Shown here piece by piece: positions 1-64,000 of a DNA stretch of 64,000 nt (the stretch's first letter is position 1; each line of letters starts with the position of its first letter). The translations under genes were made by a program, and so were the position numbers. The DNA comes from Utricularia gibba (taxonomy: Eukaryota; Plantae; Magnoliophyta), in assembly GCA_002189035.1 (NCBI GenBank), contig NEEC01000009.1, positions 2,480,001 through 2,544,000 of the forward strand, in the 5' to 3' direction. A model generated the notes under the pieces. It was given only the letters and a program-made list of their open reading frames with translations, had not been told where the DNA came from and ran no database searches.

Positions 1-208
1 ATTTATCGTCCCTGAGTGTTTGACAGTGTTAGTATTGAAGTTGGAGTCAGGTCTTCAATCTCCTATGAAGCACAATTTTACATAAAAGAGGGTATTTTTT
101 TTATAGATTCTCTAGATTCTTTTTGTTTATTAACATGTTGCATTTACTTGAATGCATTGCAATTTTTCAGTCTCAATTCAAACTCTTCACAAGCATATGA
201 TGTTTCAG

Positions 209-1724
209 GGAGGAAAATTTACAGAAGCTGAAGAATTGTTTGAAAAACTTCTGAACGGGGAGATTTCAACCTTGAAAGTAGACCAGAAAATGTTTCACAT
301 GATGATTTATATGTACAAGAAAAAGGGGTCTTATGACAAAGCTCGTAAACTGTTTGCAATGATGGCAGATAGAGGCGTGCCACAAACAACAGTTACTTAC
401 AACAGCTTGATGTCCTTTGAAACTAACTACAAGGAGGTTTCGAATGTATTCGACCAGGTATAAATAAACATTTTTGAAACGTGTTTATGTGTTCAAATCC
501 TGCCATGGTTGTACCTCTTCACTGAATGAATATGAATCAACTACAAACTATAACAAAAAAATTAGATGGGTTTCGCACTTGTTATAGCCAAGGTCACTGA
601 TGATGTTAGCATGAATCAAGTTGGAAAGATGCTTTGCATGATAAGGCTAACATACCACAATTTTTGTTTATGAGGTTTTGTCAATGGAATACCTAGGATA
701 TAATTAGGTATATTTTTTCCCCTGCAGCTTGTGCTTATGATAACTAAAGTGCTTTCATCAGATGCAAAAAGCGGGTCTTCAACCGGATGTTGTGAGCTAC
801 GCACTTCTTGTTAATGCCTATGGGAAAGCTAGGAGGGAAGAAGAGGCGTTAGCTGTTTTTGAAGAGATGCTTGATGCTGAAGTCAGGTTTGACATTTAAA
901 TAGAAACCTCTTAACACTTCATCTGCAAAAGAATTGTTTTCAGTAGGGTTATCTTCACCAAATGGTTGCATAATATAAAAAAACGGTACTTCAGACCTAC
1001 AGGGAAAGCATATAACATCCTACTTGATGCATTTGCAATCTCTGGAATGGTGGAACAGGCCCGAACCGTCTTTAAGAGCATGCGAAGAGACAGGTCAGCA
1101 ATTTCAACACCTTTTTTCTTCTCGTTTTCCCCATAATCATACCCCCCTTCACCATGTACCAAATATTTGCTGTTATCGTGTGGCAGATGTACCCCTGATC
1201 TTTTCTCCTACACCACCATGCTATCAGCATACGTCAATGCATCCGATATGGATGGTGCTGAAAAGTTCTTCAAGAGGATACAACAAGATGGTCTTGAACC
1301 AAACGTAGTCACTCATGGAACTCTAATAAAAGGGTACGCTAGAGCCAACAACATTGAGAAAATGATGGAAAAATATGAGGCCATGCGTGCCCTCGGCATT
1401 AAAGCCAATGCAACCATCTTCACCACAATCATGGAAGCTTTTGGTAGAAACAAAGGCTTCAGCAGCGGAGCCGAATGGTTCAACGAGATGATTTCCAGTG
1501 GTGTAGCACCTGATCAGAAAGCCAAGAACATCCTCTTGTCCTTAGCAAAAACTGCACAGGAGTTACAGGAAGCTAAGGAGATCATAGACAGCCATTCTCC
1601 CAATGAGCTATTGAACACCGATGGTGGTGATGATGATGATGATGATGATGATGAGAATGCCAATGTGGATGAATTTGATGAGCTTATGAGCATTAGTGGC
1701 CAGCCAGGAGCCTATGATTTGTGA
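209..1724 (+). CDS. P-class pentatricopeptide repeat protein, At3g59040-like (5' exons lie upstream of the window)
   Basis: Exons 209-457, 762-886, 995-1093 and 1187-1724 with GT-AG boundaries join in frame. PPR motifs include KVDQKMFHMMIYMYKK, PDVVSYALLVNAYGKA and PDLFSYTTMLSAYVNASD. Ends in a poly-Asp tail. Confidence 0.9.
1629..1652 (+). repeat. (GAT)8 coding microsatellite (poly-Asp)
   Basis: Read directly from the sequence; translates to D8 in the last PPR exon. Confidence 0.95.
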
Positions 1725-2266
1725 CCTGTGCTTCTTTTTTTTGGCGCCCTCTTCACATATATAGTGTCATCAGTTGGTAGCTTGAGAATTCCAAGTGGTG
1801 AGCAGCATGCCTGGTGCCACCTGTTTCACAAAAAAAAAATGTTTATTTAAGAATCAATTATTTGACCCTATTTTTCAAGGAAACAAAGGGATACAGAAAG
1901 AAAACCCTATCGTCATGAAAGCTACTCCCTATTCCGTTGACTCCTCTTCTCTCTAATTAAAATACTAATAAATGTATATTCCTTAATCGCTGTCTTATGA
2001 ATCGGTGGACGTCAATTGTCAATTCAAAAGGGTGTTGTGGTAATTTCGCATACCATGCTGTCTGTGCTTCTGTTTATGATTCAGCGACACGAGGCCCTAC
2101 GGATGAAGGGGTCGCGGTGTTAATTCGCGAAAATACCCATTGCTGAAAAAGTCACTGGTTTTCTTCCTCGCGGGTCACAGCTGTTCTTCCCCTAATCAAT
2201 TCTGATTTCGGCATTGTCGCCACGATTTCCCCCTTTCTCCGCCGCTACGCCGCCGTATATTGGGCG

Positions 2267-3738
2267 ATGCTGCCGGGCAGCAGTCCCATGCCGTATTCGG
2301 CCTCTGAGCATCATTCTCCTAAGGCGTCCAAGAGATTGGAGCTCAGATGCACCTTTCAATCCGTCAAATCTCACATCTCCGTCCACCATTGCGCCTGGCT
2401 CAGCTTCACCGTTCTGCTGCAGTTTCTAATCATCTATTCCCTCAGTCGAGCATCGCCGTCGCCTTCTCAAACCGCCGTTCAGAGACAGAGATTTGAGTCG
2501 GTTCCAACCGAGGCGGAAGCCCTCGTTGATGGGGCTTGTAGGTTTGGGAGGATTTTTGTCTACGATTTACCCCCAATGTTTAATAAAGAGCTTCTGGATA
2601 ATTGTCATGACTTGGAACCATGGAGCTCGCGTTGTAACGCCGTATCGAACGGCGGATTTGGGCCACCGGCGTCCGGGTTGGAAGGAATCGTGCCAGCGAA
2701 TCTCACGCCGGCTTGGTACTGGACGGATATGTACGCGGCGGAAGTTATTTACCACGAACGGATGAAGAAGTACAAGTGCAGAACGGTGAATCAAGATAAA
2801 GCAACGGCGTTTTACATCCCATTCTACGCCGGACTCGCCGTGGGGAAGTATCTCTGGTTCAATTACACCTCCAAGGATCGGATTATCACGCGGCGGCGAT
2901 GCTGGATTGGGTCAAGAACCAGATCCCGTGGCGGCGCTCAAACGGGTCGGATCATTTCATCATGCTCGGCCGGTTAACCTGGGATTTCCGGCGACTTTCG
3001 GACGAAGATACTGAATGGGGCACCAAATTCATATACATGCCGTTGATGAAGAACGTGCTTCGTCTCTCCGTGGAGAGGAGCAAATGGGACGAGCTCGAAT
3101 TCAGCGTGCCCTACCCCACGGCGTTTCACCCGAGATCCAAATCCGAGATCCGCCAGTGGCAGAGCTTCATACTCAGCCGTCCACGGCGAAACCTCTTCTC
3201 CTTCGTCGGCGCGACGCGGAAGAAGATCCGAGATGACTTCCGAGGAATTCTAATGAGCTACTGCAAGCGCGAATCGACGACGTGCAGGGTTGTCGATTGC
3301 TCGGAGACCCGCTGTTACGACGGAGCCCCGTCGATCCTGGAGGCGTTCCTGGATTCCGATTTCTGCCTGCAACCAAAAGGCGACGGGTACACGCGAAGAT
3401 CCACTTTCGATTGCATGCTCGCCGGTTCCATTCCGGTGTTCTTCTGGAGAGGAAGCTTCGAGAATCAGTTCCAATGGCACCTGCCCCAGGACGCCACGAC
3501 GTATTCGGCGTTCATCGATCGGGATGCCGTCCGGAACGGGACGGTGATTATCCGGCAGGTTCTGGAGAAGTTCAGCCGCGAAGACGTGAGGAGGATGAGG
3601 CAAACGATCGTGGAGTTTCTGCCGACGGTGATGTACTCGAGGTTCGACATCCACGGCGGCACAGACGCATTTGATGTGGCGATGGATTCAGTTTTGCGGA
3701 GGTTCAGGTCCCAATCACATGATAATTTAAATTTTTGA
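2267..3738 (+). CDS. XLT2: GT47/exostosin-family xyloglucan galactosyltransferase, XLT2-like (single exon; apparent -1 frameshift at 2880-2881)
   Basis: ORFs 2267-2977 and 2899-3738 form one protein: N-terminal TM segment, then GRIFVYDLP, ATAFYIPFYAGLAVG, DHFIMLGRLTWDFRR, FCLQPKGD and FDCMLAGSIPVFFW. Adding one base at AAGGATCGGATTAT restores KDRDYHAAAMLDWV. Confidence 0.88.
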
Positions 3739-5559
3739 TCTTAGATTTTGAAGTCTACTAAATTATTGGTGCGTGTGCGTATGTATATCTATGTATACCA
3801 TGTGCGTTGTTGTGGGGTGGAATAAATTCCATTTTATGATGGGCCCCGATTTTGGATGCGGAGTGGGCCATTGACCGCCCTGGCTGATTTGGATGGAGAT
3901 CACGCCTGGACCACCCGCAACGTGGAAAGGACCATTTCACATGACATCCCACAAATAAATTACCTTACTTTTCATGTTTTCAAATTAGATTCAATCATTT
4001 TTATTAAATGTTAAAAATATATATATGTTATTTTAAAATTTAAATGATTGATTTTATTTTTTACAGTATTTTTAAGACTGATTTTGTGATGCCAAAACTC
4101 CTCCACCTCCATCAACTCAAATGACATTTTCTGAACCATTTAATCCTTTTCAATTTTATGTAACTGGGAAGTAAGAATTCAAGAGCAATAGTGCATTTGG
4201 TGCTGCAATAGTTCAAGCAAGGGACAAGGGCATCCATATCATCATCATACGCGCATCACTCATGACATAATGCAATGAAACAGTCATTCATACAGGCTGA
4301 CGGTAAGAAGTAAGAGTCACAGGTTTTCCCCAAGAAGAGTTGAAGGGTTCAACTAAGATAAGACAGCATGCTGATAAAATGAAAAGGACCGAGCAATCCA
4401 AACATTCGACCAAGAGAGCAGCACATACCAGCACACGTCATATTTCGTGTCCTATCCCACAGAAGCTTCGTAGAACCGTGTTTACTTTGAAAAAACCAGG
4501 GTCCTTCACTTGAGGAATGTAAGCTAATATTGGAAGATAGTGTTTGAATCACCACGACATGGGTGTCCATCTTTCCTCGAAATTGCCATCAAACAGAGCA
4601 GCAGGAAAATCATTCAAGACCCCAACAGAATTTCGTTGGGGTGATGTTAATTAGGGTCGTTACCAATTGCACTATACATCATTTTTCGCCAGTCTCGCGT
4701 CTCGCTCTGTAAAAGAGCATTGCTGTTTCAAAATGAGAAGAAACAGATGATCATTTTCGATAAATGGGCAAGCAAGTGCAATAAAAGCTAGAAAAAGTAC
4801 TCCTTCCAACAATGCTTTCAATCACCAAAAAACCGGATAACTTCAATTGATGGGCACGGAAACGTAAAAAAGCAAGCACATGCCAAAATACGGTACTCAT
4901 ATTAACGCTCTCAAGTACCTCAACTGATGACCCGGAAATCTGGAAAAAGAATCTCAACAGAAAACCAGAAGATGGAGATAATTCCTCACCTGTGAACGTC
5001 GCCGGAGATGACTGCCCATGTGCTCATAGGTAACGAAGGTAAACAATCTGGAGATAGAATCGAATCCAGGAAAGGACGACCTCGCTGGAGATGAAATTCG
5101 TCAGGGTAAAAGTAAGCAACCCATTAGTTTCAGCCACGGTCAGAATCAGATGCTCGCAGTCGCTTTCATCAATCAATTACTCAAAAATATAATATTTTTC
5201 CTAAAGGCGATTTAACGAAGATTTTCAAAATATAATTTAATATTACTGCTGATAAATAGCAACAAATCAACCACGCTTTTTGGAGGCCTAAAGCTCGTAG
5301 CCTGGCTCATTAGTCAACAAAGGACTGCTGCATTTATGATCAAACAACACATCTCATTACAAACCAAAGAAGACAAAGAAGAGCTTCCACCGACGGTGAA
5401 TCAATAATACATGAGCAGTGAAGATCAAGAGATCACACCACAGTTTCAAATCCAGGAATAGCAACGACAACAAACAGCCTTCACTTCACATTCGTCACAC
5501 AGCAACATCGCACGGAAGAAGTTGTTAAAAGCACACACAGATTTGTTCCTTCCCATTTT

Positions 5560-5834
5560 CTACTTGGTGATCGCATAAACCGCGTAAATTATACCAGGCA
5601 GGTAACCAAACAGCGTCAAGATCAAGGATATCCAGAACTCAACCTTCAAAAATAAGAACAATCAAACAATTCATGAATTCACCATAATCAACAGAAAAAA
5701 GAACCAAGAATCGATAAATTTGGGGGAAAAAGCTTTAAAAACGTTACTCCGCAGCCGAACTTGAGGAAGACTCCGAGAGGCGGGAGAATAATCGCGACGA
5801 GAATGTCGATGCACGTAGCAGTTCCGTCCGCCAT
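5560..5834 (-). CDS. RCI2: RCI2/LTI6/PMP3 low-temperature and salt-responsive membrane peptide, 56 aa
   Basis: complement(join(5560..5643,5748..5834)) = MADGTATCIDILVAIILPPLGVFLKFGCG|VEFWISLILTLFGYLPGIIYAVYAITK*, with a GT-AG intron. Missed by the ORF track. Confidence 0.96.
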
Positions 5835-6126
5835 GGCAATAAACAAAATGAATGTTTGAATAACCGTGGAAACTGGTGAGCGAGAGATCGGTTATTTATA
5901 TAGCGGTCGGCAGGAGAAGGTAACCGAGTGGTTGAGTGGGCTTTTATCCGGTGTTCCGCGTCTACAGCTCACAGCATCATGTGGGCACCACGTGTCGAGC
6001 TTATCCTCAGTGCTGTACACTGATTTTCCTGGGGTTAGTTTCTTCATGAAACTTGCATGGACCTCACCACACCGGATAAAAATAATAATAAAACAAAACT
6101 ACAAAAATCCGGCTGCGGAAGTTGTG

Positions 6127-8826
6127 TCATTTGACACGCCCCTTCGAATGAGAGCCGTACTTACGTCTCCCGGAGCCCGGGGTTCCATTTTCCTTCAGCT
6201 TCTTCTTGGTTTTGGTGTTCTCACAGGAAGCCTTCTTCCTCTTCTTTCCTGGAGATTTTTTGTCAGCATCTTTGCGAATGTCGGCGCCACGGGGGAGAGG
6301 GTCATCGTCGTCCTCGTTCATGGCCCAGTTGCAGTACATCTCTTGAGTATCATGCAGTGGCTCTCCTGCTCCTGGGAGGACGTTGCCCAACGTCTTCCTT
6401 CCATTCGATCCTCCTCTGCGTTCCAAGAGCACAGCATCCGGCCTGATTATGGCACCCAGAATGCTGCGGTTCGGGCCGAGTCGTGCTATGACTCTTGTGT
6501 TGGTCAGTGTAGTGTAGGCCATTGCGAAGGCTGATCTGACCTGCAGAAGCAAAAGAAGCGGTGGTAGGCACAACGTCATCATGTGTAGCTGCTGTAGCAT
6601 TACATTATGTCTCTGATCCGAACAGCAAATGGGAAGTTACCTGGTAATAGTTGTATGAGTTCTTCCCTATGTCATTATCTGGGGCCTGGTTTACCAGAAA
6701 GTGTATAAATTAGCAATACAACCAAAGCATTGCTTATTGTGATGTATAGATAGAGTAACAATGCAGCATAGGTGATTAACCTGAGGGTCCTCGATGGAGA
6801 TACAAGTTCCCCGACCTCCACCAGAGAATCTGCAACACCCAAGGAGGGATTAGAGAAACAAGAAGCAGAATAAATACGCATACAAAATGGTATCTGTGAA
6901 AACTTAATCCACCATACCCTTTCCTATGCTTTTGAAAGAACACAAGATCCCCATTGCAGGATACTCCAACATCTGCGGTATTTAATTTGCACCCATACAT
7001 TTCAAAGAAGTTTACCTGCTTACAAAAAGCCTAGCTTAATATGTATGTTACGTGGAAAGAGAAGCCTTGGCAACTAGAACGGAATATGTACCAACCAATA
7101 GTACTCCAAGGTTATACTCGGGTGAACCTTGGTGGTCCTTCTGGGTCTGTAAGATAAGGATATCACAAAGCCAGCAATGAGTGGATTTGGGACCAGCATT
7201 GCTGTCAAGCTGGAGTACAGGGAAATCAGGACTAGCAAATTACCCGAAGCATTGCTATAAGCATTGAGAGAAGGGCATACGATCCTATTCCGCCAGTATA
7301 CACCTGGAGAGGACTGTCAACTTAGAAAAAATGTAATCACAACAGAACACCCTCAAAAGACTAAAAGGAAAAGAACAAGAGGCTCTACTTCATTCAATTC
7401 TCTTTGCTGCAGGAAGACTTTCAAAATCAGACAAAGAGGTCTAAGAGGTGGCCACTTAGACATAACATGCTGCAATGCAAAAAAACATACACATTATAAG
7501 GCAGCAAAACAAAATTTCAAAAACAACAAAAGGAGAACAAAACATGGAAAAGAGATCGTACCTTTATAAATTCAGCAGATTTTGGCCCATTACTGACGTC
7601 AAAACTGTATCACCAACAAAAGCAAGATGACATACTTCATCGCTACAGCTAGCCAAGCTAAAGTTTACTACAAGTCATTTAAAAAGAAGCAGAGATGTAG
7701 AGCACCTAACATCAAAAGCAAAACCACTGTGCTTCTCCACAAATTTGATAATTGGTACCCTAGCCTTTGAAATGACCTGTTAAAAAGCAAAAAAAACAAT
7801 AAAAATGGAAAGGTACTCTTGATACGGAATCTCTCAACGCATTACAATAGCACTACCTGTATTTTCTTGGCCATTCCACTGCGTGATAGAGCCTTAGAGA
7901 GCGCCTGTAAACCAATACCAGGGTTCTCTACATTGGAACCCAATATCACAATCTGCAGATCATGATCAAAATTTCTGTTACTTGAATAACTAGCCTAGAT
8001 ATTTGGAAATGTTCAAAGAAAATCTGGTTGCGGGTAACCATGACCTTCTGATAAATGTACTTCACGATAAGAGATAGATGTTTTTTCTTATAAACATTAC
8101 CATTATAAAGTGAAAATAAACCCAAAATCTTACGTCAATGTCGCTAGATGGAAGGTAAAGCCCCGTCTTAAAAGATCCAAAAACTTCAACCTGCACATCA
8201 GCGAAAGCATCATAAACTATGCATTTTCCCCACTACAAATATTATTGTCTGGATACCTGCTAGGATACCTGAGAATCCGGCCAGATATATCTAATAAGGC
8301 CAAATACAGCTTCTATAGCAGCATTTCTGCGTTGTTGCTCCTCGGGTGTTGGTGATAAAAAATCAGAAAAATCAAGTATCTCTGCAGATAGAAAATTGGG
8401 ATGCGCACAAATTAGAACCACATCCATGGAAGCAATAAAAAAGCATCAATTTCACCAAACCAACTGAATAAAAAAATATTCCTTCCAAACCTTTATGGAG
8501 TCGAAGCATGGGACTCTTGATACGCAAATTCGAGTTAAACCAGCTTCCCTCCAGTGACTTCCATTCTAAGACACTCACATCATCCTTCTCCGCACGAATC
8601 GCCGGAACGTTGCCCTCTTCCAATGCGGCTTCCCCCACTTCGAGGGAAAAGTAATCAGGCGCTGCAGATTCCGGCGACGGGCATCGAACCGCTGATGCAG
8701 AAATCTCGTTACGCAAGACGAAGTACGATTCAGTTTCGGGGGAAGGAATGGGCACCGAAGCGTCGCCATCTCCGCCCCCAGCGGCGCTAGGGTTTCATAC
8801 AGAATGGCTTGCGCTTCCACCGCCAT
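6127..8826 (-). CDS. TRL: TRF4/5-like non-canonical poly(A) polymerase/nucleotidyltransferase (At5g53770-like), multi-exon; apparent -1 frameshift at 8775-8779
   Basis: N-terminus MAVEAQAILYETLAPL then PIPSPETESYFVLRNEIS, APDYFSLE and SPMLRLHK. C-terminal exon QVRSAFAMAYTTLTNTRVIARLGPNRSILGAIIRPD, LPGAGEPL, then a Lys-rich tail. Confidence 0.88.
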
Positions 8827-10223
8827 AATCAGAGAGCAAATTCCAGGGGGCGCTGCCGTCAAGACAATCACAACGCAATCGAAAATTTTCCCCAACAAGC
8901 ACGAATTCAACCAATTTCACACTAATGGGCCGGGCCTTGGGCCTCCTCCTCCTCACAATTGCCATAAATAGAACTCGAGATTCCCATCTTAAAAAAAAAA
9001 CTAGATTAATTAGAGTTAATTCAACACTAATCCTAGATTAAAATTTTCTAATAATTTTAAAATGAATATAATGAAAAGTTCGATTCAACCCATAAATGGA
9101 TTAAACCTATATTTAAAAGAGGGGTGGCGGTGGTGGGTGTGCTCAGAAGTCAAGCTTAATTAATATAAATGAGCTTTTAATTATGGAATTAATAGAAAGA
9201 TTAAAGAAATCAGGTGATGAGCAATTGGTGAAGACAAATGGTAAATTATAAATATTTGTTGAAACCAGTTGCTTCCTAGAAAAAACAACTGGGTTTTTAT
9301 GTGTATTGTTGGACCTACACAACCACTGCGTCGACACTTTCCTCCCCAACTGTTGACATTTCCCCGGAATTTGCAGGAGCCGCGCTTCCGTCGCCGGTAG
9401 CTGGGCCGGCGGAGCCCCGCCGTGACTTCCCATTAAAAAAGAAACGATCTTTTTTTACCCATTCATGGATTTTATATTTTACATTGCAGGTGAAGGTGAA
9501 GATATTCTGGTAAACTAGGAGCAGGGTTACTCCAAAAGGGAAAAAGGCTATGCCTTGTGTGGGATTACAGTCAAGGGGTGTGTACTGTGGTGATGGACTC
9601 ATTTGTGATATCGGAGCTCCAGTATTTTTGACGCCAGCATTTTGTCTCAGAAACCGCCATGTGGGATGCTTCCAAATCTACGCTGCAAAAGAATTCAACA
9701 GATTAGGAAGGCGGATTTCCAAGAGCCAGTAAAGTGGCATAGAATTCATGTTTTTAGGTGAAATGGTTTGGTGGGGTTGTCCAACTCCGTGAATGCCGCA
9801 ACCCCATCTCTCTCTGTCTCTCGTTTACTTGAAACAGGTTTCTCAGCCATGACTTCTTTGTCTGAACATACGTGTGGGAATATAAGTGGTTCCCGTCTAG
9901 GAAATAAAAGAAAATAGCATCAAGTCAACGCCTTGTGTCATTAGTTGAAATGGGTGTCGCCGGCTACGCCTGTTGTCTTCCTTAAATCTGGAACTCTGAT
10001 AATGTATTTTCCAATGCTTCATAAAGTACGGGGACAAGAGCGTCAGTTAAGCTTACTGCTGCTCCTTCTTTTCCCTTTCAGCTTTTCAAGGTTCCTCAAG
10101 AGAGGGGGAGGCAAAAGGGAGAAAAGGTGTATTGATCTCTAGTGCAAGGTCGCTTCACTCACAAGCTGCGTCTCTGATGGGTTCTGGCTCTGCTCTTTTT
10201 CTCTGATTACAGGCTGATCTTCC

Positions 10224-13200
10224 ATGGGAGGTGTTGGTTCTAGTCGGGCTCCTTTTGCGTTATCCCTTTCGATTCGGATGACTCCTCTGAAACTGGCTTT
10301 CTGGATTTCTGTTGTTAGTGCACTTCTGGGTGTTACAGCTCCTGCACAGAGGTGCGATCCCACTGATTCATCAGCTCTGATAGACTTTGCAGGGGAACTC
10401 ATAAATGGCTCTGTGAAATCTCTGTGGTCAAATACATCAGACTGCTGTAAATGGAATGGTGTTGTATGTGGTGAAACCAATGGATCTTCGGCAGCCAAAG
10501 TAACAATGTTGAAGCTCTCTGGAGAAGGCTTGGTGGGAAACATGAACGTCTCCAGATTTCTCTCTAACTTGGATCAGCTGAAAATCCTTGATCTTTCAAA
10601 CAACTCGCTTGAAGGGGAGCTACCCTTGAGTTTCTCGGGCCTGAGGCGGCTGCAAGTTCTGGATCTCAGCAGCAACATGCTCGCCGGATCGCCGTTTTCT
10701 GCGATTTCCGGGATGAATTCCATTCGGTCCCTCAATCTCTCGGTCAACTTCTTCACAGGAAACCTGAGTGATCTCGGAATATTTCCAAATCTCGTTGCGT
10801 TGAATATAAGCAACAACTTCATTGGTGGTCAACTCAGTTTTCAAAACAGCTGCTTTTCTTCAACCACACGCAGTCTTGATTTTTCATCTAACCAATTTAC
10901 TGGAGGAATTGAAGGAATAGGTAGCTGCAGTGCGTCCCTTGAGCTGCTTCACCTGGATTCAAATGGTCTCACAGGCCATCTCCCCGAGTCCTTGTACTCC
11001 CTTTCGTTGTTGCAGGTTCTTTCCATTTCCAGCAACTATCTTTCCGGGATCCTGAGTCCAAAAATCAGTAATCTTTCTAATCTTAATACCTTGGTTTTGT
11101 CTGGAAATGGATTCTCTGGTTCTATCCCTGATGTTTTTGGGAACTTGACAGAGCTTCAGACTCTCTCTGCGAGCTCAAATTCATTTACAGGGACTGTTCC
11201 CTTAACTTTATCATACTGCTCAAAGCTTCAAGTTCTTGATCTACGAAACAACTCGTTGTCTGGTTCCATCGATCTCAATTTCTCTGGACTCTCTGATCTT
11301 CAGATTCTTCAGCTCAGCAGTAATCAGTTTTATGGGTTGCTACCAGAGTCACTATCCTCGTGCCAGCAACTCACAACTGTGAATCTTGCAAGGAACAGCT
11401 TTACAGGGGAGATCCCAGCAAGTTATGCAAATCTCGGATCACTTGTCTTTATGTCCTTGTCAAAAAACAACCTGGTAAACCTGTATGCTTCATTATCTGC
11501 AATGATGCAATGCAAAAAACTTGCCATTCTCATACTCACGAAGAACTTCCAAGGAGAAGAAATACCTCAAAAAGTCCCTGGATCCAAGAGCCTGTCACTC
11601 CTGGCACTTGGGAACTGTGGATTAACGGGAGAGATCCCTGACTGGCTAGCGAACTGCTCCAACTTGCAGGTGCTGGATTTGTCATGGAACTTTCTGGGAG
11701 GAGGAATCCCTTCGTGGATCAACAAACTAGAAGGTCTCTTCTATCTGGATCTATCCAACAATTCCCTTTCTGGATCAATGCCAATGAGCATCACAGAGCT
11801 GAAGGGATTCATTTCAGCAACCATCGTTTCACCCAGTTTAAGCACCCCTACTGGTATTCCTCTATATGTTAAGAGAAACCAGAGTGTGAATGGGATGCAG
11901 TACAATCAAGCTTCAAGCTTCCCTCCATCTATTCTGCTGAGTGACAACCAAATAACTGGTCCAATATGGCCGGACATTGGGAGGCTGAGGCATCTTCATG
12001 TATTGGATCTGAGCAGGAATAACATCACTGGTACCATTCCAAGCTCCATCTCAAACATGGTCAACCTTGAGACACTGGACTTGTCTTATAATGATCTCCA
12101 TGGATCCATTCCTTCCTCCTTCAATGTCCTCACCTTCTTGTCCAAGTTCAGTGTTGCTTACAATCAACTGGCTGGACCAATTCCCACAGGGGGGCAGTTT
12201 CTCAGCTTCCCATACTCAAGTTTTGAAGGGAACCCTGGACTTTGTGGATCTTTACTCTCTACCTGTTCCAACAACACAGATGATAATGGAACGCAGGATA
12301 CACCAGCGACATTAGATAGTGATTTTGGCAAGCTCACTATCATTGGGATAGCAATCAGTATTGCAGTCGGTTTTTCTGTGATCCTGGCCATCATTCTCCT
12401 CAGGAGATCAAGAAAAATTGGGGTACATGTGGAAGATGTGGAGGAAAGAGATGCCAACTCTTCATCAAAGCTCACTGATGCAACATACATCGGCTATCCA
12501 AAGTTTGTTCTTTTCAAGAATGCTGATTGCCAGGGCATCACGGTTGCAGATTTGCTTAAAGCAACGAACAACTTCAGCCCATCAAACATTGTTGGGTGTG
12601 GAGGATTTGGACTAGTTTACAAAGCCGAGCTCCCAGATGGCACCAAAGCTGCAATAAAGAAACTCTCTGGGAACTGCGGCCAAATCGAACGCGAGTTTCA
12701 AGCAGAAGTGGAATCCCTCTCAAAAGCCCAACACAAAAACCTCGTATCTCTTCAAGGATACTGTCTTTCGGGGAACGAAAGGCTCTTGATATACTCCTAC
12801 ATGGAGAATGGAAGCTTGGATTACTGGCTGCACGAAAGACTCGAAATGGGCACTCCCCTAAATTGGGCAACAAGATTGAAAATCGCTCAAGGTGCAGCTC
12901 GCGGCCTAGCGTACCTCCACAACGAACCAAACATAGTCCATCGCGACATCAAAACAAGCAACATTCTTCTAGATGAGAAATTCGAAGCACACCTGGCTGA
13001 TTTCGGGCTCGCGAGGCTGCTGCCTCCTTGCGACACCCACGTGTCGACTGATCTGGTGGGCACACTGGGATACATCCCACCGGAGTACGGGCAAACCCTG
13101 GCGGCAACTTTCCGGGGAGATGTTTACAGTTTCGGAATCGTGCTTCTTGAGCTTCTCACGGGACGGCGCCCGGTTGAAATCGGGAAAGGGAAAACATGCA

Positions 13201-13397
13201 GAGATCTGGTGGCCTGGGTGTACCAGCGGATAAATGAGAAGAAGGAGAACGAGATCTTCGAATCGTGCTTGAGGGATAAGAATAACGAGAAGCAGCTTCT
13301 CGAGGTTCTTGGCATTGCCTGCAAATGCATCGACAAAGAGCCCAAGAACAGGCCCTGCATCGACGAGGTCGTCTCTCTTCTCGAAACCTTCAAGTAG
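10224..13397 (+). CDS. PSKR2: Phytosulfokine receptor 2-like LRR receptor kinase (intronless; alternative start at 10278)
   Basis: 1057-aa ORF with signal peptide, LRRs, island domain GIPLYVKRNQSVNGMQYNQASSFPPSILLS, TM segment and kinase (GCGGFG, HRDIKTSN, DFG, GTLGYIPPEY). Confidence 0.93.
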   Translation: MGGVGSSRAPFALSLSIRMTPLKLAFWISVVSALLGVTAPAQRCDPTDSSALIDFAGELINGSVKSLWSNTSDCCKWNGVVCGETNGSSAAKVTMLKLSGEGLVGNMNVSRFLSNLDQLKILDLSNNSLEGELPLSFSGLRRLQVLDLSSNMLAGSPFSAISGMNSIRSLNLSVNFFTGNLSDLGIFPNLVALNISNNFIGGQLSFQNSCFSSTTRSLDFSSNQFTGGIEGIGSCSASLELLHLDSNGLTGHLPESLYSLSLLQVLSISSNYLSGILSPKISNLSNLNTLVLSGNGFSGSIPDVFGNLTELQTLSASSNSFTGTVPLTLSYCSKLQVLDLRNNSLSGSIDLNFSGLSDLQILQLSSNQFYGLLPESLSSCQQLTTVNLARNSFTGEIPASYANLGSLVFMSLSKNNLVNLYASLSAMMQCKKLAILILTKNFQGEEIPQKVPGSKSLSLLALGNCGLTGEIPDWLANCSNLQVLDLSWNFLGGGIPSWINKLEGLFYLDLSNNSLSGSMPMSITELKGFISATIVSPSLSTPTGIPLYVKRNQSVNGMQYNQASSFPPSILLSDNQITGPIWPDIGRLRHLHVLDLSRNNITGTIPSSISNMVNLETLDLSYNDLHGSIPSSFNVLTFLSKFSVAYNQLAGPIPTGGQFLSFPYSSFEGNPGLCGSLLSTCSNNTDDNGTQDTPATLDSDFGKLTIIGIAISIAVGFSVILAIILLRRSRKIGVHVEDVEERDANSSSKLTDATYIGYPKFVLFKNADCQGITVADLLKATNNFSPSNIVGCGGFGLVYKAELPDGTKAAIKKLSGNCGQIEREFQAEVESLSKAQHKNLVSLQGYCLSGNERLLIYSYMENGSLDYWLHERLEMGTPLNWATRLKIAQGAARGLAYLHNEPNIVHRDIKTSNILLDEKFEAHLADFGLARLLPPCDTHVSTDLVGTLGYIPPEYGQTLAATFRGDVYSFGIVLLELLTGRRPVEIGKGKTCRDLVAWVYQRINEKKENEIFESCLRDKNNEKQLLEVLGIACKCIDKEPKNRPCIDEVVSLLETFK

Positions 13398-13660
13398 GAC
13401 GACGATGCACACACAAACACACGCACTCCACGTGACCATTCTTGTAAAATTACACCCAACAACCAATGCTTAACACTTTACTTCCCTTTATCATTTTTTT
13501 AAAAAACTAAAAAGGAAATCCCTCCAAAATGAATTGATTATATAGATTTATTCATTAATTATTTTTATCTAAAATTAATTGCATTTTTTTTTGTGTATAA
13601 ATAAATAGACGGGACTGAGGTGGCTCCACTGTAGACTGTAGACCAAAAAGATTTCATTTC

Positions 13661-14215
13661 ATGGAGACGCGCCGTGGAAAACCGGGCCACAAGTTCGCCG
13701 TTTCCACGGTGGCCTCCGATCAGTTTGAGTTTGCGTGCTTTCCGACGCCAGGGACGCCGGAAACGCTGGCCGATAATTTATTCCGCAATGGCGTGCTTCT
13801 TCCACATACATTTCCGATCTACCTGCCGCCGCAAAATGCTTGCAACTTTCCGTCGCTTAGCACTCCGACGATTAACCGTTCGCTGATTCGCGGCACAAAT
13901 GAAGCATTTGAGAGAAGAATTGCGTTTGGCGGTTGTGGAATCAGAAATCCGATTTCGTCGCGGAGGAAGAAACTGATTTCGAATTACGGCCACTCACGGC
14001 GCTGGAAATTGATCCCGGCGGCGCCGACCGTGATCCTGAGATCGAGGAAGGTGGAGCTCCGTGACGGATTGATGAAGAAATCTTCGGCGGCGATGGGTAC
14101 GGACACCGGGCCGCATAAGGCGTGGTGTGGGCGGAGGTTTTGGAAATCATTCATCCGCTCATGCCAAGAATGGCATTCCACCCAAATTGCAACGTCCACA
14201 TACGTGAACGTGTGA
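13661..14215 (+). CDS. Uncharacterised plant protein, 184 aa
   Basis: Single ATG-initiated ORF in a GC-rich island. FEF...ADNLFRNGVLLPHTFP and RRFWKSFIRSCQE resemble, from memory, a plant hypothetical-protein family with a BKI1/MAKR-like ADxLFxNGxLLP box. Confidence 0.6.
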   Translation: METRRGKPGHKFAVSTVASDQFEFACFPTPGTPETLADNLFRNGVLLPHTFPIYLPPQNACNFPSLSTPTINRSLIRGTNEAFERRIAFGGCGIRNPISSRRKKLISNYGHSRRWKLIPAAPTVILRSRKVELRDGLMKKSSAAMGTDTGPHKAWCGRRFWKSFIRSCQEWHSTQIATSTYVNV

Positions 14216-16069
14216 TCCAGCATATGGTAATTTGCTTACTGCTGCAACCAATCAGATATTTTCCATATTTGACTCTAATAAAATAAATATATTTACATGA
14301 CAATATTATATAAAATCCCATATACTTAATACCACAGTAATTATTATTTCCAACGTTTTAAAAATTGAAAATTATAATTTAATCACTCAAACAGAAAACC
14401 CTTTTAAATTTCAAATTCGAGGTGGCATGCACCTTAATTAAAATTAAATTGCATCCTATGCATGTATGCCACATCTTATCGAGGAACTTTTGAATATACG
14501 AAAAGCGAATTGGGCCTTCGCATCAGCATCCAAATTTGGGCTTTCAAGGGCCCAACTAGTAAGCCGAATTCCTATGACCCAATGGTGAGTGGGCCCTTTT
14601 CCTCTTCTACTTTATGTCGGATTTTTATTGCCTTTTTGTATTAATAAAAAGTAGAGAACACAATTTAATCGTTTATTGAAATTTCTTCAACGGCTGGGCC
14701 CTTGCTGATTTGAGTCATTAATGACGATTTAATTGCATTTTTTTTGGAATTATATGGAATTAATCCATTTTTATGATAATAACAAATTTGTTAATGAGGA
14801 AGATGATTAGATGTCCTAATCCCGACAGATCACAAGACGGTGACCCATGGGCTGGCTGTGGTGGGTCCCATGTACGAGACATCGAGTCGACACCCTAATT
14901 TCAACCAACCCCCTTTAATCCTCTGTGTTTAGAATTAGATATTTTGGTGGGAAGGAAAACAGAAAAATACAAATTTCCAAATAAAGAAAAACACCCCCAA
15001 AAAATTGCTATTTTCAGTATCGCATTATTTTATTATGCAATATAAATATTTTTAGATAAAAAAAGATAATAATTAGTAAAAATTTGAGAGTGGTTGGATC
15101 CAACATTGAATGTGATTTTGTCGGCATGCTTTGCCTTCATTACAGGTAATAATAATATATAACCGTTGTATTTTAATGCGACGCATCCCCCCTCGCCCTT
15201 TTTCTTTCTTTTTCAAAAAAAAAAAAGAAAAAAAAATCTCCCTCCAATTAGGGTGTGGTGTCAATATCCATGGCTGCATAATTGACAATCGTGACCTCTT
15301 TAGTTGCAAGTCTCACTCACCCATTTGGGGATAAAATACCATAAATTTGAATAATACAAGTATTTATATCTATTTTAAAAATCAGGTTGAATTAAACTAA
15401 AACGTGTTAAAATATTAAAAAATGAATAATGATTCAATCATAGTTCAATTAAATTAAATTGTAACTTTATACTTTTTTATAATACTATATTATATTAAAA
15501 TTGCTAGTTTTAAATGGATCGGTCAAATAGAGCTTAAGTTCATGCCATTTACAAATACGACCATCCTACCATTTTTTCTCACATATTTAGCCAGATTTTT
15601 TTAACTAAACAATTTTCTCAAAGAGACAAGAAGCATGACTGTTTTAATCATGTTGTCATTAATAGTAAAAAAAAATGAAACTAAACCACGATTATAGTCA
15701 TATTTTGTTTTTTAAAAATACTTAGGTAAAACTATTTTATACTAAGGTTGAATGGTGAGTTGTTGAGATAAAAGCATATTTTTATATATAGGTAGTCATT
15801 ATTGCACTCCTACTTAGGAATTGGTACCTTTTTTCAGTAGCAGGTAGGTGTGTGTGTAACATGGGTGTTACGCATCAAAACAAGTAGAAAAATGGACACA
15901 AGCAACGACGCATCTCCAGTTTCATTTCATTTTTTGTATCCTGAATTATTTACTTACTATATATATACACTGTCTTAACTGTACGGACAATTACAAAAGT
16001 AGGAGCGAGTGGGGTTCACCGCCAGATTTCGCATTATTCGACTGAATAACGGACACAATAATCACACCA

Positions 16070-16074
<5 letters not shown>

Positions 16075-16104
<30 letters not shown>
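16075..16104 (+). repeat. (TAA)10 microsatellite upstream of TTL1
   Basis: Read directly from the sequence. Confidence 0.95.
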
Positions 16105-16105
<1 letters not shown>

Positions 16106-16583
16106 TAGAATAATAATAATAATGTATTTTGTTATTGATTTTATTTGGATTTACTACTGGAATCAGGTGAGTATGTTTTTTTAATATGCGAATATGAATA
16201 TTATTATTTATATGTGACGTTTTTGGTAAAAACAGTACTATAAGTGAGGATAGCGCCGCAGTCTGGTAATAAAACAAGAGAAGAGGAGAGAGCGGTGGAG
16301 GGAGATGAGTTGGATTGCTGCTGCTGGTGGAGCAGCTGGTGAGGGGTGATTCTTGGAGAAATCGAGTATAAATTGTTGGGTTTTTTTTGTATCTATATGC
16401 GTCTGTGGAGTGTAAACCCTTTCCTTTGCTGCTGCATTCCTTCTTCTTACTTCGTCTTCACAAGATACCTATCCGTTCATCTTTTTTTGTTGTTGTTGTT
16501 AGTTTCCCTTTGCAGTACATGCTATCTTCGCAATCCCATCTTCTCGAGTATCAACGCTGTTGCTGGTTTGTGTGATACCGAGA

Positions 16584-19310
16584 ATGTCGAAACCCAGCTC
16601 CGAAACGGGGCTCAGGAGTGCTTTCCCTTTTGTGGGTAATGAGAACAAGCCCGATTTCAAGGAGCTTGATCTGGGTTCACCCATTTCGCCTCTCCGTTCA
16701 CGCAGAGGGGGCGGCGGCGTTACCACCAGTAGCAGCTCCAGTTCTTCTGAATCTATGAGGGGTTACATGGATCCGGATCTACCCAGAAAACCCCATTCCA
16801 ATTCAAACAATCATTCGGGAGAGCTTTCAGTCGAAAGTTCCCCCTCCGCTGCTCGAAACACGAAGACCGGTAATAGCAAATCCGAATATATGGGCAGTTC
16901 CGTAACGTCTCCCTCCGGTAATGTCTTCCCCACGGGGAACATTTGCCCCTCGGGACGGATATTGAATCCCGGAAACCCTGGCCGGGTATCGAGGCCCGAG
17001 GCGTTGTGTTCTGGTGCGGCGAATCATGGGCGCGGCACCGTAATGCGAAACAGCATTCCAACGAAACCCACAACAGAGACAGTTTCTCAAAATTACTCCA
17101 AGGGGTTAATGGTTGGCTCGGATCCGGGGAAGAGGAGTACACCTGTAATTAACAGCAGTGGTTATGGTGATCCCGAGGAGCTTAAAAGAATGGGGAATCT
17201 CCGTTACAGAAAAGGTAACTTCGTGGAGGCTTTGAGCTTTTACGACAAAGCTATTGCTATGTCGCCTAGCAAGGCTGCATTTCGATTCAATCGCTCTGCT
17301 GCGTTGATGGGTTTGAACCGTTTGGCGGAAGCGGCGCAGGAGTGCGAGGAAGCTGTTAGGTTGGATCCAGGATACGTAAAGGCTCACCATCGGCTTGGAT
17401 CTCTACTTCTTAGGTGAAGTTTTGAATGCCTGATGCGACGTTTTGTTGATAAAGATTGAATCTTTAGTGATATGATCAATTGTTTGTCTTTTTTAGTGAT
17501 GCTTCACATGATGCTACGTGTCTTTGGAATATAGTGATCATTATGTTTACCTTTTCATAGTTTCTGGGATTGGCCATCATTCTCTCTTTTCTGCATCAAA
17601 TCTCCCCTCCCCTTGTGTTTCATGCTACTTTCGATGTTAGTCCCCTGGCTGGATCATGTATGGTTGTACTAGCTGAGAATCAGAAGTTCGTTTCCTGAAT
17701 GTCTTATCAGTTGAAGAGTTCAGTTTCTGGATTTCTTTTCTGTATGTTAAAATATCAAGGATTGCAGTCTTGGCCAACTTGAGAATGCGAGGAAGCACCT
17801 CTGTCTACCTGGAAACCAGGCAGACACAGTGGAGTTACAGAAACTTCAATGTGTGGAGCAGCATTTGAGCAAGTGTAGCGAAGCTCGTAAAGCCGGCGAT
17901 TGGAGGACCGTGTTGAGGGAAATCGACGCGGCATTCGCTGCAGGAGCTGACGCCTCACCTCAGGTGAAGTGATGTTCAGTGTCTAGCTCTCTCATATTGA
18001 AACTGATGCATTTTCTCTTGGCAGTTTTTTGCTTGCAGAGCAGAGGCCTTGCTAAAGCTCCATCAACTGGATGATGCCATTTTAGCCTTGTCCAATGTGG
18101 ATGACACAGCATTATCGAAGTCGAGGATATTCGGGACGCTTCCAGTGTCATATATTTCTTTCGTTAGAAGTGAAATCGAGTTGGCAAAAGGAAGGTTAGC
18201 TAAAAACATATGCTTTTGGTCCAAATTCAGAACAGATTTCAACAAAGATATTCAATGTTGTGCAGGTTTGATACTGCACTTCTGCATATTGAAGAGGCTG
18301 CAAAAAAGGACCCTCAAATCGGAGAAATCTCAGCTTTGTTGAACAATGTGAAGCTGGTCAGCCGAGCTCGTGGCCGTGGCAATGATCTGTTCAAATCAGA
18401 GAGGTTCACAGAGGCTTGCTCAGCTTATGCTGAAGGTCTGCAGTTAGATCCCACGAATTCTGTTCTCTACTGCAACAGAGCAGCTTGCTGGTTCAAGCTT
18501 GGTTGCTGGGAACGATCCATAGATGACTGCAATCAAGCACTTCGAATTCGGCCCAACTACACCAAAGCACTGCTTCGCAGGGCTGCTGCTAATTCTAAGG
18601 TTGAGACTGCATCTCCATACTGATGCATAGCTCACCACTCCAAATTCACTTCAGGTGCTTTTCTTCTCTTTAGCTCAACCAATGGAGTGAAGCAGTGAGA
18701 GACTACGAGACGTTGAGAAGGGAACTTCCAAATGACTCAGAGATTGCAGAGTCACTTTTCCATGCTCAAGTTGCACTGAAGAAGTCTCTAGGGGAAGAAG
18801 TGTTAGGTGGGGCAGTGGAGTCCATTGCAAGCCTCGAACGGTTCCAAGCTGCAACTTCGTCTCAGGGTAAGCTTATCCCTGCTGCTTTTCATGCCATCGG
18901 ATGGTGGAGTTCATTGTTGTGGCATATGGATGGATGGATGGATGCGCAGGTGCTTGTGTGGTTCATTTCAAAACAGACTCAAATGTTGAGTGCAATGAGA
19001 TGTCTCCCTTCTTGGATACATTACGCATCAAGTACCCGTCTGTGAGCTTTCTCAAGGTCCGCAGTGCAAATGAGATGATTCCTGGTTGCTTGATCCATAG
19101 ATTCTTCTCTGAACGGTTTGACAGACTCTCTTGCTTGTGTGTTTCATTTTGTTGAAGGTGGATATTGATGAAGCCATGGCAATAGCTGAAGCTGAGAACG
19201 TAAGAATAGTTCCCACCTTCAAGATATACAGAAAAGGGAGCAGAGTGAAGGAGATGATATGCCCAAGTCAACAAGTGCTGGAGGCATCCATCAGAGACTG
19301 CAGTATCTGA
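16584..19310 (+). CDS. TTL1: TPR repeat-containing thioredoxin-like protein, TTL1-like (7 exons)
   Basis: [19 protein letters not shown]-terminal box and TPRs ([33 protein letters not shown]). C-terminal thioredoxin-like domain ends [20 protein letters not shown]...DCSI*. The exons I checked splice in frame. Confidence 0.92.
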
Positions 19311-19881
19311 AACAAACATCAACAAACAAGTGCTTTCTTCATGTGACAGGATTCAATCAGCTGCGTTTATACCGGCCCTGTTGCCGCTTTACATATTCCT
19401 TCATTGAAAATGGGGATCTCATACGCAAAAAGGTGTTTGACATTTGGCTAGTTCAAAAGTGAAACAAAGAAGATGAACATGGCAAACAAGGTCATTGATT
19501 ATTTTGTTAAATCATTTTACCAATGAAGAAACTCCCAAAGTAAACGGTTTTACATGTACTAGTTTGCGCCATGATACCTGGATGAGCAAAGAAAGCCACT
19601 ATTATGTGACTCGGCCATTTGAAATCCAACAAGACAACATGGTTGACAAGAGTTGAAATAACACACAGGAAATAGGCGATAACAGACTAATCACAGTTAA
19701 AGTAAGGTTACATAATGCGCGAACTCACAAGCTACGATGGAACAGGTTCATGAGTTCAGAACTTCCCCCATTGGAAACCAAAGGGTTTCAGCAGCCTCTG
19801 AATTCGGTAAGAATTATCAACATAACATACAGGAACTCTTTGGTGGTCATTTTCTGCAGTGGTGGATTCTACGACTGTCAC

Positions 19882-21197
19882 TTATGCACCACTTGCATAT
19901 AAGCGAGTCCATTCTTTGGCTGCAGTTCAGAGTTACAAGCTAGATCACGTCGTGTTGTTCACTTGAAAAAAGATGTGAGGTTTCACAAGGGTGTAAATAC
20001 TTCCCAGTACCTGTATCCACAGCTTCTGCTTCATTTGATTTCCAATGCTTAGCAATGTTTTCAGAAAGTGGATCATCTGGATTAGGAGCACTCAGGAGAG
20101 CTTGAATGCTGCAAGTTAAAAAGCCGAACATATAAGTGCAAAAATCAAAACAATTTCTATGAAAGTGTTGCATGTCTTACTACCTCAAAAGTACAGTCCT
20201 GATCTGAAGTGCTGGACTCCATTTATCCTTGAGAATATCAAGGCATATTCTTCCAAGCTGAAGGTAAATCAATGAGACAGCGCACATGAGGAAAGTATTC
20301 ACAATCAAGAGTAAAATGACAGACCTTGTCAATATTGGGATGGTAAATTTTTGTAAGGAAGCGAACCTGTCAGAAGACAGTGCGGACAACATTAAGGTGC
20401 TTCTCAACCATTACAAGTGGAAGGAAAAATACCACTAGAAATATTTGGGAAACCACCATTTCAAGAGGTATCCTTACTTGGCAGAGCATCTATCATTTTA
20501 ATCATATTAAAAAATGTAAAGATGCTCCTAGAGGTTGGACATCATGGCAGGTAAGGAGCAATACAGCAGGAAAAGTTAACTGAGAATTATTTCACCGTGC
20601 AGAAAAAAAAAATTGATGTACCTTCGGTGCAGCCATTGGATACTCTTCCGGTAAAAACAACTCAAGCTTAAAGACTCCACCTAGACATTAGGTTCATTTA
20701 GCATAGAAACAAGAACACCAGTGCTACAAAATACTAGAGTTCATTCATAAGCACGTTGTTTCACTGTACCTTCATAAGGGGATTGAGTTGGACCAAGGAT
20801 CATTACGTTGAAATAGCGCATATTTTCCTCTGAAGGGGAAGCGCTTATTCCCGGAGCTGCATCGCGGATGAAAGACCAGACCCAATATCACAAATTTGCA
20901 ATTCAATCCATAGTAACCGAATTCAAACCACAAAATCCATATCAAAACACTCCGGATTCAAAAAATGATTAATCCCCGTGTTCGGGTATGTCTGGAAACT
21001 GTATTACTTCACCTGGTTCGCTCAGTAGTCGCTGAGTTTCCTGCCATATAAATAAAAAAAAAACATGAAAACTTGAATATCAAACGTCCCGCTAAAAAAT
21101 CTAGGGTTCATAACTATTAAAAGCGCGATCGCGTCAGAAAAGAGGGGCGATCGGAGCAAACCTTGATGATTCGCCGGGGCAAATTGCTGTTCGCCAT
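19882..21197 (-). CDS. UBC35: Ubiquitin-conjugating enzyme E2 of the UBC35/UBC36 (UBC13) type, 8 exons
   Basis: [12 protein letters not shown]|ETQRLLSEP|[23 protein letters not shown]...FHPNIDK-equivalent YHPNIDK|[24 protein letters not shown]|[15 protein letters not shown]...|[12 protein letters not shown]. Confidence 0.96.
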
Positions 21198-21827
21198 TGA
21201 CACGGAATCCAAAGCTTCCCTTTTTCCGCCTCCCCAAGCGTAGATTTGAAGCCAACACAAAAACAAATTGCTCCCTACTCCACCACCCCCATCTCATTGA
21301 AAAGACGTATTCCACTCACTACAGAGAGGCCCGGCCCATCATTAATTAACCTAGCTTTTGTAATATTTTCTGTAGCCCTAAATAAAAGTTGGCACCTTCT
21401 GATCAACTCTTGCTCTCAGGGAAGCCTGTAAATGGAGTTCCAGTTGCAAATTCCATGCCCTGTACACCCAAAAAAGATCCAGTATTTTAAGGAATGGATT
21501 CAAGATTCATTAACGGGTGGGTCAAGTTGTTTGTTTGGAACTTCAGATGAGCTTCATTGTGTTGTATGATCTTTCCATTTTGCACAGAAACAGTTCAAAA
21601 CCCCATGAAAGTGAAACTCAGTGGCTGCAAAGGCATTACTCAGCCCCATAAAGTGTATTACATTGTAAAAACGGATCCACTGGTCATACTAATCATAGAT
21701 TAGTAGTTTTGTGGACAATAAGAAAATAGTGGCAATGCTCCAATATTCATTTAGTTGGATGGCTACATAGGAAACTGACAGTGCAAAGTCTTTGCAGGAC
21801 AGACTCTATGAGGATGCCTCATTTGCA

Positions 21828-23598
21828 TCAAGGAAAAGGATATCCAAGCAATGATTTCCTTGGAACAGAAGGCAGCTTCTTTTCTTTTATGCATTCACTG
21901 CTCTCTGTGTCATAAAGAATGGTGTAATTTGAACTACTCACATTTCTCAAATAGCAAGAGATCTCGCCTTTGTAAAACAATTGTTGCTGTGTGCTTCCAA
22001 CTCCACTCACAACTAAGTTGCCATTAATAAGAATAGACCCTTGCCCATCTTGCAGGTTCCAAAGTTTTGTCGTTAAAATCTCAGAACCGAAGGCCTTTTT
22101 GCGGGTCTCCTTGAAGCCTAAGCTCACATTGGCTACTTCCGCAGACATATTTCCTCTGGGGATGGAATTCACGTAAAGGAAAAGATTGAATTCCCTTGGA
22201 GAGTTTGTAGTAGTGACATTTGAATCAGAAGTCTTCACACTGAGAGTGTTGTTGGAAATGATAACCTGGTTCACCTTCTGTAGATTCATATCATTTCCCA
22301 TGACCATAATGTTGTTATACTTGAACTCTTGAATGAATCTGGTGACAACCAATCCATGAGATGATTTCACATATCCACTAGAATCAATCGTCCTACTTGC
22401 ATTTGTGATGAATGATCCATCCAGACCGGAGAAATTTGAATTCAACGAATATGACAAGGGTGAGGAGCTATACTGGATTAATTTCCCCGAGTCTTCTTCA
22501 GCTTGGGATCTAACCAAAGATGCAAATTTGCATTTACGTACCATACATTCAGGGCATTGGTGACAGAGAATGCCAGTTTATGAGTCTCCCCATCTAATAT
22601 TTTGCTCAATAAAGGGGTGATCTCAATGTCATATGAGGGGAGATCAAAGGATCCAATCCCAGTTATTGGCCTCCAAAGAAGGGGGTTGATTCCACCAGTA
22701 TAGATCACTGTGAATGGCCATACTACACCAGCTACTAAGTCATCCAATGTAACAACTATTTCACGAAATGGACCGTTTCCTGCAGCTCCGGAAATGTTGT
22801 TTGCAGATAGATAGTCCTTTGGGTAGTTCGAGTACCAGAATTCATCCTTTTCATGAAAAGAAACATACACCTCCAACACAGCCCTGTATGTGTTCCTTGG
22901 AATTTTGAACTCTTTTGCCGCGATATCACTTGCATTCTGTATCCTAAACCAGAGACCATCATTCAATGGCAAGTTTCTTGAAATTGGAAGTATCAGATCC
23001 GCCACAGAATCATGTGCATTGTCAAATCCAAACCGGTGTACTTCACTTTCAGTAGGATAAAAATGAATGCTAATACTCACATGATAAACTCCAGTATAAG
23101 TACTGTCAACAATATTTCCCAGATAAACAGCAAGCGTCTGATTACCGAGTAGCATTGACCGGTACCTCGTGATGTCCTTCTTCACAGTCCAAATTGTTCC
23201 GGTAGCTCTCGGCTCCGCCGTGCAGCTTCTCAAAATCTCAACCCCACTCAACCAAACCCCGAAGATTCTATCGAATTGACGGCCTTTGCTTGTCGCCGTC
23301 CACTCAAGAACGATATTATCGAAATTCTGAGATGGGCAATCTGTGGGTGGCTTATATTCTGCAAGAACGGGTGGTTGAGTGTACGTGTAGCCGAAGTCAT
23401 GCTGAAGAACCAAATAAGAACAGGGTTTGGTGTTTGGAAGCCGAATCGGGTTTTTAACTTCGAAGTAAGTGGTGAAAGGAATGTCAGCGGCCTCCGCCGT
23501 AGGTTGCGATCTGAATAGCGCCGTCGTGGTTCGGATGTCTGCAGCGGCAGGGCTAAGAAGAATGAGGACGGAGATCAGGAAAAAGATATATCCCCCAT
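21828..23598 (-). CDS. Peptide-N4-(N-acetyl-beta-glucosaminyl)asparagine amidase A (PNGase A); two apparent -1 frameshifts (23592-23596 and 22485-22488)
   Basis: Motifs GRQFDRIFGVWLSGVEILRSCTAEP, LPLNDGLWF, HEKDEFWYSN, GNGPFREIV and GGINPLLWRPITGIGSFDLPSYD, continued by ORF 21828-22544. One extra G after the ATG at 23598 gives the signal peptide MGGYIFFLISVLILLSPAAA. Confidence 0.9.
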
Positions 23599-24186
23599 GC
23601 TTGCGGTAGTTCACCCAACAGTCAGCACTGAGCCGTGAGAACCATAAAATAAAAATGGCATCTTTAATGATGGCTCAAGTAGAAATTGATCCGAACCAAG
23701 TTTTATTTAGTAGTTGCTTACCGAGGAAACTGCCAAGGCACAAGTCAAACACTGTAAATACAGGTAGCAGGGTAGAAGCAGAGAGGATCCCGCATTTGTA
23801 TTCAGGAGAAGAAGATCCAGGCAATGACTTCTTGGGAAACCAAGAACATTGGAAGCTTGCACAGTTTCACTTCCATTGGCGATAGAATTGAAGTATATGT
23901 AAAGAGTGAACTCCTTGGCGACTTGTTGTGGCCTAGCCGGAAAGGAACTCCGTTCAACCGGTAATGTCCGACGCCATGACGAGGATACCTCTCACTCCTC
24001 ACGCGTAATTCACATGGCCAAGTGGGTATGGGCTGTGAACAGTGAATGAATGGGGGTAATGGGCTTGCCTGGGCACCATCACTTCAAAGAGGCGTAGTCT
24101 GAACTTCCTCTGCCCATCAGACAATTTTACGGCAACCTGGTTGGATGGAGTAGCCTGAAACGCGGCGGCGGAGACGTTGTAGAGGT

Positions 24187-25369
24187 ATGAAGTGCCTGAC
24201 GAGCACTCGTATTTTTCTCAATCATCGTAAGCCCTACAGGCAATCAAGAAATTCTCTTGCACTCCCAATTTCTACCGGTTTGTCTCCGTTTTTGTCCTTT
24301 TCTTCGATTACGCGGAGACCCTTTTCGCTCTTGGCTGCATTTCTTGGAAAAAATGAGGCCAAGTCTCAAGCACGATTGAGCGATTTCTTTAGAATTGCTA
24401 ACTTGCCCGAACAATGTTCCGAGAAATTTGAAGTGAGGGCTGAAGACGAATGTGAAAATGCCTCTACAGTAGAAAGTTTGAAGAGGTTGGAGAAAGAGGT
24501 GAGGACGAAGGAGAATAAGAGACGGATTAAGCTTCTGACTGAAAAGGTTGATTACACCGCGTGGCCTAGACATCCGAAGGAGGTGAAAATCTCAGTTTCT
24601 TGTGATCCAACCGACAGCGGACTTGAGGATCCATGTGTTAACAAGGAGCTTTCTCCTGAAATGCAAATGTTCGTAGAGCATTTGCACATTCAAGGATACT
24701 TCAAAGACTCCAGCTTTGCGAATCAAACTGAGTTTGATGCAAGCTTGTTTCAGAACAGCTATGCCCGTGGGTTCATCAAGTTTGCAGCGGTGAGGTTTGC
24801 AAGGAATCATGGGGAGGTGGCAAAGTGAGTAATCAATCAATCATCTTTGTGCTGGTTTCTTTTTTTTCTGCAGATAGTTGACTTCATGCTCGACAAAAGT
24901 CATTTCCTTTCTGAAAACTGAGGTATCTGTGAATCCGATCCTCCAGATGGTTATCTGCTAGTGATCTGAAGAGGGTGGCTCTCTTCGGATGCCCATCGCT
25001 TGGGCGACAGTGTGTGCAGTCTGCGAAACACATGCGCAGTTACTTCAAAATTAAGGAGCACGAGGTAAATTCTAAAAAGAGAGTTAGTCCCGATTCCATT
25101 GCTCCTTTTGAGTAGTTGTTCTGGATCATCAGGTGTGCGGAAGATGCAAACTGAAGGATTCATGCAGTTTAGCGACTAAAACCGGTACAACACCTGTTAA
25201 AAGCCTGAATATGGCTTCTGTAACCAGAGTCCTCACCGTGTATGCTTTGGGTTCAGTCCCAAAGAAGCTCACCATTCCTGATGAAATCAATGCTTCTGTT
25301 GGCCGATTACTCAAGGAAATAGTGAATCTCAGTAAGGGAGGAGTCCATGAGACCCCTGATCTAGCCTAA
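24187..25369 (+). CDS. Uncharacterised, probably organelle-targeted protein with a VAR3/OZ-like Cys-containing domain
   Basis: Exons 24187-24824, 24947-25064 and 25133-25369 join in frame: transit-peptide-like N-terminus, then HLHIQGYF, WLSASDLKRVALFGCPSLGR, VCGRCKLKDSC and RLLKEIVNLS. Confidence 0.8.
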
Positions 25370-25669
25370 CTGCTGGATGGTAGATCTCTTTTTTGCATAT
25401 CTAGTATCTCTTCTAAAACAAAGGAAAGATTCGATTTTTCTATCAGATAAACAAGGAAGAAGCTGCGAATGGCCCTCAACATGCTACCCTGAATCTAACA
25501 CCCTTTTTATAGCACACCAGAAGAATGGATATCGTTCTTACTAAGACTTGGCTCTACCACAGAGCCCACATGAGACCAATTAGACTCAGTCGAGAGTACG
25601 AGTTCAAACCTTCCGATGAAAGCTCCATTTGAACCGGTAAACCCGGATCATGATACAGCAAACAACGAC

Positions 25670-25670
<1 letters not shown>

Positions 25671-25706
<36 letters not shown>
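25671..25706 (+). repeat. (CTGT)9 microsatellite
   Basis: Read directly from the sequence. Confidence 0.95.
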
Positions 25707-25987
25707 GTGCTGTGTCAAGAAATGAAACCCATTCATGTCTAAAGACGATTTCAATAAGGGTTGATGAATCGGCTTCCATGGCGGCCGGAATGTCTTGCGT
25801 TCCCATGTCATGATTCCAATCTCTTGACCAGTTCGAAAGCACCCGTAGACCGGTTATGTTCGTACCAACAGCGGTCAAGTTTCTCTACCTCCCATTTTCA
25901 ATCCGTACGCCCGCAACAGACACATATAAATCCCGGCCGAGGACACGAACTACGGAATACAGCAGTCGAATCGGACACAGCCGATCC

Positions 25988-26224
25988 ATGGGAGGAGCCA
26001 AGGGGGAGCGTCCCGTCAAGGTGGTGGTGATCAACACGCGATACGTTGAAACGGACAAATCGAGCTTCAAGTCCGTCGTCCAAAACCTCACCGGGAAAGA
26101 CGCCGTCGTAGGAGGGGAACCGCGGCGGGTGTCCGATGGGAGACCCATACTGAAGGACTTGGATTCCATGCTCAATGAGTTGCCTCCACTTGATGAGCTC
26201 ATCAGGCTGTACCCCGAGCTGTGA
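25988..26224 (+). CDS. Small VQ-motif protein (VQ1/VQ10-like), 78 aa
   Basis: PVKVVVINTRYVETDKSSFKSVVQNLTG carries the FxxxVQxLTG motif; C-terminus ELPPLDEL. Confidence 0.92.
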   Translation: MGGAKGERPVKVVVINTRYVETDKSSFKSVVQNLTGKDAVVGGEPRRVSDGRPILKDLDSMLNELPPLDELIRLYPEL

Positions 26225-27662
26225 ATCCCCCGTTTCACACGTGTTTTTTTTGTTATTATTTTTAGTTAAAAATCGTTTTTTAAGTTAAGGGTTTAGGTTT
26301 TTTAAGTTAAAATGTTTTAACTATTTTTATTTTATAGTATTTATATAAAATACGGTCAATATTTTTATCAATAAATTCAATTTATGACATATCAGTTAAA
26401 AACTATTTTAAAATTTTTAAAAATTAAGATAAATATTTTTAAAGAGAATTAAAATTTAATATACATTTTTAAAAAATATTGTAAATTTTTTAAAAATTAT
26501 TCAAACTATTAAAAAAATTAAAAGTATCATAGAAGAAATATTAAAAATTGAGAAAAATAATTTTAAAAAAATTAAATATTTTTAAATATATATATATTGA
26601 ATTTTAGTTATATTTAAAAATATATATATCAAATTATAAAAAAATTTAAAATATTTTTTGGCCGAAATGCCATAAATTGAGTTTATTTGTAAATTTGTTA
26701 ACTGAATTTTATACAAATTAAAATATTTGACTGTAAAATAAAAATAACTGAAACATTATGACTTAAAAAATGATTTTTACTTTATTTTTATGCATTCATG
26801 TTTTTTTATATTGGAATTTATTTTTTAAATAATATTTTGATCTTTATAATTATTCTTGAATTTAACGTTAACTTTCAGTAGGTATATTTACATTTTAGCC
26901 ACCCGCATGAGATTTTTATTCCTTCTATCAACTTCTATCATGTTAATTCCATATTGATTCAAACAACAATCTTGTTTATAACGAACTAACAATTCAAATT
27001 TATTTTCGTTATTTTCGTTAGAATAATATAAACAAACAAACACAAATATACATGTTCGTTCATTTGATATAACATTTCTAAACAAGATTAAGTTAATTAT
27101 TAAGTATAGATACATTATATTTTTGTTAATATATTTTAATTATTAACCTTTGTATCCCCTAATTCGGGATTATTAACACCAAGGTTTGTAATTGATACAT
27201 TTGATCATATCTTTATATTTGATTTATAATTTATCAAATTAAACATTCAATCGGATCATGTGATTTGATCGATAAAATTTGTAGTGGAATAAAATCTACA
27301 ACCAAATATTACATGAAACTAAAATGTTTGTATTTTAAAATCGAATTAAATTCATTTTATAATTCTAAATTAATTTAATTTTGTAATAAATAGAATAAAG
27401 ACATTATAATACAATAAAAATAATTATTTAAAATTTTATTTTTTATAAAAATTATAAACAACAGCTCCAACAAGAGCTTGAGCGGCAATGAAAGTAACGA
27501 AATCATGGGTGGTTTTCGGGAGTGGGTGTCTAACAGATCAGAGGCCAAGATGAATCCACCGCGGTCTCTGAAAGGTCAAACAATGGATTCCCAGATGTTT
27601 TATGTTTTATTGTCTGCAACAAAGTTGACAACTTTGTCTGAAACATTGTACCTCAGTATTTG

Positions 27663-28429
27663 TCAGACATTGATACGAGGAATGGATTTGGAAGTGGATG
27701 CTTCGTTCTTCAAGCTTGGAACATTTGCTTCGTCTGCTTTTGCGGTCTCCTCTTTCTTGATCTCCTCCTCGATATGCACGTCGTCGTAGATCGTCAGGGC
27801 GACCTTCTTTGTTCCGCGAGGCCCGACCAGGATTTCTTCCTGCACTTTTACATGCTCATCGACCTTGATCTTTTCCAGTTCGTAGGCAGTTCTCTTCTTT
27901 CTCTTCTTAATGCAGCAGAAAATAGCAGCTGCAAGTAATGCCAGGATGAACAGGCCTCCAAATGAGACAAACAGTATGATGATCGTGGAATGGTGTGGAG
28001 TTGGAGGCGGCGGAGGAGGATTCAGGATGTGGGGTGGAGCCGGTATGATCGGCGATGGGCGTGGAGGAGGGAGATGAGCTGGAGGTGGTGCGATAGGTGG
28101 CAACGATGGTGGCAGTGGAGGAACATGGGCCGGCGGCGGAGGAGGTAAATGGGGTGGTGACGGCGGAGGAAAATGCGGCACAGATGGTGCGATCGGTGGC
28201 AAGGATGGTGGCAGTGGAGGAACACGAGCAGGCGGCGGAGGGGGTAAATGGGGTGGAGACGGCGGAGGAAATCGCGGCACAGATGGTGCGATCGGTGGCA
28301 ATGACGGTGGTGGTGGAGCAGCGTGAGCCGGCGGCGGAGGGGGAAATGGGGCGGAGATGGTGTGATCGGCAAGGACGGCGGAGGAGGAGGCAAATTAGCT
28401 AAAATGTCAAAGAAGAAATTGCGAGCCAT
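27663..28429 (-). CDS. TED7: TRACHEARY ELEMENT DIFFERENTIATION-RELATED 7-like proline-rich type I membrane protein; apparent -1 frameshift at 28339-28343
   Basis: Pro-rich N-terminus, TM segment IIILFVSFGGLFILALLAAAIFCCIKKRKK, and conserved C-terminus KVDEHVKVQEEILVGPRG...LTIYDDVHIEEEIKK. Confidence 0.85.
28084..28320 (-). repeat. 99-bp (33-aa) internal tandem repeat in the TED7-like gene, about 2.3 copies
   Basis: G(A/G)TGGTGCGAT(C/A)GGTGGCAA recurs at 28084, 28183 and 28282, a period of 99. Confidence 0.9.
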
Positions 28430-28675
28430 CTGGTATGTAGCCTTATCATCTCTGGGTGCAGAAGAAGCGGTATAAAAAGAGACATTCCTTGCAGAGTTTG
28501 CCTACTTGTGCAGTTTCTGTAACTTGACTCCTTCCATATTTCCTTGATTGCATTTCACTCCACTTCTCTTCATCTCACTTCTAAGTTTCTTGTTGTGCAC
28601 ATAATATGCAAAGCAGTCACTTTTACAGTTGTATTGCATCATCGTGAGTTATCAAAAGAACTTACAGTGCAGAGC

Positions 28676-30676
28676 TCACATAACTCCAACCCAGCTGCAA
28701 CCAGGGCCTTTTTTGATGCCTCTTAATCTCTTGGCCAACCTCACTTCTTCCTCATCCATCCTCTTCCCATAAAAACCACAAACATTTGATAAAACTGCAT
28801 ACGGAGCTGCATTCTCTTGATCAAGATCAGAGATCCGTTGAGCTGCAAGTTTAGCCAGATCAAGGCGCATGTGGATTTGGCTGGCACTCAGAAGGGCGCC
28901 CCAGACACCAGCATGAGGCTTTACCGGCATCGTTTCAATCAGCTCCACGGCGTCTTGCAGCAGGCCAGCTTTACCGAGAAGATCGACCATGCAAGCATAG
29001 TGATCAGGGCCTGGCTCAATTTTGAATAATCTTGTCATGGAGTCGAAGTACAGACCCCCCTCTTCTACAAGTCCAACATGTGCGCAAGCTGACAGAACGC
29101 AGAGAAAGGTAACTTCATTCGGGTGCTGTCCTTCGTCAACCAGTTGTCTGAAAATCTCAAGAGTTTCTTTTCCATAGCCGTTGAAAGCAAACCCTGTGAT
29201 CATAGAATTGAAGGATACTATGTTCGGTGAGGCGATGGATGCGAATACGCAGTACGCCTCATCTACGCTCCCTGTTTTGGAGTACATGGAGATGAGAGCA
29301 TTCTGGATAGACAAGTCATGGTGCATCTGCATTTTACAAACAAATGCATGAATTTGTTGGCCAAGTCTCAGAAATGCCAGGCCACCAGAAGCACTGAGCA
29401 GCACACTTAAGGTAAGGGGATTGGGCAAGACTGCATTTTCCAACATCTTCATAAACCAGCAAAATGCCTCTTCATATCGTTCACAGTGCACGAATCCGGA
29501 AATAAGAGCCGTATAAGCAACATCATCGTGCTCAGGCATCATGTGAAACAATTGAACGCATTTGTCAGTTAAGCCTTTGCTAGCATAACCAGTAATAATG
29601 GTAGTCCATGAAGCAGAATCCTTTAACTCTGCCTTCTCGAAAAGTTTGCATGCCTCATCTAGCATCCCGTTTAGAACATAGCCATGGAGCATGAAATTCC
29701 AAGATACCACATCCTTATGCCTTAGACTGCAGAACAACTTCTTTGAGTCATCCATATATCCAAATCTGGAGTACATTGCAATCATAGAATTGACTAAGAA
29801 TAGATCAAAGTCGAGTCCTAAATGTGAAACCAAGGCATGGATTTGGCACCCTTCTACATACCTGCTAGTTCTGCCGCAAGACTCAAGGATGACACTTACT
29901 ACAGTAGGTTCAACTTTCACATGACTCTCCCGTCTCATTTGCAAGAACAATTGAAAGCCATCCTCGAAAAATTCACCTTTCATATAACCATCAATCATGG
30001 AACACCAAGTAAACTCATTTCTGATCGCACCCATCATATCAAACAATTTTCTAGCCTCACCTACCCTTCCATTTTTACAATAGCCATCTACCATCGAGCT
30101 CCAAGAGACAACATTCTTCTTCACAATGCCCTCAAATATCTGGACAGCCTCCTTAAATCTATTCGATTTTAAGTATCCATTCATCAAAATATTCGAGCAG
30201 AACGGGTCCCTCCATTTAACAGGAATGCTAGAATAAAGCTTTTGAGCCTCATCAAACATTTCTGCGTTGACAAATCCCAACATCATCACACTATAAGACA
30301 CTGCATTCCACTCAGGCATCATCAGAAACAATCTATAAGCCTCCTCAACCCCATAAACACACCTCTTATCCCTTACGTAAGCTGTAATCATGGCATTCCA
30401 AGATGCCACAGCCCGATGGGGCATTTCATCAAAGAGCTTCCTCGCACGCTCAATCTGGCCAGCAGCCGCAAAAGCAGAGAGCATGGCCGTGTAAGTAACA
30501 ACACTCTTTCGTGGCATTCCATAGAACAGAGCCTCGGCCTCAACAATATTCCCATTTCGGCCATGTCTCGTTAACTGCTTGTTGCACTGAACAATAAAAT
30601 AATCAGTAGCACCACTAGTTATGGAAGCACAAGTCGAGCAACTTCTCTGCAAAATAAAGTGAAGTCTCGATATCAT
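28676..30676 (-). CDS. PLS-class PPR protein, E subgroup, At1g53600-like (intronless, 666 aa)
   Basis: P-L-S arrays, HYACMVDLLGKAG, VWGALLSAS, and an E motif ending KKGPGCSWV. Confidence 0.93.
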   Translation of the reverse strand: MISRLHFILQRSCSTCASITSGATDYFIVQCNKQLTRHGRNGNIVEAEALFYGMPRKSVVTYTAMLSAFAAAGQIERARKLFDEMPHRAVASWNAMITAYVRDKRCVYGVEEAYRLFLMMPEWNAVSYSVMMLGFVNAEMFDEAQKLYSSIPVKWRDPFCSNILMNGYLKSNRFKEAVQIFEGIVKKNVVSWSSMVDGYCKNGRVGEARKLFDMMGAIRNEFTWCSMIDGYMKGEFFEDGFQLFLQMRRESHVKVEPTVVSVILESCGRTSRYVEGCQIHALVSHLGLDFDLFLVNSMIAMYSRFGYMDDSKKLFCSLRHKDVVSWNFMLHGYVLNGMLDEACKLFEKAELKDSASWTTIITGYASKGLTDKCVQLFHMMPEHDDVAYTALISGFVHCERYEEAFCWFMKMLENAVLPNPLTLSVLLSASGGLAFLRLGQQIHAFVCKMQMHHDLSIQNALISMYSKTGSVDEAYCVFASIASPNIVSFNSMITGFAFNGYGKETLEIFRQLVDEGQHPNEVTFLCVLSACAHVGLVEEGGLYFDSMTRLFKIEPGPDHYACMVDLLGKAGLLQDAVELIETMPVKPHAGVWGALLSASQIHMRLDLAKLAAQRISDLDQENAAPYAVLSNVCGFYGKRMDEEEVRLAKRLRGIKKGPGCSWVGVM

Positions 30677-32063
30677 CCACAGTCACATCTACAAATCCGA
30701 AACACGCGGGTCAACACTTAGCCGATGACTTTTGGATTGTGAGCAATATTAGGGTGTGCTGCATTATCAGTCACATGGTGCACAGTGATGGTTAGTAATT
30801 GTTTAACCAAGAACAAGAATTGAATGACAGGCAGCCATTTAAGCCACCATAAATATTGACCATGCAGCACACTAATCACAGAGTTCTTTCTGCATCAAAA
30901 CGGACAAATAATTTTTCCTAAAAACGCGATCTTTAGCTGCATCAGAGAAAATCGCGTTGGCGAAAAAACACCCAAGTCCCGAAAGTGCGAATCTTTTACA
31001 TAATGTACTGGGTTGAACTTCGAGTTAAATATCACAATTACATCAGAAAATAACAAATTTACAAGGAATTTTTCTTTCACCCTCAAGCCTCAAGTCAGAA
31101 TCTGACTTCTAACACTCAGCTCCAGAGAGCATAACCAGAAAGTTCGAGATTGGTTTGGATGTGGGGTTCAAGAATACCTTTGCACTCTGGGTTTTGTCGC
31201 CGCCGTAGATGCAAAGACGGATAAAAACCTAGACTTTCATCCCTTCCCCCAAACTCCTCGGTTTCAACGGAACTTTCCTAAAATGGTTTTCTTAAAAAAA
31301 ATAGAAAATACAAATCGTATTTAAAAAAGAAATCATTCGAAATATCAAATATTAATATTAACAATATATAGATAACTAAAAATGATTTTGAAGATCATGC
31401 GGAGAGATGGTATCAATTTAGTATAAAAAATTATAACTCGATAAATATAGATCGACAAATCGATATGCTAAACTCATCCCATATCACGAGTTGCCATGTA
31501 TTATTATATAATTTGCATATTAATTTGAATTTGACTTAATTTATAAATCTTTGATAAAAAAAATATTTTTTTATTATTATTATGCTATATTCAATCCATT
31601 CATACTCATGTGGTATGTATCTATTCTGTATGAGTGCATTTGTTAGAGAAGATAAATGAGTATAGTTAAATGAAAAAAAAAATAGAATATTTGATAGATA
31701 TGATAAATTATACTATTACGCATAAAAAAATAAAATAATGATAATTGAGTGTTTAGGATAAAATTATATTATGATATATCTCTTTTTATATAATATCTTT
31801 TATTATTAATATAATTTATTCGTGTACCAAATGCAATTTATGTGTTTTTTTTAACAGTGTACCAATGACAAATCAATCTGATCCATATTGGAGTTGACCC
31901 ATATCCTCTAATCATGCGCCACCGGATTCCAATTTCCGCCCCTAGACTTGAACGGTCGGAAATTTGGTCTCTTGCGTAAGGCATGACGCCAACAAGGTGC
32001 ATGTATGTGACACCCGCCGCATCCTCTATTTTAGCGAGAATACCCGTGTCCTACGGCGCAGTC

Positions 32064-33717
32064 ATGTTCAGTAGATTCACCGGCTCTCAGTTATCTAGAG
32101 CTTTCGCGTCTTGTCGGGCTCATCGAAACAAGGGTGGTAAATCATTGCCCACAATAGTTTCTGGGTTTCGACAATCAATGGGGTCTGCTTCGTATTCGGC
32201 GGCATCGGGTTCTTCACGCAATTTGCTCTTCCGTCAACTGTTTGAGCAGGAGTCGTGTACCTACACTTACCTGCTCGCGGATAATTCTCACCCGGACAAG
32301 CCAGCATTGGTCGGTTTTTGAGTGTTGCCGTCTCTTGAGTTAGAATGTGGATTTGGGGATGTGTTTTTTATGGGGGTTTTTTGTTTTGTAGTTGATTGAC
32401 CCTGTGGACACGAAGGTGGATAGGGATCTTTCCTTGGTGAATGAGTTAGGTCTTAAACTTATATACGCGATTAATACACACGCGCATGCTGATCATGTTA
32501 CTGGAACTGGTTTGATTAAGGTTAGTGTAAAATTCTCTTAAACATTTGCGAATTGGACGTTTTTTTAATCCTAAGAGCTGTATGCATTGGACAAAAACTA
32601 CTATTTGTTTAGTATTGCGGTGTGTTTCATCTCTGTAGAGGAAAGTCCCTGGCGTGAAATCTATCATCTCTAAAGCCAGCGGTGCAAAAGCTGATATATT
32701 CATTGAACATGGGGATAAGATTTGCTTCGGTGATCTGTTTTTAGAGGTATATGTATTCTTTCAGTATGTGGATACATGCGTTGACTCTTCTTTCTTTAAG
32801 CCTGGCATTTTTACTCTTGAAGGTACGTGCTACGCCAGGTCATACGTTGGGTTGTGTCACCTACGTGACTGGAGAAGATCAGGTTCATCCGAGGATCGCA
32901 TTTACTGGTGATACTGTATTGATTCGTGGATGTGGAAGAACAGATTTTCAGGTATTACGAGGCTGATTGAACGGTCAATTGAATGTCCTGGAATGTGACT
33001 GGTTTGGAAGTTTGTGCAGGCTGGCTGATGTATCCTGCTCTTCTTTCTTTTTTTCTTTTTTCTCCAGGGTGGTAGTTCAGAGCAGCTTTACAAGTCGGTT
33101 CATTCACAGGCAATAATTTATATTTTTATCTTGCAAGTGTTGTGTTAAAATTTGCGGTGGTTAGTTATCATCTTTATTTCTGGCTCAAACCAGATCTTTA
33201 CCTTGCCGAAAGACACACTTTTGTACCCTGCTCATGACTACAAGGGATTCTCTGTGAGTATACGTTTGGTCTCAATAAAGTTTTGAGCAAACATGGACCC
33301 TTTTTTCTGTCCTAATCACTTTTTTTTACAGGTGAGCACTGTGGGGGAGGAGATGAAATACAATCCTCGCCTTTCAAAGGATGAGGTGATGCCTATCCTT
33401 AATAACTAACAATCACATATTTGTTTTGGGTTTTACCGCTAAAGAATTTTCTTTTATGGTTTGAGAGTATTAGCCTTTCAAGAGTAACCGTTGAATTCTA
33501 ATTAAATGTGTTTATCCTTTCCAGGAAACATTCAAGAGCATCATGGCAAGTAAGTGTTGTGTTTACATCTTCCTTTTTACAGTCTCAAAGGAAATGATTG
33601 CACTCAATACATGTCTTTGTAGACTTGAAGTTGCCATATCCGAAGATGATGGACATAGCAGTCCCTGCCAACTTGGTTTGCGGCTTGCAGGATATTGAAG
33701 CTAGTGCAACCGCCTAG
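32064..33717 (+). CDS. ETHE1: Persulfide dioxygenase ETHE1 (metallo-beta-lactamase fold), multi-exon; upstream in-frame ATG at 31983
   Basis: [27 protein letters not shown] metal motif, [30 protein letters not shown] and VPANLVCG. Confidence 0.95.
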
Positions 33718-34131
33718 TGATAATTCCTCATCTCAGTGAGCTGAAAGTTTGATATCTCATCAAACGATCTATGCTTTCAATAATTGGTGGCCCTATAAAG
33801 GCTCCAAAATGGTTGGTGTTGATTACTCTTTATGTTCATTCAGTGTGCATAGCGATGTAGTATGGGGAAGATTTTATATATGATTGCATTAAACTTCAGC
33901 TACTTTATGTTGCTTGTATTCACGGTTAATGCATACTGCTCATCGCAAGTGATGACTTAAAAAATATGAAACAAGATAAAGAAGCTTTTAGGGAAATTTT
34001 ATTGCATGCCAACAGAAGAATGAAAGCAGAAACATAACCATGAAAAGGAGGATAATGAATATTAGAAGACTCTACCTGGGAAAAAAGTGTTAAGAGTGGG
34101 GTTTCTTGTATTGGGAGCAGTCTAACTTTCT

Positions 34132-37100
34132 CTATTGTTGTTTCACCACAATTGGACTATTGACAGAATGCTTGCCATCAAACCAGGTAAGCTGTCCAAA
34201 CACATAACTATTGCTTGGCGTTGGGCTGTTAGCTTGTAGAGTAACTTTGAACTCCTTCTCCTCTCCAAGTCGGACAAATTTCAACACTTTTGGGCTCACT
34301 GTCACGGAAATGCCAGCTGGGTTGCTGATTTTTGGCTCGTAGGTTCCGGGTGATCCAACGTTCTTAAGTCTTCTGGTCACTGTTATTGAACCTCTGAGTT
34401 TAGGGACTGTGATTGAAGGGTAGTTGAAGTCTAGGAGTGTTGTGTTCCCGAGGCAACAGTATGGAACTTTGGAGAATTGTTGCAGTTGAGTCGAGTTGTA
34501 GCCGAGAGCACAAAGGAAGTTCATGTAGTCTACTATTGAAAGATCATAAACGAGCCCGGGATCCATTGCTTGGTTTGGCACAATTTGTCCTCCACCATAG
34601 TTGAAAGGCGTAGCTACCTTGAGGGATGCATCCTTGATTGGATTGCGAGTGTTGTCAATTGTTGTCGCTGTAAGTGATCAACTGTCAATGGTACCTCTCA
34701 AGAATATATCTGAATCTTGATATGTTCTTACCTGTTGTTATGATGGCAGAAATGATAGCAGCAGGGCTCCAAAAAGGATACAATGTCTTCAACAAGCCAA
34801 CAACCCCAGAAACATGAGGACATGACATTGAGGTGCCTGAGACTGAATTGAATGGAATTCTTCTCGTGTCATATGGCTCATTCGTAGGACCAGCAGCTTC
34901 TGTGTAAGCTGCGATAACGCTCACTCCTGGTGCTGTGATATCAGGCTGAGAACCGGGGAAACACATATCAGTAGGTGAAGAGCTTGTGAGGACAAGGAAA
35001 CATACAGTAAGTAACACAGGTGTAACCTTGAGAATCTCAGGTGTAATCGTATTTGGTCCCTGAGATGAAAAGGCTGCCATTACCGGAGCTGGCTTAACGC
35101 CCAGTTGCGTTGTTGGTTTAGTGATGGTGCCGACCGGAGACCTACACATCGGAGATATTGTCTCAAGCAACTAATCAGAAGCGTCTTATCTTCATGCTTT
35201 TGAGATTCTAACCTTTGTGATTTCAGATAAGCAAGAATGGCAAGCCCATCTGTGTAACTAATATGAGTGGCTGGTAGCACATGAGGATCAGCAATTATTT
35301 CATCCCCAGATGCCTGATTGTTGATCAAAACCATTCCCACTGCTCCAGCCAGAAGGCTTTGCTCTCCCTTGTCCACCCTCGCGTTCACACCCCGTAGACA
35401 CACCAAGATCTTTCCTTTAGCCTTGTTTGGATCCAGTGTTCCTGCTTGGCACAGAAATCTGCAGGTATTCAAAGTATGATGTGTGTTCATGGTTCATACC
35501 AGCTTATGCATTTGGTAACAGCTTCGCTTAGATGTGCTTACGCTTGACTAGGCGATACTGTGTTGAGGTTTGCATCAGCAGCAGAAAGTATTGGAAACAC
35601 CTGACCTGCTGGCAGTGATTTAGCTGAAAGACTCTGTCCCTGTGAATGTTTTCAACAAGAACACATCAGAATCTGATCAGCACAAACTGGAGAAGGGTAA
35701 AGAACCAAAGAAAAGTCCATCTACTTTGAATTGGTTGTTTCCTAGTATCAGGTAACTTGGGAACTGCCTGTCCATTGTGCTTGCTGCAACTGTAAGTTGC
35801 CAGGGTGCAATGTTCGAAACTGTTGCAGGAGTCGGCCCTGAGTTACCAGCTGAGCAGACAACAACAATGCCTTGAGCCACAGCGTGGAAGGAGCCAATGG
35901 CAACAGCATCTTCATAGAAAGGAACAGCTGCGCCTCCGAGCGAGACGGAGAGCACGTCGACTCCGTCGTGAATTGCATAGTCGAATCCAGCCAAGATATC
36001 TGCGTCGAAGCACTCCTCCCCGTTCACCGGAGTCCAGCAGACCTTGTAAGCGGCGACTCTGGCCAACGGCGATCCGCCCTTCGCGGTTCCGTTTCCGTAG
36101 CCAAAGACACTTGCTCCGGGCACGAAGCTGCCTCCAGCAGTAGACAGAGTGTGAGTTCCATGGCCTTCGGTATCCAATGGAGTCTCAAAGGAGGAATTCA
36201 GCTTTCCCACAACTGAACTGTATCCTTTGTTGAAGTATCGAGCTCCGATCAGCTTCCTTCATACCGCAAAAGCTCAAACTGTTCAGTTTTGCATATCTGG
36301 TGAAGGAACAAAGAGAGCGTTTAGCAGAAAACCTGTTGCAACGAAAGGTGCGATCCTTGCCAGTTTCGCATTCTCCTCTCCACCTTAATGGGATCGGTCC
36401 AAAGCCTTCATCACTGAAACTCTGTGACTTAAACCATACTCCTGATGCATCAACAGATTGAGTTATGAAGACCCCAGAAGCCAAGCATGCAAGCTCTGAA
36501 GATGCATGGTAAATACAATACGAAAATTGGAGAACTTAACATTAAACTGACCAGTGTCAAGGTTTCCAATAATGGTGTGTTCTCCGAATCCAGCCTTGGT
36601 CCACAGAGAAGTTGCAGGGACTCTTCCATTGCGTTCAAGCCCAAGAAAATCCCATGATCTTGTAGTGTGCAAATTCTTCCCTTTGTTCAGGAACACTGAG
36701 ATCACCTTTGGATGCTCTGCAATACATCAGTATTCGAATTATCATCGTGCGTTTCTTGTAGAGAAAAAAAAAACCAAGTTTTGAAATTGCTCTCCAGATA
36801 ACAACTAACTTGATATCTGAGATGCTGCATCATCATCAAGAAAGGCAGCAAAGCCATTGATGTGTCTGGTATAGGAGTAAAAGATTGAATCTTTGGCTTT
36901 GTCATAACTGCACAATTGCAAATGGAGTAGTTAGAACACAACCCTTCTCTCCCTTTTTTTTTCTGCATGTGAAATTGCTCTACCTCCCCAAGAAAGATGC
37001 AAGAAACTGGTAATGAGACTCAGTCACTTTCTCATAATCAGCAGATGTTGCTTCGTTTCCATGAGAATGAGCTCCCATGTACACCACATATGGCTGAAAG

Positions 37101-37240
37101 GGCAACAGAACACAGAATCAACACACTGATTTCATACAAGAGCACTCACTGCATCCGCAAATCCTCACCTTTGTTAACGCAGAGGCTGCTCTGAGCAGGA
37201 GAATCAAGAGCAATGGGAGGAAATGGATGCTGCTCATCAT
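34132..37240 (-). CDS. SBT5.3: Subtilisin-like serine protease, SBT5.3/AIR3-like, multi-exon
   Basis: Signal peptide [17 protein letters not shown]9 prodomain ([24 protein letters not shown]), triad motifs GNLDTG, HGTHT and GTSMS, PA domain, and C-terminal DFNYPSI...SPIVV. Confidence 0.93.
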
Positions 37241-40200
37241 CTTTAGTATGCTCTTTAACTCCTCTTAGCAGTTGTGGATCCACAGCATCCCCTTCACAGA
37301 TCAGAAGCTAATGATATGTGAAAGTTATCATTAGAGCACCATGCTATTTATAACACACACCAAGCTCAAATAGCTTGAACTAATTCAAATTCTAATAACG
37401 TATTTCGTTTATCTTACAGAGTCGGGTTTATTTAATCCTCAATCCAATACTAAATTTTTTTTCATAAAAATGTAAAGAATTCCGAGCAACTAATTTTAGT
37501 TTCACATATCGAAAAATAATTTATAATAAAACAGAACTATTTTGTTAATTTATATAAATCGTCTGTATTTAATAATAAAATTATTTCAAATAAATCTTTA
37601 ATTATAAAATAAAAATAAATCTCAACTTTAACTTTATCCAAAATCACTTTACCAAGTGTTTTTTTACCAAAACGAATATTTTCTAGGTTTTTTTAAAAAA
37701 ATACCAACAACTCTATTGATAAATATTTTTTTTCCATGCTTCCTCTAATTACTTTAGATTGCTTAACCCCCAAATAAATATTATTAAAAAATTAAAATAA
37801 AGTAACGTTCTGAAAAACTTTTAGAATTTATTTTTAATTTTTCAAAAATACTTTAAAGAATTAAAAATAATTAATAAAAATAGAAAGAGATTGTAAGTAT
37901 TCTAAAAAACTATAAAAATAAATTTAGAGTTATTTTTCAAATTAAAGAAATAAATATAAATATAAATATAGACCATTAATTATTTTTTAAAATTATAATT
38001 TTTGATATAATTATTTTTATAACTGATCATACTTTTTTAAAAAAATATTTTTATTTTTTGAAAAGCAAAAATAAACTTTAAAAACTTTACACAATAATAC
38101 ACAAGTGTTATATGGGAACCAAAAGAGGGTTTAGGGTAATGATGGAGATAGGTGGGCCAGGAGCTAGCTGTAGGGCCTAGCCCATATTCAGCCCATAGAC
38201 AATGGAGCATAGGCCCATACCTAGCAGCCCACATCGCCGGCTTCCACCCCCATTTTAATTAAATGTCATCATCAAAAAGTCTTCGGCGCTAGATTCCCAC
38301 CCCCATTCTCTTATCCACTGCACGCGTCACCACGCTATGGTATAGTGCACTTTATCATGTTGCATCTTGCATGCACATCATGGGATCGCAAACTATTGGA
38401 GGGGATGTTCCAGTGTTTTGAAATTAGGGTGAACCCTAGTTTAGGCCTGATTAAATTTGAATTTATGATTTTTGAATAATAGAAATATTAAAATTAATTC
38501 AACATATTATTACATTAGTCTAAAATTATGAGTAAATTATATTACAAAAAGTTGGATTATCGAATATTTTTAATATTTAATATTATTATTCGATGTTATA
38601 CTTTTAGATCATGTTTGATAATTATTCCGATATATATTATTTCAGTATAAATTTATCTATGATAGTATGATAAATTTAAAAAGAAGTGTTATATGAGATA
38701 AATGTATGTTTGTAACCTAGTTATTAAACACGCATTATGTATCCCAATATCAAATATATCTTTGTTTATACTTGCTTATATCAACTACCAAATATAATCT
38801 TATGTTACAACATGAAACACGTTTTAGAAAATGATGTTTCGGATTTGTATCAATGTTTCTAGATAATATATGGTCAGTTACTATAGGACAAAATATCTGT
38901 TTCACATTTGCGTGGATTGTTACGTGAGACGCTTACTCACTTTTGAATTTACAAACATTTTAATTTTTTTAATTTTTGAATGACGTGTATTGTCGGGGGA
39001 GTCAAATTTAGGGTTGGGCATGGGGAATTGGGCCCATGAAATTGATAGGCCCAATGACAAGCGGAAGCATATAACGACGTGGCGGCCCAAGGGATTCTAA
39101 AAACAGAACGCGAAGAGCCGCGGGTTCTGAGAGTTCTTCCGCGGAATTGATCTTCTCGCGTCTGGGTCTTGGAGAAGGCTTGCCGTCAGTGATTGAATTC
39201 TGGTGCTAGCAATTCCTCTGAACTCGTCGCTTCGATCTGCGAAGCGAACCGAGGAAATAGGAATTCAGTCTTTAGCGTTCGTTGATTTCCTTCATTTATG
39301 CATTCGCGGCTTGTTGTATGTGGGGCCGATAGAACTGGAACGCTTTGGATCGACATGTCGATCGGTGAAAAGACTTGGTTTTCCCTGATTTCTTGCTTAT
39401 TGAGCCGTTTCGTCATCTGAGTTTTATCGGATTGAGCTCCAGCTACACAATCCGAAAAGGTTTGAAAAAACCCTATCAAGTTCCGTGGTCTGTATCGGGC
39501 CCAACCGACACAAGGGAGAGTTGGTTATTTTAGGCTTTTAATTCTAAATTTTAAATACAATATACTAAAATAGAAAAAAAATCCCAAAATAGTATGTCAA
39601 TTTTTCTTTAATGATGTGTTCCATAACGACAATACTGATACCATTATTTAATAAATTAAATATATAATTATGAAATTTTTTAAACTTAAAGTGTATTTTT
39701 GGATCAAATTAGATGGAGTTGGGCATTGACCATATTACCCCTTGTGAACGTTTATCATTTTTGTTGTTTAGTCAACGATCCGATTCCATTCCATCCGCCA
39801 CGTCGTGGACTCTCCCTCAGGTTCCATTTAAAAAAGAGAACCCTTGGGGGCGTTGACTAAAATGCCCTTCAAAAGGCATTCGTATTTGACCTAGCAAGCT
39901 GCTCAAGATCGGTCACAACCTTTTTCCTTTTTTTTTTTGTGTCTAAACTGCATAATTGTCTTAGATTACGTGGTTTATTACAATAATCATGGATCAAAGC
40001 ACCGTGGTCTGAAAATGGAGGAGTTCCTCGCTTTCTCTATGTTGTAAGTAACGCCAGCCGGGCTAGGCCATTGAAAACGAAAACTTGTTCAAATTCTGGA
40101 TGGAACTTCCGGGAAGAATTAAAAATGAAAACTTACATATTTAAATTCTGGATGGAGATTCTGGGAAGAATTAAAAATGAAGAATTGAGATATAAAATAT

Positions 40201-41437
40201 GATGGATTGGGGTGGAGGGGGAATAAAGGTACACACTTGCAGAAAACAAAGTTGTTCTCGAATGTCAAACTTTGCAGATCTATGTGCCTAAACTTTAAGA
40301 AACAGTCTTTCGTATGGAAAGATGGCATTTTGAAGGGCTGTGGACGCAAGAGTAGGTGAATTTTGGATGAAAAATTGATGCTTTAGGTTGCTGTTCTCTA
40401 CATCTGTGACCTGACTTTTGTTTAGATAAGTTACATTATTTGTTTGGTGTTGTTTCATTTTTCATTTGTAGGTGGAGGATAGTTTTATCTTCCCACCTCT
40501 GCGATAAATGCTGTAACGGGAACCGCATTCTTGCTTTTCCTTTACTGTTTCAGTCATTGCCTTGCCAATACCGGTCTCCTCCATCGGACACTGAAGGTTC
40601 CTTTTCCGTCTTTGTTGATGCGCCTCTTTCGTCTACCTACTGTTTTACCCGGTTTAGCACTTTTTTTTTTCTTTCTGGAGATTTTGACTTTGTGAGGAAA
40701 TAGTGTTCCGCAATTTAAAGATTTGGGTTTTAATCTGGAGTGTTGTCCGAAGAATTTGCGATATTGGGTATTGTGTATCGGTCATTTTTCTTTAATTTTC
40801 AATGAGCCTCTGCAACGCATTCTCCTCCTGAAGTAGTCGTCTTCCCCGTTCTTGACATTCCTCTGTGCTGTCGTTTTTACCCTTTGTTTCCCACTTTCTG
40901 GTTACTTTTTCGGTCGGTTTATTGGTTTTTTTTTTGTATATGCATTGGCCTATCGTTGCTCGCTGGGCCTTTGTGGAGACAAAAGGTTGTCCCTCTTCCT
41001 ATTTGGTTTCCAAAGAAGAAGATCGAGCGGGCTGGGTTGGACCTCCAATGGCGAAGGTGATGGTTTTATCTTTTTAGCTGGATCCATCACTTTTCCTCTT
41101 TTTTGTGGTTCACAAGGCATGCATTTCTTGGTTTACGACTATTTTTAATTTGGGATCGATTAATATGCAGATAAGTGGCCCTGTATTCTTATCATTGCTG
41201 CTAAGATTTCAAAAATTGTTTTGCTGAAATTCTTGTGATGCTTTTAGTGTGCTATTCTTTGTTGAACTGAATGCAATGAGATTGTAACTACTCTTTGCTC
41301 TCGTTTTTGTTTATGTAAGTTCTCTGCAATCTTCTGTTTTCTGATAAAATATTGTGCTTTTAGTGCACATTCAGGATTAATGCTTGTTGCCAACTTGAGA
41401 ACTGAGTCCCTATATAGTATAGTCCCAGTTTCAGAAA

Positions 41438-43440
41438 ATGTCTTCCACTGTGAGAAATGCATTGTTAGAGAAATATGGAGGTGTGAGGCTATGGGTTCTC
41501 CTCTGCTTGGGCGTTGTTGCATTCATACTCCTCATCCTTGCCATCTTGTCGATATGGATCATGTCTCGACGGAGAAACCGGAAAACACTGGATACATCGT
41601 TTTGCCGAACCCCGAGAGTTTCGAAAGAGATCCGAGTGGATAGAGTTGGAGATGAGAGCAGAAACAATGGAATAGAGACTGTGCGCATGAACACCAATGA
41701 CAAGCCAACTAAAAAAAACTCAGACAACTTGCTAGTTCATTTTGCTAGGAGTAGATCAAGTGATGTTGATGATATTAGCCAGTGCAGTTCATCATTTCGT
41801 CGTGAAAGGGCCTACAGCTCTCAGTCCGGTGAGGAAGGCAGCTCTGGGAATGTTCGAAAGCAATCTATGAACCTGCTGGGGGTTGCCATGCCATCTCCTT
41901 TAGTTGGTTTGCCGGAGATGTCTCATCTCGGATGGGGACACTGGTTCACTCTCAGAGACCTTGAAATCGCAACGAATCGATTCTCAGCAGATCATGTCAT
42001 CGGTGAAGGTGGTTATGGTATTGTTTATCGTGGAAGACTGGTTAATGGCACAGAGGTTGCTGTTAAGAAGCTTCTCAACAATCTGTGAGAGAACTATCCA
42101 TTTGCCTTGTGACATTAAACTTGATGACATCTTCATCTGAATGAATTTTTACTGCAGAGGTCAAGCAGAGAAGGAATTCAGAGGTGAAGTAGAAGCCATT
42201 GGCCATGTTCGACACAAGAACCTCGTACGCCTTCATGGCTACTGCATCGAGGGAGTTCATAGGTTACCATCTACCTCTTGAAACTGCAGAAAATATTGCT
42301 AAAAGTGAATGAAAACTCATCTGATATCCGAAATGGTGCTCAGGTTGCTTGTGTACGAATATGTGAACAATGGTAATCTTGAGCAATGGCTTCACAGCGT
42401 TCCGAGGAACAATGGCTCACTTTCATGGGAAGCCCGCATCAAAATTCTTCTTGGCACTGCAAAGGCGTGAGTGCATATCAGCTCATCTTCGAGGTTTGAA
42501 CTGAAAGAACACATGCTGCATCATCATCCCTTTCTCATTTCTTTTGCAGGCTTGCATACTTGCATGAAGCCATAGAGCCTAAAGTTGTGCATCGCGATAT
42601 CAAATCGAGTAACATCTTGATCGACCAAGACTTCAATGCGAAAGTTTCTGACTTTGGTTTGGCTAAGCTTTTAGGCTCCCATCAGAGTCACATAACAACA
42701 AGAGTAATGGGTACTTTTGGGTATGCATTCTTGTCTTTGCAATACAATCACCATATTGCTGCAGTTCTGTACTCGCTCATTTGCTTCCTTTTCTTTGTCA
42801 AGTTACGTGGCTCCTGAATACGCCAACTCAGGCTTGTTGAACGAAAAGAGCGATGTATACAGCTTCGGTGTCCTACTGCTAGAAGCCATTACTGGAAGGG
42901 ACCCTGTTGACTATGGACGCCCTGCAAATGAGGTGGGCTCGCCTCTGACGTGCATCATGATACAGAGCCTGGTTCAATAATCTAGAGATAGCTGTTTAAT
43001 GTTTTGATCATCTATCTCACCAGGTTAATCTGGTCGAGTGGCTGAAAATGATGGTGGCGAACCGGAGAACAGAAGAAGTAATGGACCCGAACATCGATCC
43101 GCGCCCCTCGACACGAGCCCTGAAGCGGGCGCTTTTGGTGGCACTCAAGTGTGTTGATCCTGATTCAGAGAAACGACCCAAAATGAGTCAGGTTGTTCGA
43201 ATGCTCGAAACTGACGAATTCCCATATCGCGAGGTTTGCTAGCCTTCCTTCTGTTTATTGATCACTATCCCTGACATAGAACATAGAGCTAGTATAACTC
43301 ATTCTCCCTGCTCGCAACTCCAGAGCCGCCGGAGTCGGAAAAGCCGGAGCATGGATGCCGGTCCGGTGGAGAGGGAGGAGCATTCACACGGCCAGGCTTA
43401 TGATCCAACTGACAGAAATGGAGATGCAGGAGAAGGTTGA
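41438..43440 (+). CDS. Receptor-like protein kinase, RLCK-V group (At2g42960/At3g59110-like), multi-exon
   Basis: N-terminal TM segment, then [58 protein letters not shown] and [11 protein letters not shown]. Confidence 0.93.
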
Positions 43441-45404
43441 CGGCCCCCAGTTTTCTGCTATGTGGAGTTACATTTACAGAAAAAAAAAGTATATGAAATG
43501 AAACAAATTAATCCATTTGTGTAGTTCTCTTCATGTACAGTACCTGCTGTTGATTCTTCCATTTTCCTGGTTTCGGTTTCCATTTATTTAATGAATTTGA
43601 TACTTAATAATAAATCATAGGAGTAAAATCTGGAATCAAAATCCTCCGAACTGCCGCCAGACCGCGATTCGAAGTTGAAGAAAGAGAGGGGAAGTTCCTG
43701 GGGCAGGGGCTCGCGGGTGGTGATTAAAGAAAGATGGGTATGGAGAAGCCCGTGCATCTTTTTTTCTGCCAGGAGGCAGAGAAATTGGGCTCGCAGCGTT
43801 GCTGCTCACTCGTAACTCGTTCAAATTCAATCCGTTAACTGGAGGTGAAGCCATCCTTCCCCATTACTGAGATTGACGAAATAATCTTGTGGGAACGTTT
43901 TTCATAACCATTGATTGTTGAAGTTTCTTGCTTTGTGAGAATTGCAGTTTCATATTCCTGTGGGTTTTTAAGGTGTTCACTCGATGAGGCTAGTTCTTGG
44001 ATGGTTTTTGAGAGAGAGATGGCTTTTTTTTCATGGGTTCTAGGTGCAATTTCATTGATGATTTTACTAGGATTTCATTGTCAACTGGATATGAAATGAT
44101 GCTGTGGGTTTATGCAAGAGTTTTGATGAAGCGTTTCCGAATCCTTTCATCAATAATGCACAAGACATTCGGGGCCATCATATTGCCTTCTGAGCTTCTT
44201 TCATCTCAACTACTGTTATATTTGAACAGCTTTCCGTCATATATGCACTGCCAATGCTCTTTTCTGCCTCATTTCCATTAGCGTTACCCTTCTTTCCGAC
44301 TGGTTCTTTCGAAGGGATCGAGGAGGAGCGTGATGTTGCCACAGACTTTACCATGGCTAGGATGTTCTCCTGCATTCCTATTTCTAGAGGTGATAGAGTG
44401 TAAGCCTGCTGACAATCGTGGTTGATGGTTAATTTTTGCCACCCCGACTGCTGATCTTTCATTGTTTTCAGAAGATTCTGTGAAGGCATTTTACCCGTTC
44501 CTGGATCGTTGATTCTTGCCCCAGATCAGTTAGGGCCATTAGGGGGAAGTCTCCTTTCCAAATGTTGAGCTTGGCAGGTTCAATAGCTGATGCCCTGCAG
44601 ATTTGATCCACAGAACTCTCATGGAGGAGCTGTATACTTCCCATATGTGTCTTTAGCCAATGATCTGTTTTTCAACCAGGAATTTGTTCCTAGTTTATTT
44701 ACTACTGTCACTGGTTTTGATCTTAAAATTCTGGAGGCTGGTGAAGCAATTTATGAGCTTCTGACAACATAGACAAGTGCATTATCAAACTTTGCAAATT
44801 TGCAGGAATTTCCATGCTTGAGAAAGAACATTAGTGCCATTGTGCAAATCTACAGTTGTTGTATGATCAATCCATTCTTACCAGTAAATAATGCTGGAGT
44901 TTTCTAGGAATTAGCAAATTTGCAGGCAACTTTTTCTTCAATCCAAATTGCCCATCTCATGAACAGTGGATTGAAGAGATGAAAGGGGAGAATTTACAGC
45001 TAAAAGCTGCGTAAAGATTATACCTTTAAGTGAATGCGGAAGAATGTAGTCTGTAAATTGGTCCCAGGCCTGAACTGGAAAGCGAATTAACAATGAACCC
45101 AAAAACATTGTTGCTTGTGTTATGACAGACAATTAAAACCGCTAGCTGCGGTGCTACAGCAGCAGGGGGCCTAGCGCCTGCGTCTACTTATAAATGACAA
45201 AGCTTTTCACTGCAGTGAAAACAGTTTTTGACGCCTCATGGGATGAAGAAGAAGATAGACAACACATTTTGATTTGACCTTACGGATTTCCTCCCCATTG
45301 TCACCATCTCGAGATTCGTGCAGCAAACAACAGCGGCCCATTAGAGAAGGGAAGGGAACTCTGTTCTTCAACTGTTTTTGTGGCTGTGGTTCAATTCGAA
45401 TAAT

Positions 45405-46100
45405 ATGTATATAAAGCTTCGCTGTCTTCAGGACTCAGAGTCCCCAGTCCCCACTGCGATTTTGAACTTATTTCCTCTATCCGTTCCTTTTGCCTTCTGC
45501 TATTGCAGATTTACATTTTTCTTTGAGTTTTCGAAACCCGCCGTTTCAACAGCACTTCGACTTCGCGCTTTCTCCCTTTCTTCATCCTCCATGGCATCGT
45601 ACCCTCTTCAAGCTTGTTGCAGATGGGCTTCCCTCCCGAAAGGTGAGATTTTTCTGAATACCCATGTTTGTTATGCGGGTGTTTTTTGAGAAATGAGTTT
45701 GGATTTTCGACAGGTGATTTCTTTTTCGCATTTCTCGTGCACCCTGTTGGAACTATTTCTGTTTCTTGGTCTTCCTGTGAACGAACACTGCTCCGCCTCT
45801 TCCCAAGGCCTTTTTTTTCCGCTTATCGTTTGTGTCTTCACACGTTTCAGGCGCGGAAGAAGCTGGAAAACTTGGCTCCGGTCGCTGAGCACATTTAAAT
45901 GAATGGGCTCTTCAGTTGAGGTTTAGTTTGACGAATACACTGTTGGGGGAATGAAGCTTTTGGTCCGGAGTGAATATCAAACTTGTTGGGTGGTGATGCT
46001 TTTTACATTCTCATCATATGAAACTTATGCTGCTATCAGTCTTCTGATAGTTTTTTGGGTTTCCCTAGAGCTTCATTGCTTCTTGGAATAGGGAATCCAC
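45405..46100 (+). ncRNA. Candidate spliced lncRNA/small-ORF transcript carrying a miR165/166-complementary site
   Basis: TATA-like TATATAAA near 45407, CT-rich leader, AG|GTGAGA donor at 45643 and TTTCAG acceptor at 45850. The only spliced ORF is 29 aa. The miR166-complementary site is at 45946-45968. Transcript ends are estimates. Confidence 0.4.
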
Positions 46101-46983
46101 AAAGAAATTGATAGTTGATTCCTTGTTCTTTGCTGAAATAGGAGAATCCAGTGTTGGTTGCAACCCACACGTAGTCTCTGCAACTTTTCTGGCAGAGAGT
46201 ACAGAGAGATTCACCCATAAAAGGCACCCATCTTCTCTTTTAACATAAACATGTATCCAATCCAATCAAGAAATGCAGAACCGAAGTTTCTTGTTGCAAT
46301 TCATCTGGTATTCCTCGTGGGAATCTGTGCAATAGTTCTAGATCATGGAAGCCTGCTGCATCCGTCAATCAAGTCCTCCCCTGAGAATCCAATCCCTGCG
46401 CCGTCTCTGAAAGAATCCCAGCTGCATTGTCCCGGAACACCAGCGTTCCCAATCGCCCGCTGGTTGTCGTCCACCAAAATCGTCGGAAAAATTTGAAGAA
46501 ATTGATTGAATCTGGGTGCCTATTACAATGATAGGGAGTCGCGAGAACGACCCGGAACACGAAAACGCGGAAATTCGCACCGGATAATGAGAATTCAGAG
46601 AGGCTAGGGTTGAATCCTCCGGCACCCGTAGCCATGGGAGCCGCCAAGGAAGCTTCTCCGTTAGGCGGGCCTCTTCCATTTTAGGCCCATGTTCATGGAT
46701 CATTAGGCCCAATATAAATCCATCTACTTCAGTAAGTAAATAAATAAATTTAAAATTAAATAAATAATTCCATATCGTTTGCCAAATAATCTACCCTACG
46801 GTCAAAGTCAAGATATCAAGTGGGTAGATTCCTGAAAATCATTCTGGTTACAGTGCATCATCGTGGCCGCATCTCAGCCTGAAGACACATTTACCGCCTC
46901 AACTTGACGGTAAAAATCCCTTTTTTTCTACATATTTAGTTGTACTGTGCATGTGCAGGAAGAGATCTCAACGCTGGGCGACA

Positions 46984-47205
46984 ATGAGCAAGTACCGTTT
47001 CACGGCGGCGGCGATGGAGACGTCGAGAGACGAGTTGGGTTTCCGGCGGTGGAGTGCTTATCTGAGGTGCTTGCGGAATCTGCAACTGTTGCCCAAAGCG
47101 GCTCCGGCGGTTGCACCCGGCAGCTCCCGGGACGCCGTGATCGAGAACAGCTACGACAGAGTCATGGAATTGAGCTGCTGGGGACCCTCCACCGTCAGAT
47201 TCTGA
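46984..47205 (+). CDS. Wound-induced protein (DUF3774), copy 1, divergent N-terminus, 73 aa
   Basis: RDELGFRRW plus C-terminal VMELSCWGPSTVRF*. Confidence 0.8.
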   Translation: MSKYRFTAAAMETSRDELGFRRWSAYLRCLRNLQLLPKAAPAVAPGSSRDAVIENSYDRVMELSCWGPSTVRF

Positions 47206-48357
47206 GAGAATCTATCTCATCTATCTGGTGTCTGCGCCTGCGGTGTGTATGTAAAAGAACCCCTGATGACGAAAGCCCTTTGTTTACCAGTAAAGCTTGC
47301 ACCTGTCTAGACGCAGCGTGCTTCTCTGAAGTGAAGAGTGTCTCTACTGTGGAGTGTCTGTAACTTTACTGTGCAGAAGTAGTCCAATGTCAAGCTTGTT
47401 GTATATGGGGTGTGTATTATGGCTTGGTCTTCATATATACGAACGATGATCAGTTTTAAGATTAATTTTTTTGTATTGGGAACTGTTGATTAACCTCGAA
47501 CATGCAACAAGTTGCTCTTGAGATTGTTAGAATGGATGCATTGAACTTAAGAATGAGATGCATTATATGAACACATATGAAACATAAGTAAATAATAAAC
47601 GTAAATCATATTAAAAAATATTAGAATCAATACATTACTAATGATTTATAATATATTATAGACTCGATTATTTAACTTTCAAGTCCTGATGTATGATCTT
47701 TTATTTTGATAGTTTATAGTATTTAGTTGGCGATTATGATAAAAAAACACATAAAAAAACCTAAGATACTCAACATGTTACTAGAATTGAACAAAGTAAC
47801 ATAGAAAAATGATCTCAAACAAGATCGTATTACAAAATGCAATGTTACAGACACAAACTGTATAAATCTAAAGTTTCATCCGGAAGACCACTTCAGAACT
47901 CATCTATATTCAAGGGGCTCTCTCGAATGCTCCTCAAATCACAAACAGTCCTCTTTTAAATAAATGAATGGCCATAAATTTTAAAAATAAATTCATTAGT
48001 GAATATGATTTGAATATAGTAGTGATGATATATTAGCACATTTAACCAAATCATTTTAAAATGAATAATTTTAATATTATATTATTATAACCATATAAAA
48101 GCCAGTCAGATTCCCGAGTAAATCTGGTCTGTATTCGTTTTTAATTTTTCCTTGTTGTCTTTGCGTGTATTTATTTAATAATATTAATAGAAATTAAAAG
48201 TTATGGGGTCCACCATCCGGAAAAAAAGCCCCATGTTTTCCCGGAAACCACGAGTGTGGGGAAAACCAGTGTGCGGTGGACGTTCCTATATAACAAGAGC
48301 TCAACCTCCCCCATACCAAAGCAATCGCAATCGCAAGAGCAAGAGCAATCGGAGAAG

Positions 48358-48633
48358 ATGAGTTCGGCGAAAAAAGTGTCTTCGCTGGTGGCGGGAGCCA
48401 GCGTTCTGGCGGTGGAGGCGTTGAAGGAGCTGGGCTTCTGCAGGTGGAACTACACGCTGAGGGTTCTGCAACAGCACGCCAAGAACAATCTCAGGTCCTA
48501 CACGACGCAGGCGCACAAGATCTCGGCTTCCACCTCCGCCGTCGTTTCCAACAAGAAGAACAACGACAAGTTGAAGAAATCGGAGGAATCCCTGCGACAA
48601 GTCATGTATTTGAGCTGCTGGGGTCCCAATTGA
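48358..48633 (+). CDS. Wound-induced protein (DUF3774), copy 2, 91 aa
   Basis: AVEALKELGFCRWNY...KSEESLRQVMYLSCWGPN*, with a TATA at about 48288. Confidence 0.93.
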   Translation: MSSAKKVSSLVAGASVLAVEALKELGFCRWNYTLRVLQQHAKNNLRSYTTQAHKISASTSAVVSNKKNNDKLKKSEESLRQVMYLSCWGPN

Positions 48634-48655
48634 TGGATGGATGGATGGATGGATG
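48632..48655 (+). repeat. (GATG)6 microsatellite starting in the stop codon of WIP copy 2
   Basis: Read directly from the sequence. Confidence 0.9.
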
Positions 48656-49660
48656 ATCATCCAGCCTCCTTCTCCCCCCTTTTTCCCCCCTCTGTATAAA
48701 ATTCTGCTTCAAGAGAAATGAAGCCGCATAGTGTTCTCATCAAATTTCGTCCCCAATGTTTTTCCAAGCCCTAATTTCTTCCCGATCCAGAGTCCAGACA
48801 GACGCGTCGAATCGAAATCTCCCAAAACTTATCCATTCCCGAGACGAGAAGAATACGGATCCCCAATTTCATTTTTTATTATTTGAAAATTAGATAGATT
48901 CGGGTTAACCCGCAAAAGCCCCCGTTAACCCGGTCCTAGGATAATACGAATCGAGACGAATTAAAAAGTAGATTATTAACGATAAATGAATATCTAGAAG
49001 GGAATGGAGTGGAAACACAATTATCTGAAATTATTTTTGTAAAAGAAATTAAAATATCCTTGGAGCGGAAGGGTATTGTTGTACTTTCAGGCATATCTAG
49101 AAGGGAATATTCCGAACTTGGTGGGGGGTTTTTGTTTTGATTAGGTTAACCCGGCCGCCACGTTCGACCCGGGACCGCATCTTGAAAATTCAACCCGACA
49201 AATGATGTGTATACTCTATGTCCTAAACATCCTTTAAACTGCCATTTGGAAAATAGAGTTCCTGATTTTTTGATATTTTTTATTAATTAAAAACATTTAA
49301 ATAATATTTTTGATTAAAATAAAATGGAAAACGCATTTTTGAAGATATGAAAATGAAAATAGAAATATCGTGGAAAGTAATAATGTGTGGGGCCCAGTTC
49401 ACATCCAAGCACAGCCACTCGTTGAATGGAAGATTCTTCGGGAACAATCCATTTCCATGGTCGCCAACTCCGCTTCGCTTGGTTGCAACAAAAAACCAGT
49501 AGCTGGATTGAGATCCGCCCCCGGGATTCACCGCCCCCAGTTACCCTTTACCGGGTGAATTTCTGGATGTATATATATGGAGATTACCCCATTCCTCATC
49601 AACGGAAGGAAAGAAGAAGCGACGGGAAGAATCTGAGTTCTCATTTGCCTGCGGGAAAGA

Positions 49661-49950
49661 ATGATTGGAGGTGGGGGCAGCGGATCACGGTGGCGGCGGG
49701 CATCGCGGCGGTGGAGGCGATGAAGGATCAGCTGGGGATTTGCCGCTGGAATTATTCTTTGAATCGTTCCAAGCAATTTGTGGCTAGAGAGATTGCTGCT
49801 TACCGGGCGTCGGCTAAAATGTCGTCGGCTGATGCGGCAGAGGGCGAGTCCGGCGCCGTCGTCGTGGACGAGGGATCCCGGAATATGGAAGGTACTATTG
49901 GGAAAGTTATGGAGCTGAGCTGCTGGGGTCCTACCACCGTCAGATTCTGA
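49661..49950 (+). CDS. Wound-induced protein (DUF3774), copy 3; apparent -1 frameshift at 49673-49677
   Basis: AAVEAMKDQLGICRWNY...VMELSCWGPTTVRF*. The ATG at 49661 is in frame only with a sixth G (MIGGGGQRITVAAG). The alternative in-frame ATG lies inside the TATA box at about 49568. Confidence 0.88.
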
Positions 49951-51257
49951 TCTCCGAGTGGTTTCCATTACTTCTAGTAGTACTTCAAATGCGGTGTTGT
50001 GTGGCAGCTGTAATCCAAGTTTGTGAATTGGGAAAATGTATACAGTGTACTGCCCTGACGTCATGAACCAGGCCTGCAATCGGCCTCAAAAAGGGTTGAT
50101 GTAATCGGATTCCTATGGATTTTATACAAGAAAAGGAGAAGGCTTTTATTATGAATCCTCTCAATTCAAGATTTCCCTCTTGAGTTCTCTTCTTAATGCA
50201 AAGGCCTTGAAAAACTGGATCTCGGCTGGCGCTGCTGTGGAGGCGGGAGAAACAGGCTGCTCGCCGGAGGGTCGAGGCTCCGAGGAGTCGTCTGTACAAA
50301 TGAAACTCCGGTGGGTTCATGTCGGCTTTGCTGAACTGCAACGAACTGGGCTTGCTGTAATGACCCTGACCCACCTTTTCTGCCTGCCGGGCAAGCATTA
50401 CATTTGCTAATTCAAAGAGAGCCATTTTCAAACCGTTCACTGTTTTGAAAAGAAGCCCTTTGTCAGAGAGGAAAAATGAAGTTCATTTCCTCATAGGGTA
50501 GTCCCAGAAGGAGCAGATGAAGTAGCTGATTCGCTGCCTACAGCCGGTCTGATTCCATTGCCGGAAACGTTACCCCATGAGGCACCATTCCTGGAGCACA
50601 AATGCAGCAGTGTAGATGTTGGAAAAATTAAATATGGTCATTACTTTCACCTGCAGTTGGAAATGTTACCCTGATAACTGGTTTAAAGATGCAGTAGCAG
50701 GAGCAGCCTGATTTTTGAGGTAGAAAGCACAATAAGGAACATAACCAGGACATTTCTCATTGTTGGCACAACAAAATTATTCATATATTCTGAAAGAAGT
50801 CAAGAAACCAGAAGCTATACTCCACGTTGCCACTAAACTGAAAATCAACACACCCGCCTCAGACCACACAATTAACCATACATTCAAGTCAAACTTCTTA
50901 ATGGCATAGAATATCTTCACTGATCACGGAAGTACATTTCATCCACAACTGTGGTCAAAATGGTGGAAATGGAGAAATTGGGGCAACAAGAAAATATACT
51001 AACATACCTGTACTGAGCCTTTAGGAGCCTCTGCCACGCTGATGAATATCTCTTCCTATCATATGAATTTCCAAATTTTAATGTCTGTGAATGACCACAT
51101 CGTTCGTCCTGAACTGGGCTTTCCCAGGCCCCGCGTGTGTCAACAACTGGCCCATTAACAAGCAACGCCGCAGACAGGGGCTTTAGACGAAATCGGAAAA
51201 CTGTGAAGCCGGGGGAATGGAATTAGCAAGATTCTTCGGATACTCGCCCCGAGGAAA

Positions 51258-51653
51258 ATGAACCCGGAACCTTCGAATTTGCCGACGCCGGCGGGGACTG
51301 GGCTAGATTCGAAGTGGAAGCAGATGGGCAATTTCGAAAAAGCAACAGTCATCGAGGAGGAAATGAGGAGGGTTCAGCTGCTGCCGCCGAACAGTAAATA
51401 CGCTTCCCATCGCCTGCGGATGCTGCAGAAAATGCGGCAGCTCCTCAGTATTCAGGTTTGCTCCTTGTCATATCCTTCAGATGAAGAAACCCCATTTTTT
51501 TTAATCCTGGGGAAGTGATGCTCGAAACTGGATCATCCTCGTTGCTTCTTCAGTCTATATTGATGCGCTTGCAACTTCTTTTTTTCTGGGTTACAGAGGA
51601 CCGCATCGCAGGAGGAGGAACTGGAGTTGCTTTTCTCTGGTCTTCACCTCTAG
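51258..51653 (+). CDS. Small uncharacterised plant protein, 84 aa (2 exons)
   Basis: join(51258..51455,51597..51653) with a GT-AG intron gives EEEMRRVQLLPPNSKYASHRLRMLQKMRQLLSIQ|RTASQEEELELLFSGLHL*, a pattern I recall from a conserved plant hypothetical family. Confidence 0.8.
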
Positions 51654-51883
51654 CTCAAACCTGGTGAATTCCTCTAAAAGCGATGCTGGAGATGCATTTC
51701 TGATGGCTTTACTCTATATGCATCTTTGCTCACAAGCTTGTGCTAGGTTTCTCACGCATGCTTAGAGCACTTTGTGTATTTTCCAAGTCATCCAAGTAGA
51801 TACTTTCAGAGTTCACTTCACAGGTCAGAACAAAACACATGACTCAACTGATGACATGAAGTTAGCGCTTAGAGCTGAGTAAC

Positions 51884-54196
51884 TCAAAGAGAAGGAAGCC
51901 AATCAAGTGTTTGACCAGCAAACATAGGAACGATATCTCCCCCTTCGAAAGAGAAAGAATGAGGTACATTCCATGGAGTTTTCACTAAGTGTATCTTGCT
52001 GGTGTTGCGCGGAAGGCCATAGAAATCTGGACCGTTGAAGCTGGTAAACGCCTCTAGCTTGTCAAGTGCACCTGCCTGGAAAACACCTCAATGCGTTTTA
52101 TGGAATGTCTTGATTTTGGAATTGAGTAAAGACAAGTGTGGAGGGGCACAGTCGGAGTATATTCACCTCTTCAAAAACCTTGGCATACACTGAAAGGGCC
52201 ACAGGAGAGTTGTAGATCCCAGCACAACCACAAGGGCACTCCTTTCTTCTTCTTTCATGTGGTGCGCTGTCGGTCCCAAGAAAAAATCTTTTGCTTCCGC
52301 TGGTCACAGCTGATACAACTGCTTGCCCTGCAGAATCAAAGCCAATGCACAAGCTAAAGTGGCTTGAGCGCGAGGTGTATTTTTCAATGCTTCTGACTAA
52401 AAGCTCAAAATCCATACGATGAATTTCTCTTTTGAGTACCGGTAGACAGTAGTTGTGAGGCTGCAAGCCTCCCAAGAATAGGGAATTCCTGTTAAAAACT
52501 AGATGTTGTGGCGTTACAGTTGCAGCAACAAAACCTAGGCAATGAAACAACATCCATCACAACGAAGACAACAAATTCTTGGACTCAATGTGTTGCAAGA
52601 ATGACTTGCCTTCTTGACAAGACTCCACAAAGTTAACAGCATCAGATGTAGTAATGTGCTCCATGACTACCTTCAACTGTGGTAACTTTTGAACTAATGG
52701 GCCAAGAACTGTTTGAATAAACACCTTTTCCCGGTCAAACATGTCGACATCAGGACTTGTCACCTCTCCATGGACCTGCCATTCACTTGACTAAGTATAA
52801 GTGCAGTACATGACATAGCTTAGCAGAGCTGATTTACTATGTAAATGACGACCCCTAATGAAGAAAGCTTTTGGGTGTCAAATGAAGCGTTCAAAATGTA
52901 GAAGATGACAATCCTGGGCTAGAACGCACCAACAATGGCATGTTCTGTTCAACCATTTCCTCAAGAACTGGTAAGCACTTCCCAAATAAATCTGTCACGC
53001 CGTCATCTGAATTCGTTGTGGCACCAGCAGGATACAACTTCACTCCAAACACAACTCCGCTCTCCCCTGCAATGGAATCCAGTTGTATGAAATATTAATC
53101 AGATAAGGAACAGACATACAAACAACATGATTGATAAGAAAAGCGTAGCTACGAAGAGATGAAAGTTGCTTAACATCATAATGGAACTCGTACAAACAAT
53201 AAAAGAAGCCTCGAGTCCAAGCACAATGTGGTTTCAAACGGTATGCATCAATGAAAAAACTCAGACGGGCAGTAAACAGAAAAATTTATGGCCCATGTTA
53301 CATGTGTCAAAACTAGCACTGACTTGCAAGCCTGATCTCATTAGGACTCATAGCGTCGGTCAAATAAAGAGTCATCAGTGGCGTGAAATCACAGCCCTTA
53401 GACAGAGCACTCTTAATCGCTTTGTGGTAGGCCACAGCTGCTGTGGTAGTGGTGATGGGAGGTTTCAAATTAGGCATAATTATGGCTCTTCCAAAGTGCT
53501 GCGAGCTGCACGTAGGAAAGGATAAAGTTTGAAAAAGTGGATTTAACAAGGAGTGCAAAAATAATCCAGTCAAACTCAATAGCATATACAAGTCTCGCAG
53601 ACTCAACCTGTGGTGCACAACAGCTTCAAGAAGTTCTCCATCACGAAGATGGAGATGCCAATCATCAGGACGGGTGATAGAAAGCTCCATATAACTTGAT
53701 GCAATTTTCCAACTTGAGCGTCTACCTTTCACAACATGAACGGGAAATAGCTGCCAGATAACATAAAAAAGCTTCTAAAGGTAAATCAATATGGTAGAAA
53801 ATCTTCAATATATGATAACATAGATTTACGAGAAAGAAACAGAGCAATAACTCTCAAACTAAAAAAAAACTTCCAAAAGCATTTACGAATACCACATGTA
53901 AATAGGAACACATTCGATATGAGTGCACATTTTTGTACGAATAAAAAAAAAAGAATCTTTAAGTTGATGCATAAAAAAGAGCGCAGTGAACCGAAATTGG
54001 AAATCATGTTTTCACACAATTGTCCTATCATATCATGCACACCCTTCACCACAGCAAACACAAAATGCAGAATTAAAAACTCAAACTTGAAGACACTTAT
54101 ATAGATGTGAATCCATTAAAATCAAGAAAATACCTTTGTCCTCTGCTGGTAAAAACGTGGCGTTATAAAAACAACGCTTCCCAATGCACCGTTCAT
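51884..54196 (-). CDS. PYR4: Dihydroorotase (type II), multi-exon; start codon uncertain
   Basis: [48 protein letters not shown] and [15 protein letters not shown], ending [18 protein letters not shown] first exon at 54134-54196 joins in phase 0. Confidence 0.93.
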
Positions 54197-56030
54197 GTGA
54201 GTGGGTTTGAGAAGCAGCTGTGCAAAAGTTGCATAGTATTTTCAGTGCCATAAACAACAACAGTCAAAAGAACCAAAACACACTATAGGATGACACCATA
54301 TAAGTCTACATTCTCCGACACACTTAATATAAAATGTGCATCTTTTTTCCCACCAACTTCACTCTACCAACCCGCATATCACATTACACGAAATTAAAGC
54401 ATCCCAAATTCAGCCGAAAGGCCACTTCTAAAGAGGAAAAGGCATACATTGATTCTCACGGAATTATCCCATTCCCTACCAAAACACTTAGAGAATGCAA
54501 AAAAAAAAAAAACAAAAGAAATGAATCAGAAAGAACGTAGGAAAGAAAGAATTGAGTTCCATCAAACGGCGTAAACCATCCGCCAAATGAATGAGATTCA
54601 TCAGTTTTATCCTCCAAATCATAAACGAATTTCGGAAGTTTGATCTTCTGCATATACTGGCAGGTTTGAATCCATGATTTTCATTGATTGAATTGAAAAA
54701 AAAAAGGCATTCTCCTATCAAAATATGATCGCATTGTCTTCATGCTAATTTCATAAACAGCCGTAGCCAGAAACCGTCATTAACGAGAAAAATAAACCCT
54801 AACCCTCTTTCCCAATTTTACGTTTACGAGCAAGAAAATGTCACCTTAATATGCACCCATCAAACCAAATGGGCTACAGTCGCCGGACACTGCACCAAAG
54901 AAGGATACATTTGACGGAATGAGCCCAAGCACAATGACATGACCGATTTGAAACACGACACGTCTTGCCAGGACACAAACATTCAAAAGAACCAACTGCG
55001 GCGGAGTTCAAAATCTGAAGCAAGTAAAAACAAAAAAAATCCCAACAGCAAGAAAATGAGTTCTCAAAATTGGCCTTTTCGGGTATGCCGAAAGAAAGCT
55101 TCAACGTTCACAAAAACCGTTTTTAACCAGAAAAGGCTTGACACCAAATACGAAGAAGAAGGTCGATTTAGAGAACCCCCAGACGCCAGCAAGAACTTGT
55201 TGGGCTCAGCTAAGTAGTTCGTATTGGGCCAGAATTACCTAGCTGAGACCCAAGTCAAGCTGATCCAAGACAGCAAGGTCCAAGTCAAACTACATGTTCT
55301 CAACTAACCGGAAATGGAGGGAGAAGAAACTGTAATAGACCCATGACCACGAAGGGGAGGGAGATGAGACAGCAGGGTTCTAGTTTTTTTGTTAAATCAC
55401 CGTTACGTAGGTGAAGCGGAGGAGAGCTTTGGTTTTCTCTTCTAGATTGCACATTGAAGAGCAACTAGATAGGGTTTTCTTCTTGCTGATCATATCTTGT
55501 ATTGTGTATACAACACCTCTTTTAGTGGATTCCCGTAGTTCGGGGGTGTGGCCCGAACCCAGGTTTTTCCCTTTACCGGTTTCCTGGCTAAAAAGGTTCT
55601 GGTGCATTTGTGTGATTCTGCATACACGAAACTGCACAAATCCCTACAGAACTTCTACCAGCTACGGCTGAGGCGTGTTTTTCTCGGGCCGGGTGGAGCT
55701 TATGAACTGACCCTACCCGCCTTCACACCCACTTTAGATATTAGGCGAAATATTCCAAAAATAAGGAAAATTGAGCTTCCAATGTAGTATATATTTGATC
55801 CAACACCACCATTTTCATATAATATATTAAAATTAGTATAGCCGATCATTATATTAAAAATGTAGTTTTTAACGATCATTATAACGTTTCGACTAAATTC
55901 AAATTCCTTTAAATAGAAAAAAAAAAATAGAATAGCCGAATGACAATTTGAATTCGAATCATTCCATCAAAATCATGAGCATGTTAACACAAGTACCGCG
56001 GTTACAATTTAACTCTATTATTATATAAAA

Positions 56031-56065
56031 CCCTAAACCCTAAAACCTAAACCCTAAACCCTAAA
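56031..56065 (+). repeat. Interstitial telomere-type repeat (CCCTAAA)x5 with one ACCTAAA variant
   Basis: CCCTAAA CCCTAAA ACCTAAA CCCTAAA CCCTAAA, directly after TTATATAAAA. Confidence 0.9.
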
Positions 56066-56909
56066 ATTACATAACACTCCACCTCCACCTCAGAATAAGA
56101 AGAGTAGGTGAAATGAAACATGACCACTTGGTTCATCAAACCGCAAGCGTCAGCTACCACCACCAAACACCCTCGCCCAGCCGCGTAAAATTGATATTCT
56201 TATTTTTTATTATATGATATTTAGAATAAGGGATGATGGTTTAACAATAACATATTACAATCATGGCCATAGGTTCGAAAAAATAGTTCGAGTAACCATT
56301 CATTTTAATACGTACTTTTTTTTTACTTCTGAAGTTTTTAATAATATAACATCACAACATTATTACCATTTAATTCGTGATTTATGTTATATTTTTTTTA
56401 TAAAAATAGGAGTGAATTAGTAATGGTATTTAAATATAAATTTTAGTGGCAAAAAGGTATGACCGGAAGCTACACCTGCCTTGGCTGTGGCGGATTTCAG
56501 GCTACGTAGCGCATCTGCACACCGTCCACGTGGCACAATATGGAAGAAGAGCTATTGCCCACCACCTGAGCTGGACGTACGACATAACCCAGGAGAAAGG
56601 AAGCAAGAGCAAACCGTGGGGCCCAACTCTCGGAAAATGCGACGTGACACTGCGGTTCCCATACACCTTTCAAATTAAAGGTTCAAACATAATAAATATT
56701 AATCACATTATAACATATTACCGTTAATTAATTATTATTTATTCATAATCTTTTATACAATCAATTATTTAAAATTTATTTTTCTGTGTAATTTTTTATT
56801 CTAATAAAATGAAATTTTGCATTAGTTGAGGATAGGGTAGTAGTTTGGGAAAAGTCTGAAGCTATTTATGTGGGTCTCCTGCTGGAAACCTACCACTGAA
56901 CTGGTGAAC

Positions 56910-58643
56910 ATGGAGTTCCTCTCCGGTGTGGCGATTGGAGCAGTTCTTCTTGTGGCTTTTTTGGTGTACTCTAACCGGCGGAGGGGGTCAAAAGGGCTCA
57001 AGAAGACGCCGCCGCCGCAAGCTGGTGGTGCCCGGCCCTTCATTGGCCATCTACATCTCATGAGCGGCACCGCCCATGAGAAGCTTCCGCACTTCCGATT
57101 AGCGACTGTGGCTGAAAAGCACGGCCCCATATTCACCATTCGTATTGGGGTGCACCCGGCGCTGGTTATTAGCAACTGGAAGCTAGCGAAAGAGGTGTTC
57201 GTAGCGAACGACCTCGCAGTTCTCTCTCGGCCGCCGCTGATAGCCGCGGAGCATTTGGGATATAACTCGGCGATGTTTGCGTTTGCTTCCTATGGCCCTT
57301 ATTGGCGGGAAGTCCGGAAGCTTATTACCGTTGAGCTTCTCTCCAGCAAGAAAATGGAGATGCTTAAGCATATCAGAGTAGATGAAATAAATCAGTGTAG
57401 TAGGGAGCTTTATCAGCAGTGGGAGAAGGCAAAAGATTCCTCCGGGAGAGTGTCGGTGGACCTCAAGCGGTGGCTCGGAGATCTGAATCTCAATGTTCAG
57501 GTTAGGATGTAACTTGTGTGTGGAGGGCACAGCCCCCCCCCCCCCCCCTGACTTGGTGTTTTCCAGCTTGGTAACATCGGCCGGCTTGTGTTTGCAGGTT
57601 AGGATGGTGGCCGGAAAAAGATACTTTGGGAAGGGCGAGGATAAGAAGGCGGCCAAGTGTCAGAAAATACTTGAAAACTTTTTCTTTTTGCTGGGAACCT
57701 TTACACCGGCGGACGCCTTGCCGTATCTCCGGGTGGCTGGACTTAGGCGGTTTTGAAAGGAGAATGAAAGAATGTGGGAAAGAGATGGATTCACTCGCCG
57801 GAGAGTGGCTGCAGGAGCACCGACAGGAGCACTCCGGCGACCGAAAACAACAAGATTTCTTGCATATGATGATAGATTTATTGAACAATAACGATAAACG
57901 TCAGGAGTTTGATGCTGATACCATAATCAAATCCACATGTTTGGTAAGCTCTGTTCAAGAGCATCACGTTACACTGCAGATCTTTTGGCATGATGATTTC
58001 ATTAGTGCGCTATCAATTGCAGGGCTTGATTGCTGGCGGTAGCGACAGCCCAACAGTGATGCTGACGTGGATACTCTCGATGCTTCTCAACCACCGCCGC
58101 GTTCTGAAGAAACTTCAGGAAGAACTCGACAACGTCATCGGGAAACACCGAAGAGTCGAGGAATCCGATATCCCTCAACTAGAGTACCTAAACGCCGTCA
58201 TCAAGGAAACATTCCGACTATACCCTCCCGGCCCGCTGGGTGGCCAACGCGTATTCACTGAGGACTGTAAAATTGGCGGATTCCACATCCCCAAAGGCAC
58301 AAGACTGATAGTGAATTTATGGAAATTGCAACGAGACCCTGAAGTTTGGTCGGAGCCATTGGAGTTCAAACCAGAGAGATTCTTGACGACCCACAAAGAC
58401 ATCGACGTGAAGGGCCAGGATTTCGTGCTGACCCCCTTCGGCTCCGGCCGCCGGAGCTGCCCGGCAATCAACTTCGGGCTCCTAATGGTTCAACTTATCT
58501 TGGCTAATTTCTTGCAGGCCTTCGATGTCTGGAACGCCGGCGATGAATTGGTGGACATGACTGAAAGTGCAGGGCTCATCAACGCGAAAGCTACTCCTCT
58601 GGATGTCCTCCTTGCTCCACGACTCTCTTCTGATCTCTATTGA
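56910..58643 (+). CDS. CYP82: Cytochrome P450, CYP82 family (3 exons; apparent +1 frameshift at 57729-57733)
   Basis: PPQAGGARPFIGHLHL, YGPYWREVRK, AGGSDS I-helix, ETFRLYP, KPERF and heme motif FGSGRRSCP. Exons 56910-57500, 57598-57943 and 58023-58643. Confidence 0.9.
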
Positions 58644-58941
58644 AAAACACTTGCTCAGGCAGGATTTAGATCTTTCATCTTTGTGCTAGCATGTATCCGA
58701 TTTTCAAATAAGGAATTTAAACATCAAACATTAGAGATGGTTCGATTCGATGGGTTACCGATCATCATAAAAAATTGGAACTTGGTAGATGGTAGAGTAA
58801 CGATTCCGACGCAAAATCGAGTGCCCATCTCCAATCAAACATATTAACTATGGTCAAGTGCACTGTTACAGGTCGTTGGTAACTCCCAATTGACTGCTGC
58901 TCTTTTAACTCGATCAAATGCTGTTGTGTATCGTCAATCCG

Positions 58942-59749
58942 ATGGGAATTCTGCAAATGGATGACCCTGCGTCACTGGGCTTGCGGTTCCTGGTTTTGAT
59001 GGGGTTGGTTTGCTGGGTTAATGGGCGTACATTTTACGTCGGAGACGATGCCGGGTGGACGCCGAATTCCTGCCGGAGTTACGATTCATGGGCTGCGAGT
59101 CATCGTATCCGAATCAACGATGATCTTGGTAATGTGATCGATTCTTTGGTTTTTTTTATTCATTTAACGTAAGAGGAATAGTGCTTTTGCAGTTTTCAGG
59201 TATCCGAAAGGCGGTGATTCTATGCTGGTTACGAACGGAGACGACTACGCAAGATGCAATAGGGATAATCCGATCATGATTTCAAGAAACGGGGACTCCA
59301 GATTCAAGATCAGGAGATCTGGGAAGTATTATTTTATTAGTGGGCATGATCAGAACTGTGAGAAAGGGCAGAAATTTGTTCTTGTTGTGCCGCCCGATGC
59401 ACCCCTACAGCCGCCTTCTCAGGGCGGCTGTAGCTCCCCGTCCCCAGTTTCCCACGCGCCAACATATAGTTCCCCATCACCGCCTCCGGAGCCGACTGCA
59501 TCGCCCCATTTTCCTCCTACCCTGATCGCATCCCCGGCGGGAAACTCACACCCAATTTCCCCTGCTTCATCTCCGGCAACGCTTCCGGTTCAACCACCGT
59601 CTTTATCGCCGGAGGGGCCATATCACCACAGGCCACTGCCGCCGCTTTCATTTACACCACCGCAATCTTCAGCTCCATCCGACCACCGCATCCTCGCAGC
59701 AGTGGGACTCAGCGTTATTCTTTCAGTTATTTCCGTGTATTTATCATAA
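58942..59749 (+). CDS. Early nodulin-like phytocyanin (ENODL) with Pro/Ser-rich AGP-like region and probable GPI signal (2 exons; alternative start 58957)
   Basis: FYVGDDAGW...DDL|VFRYPKG (intron 59129-59192), YYFISGHDQNCEKGQK, P/S-rich linker and hydrophobic C-terminus. Confidence 0.88.
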
Positions 59750-59879
59750 GATTTCATAAATTCGAAATAAATACATTAATTTTTTAAAAAATTAATGTTT
59801 TTATTTAATTAAAGAAATTGAGGGTCAAATGTAAAAAAAAAGAAAGGGGAAAAATAATACGGGTTGCGGGCGGCGGGGG

Positions 59880-59893
59880 TGACACGTGGCGTC
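59880..59893. promoter_or_regulatory. G-box/ABRE-containing element TGACACGTGGCGTC (downstream of the ERF)
   Basis: Contains CACGTG and ACGTGGC; identical to 61761-61774. Confidence 0.45.
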
Positions 59894-60469
59894 GGCCACA
59901 ACGCCGACATGTGCCCCGCCGCTGCGGTAAGCGTGGTTCTGGCTTTCTCACCCGGGGCCCACGGGTGACCTCTTTAATGAAATAATTTATTATCCGCACC
60001 GCCGGCGGCCCCCACCGCCTGCCGCTCCCCCGCGGGTATCCTTTTCCCTCTGACCGGTTCGCACCTCCTAGTGAACCGGTCAATGAAAAAACAGATGCAC
60101 CATTTATTCCCCGTTCCGTCACCATTTAATTTTGCCCCTATCCTGAATTTCAACCTAATTTCGATCATGTTTTTCTAAAGCATTTATAATATATTTTTAT
60201 TGGGAAAATAACAAAAATTGCACTCAACAGTTTGATCATCAGACGCACGAACAGCGATGAGGATCTGCGGTGTCTTCAATGGATAGTTTCGAGAAATGGG
60301 ATGATGCACAGATGCAGACGACGGCAGCCATTAAGGAAAACAGACAAGGAAAGGTTACCCTAAATGCAGATCTGAGTGAGTTACTGTAAACTACATCACG
60401 AAGAGGAAGATGGGGTGTGTTCCTCTGCATCGGACATTCAGAACAGACTCAAAAAAATTGGATCTTTAT

Positions 60470-61119
60470 TTACATAGCCTCGAGATTCAGGGTGTCGGGT
60501 TCGAGGGGCGGGGGATGGTTAAGATCAAGATCCAGGAGTCTTCTCGGATTGGGCCCATCGAAATGGTTCTCGTCGACAACCGACGAACTGTCGGAATCGC
60601 TTCCTAGAGCGCCGCCGCGTGGGATCCCGGCGACGATCGCTGGGGCGGCTGGGGTGTTGTAGGTCGGTGGATGGGGGAGCGCCTGGAAAACGAAAATCTG
60701 GGGTTATTGTTGTTGTTGTTATGCAGGAACGAGAGCGGCGCCGGCTGGGTTCTGAAGAATGGGTAGACGGAGGGAGCGGCGATGGTGACCAAGGGGGAAT
60801 CAGGGGGGCGGCGCGTGTTGTTGTCGGCGCACGACGACTCCACCGTGCTGCTCTCGCTGGGGCTCCGGACCACGGTCTCCGACGCGAGCAAGAAATTGGT
60901 CTTCGCCTTCTGGCCACGAAACTCCCTAGCCGCTGCGTCATACGCACGCGCAGCTTCCTCCGCCGTGTCAAACGTCCCGAGCCACACGCGTCGCTTCTTG
61001 TCGGGATCTCTGATTTCTGCCGCAAACCGACCCCACGGCCGCTTCCGCACGCCCCGGTAGTGCACCTCCGCAGTCTCCCCGCCGCCGCGCTGCTCCATCT
61101 CCCTCACCTTCATCGACAT
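60470..61119 (-). CDS. AP2/ERF group VIII EAR-motif repressor (ERF3/4/9/11-like); apparent -1 frameshift at 60700-60703
   Basis: AP2 domain [19 protein letters not shown]...[16 protein letters not shown] and [10 protein letters not shown]. After the frame correction the protein continues [11 protein letters not shown]...[11 protein letters not shown]...EAM*. A TATA lies at about 61229-61237 on the minus strand. Confidence 0.92.
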
Positions 61120-61760
61120 TTCCGTTGGAAAACGGACGGTGGATCTTGGAGACCGAGAAACAGAGACCCAATTTTCAGGAGGATATCTGTTACGTTAGAC
61201 GCAATGAAGCGCGGTGGGGGAAGGGGCGGTTTTATAGGAATAACAAGGGATTTTCGAGGATAGAAAAAATGGTGCGGCGCGTGCAGTTAATGTGACGGGG
61301 AGGAAGCGCGTGTGAACAGTCAACTAAGGGTTTGACGGGGAAGCGGAGGCGGCGGCCGCCCCATGGAGCGAGACGGAATACTGAAAGTGCAGGCCTGATT
61401 TAATGCCAAAGCCTGGGGTCCACAAGCGCCGCTGAGCTGCTCCGTGGGGGGCTGCCGGCGACTAGCCAGCCAGCCAATGGCTACCCTACATCACATACAA
61501 AGTAGGCTGGCTTTTCGCTTTCAAATCCTGTTGCGCTGCGCTGCGCTGAGCCTCCTATTTATTTATTTTTTAAAAATAAATACTAAATATTAATATTTGG
61601 ATTTTAAAATGCTTTATCTGCAAAAATATGACTGAAAAAAGGAAACCGGCTGACCGTCGTCAAGTTGGGGTTGGTTCCGGTCTACGCTTAACGTGGAAAG
61701 AAAGCAGGCTACCCACAATAATTGAGGCCTAGTGTTACTTCTTGTCGCCGAATAGTGAAC

Positions 61761-61774
61761 TGACACGTGGCGTC
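61761..61774. promoter_or_regulatory. G-box/ABRE-containing element TGACACGTGGCGTC in the ERF upstream region
   Basis: ABRE core ACGTGGC about 640 bp upstream of the ERF ATG. Confidence 0.5.
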
Positions 61775-62734
61775 ATGTAAGAGCCACCTCATTTTGGGAA
61801 ACCGGTTCGACTCGGCCGGTCTAACGGGTCTACCCAAAATCGGCGACTTCCAGGTTGGGAAAGTTCGGGACAATCGACGATGGAACATTGTCTGCGCTTC
61901 AAGGGATCTGATCTGAGAGATCGCGTCGAGGGCGTGGAGCTTCGAAGAATAAACGGTGGCGTTTCGAGGGAAAGGAGGACCTTTCTCGCGCGTTGATTCC
62001 GGTGACACTAGACCCCTTCTGTGATCCATCGTTCGCCACTACCCTTCCCTCCGCCGGTGCCTCCGAGTCCCGCAGGTACAATAAAGATTCTATGTTGGAG
62101 TTTTGGCGATTTTTTTAAGAACCTTTTGAAAGAGGCGATCATAAAAAAACCGTCAGATTCATAATGGGGAGCTTGAGATTCTGCTGTAGCGCTACTGGCG
62201 TTATAGATCCTACCGCCATTGCAATTGGCTTTATGCGCAGCAAGTGGCAGAGTCTCTTCTAAGGATGTTCCACACAGATGTTCACGTCATATAATGTATT
62301 CCTGAGTATTGGTGGGAAACAAAGCATTGGAAGCATTTATAACTGTGATGGCTCGTGCCAATGCCCACGTCCTGCTTCCGAGGCCCGCATTGATGCGTCT
62401 TGAAGCTCCTCGTGACATGGGAAGTTGACTTAGATGCACCTGAAGCCTTTTCCGGTGAGAGTACATTCGCCGTACTGGTTATCAATCCTGGTCGGAAGTG
62501 GCTGATTTGCTGTCATGTGGCTGTAGTTTACGTTCTTGCTGAGGAGCGCTATGTTGAATGTTCTTTTGAAGTGGGCTTGGTCTCGGTCTGTTAAAGTTGA
62601 AATGGGCCATCTAGATGGCCCAATATTTCATAATCAGACCGGCACCTTCTCTAGACTCATTCACTCGAAAAAGAAGTTCTCGGGAGTAGGGTTTTAGCTC
62701 TGAGTTGTGTTGGTTTCTTCTTGAAGATAACGAA

Positions 62735-63806
62735 ATGGTGATTTCCGCTGCCAGATTGACAGTTCGTTCGTCGGCGGTGCGTAATGTGGCCGCGAAGTTC
62801 GCTTCTCAGACGAAATCGGCTCGCTCCTCCCCATTCCAGGCCCCCTTCAAGACGCAGGCATTCTGCCGCGGTGTTTTCAGGTTTCCATTGGTTAGTGTGA
62901 ATAAAAAATTGGTTCTTGATCCTCAGCTTTAGACAATTTTGAATATATGGTGAAGGTCTCCTGTTGAATTGAGTGCGTGCATGGAGTCACTGATGCCGCA
63001 CCACACAGCTACTGCTTCCGCCTTGCTGACGTCTTTGCTCACGGTTTCGCGTAGTGGTTTTTGCTGGCTCCCTGAAGGTGTTTAAGATTGGTTTTTTTGA
63101 GTTCTTCTTTTGCTTGGTTGATTGACATTCGATGATTTAGCTATCGTTTTCAACTGTATGTTTAGTTACTATGTCATCAAGAATTGTCCATGATTAATTG
63201 AAAAGTGTTTTCGAATTTTCAAGCTTCAGTACGCCACCCTCCCATATTCGTATAATAAGAGGAAACGAATGAAAAATTGAAGCCTTGGACATCTATGTGT
63301 TATTGCTTAGTGAAAATGGCTCACTAAACATTGACTCTCCATCCATTTTCATTGTGTATGGGATGCATCTTCCTACTCGTCCTTTGCTAGTCCCCAAGTC
63401 CTCTGCTTTATTAGTCTCGTCCTATCATCTTTCGCCAACAGACAGATTTACATGTATTACTAAAACATTTGTCACCCAAACTCTTTGCGATCAAAGGATT
63501 TTTTTCTTTTTTTTTAATATTCTACCCCCCGACTTTACCATGTTTCCCTAACAGGTGCCTGTTTTCGTTCTTGCTTTAGGTATCTAGCATTGTAGAGCCC
63601 TCTATTGCGAAACTGCCCTTCCTTATATCTCTGTGAGTTGGTCTTTGAATTAGGGTGTTCAGTTATGTGCTCTTATTTTTCGAAAGATGAACATGTAAGA
63701 ACCCCCATTTCTTTCGGTACATTTTATTTGCTGCGAAGTATGTTTTTATTATCAATGAAGAAGTACCTCCGCCCTTCGTGTTGTAGGCACTAAAGACACT
63801 AGGTGA
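62735..63806 (+). CDS. NFD6: NUCLEAR FUSION DEFECTIVE 6-like organellar protein
   Basis: join(62735..62880,62956..63077,63787..63806): transit peptide, then R|[40 protein letters not shown]|GTKDTR*. The last exon is less certain. Confidence 0.85.
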
Positions 63807-64000
63807 AGATGGAAGGCAATGAGGGGATAATGGACATTCATTCATTTCTGTTTTAGCACTTTCTACTATAAAACAACTCTTCTAGAGTGCAGAATGACAT
63901 TTTTCCTTTCTTTTAAATACTTACAGCCTTTTCTACTTGGTTTTGATTTGCATTTGTTTGTCGTGCTGGAGTAATTCTTAAGGTTCCGTGCAGAACCTGT

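Follow-up and report, generated by a model that had tools for sequence, protein, structure and literature searches.

We identified a candidate natural decoy for miR166 in the 64-kb stretch of Utricularia gibba DNA that was analysed (the window). The candidate site is the 23-mer GGGGAATGAAGCTTTTGGTCCGG at 45946-45968 (+ strand), and we put at roughly 0.5, about even odds, the probability that it is the miR166-binding element of an eTM166-type decoy (eTM, target mimic) located in a short non-coding + strand transcript. The decoy reading draws on the sequence of the site, its uniqueness, its predicted duplex with miR166, the lack of coding or hairpin signatures around it, and its likeness to conserved natural mimics. 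The carrier would be a short non-coding or short-ORF RNA from the + strand, starting near 45440 behind a TATA-like box and ending near 46200. AGO1-miR166 would dock on this RNA via perfect seed pairing (nt 2-8) plus 12 contiguous pairs (nt 10-21), slicing would be impeded by the 2-nt U bulge next to the catalytic centre, and miR166 would be retained on the RNA, relieving class III HD-ZIP mRNAs of repression. On this reading the locus would be transcribed from the + strand, and the transcript would keep the site in its mature form, resist slicing there, and affect HD-ZIP III genes.

The predicted pairing extends over the whole of miR166. In the best register found by RNAduplex, all 21 miR166 bases are paired, with 19 Watson-Crick pairs, two G:U pairs, and a 2-nt U bulge in the target. 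The 3′ arm of miR166 (nt 21-10) forms 12 contiguous Watson-Crick pairs with 45946-45957, C45957 being opposite G10; the central U run (45958-45961) provides one G:U pair with nt 9 plus the 2-nt bulge; the seed complement TGGTCCG (45961-45967) pairs perfectly with nt 8-2; and the last base (45968) forms a G:U pair with nt 1. The bulge lies between miRNA nt 8 and 9 in this register, and the U run lets it move among 8/9, 9/10, and 10/11. Wobbles fall at nt 1 and 9 in the best register and at nt 1, 9, and 10 in the 10/11 register, with zero mismatches. The departures from a perfect miR166 complement are confined to the centre and nt 1, positions at which a mimic tolerates them. The first-pass annotation of this DNA had counted 18 Watson-Crick pairs, and had described a 2-nt bulge at the slicing site, in which the four target bases CTTT face only G10 and G9. 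Its two perfect arms (nt 11-21 and 2-8), the G:U pair at nt 1, and the size of the bulge all hold; but the count rises to 19 with the C45957:G10 pair, CTTT does not face the two guanines unpaired (C45957 can pair with G10, and one U wobbles with G9), and 10/11 is just one of several near-equivalent registers predicted by RNAduplex for the bulge. The predicted energy of the miR166:site duplex is -36.9 kcal/mol, compared with -44.9 for a perfect target and -38.4 for an STTM-like design; the duplex with miR165 is slightly weaker (-35.5).

The standard eTM rule of Wu et al. (2013; Plant Physiol 161:1875), as quoted in PMC4274897, requires perfect pairing at nt 2-8, a bulge of 3 nt at nt 9-12, and no more than three mismatches or wobbles. 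The site pairs perfectly at nt 2-8 (TGGTCCG, 45961-45967), has two or three G:U pairs outside the bulge depending on the register (where up to three mismatches or G:U pairs are allowed), and lies in intergenic, non-coding sequence more than 200 nt from genes; its bulge, however, is 2 nt long, where the rule demands exactly 3 nt at nt 9-12. A bulge of 2 nt falls within the effective range of 1-5 nt (best 1-4), a range measured for bulges at nt 10/11 only: Ivashuta et al. (2011) found decoys with 1-4 nt bulges the most effective in planta, and the bulges that they tested were all between nt 10 and 11 (PMC3121747). The earlier proposal of a natural miR166 decoy is partly supported, at the level of sequence (seed, 3′ pairing, small central bulge, and a layout like that of natural sites), but not under the strict 3-nt-bulge rule.

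The 23-mer occurs once in the 64-kb window, exactly where the first-pass annotation had placed it, and a gapped search of the window for both miR166-complementary halves returned 45946-45968 as the sole place. No match to GGGGAATGAAGCTTTTGGTCCGG appeared in 100 shuffles, even at three mismatches, and a search of the window for a second copy of the site region found none (it is not a repeat). We estimated a chance expectation of about 0.009 sites per 100 Mb on both strands (18 fixed bases, 7 spacer lengths, and the composition of the window), so chance does not account for the site at the scale of a genome. The same kind of pattern gave about 100 matches, mostly high-GC bacterial and arising by chance, in a far larger metagenome collection, so the rarity statistic is valid for a small genome only. 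Among these metagenome contigs, none carried the same site as the window.

Upstream of the site, the stop codon of a receptor-like kinase gene is about 2.7 kb away; downstream, the ATG of the first of three DUF3774 genes (a wound-induced protein family) follows after 1.0 kb, so that the nearest genes are more than 900 nt distant. Identity between the DUF3774 protein and Lamiales proteins is 65-75%. The copy closest to the site (46984-47202, + strand) is very divergent: its 27.6 bits barely pass the Pfam threshold of 27.3 bits, it has no 5-residue words in common with any protein in a large collection, and it may be decaying within the tandem array. The copy after it (48358-48630) reaches 101.9 bits in Pfam. 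On the other side, 1.6 kb separate the kinase from the candidate unit, and the minus strand there (43600-45200) contains several ORFs of 58-103 aa with no Pfam match; they could mark a gene that has escaped annotation, or a second non-coding unit that uses a shared divergent promoter region at about 45200-45400.

Several sequence signals around the site would fit a putative short + strand non-coding unit. A TATA-like box (TATATAAAG, 45408-45417, + strand) followed by a pyrimidine patch is a candidate core promoter, from which transcription would start near 45440. TATA-like matches in 45000-46720 are found on the + strand only (at 45189, 45408, and 46713), and there is none on the minus strand from the site to 47433. 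The match at 46713 probably serves the DUF3774 gene, which makes it less likely that the site belongs to an intron in the 5′UTR of that gene. In the whole window, the TATAWAW motif occurs 124 times, compared with 41 expected from shuffles; this excess probably reflects the AT-rich promoter and intergenic tracts of a gene-dense genome. Downstream of the candidate promoter, a possible first exon contains a short ORF (45591-45642, + strand) with an ATG in good context and 17 codons, running into a strong donor (AAG/GTGAGA) at 45643. A possible intron (within 45643-45850, + strand) would extend from this donor to an acceptor at 45713/45714 (71 nt, U-rich) or at 45850/45851. Either splice yields a short ORF (78 or 29 codons) that ends at or before 45898, that is, 47 nt upstream of the site, so the site would be in the untranslated 3′ part of the transcript if splicing, which the first-pass annotation assumed and GT/AG signals suggest, proceeds as predicted. 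The product of exon 2 (45716-45895) has no Pfam match and no relatives among 1.84 billion representative proteins (a collection without the proteins of this organism), and the ORFs of 43600-46712 together gave no Pfam matches.

The site is also located in a domain with a strong excess of T over A on the + strand (45300-46200). The AT skew over 45440-46200 is -0.30, among the lowest 1.3% of 760-nt windows, which is a weak hint of a U-rich sense strand; skew is a weak indicator of strand here because the known genes of the window show no consistent skew. The excess stops abruptly near 46200. Nine RNA-like runs from three studies contain 13-36% of the sampled words of 43000-48900, a signal that applies to the interval as a whole and is not localisable inside it. 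A published catalogue of U. gibba lncRNAs gives its positions as unitig coordinates (PMC8333044).

Sites of a similar layout are conserved next to a protein gene in other eudicots. Seven low-GC legume metagenome contigs (L028, L035, L041, L066, L084, L091, and L095) carry GGGGAATGAAGCAGATTTGGTCCGA 225 nt past the stop codon of a 233-aa single-exon gene (in L035, the site is at 5413-5436). The encoded protein matches one from Phaseolus at 91% identity, and related proteins occur across eudicots. The host gene encodes a transmembrane protein of about 220-235 aa in a single exon and belongs to no Pfam family. At orthologous loci in rosids and asterids, the corresponding site is found 144-273 nt after the stop codon: GAGGAATGAAGCTCTCTCGGTCCGA in Buddleja (L109:4936-4959), GAGGGATGAAGCATTATGGTCCGA in Olea (L110/L111:4810-4832), and GATGAATGAAGCCTTTTGGTCCGA in Brassica rapa (L112:4869-4891 and L113:2486-2508). 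A search within 1 kb in Nelumbo (L114) gave no such site. Conservation is seen in the pairing arms, whereas the insert and flanks vary (identity is 0.75-0.83 in the site vs. about 0.6 in the flanks), and a miR166 mimic under selection would be expected to leave such a footprint; the conserved sites may represent the published eTM166 family as a 3′UTR element.

The window site and the conserved sites share one layout, (G)GAATGAAGC, a variable insert of 3-7 nt, and (T)GGTCCG; every conserved site retains the C that faces G10 and has its insert after this C, as in the window. The natural Brassica rapa site GAATGAAGCCTTTTGGTCCGA has GAAGC, a T-rich insert, and TGGTCCG in common with the window site, and differs from it in one C and the last base. 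The conserved sites end in A (a Watson-Crick pair with nt 1), whereas the window site ends in G. The predicted duplex of the window site is the strongest of the set (-36.9 kcal/mol, followed by -35.8 for legume, -33.8 for Brassica, -29.5 for Buddleja, and -28.7 for Olea). The conserved sites adjoin a protein gene, whereas the window has no homologue of that protein by tblastn; there is also no similarity between the flanks. We therefore rejected orthology with the transmembrane-gene site and regard the window site as a separate locus.

The main rival to the decoy reading is that the site is a functionless relic with a miR166-related ancestor: an old MIR166 gene, seen in antisense, a piece of a processed HD-ZIP III mRNA, or another mimic locus that was duplicated. 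Its + strand would be silent or too weakly expressed to titrate an abundant miRNA. Look-ups of the exact products of five local ORFs, which found no assembled transcript, are in keeping with a relic, and so are five Lamiales DUF3774-cluster loci from Handroanthus and three Sesamum species, which have no miR166-like site within 10 kb (their neighbours differ from those of the window, and synteny is not established). The site also has an inverted-repeat partner at 46064-46077. Some features of the site recall its possible sources: the final G, which wobbles with nt 1, and GTTGGG in the 5′ flank, which we take to resemble HD-ZIP III target sites, and the CCCCCAA of the minus strand, which presumably resembles the flanks of MIR166 precursors; all of these carry little information. 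The site is complementary to the AAUG form of miR166; HD-ZIP III target sites carry the GGGAUG form. A fragment of an HD-ZIP III gene or pseudogene was considered and rejected: there are stops in all three frames around the site, no Pfam match, and no remnant of a START domain or homeodomain in the flanks. The first-pass annotation likewise placed the site outside any HD-ZIP III gene, and no ORF piece near the site matches Pfam.

A decayed MIR166 on the minus strand, the alternative offered at first pass, was discarded as well. Scans of 3 kb and 401 nt for Rfam mir-166 on both strands gave no match at E<=10, Rfam over 1-46700 gave nothing at the gathering score, and miR166 itself is absent from the window at up to three mismatches. 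The minus strand does not fold into a hairpin, and its fold leaves the candidate arms unpaired. The pattern of changes also speaks against a relic. Under neutral decay, changes would be expected anywhere among the 21 positions, but both arms (11 + 7 nt) are intact, and we estimate a chance of about 1% that three random events would all fall at the centre and nt 1. Moreover, compact genomes, of which this is one, tend to shed useless intergenic DNA. On balance, we consider a relic possible but doubtful, and the decoy the better account of the site.

A second rival takes the site as a true miR166 target, cleaved at some rate by AGO1, through which miR166 would control the level of the transcript or of its short ORF. 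The best register pairs G10:C and C11:G and has the 2-nt bulge at nt 8/9, so miR166 may slice the site to some extent, as judged from the modelled duplex; the bulges of Ivashuta et al. were tested solely between nt 10 and 11 (PMC3121747), and the possible short ORF ends only 47 nt upstream of the site. However, the conserved Brassica-type natural site also pairs nt 9-11 with a bulge at 8/9, eTM166 RNAs act as decoys in Arabidopsis and tomato, and the short ORF of the window has no relatives. In general, as with IPS1 and miR399, a bulge adjoining the scissile position blocks slicing. A cleavable target is thus improbable, clearly more so than a relic.

Less probable still is a functional minus strand, that is, a diverged MIR166-like gene or another source of small RNAs yielding the miR166 look-alike CCGGACCAAAAGCUUCAUUCCCC. 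The feature in its favour is an inverted repeat of 8 bp, with extensions, 100 nt away from the site. On the + strand, this repeat appears in the predicted fold as a pairing partner downstream of the site (46064-46082, 8 exact bp plus extensions that depend on G:U pairs); but on the minus strand three G:U pairs turn into C-A mismatches, and the arms are unpaired. Six other chance pairs in the same 600 nt are at least as good as the inverted repeat, neither strand matches Rfam mir-166, a 2-nt insertion sits in the centre of the would-be mature sequence, and the minus strand has no TATA-like box from the site to 47433. Nor did we retain the hairpin of 45945-46082 as a meaningful structure of the + strand: the z-score of the + strand fold is only -1.9, the inverted repeat is chance-like, and opening the site costs 7-10 kcal/mol, which is average for this RNA, where the median over other 23-nt stretches is 10.7. 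By these folding models, the pairing of the site with 46064-46082 is probably incidental. The loop between the site and this partner contains a small near-perfect hairpin (CUAUCAG ucuu CUGAUAG, 46032-46050, + strand). Lastly, a pure chance match is hardly credible: split 18-base patterns do arise in very large data sets, as in the approximately 100 mostly bacterial metagenome matches, but about 0.01 are expected per 100-Mb genome.

We return to the decoy and what it would mean. In its favour, miR166 ranks with the most abundant miRNA families of U. gibba (PMC8333044). miR165/166 and class III HD-ZIP genes set adaxial-abaxial polarity, and trap formation in bladderworts has been connected with how far the PHV domain extends. 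If the locus is a natural miR166 decoy, it would offer a simple handle for tuning the miR166/HD-ZIP III axis, and several decoys kept in a genome shorn of most non-coding DNA would argue for selection on such lncRNAs. A bolder idea, which we regard as improbable, is that miR166 decoy RNAs form a small family of independent loci retained in this very compact genome, the present one being an unusually tight binder with a minimal 2-nt sliding bulge, and that together they would fix how wide the HD-ZIP III (PHV) domain is, and with it the choice between leaf and trap development. The locus would be only mildly unusual, in its 2-nt sliding bulge and in the number of such loci in a very compact genome. 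It is a candidate, at the level of sequence, in an established class, and would probably add one more member to the natural miR166 mimics.

Among known systems, the MIR166 precursor (Rfam mir-166) shares with the minus strand of the window a miR166-like 23-mer; unlike the precursor, the window has no hairpin, no miR166* arm, and no covariance-model match, and has a 2-nt insertion in the would-be mature sequence. Target mimicry itself was reportedly founded by Franco-Zorrilla et al. in 2007 on IPS1/At4 and miR399, in which a centrally bulged, uncleavable site in a non-coding RNA sequesters the miRNA. IPS1 differs from the window site in its miRNA and pathway and in its bulge, which is 3 nt long and exactly between nt 10/11, compared with 2 nt in the window; furthermore, the IPS1 site is part of a 23-nt motif that is conserved across species, in an RNA inducible by phosphate starvation. 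Artificial decoys of miR166 (MIM166 and STTM165/166) are said to have been made by Todesco et al. in 2010 and Yan et al. in 2012. They address the same miRNA as the window site with a similar predicted energy (-38.4 kcal/mol for the STTM-like design vs. -36.9 for the window), but they insert 3 nt at nt 10/11 and pair both G9 and G10 by Watson-Crick pairs, whereas in the window G9 is in a wobble and the bulge is 2 nt.

The closest known counterparts are the natural miR166 mimics, among which csi-eTM166 is also counted. As the first-pass annotation had stated, natural eTMs are already described as a class: ath-eTM166-1, osa-eTM166-2, and slylnc0195 have been published and functionally tested. 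According to PMC8005961 and PMC8215657, which cite Wu et al. (2013), over-expression of ath-eTM166-1 and osa-eTM166-2 alters leaf development; base editing of the miR166 site of At-eTM166-1 leads to lower PHV, CNA, and PHB mRNA (PMC8989527); and slylnc0195 of tomato is a miR166 sponge (PMC4683531). Natural eTM166s under the rule of Wu et al. have a 3-nt bulge, compared with 2 nt in the window, and they show no similarity to the window locus beyond the site. What the natural miR166 mimics have in common with the window site is an intergenic non-coding setting, a perfect seed, a near-perfect complement, and a small central bulge; the expected outcome for them, as for the candidate decoy in the window, is de-repression of class III HD-ZIP genes.
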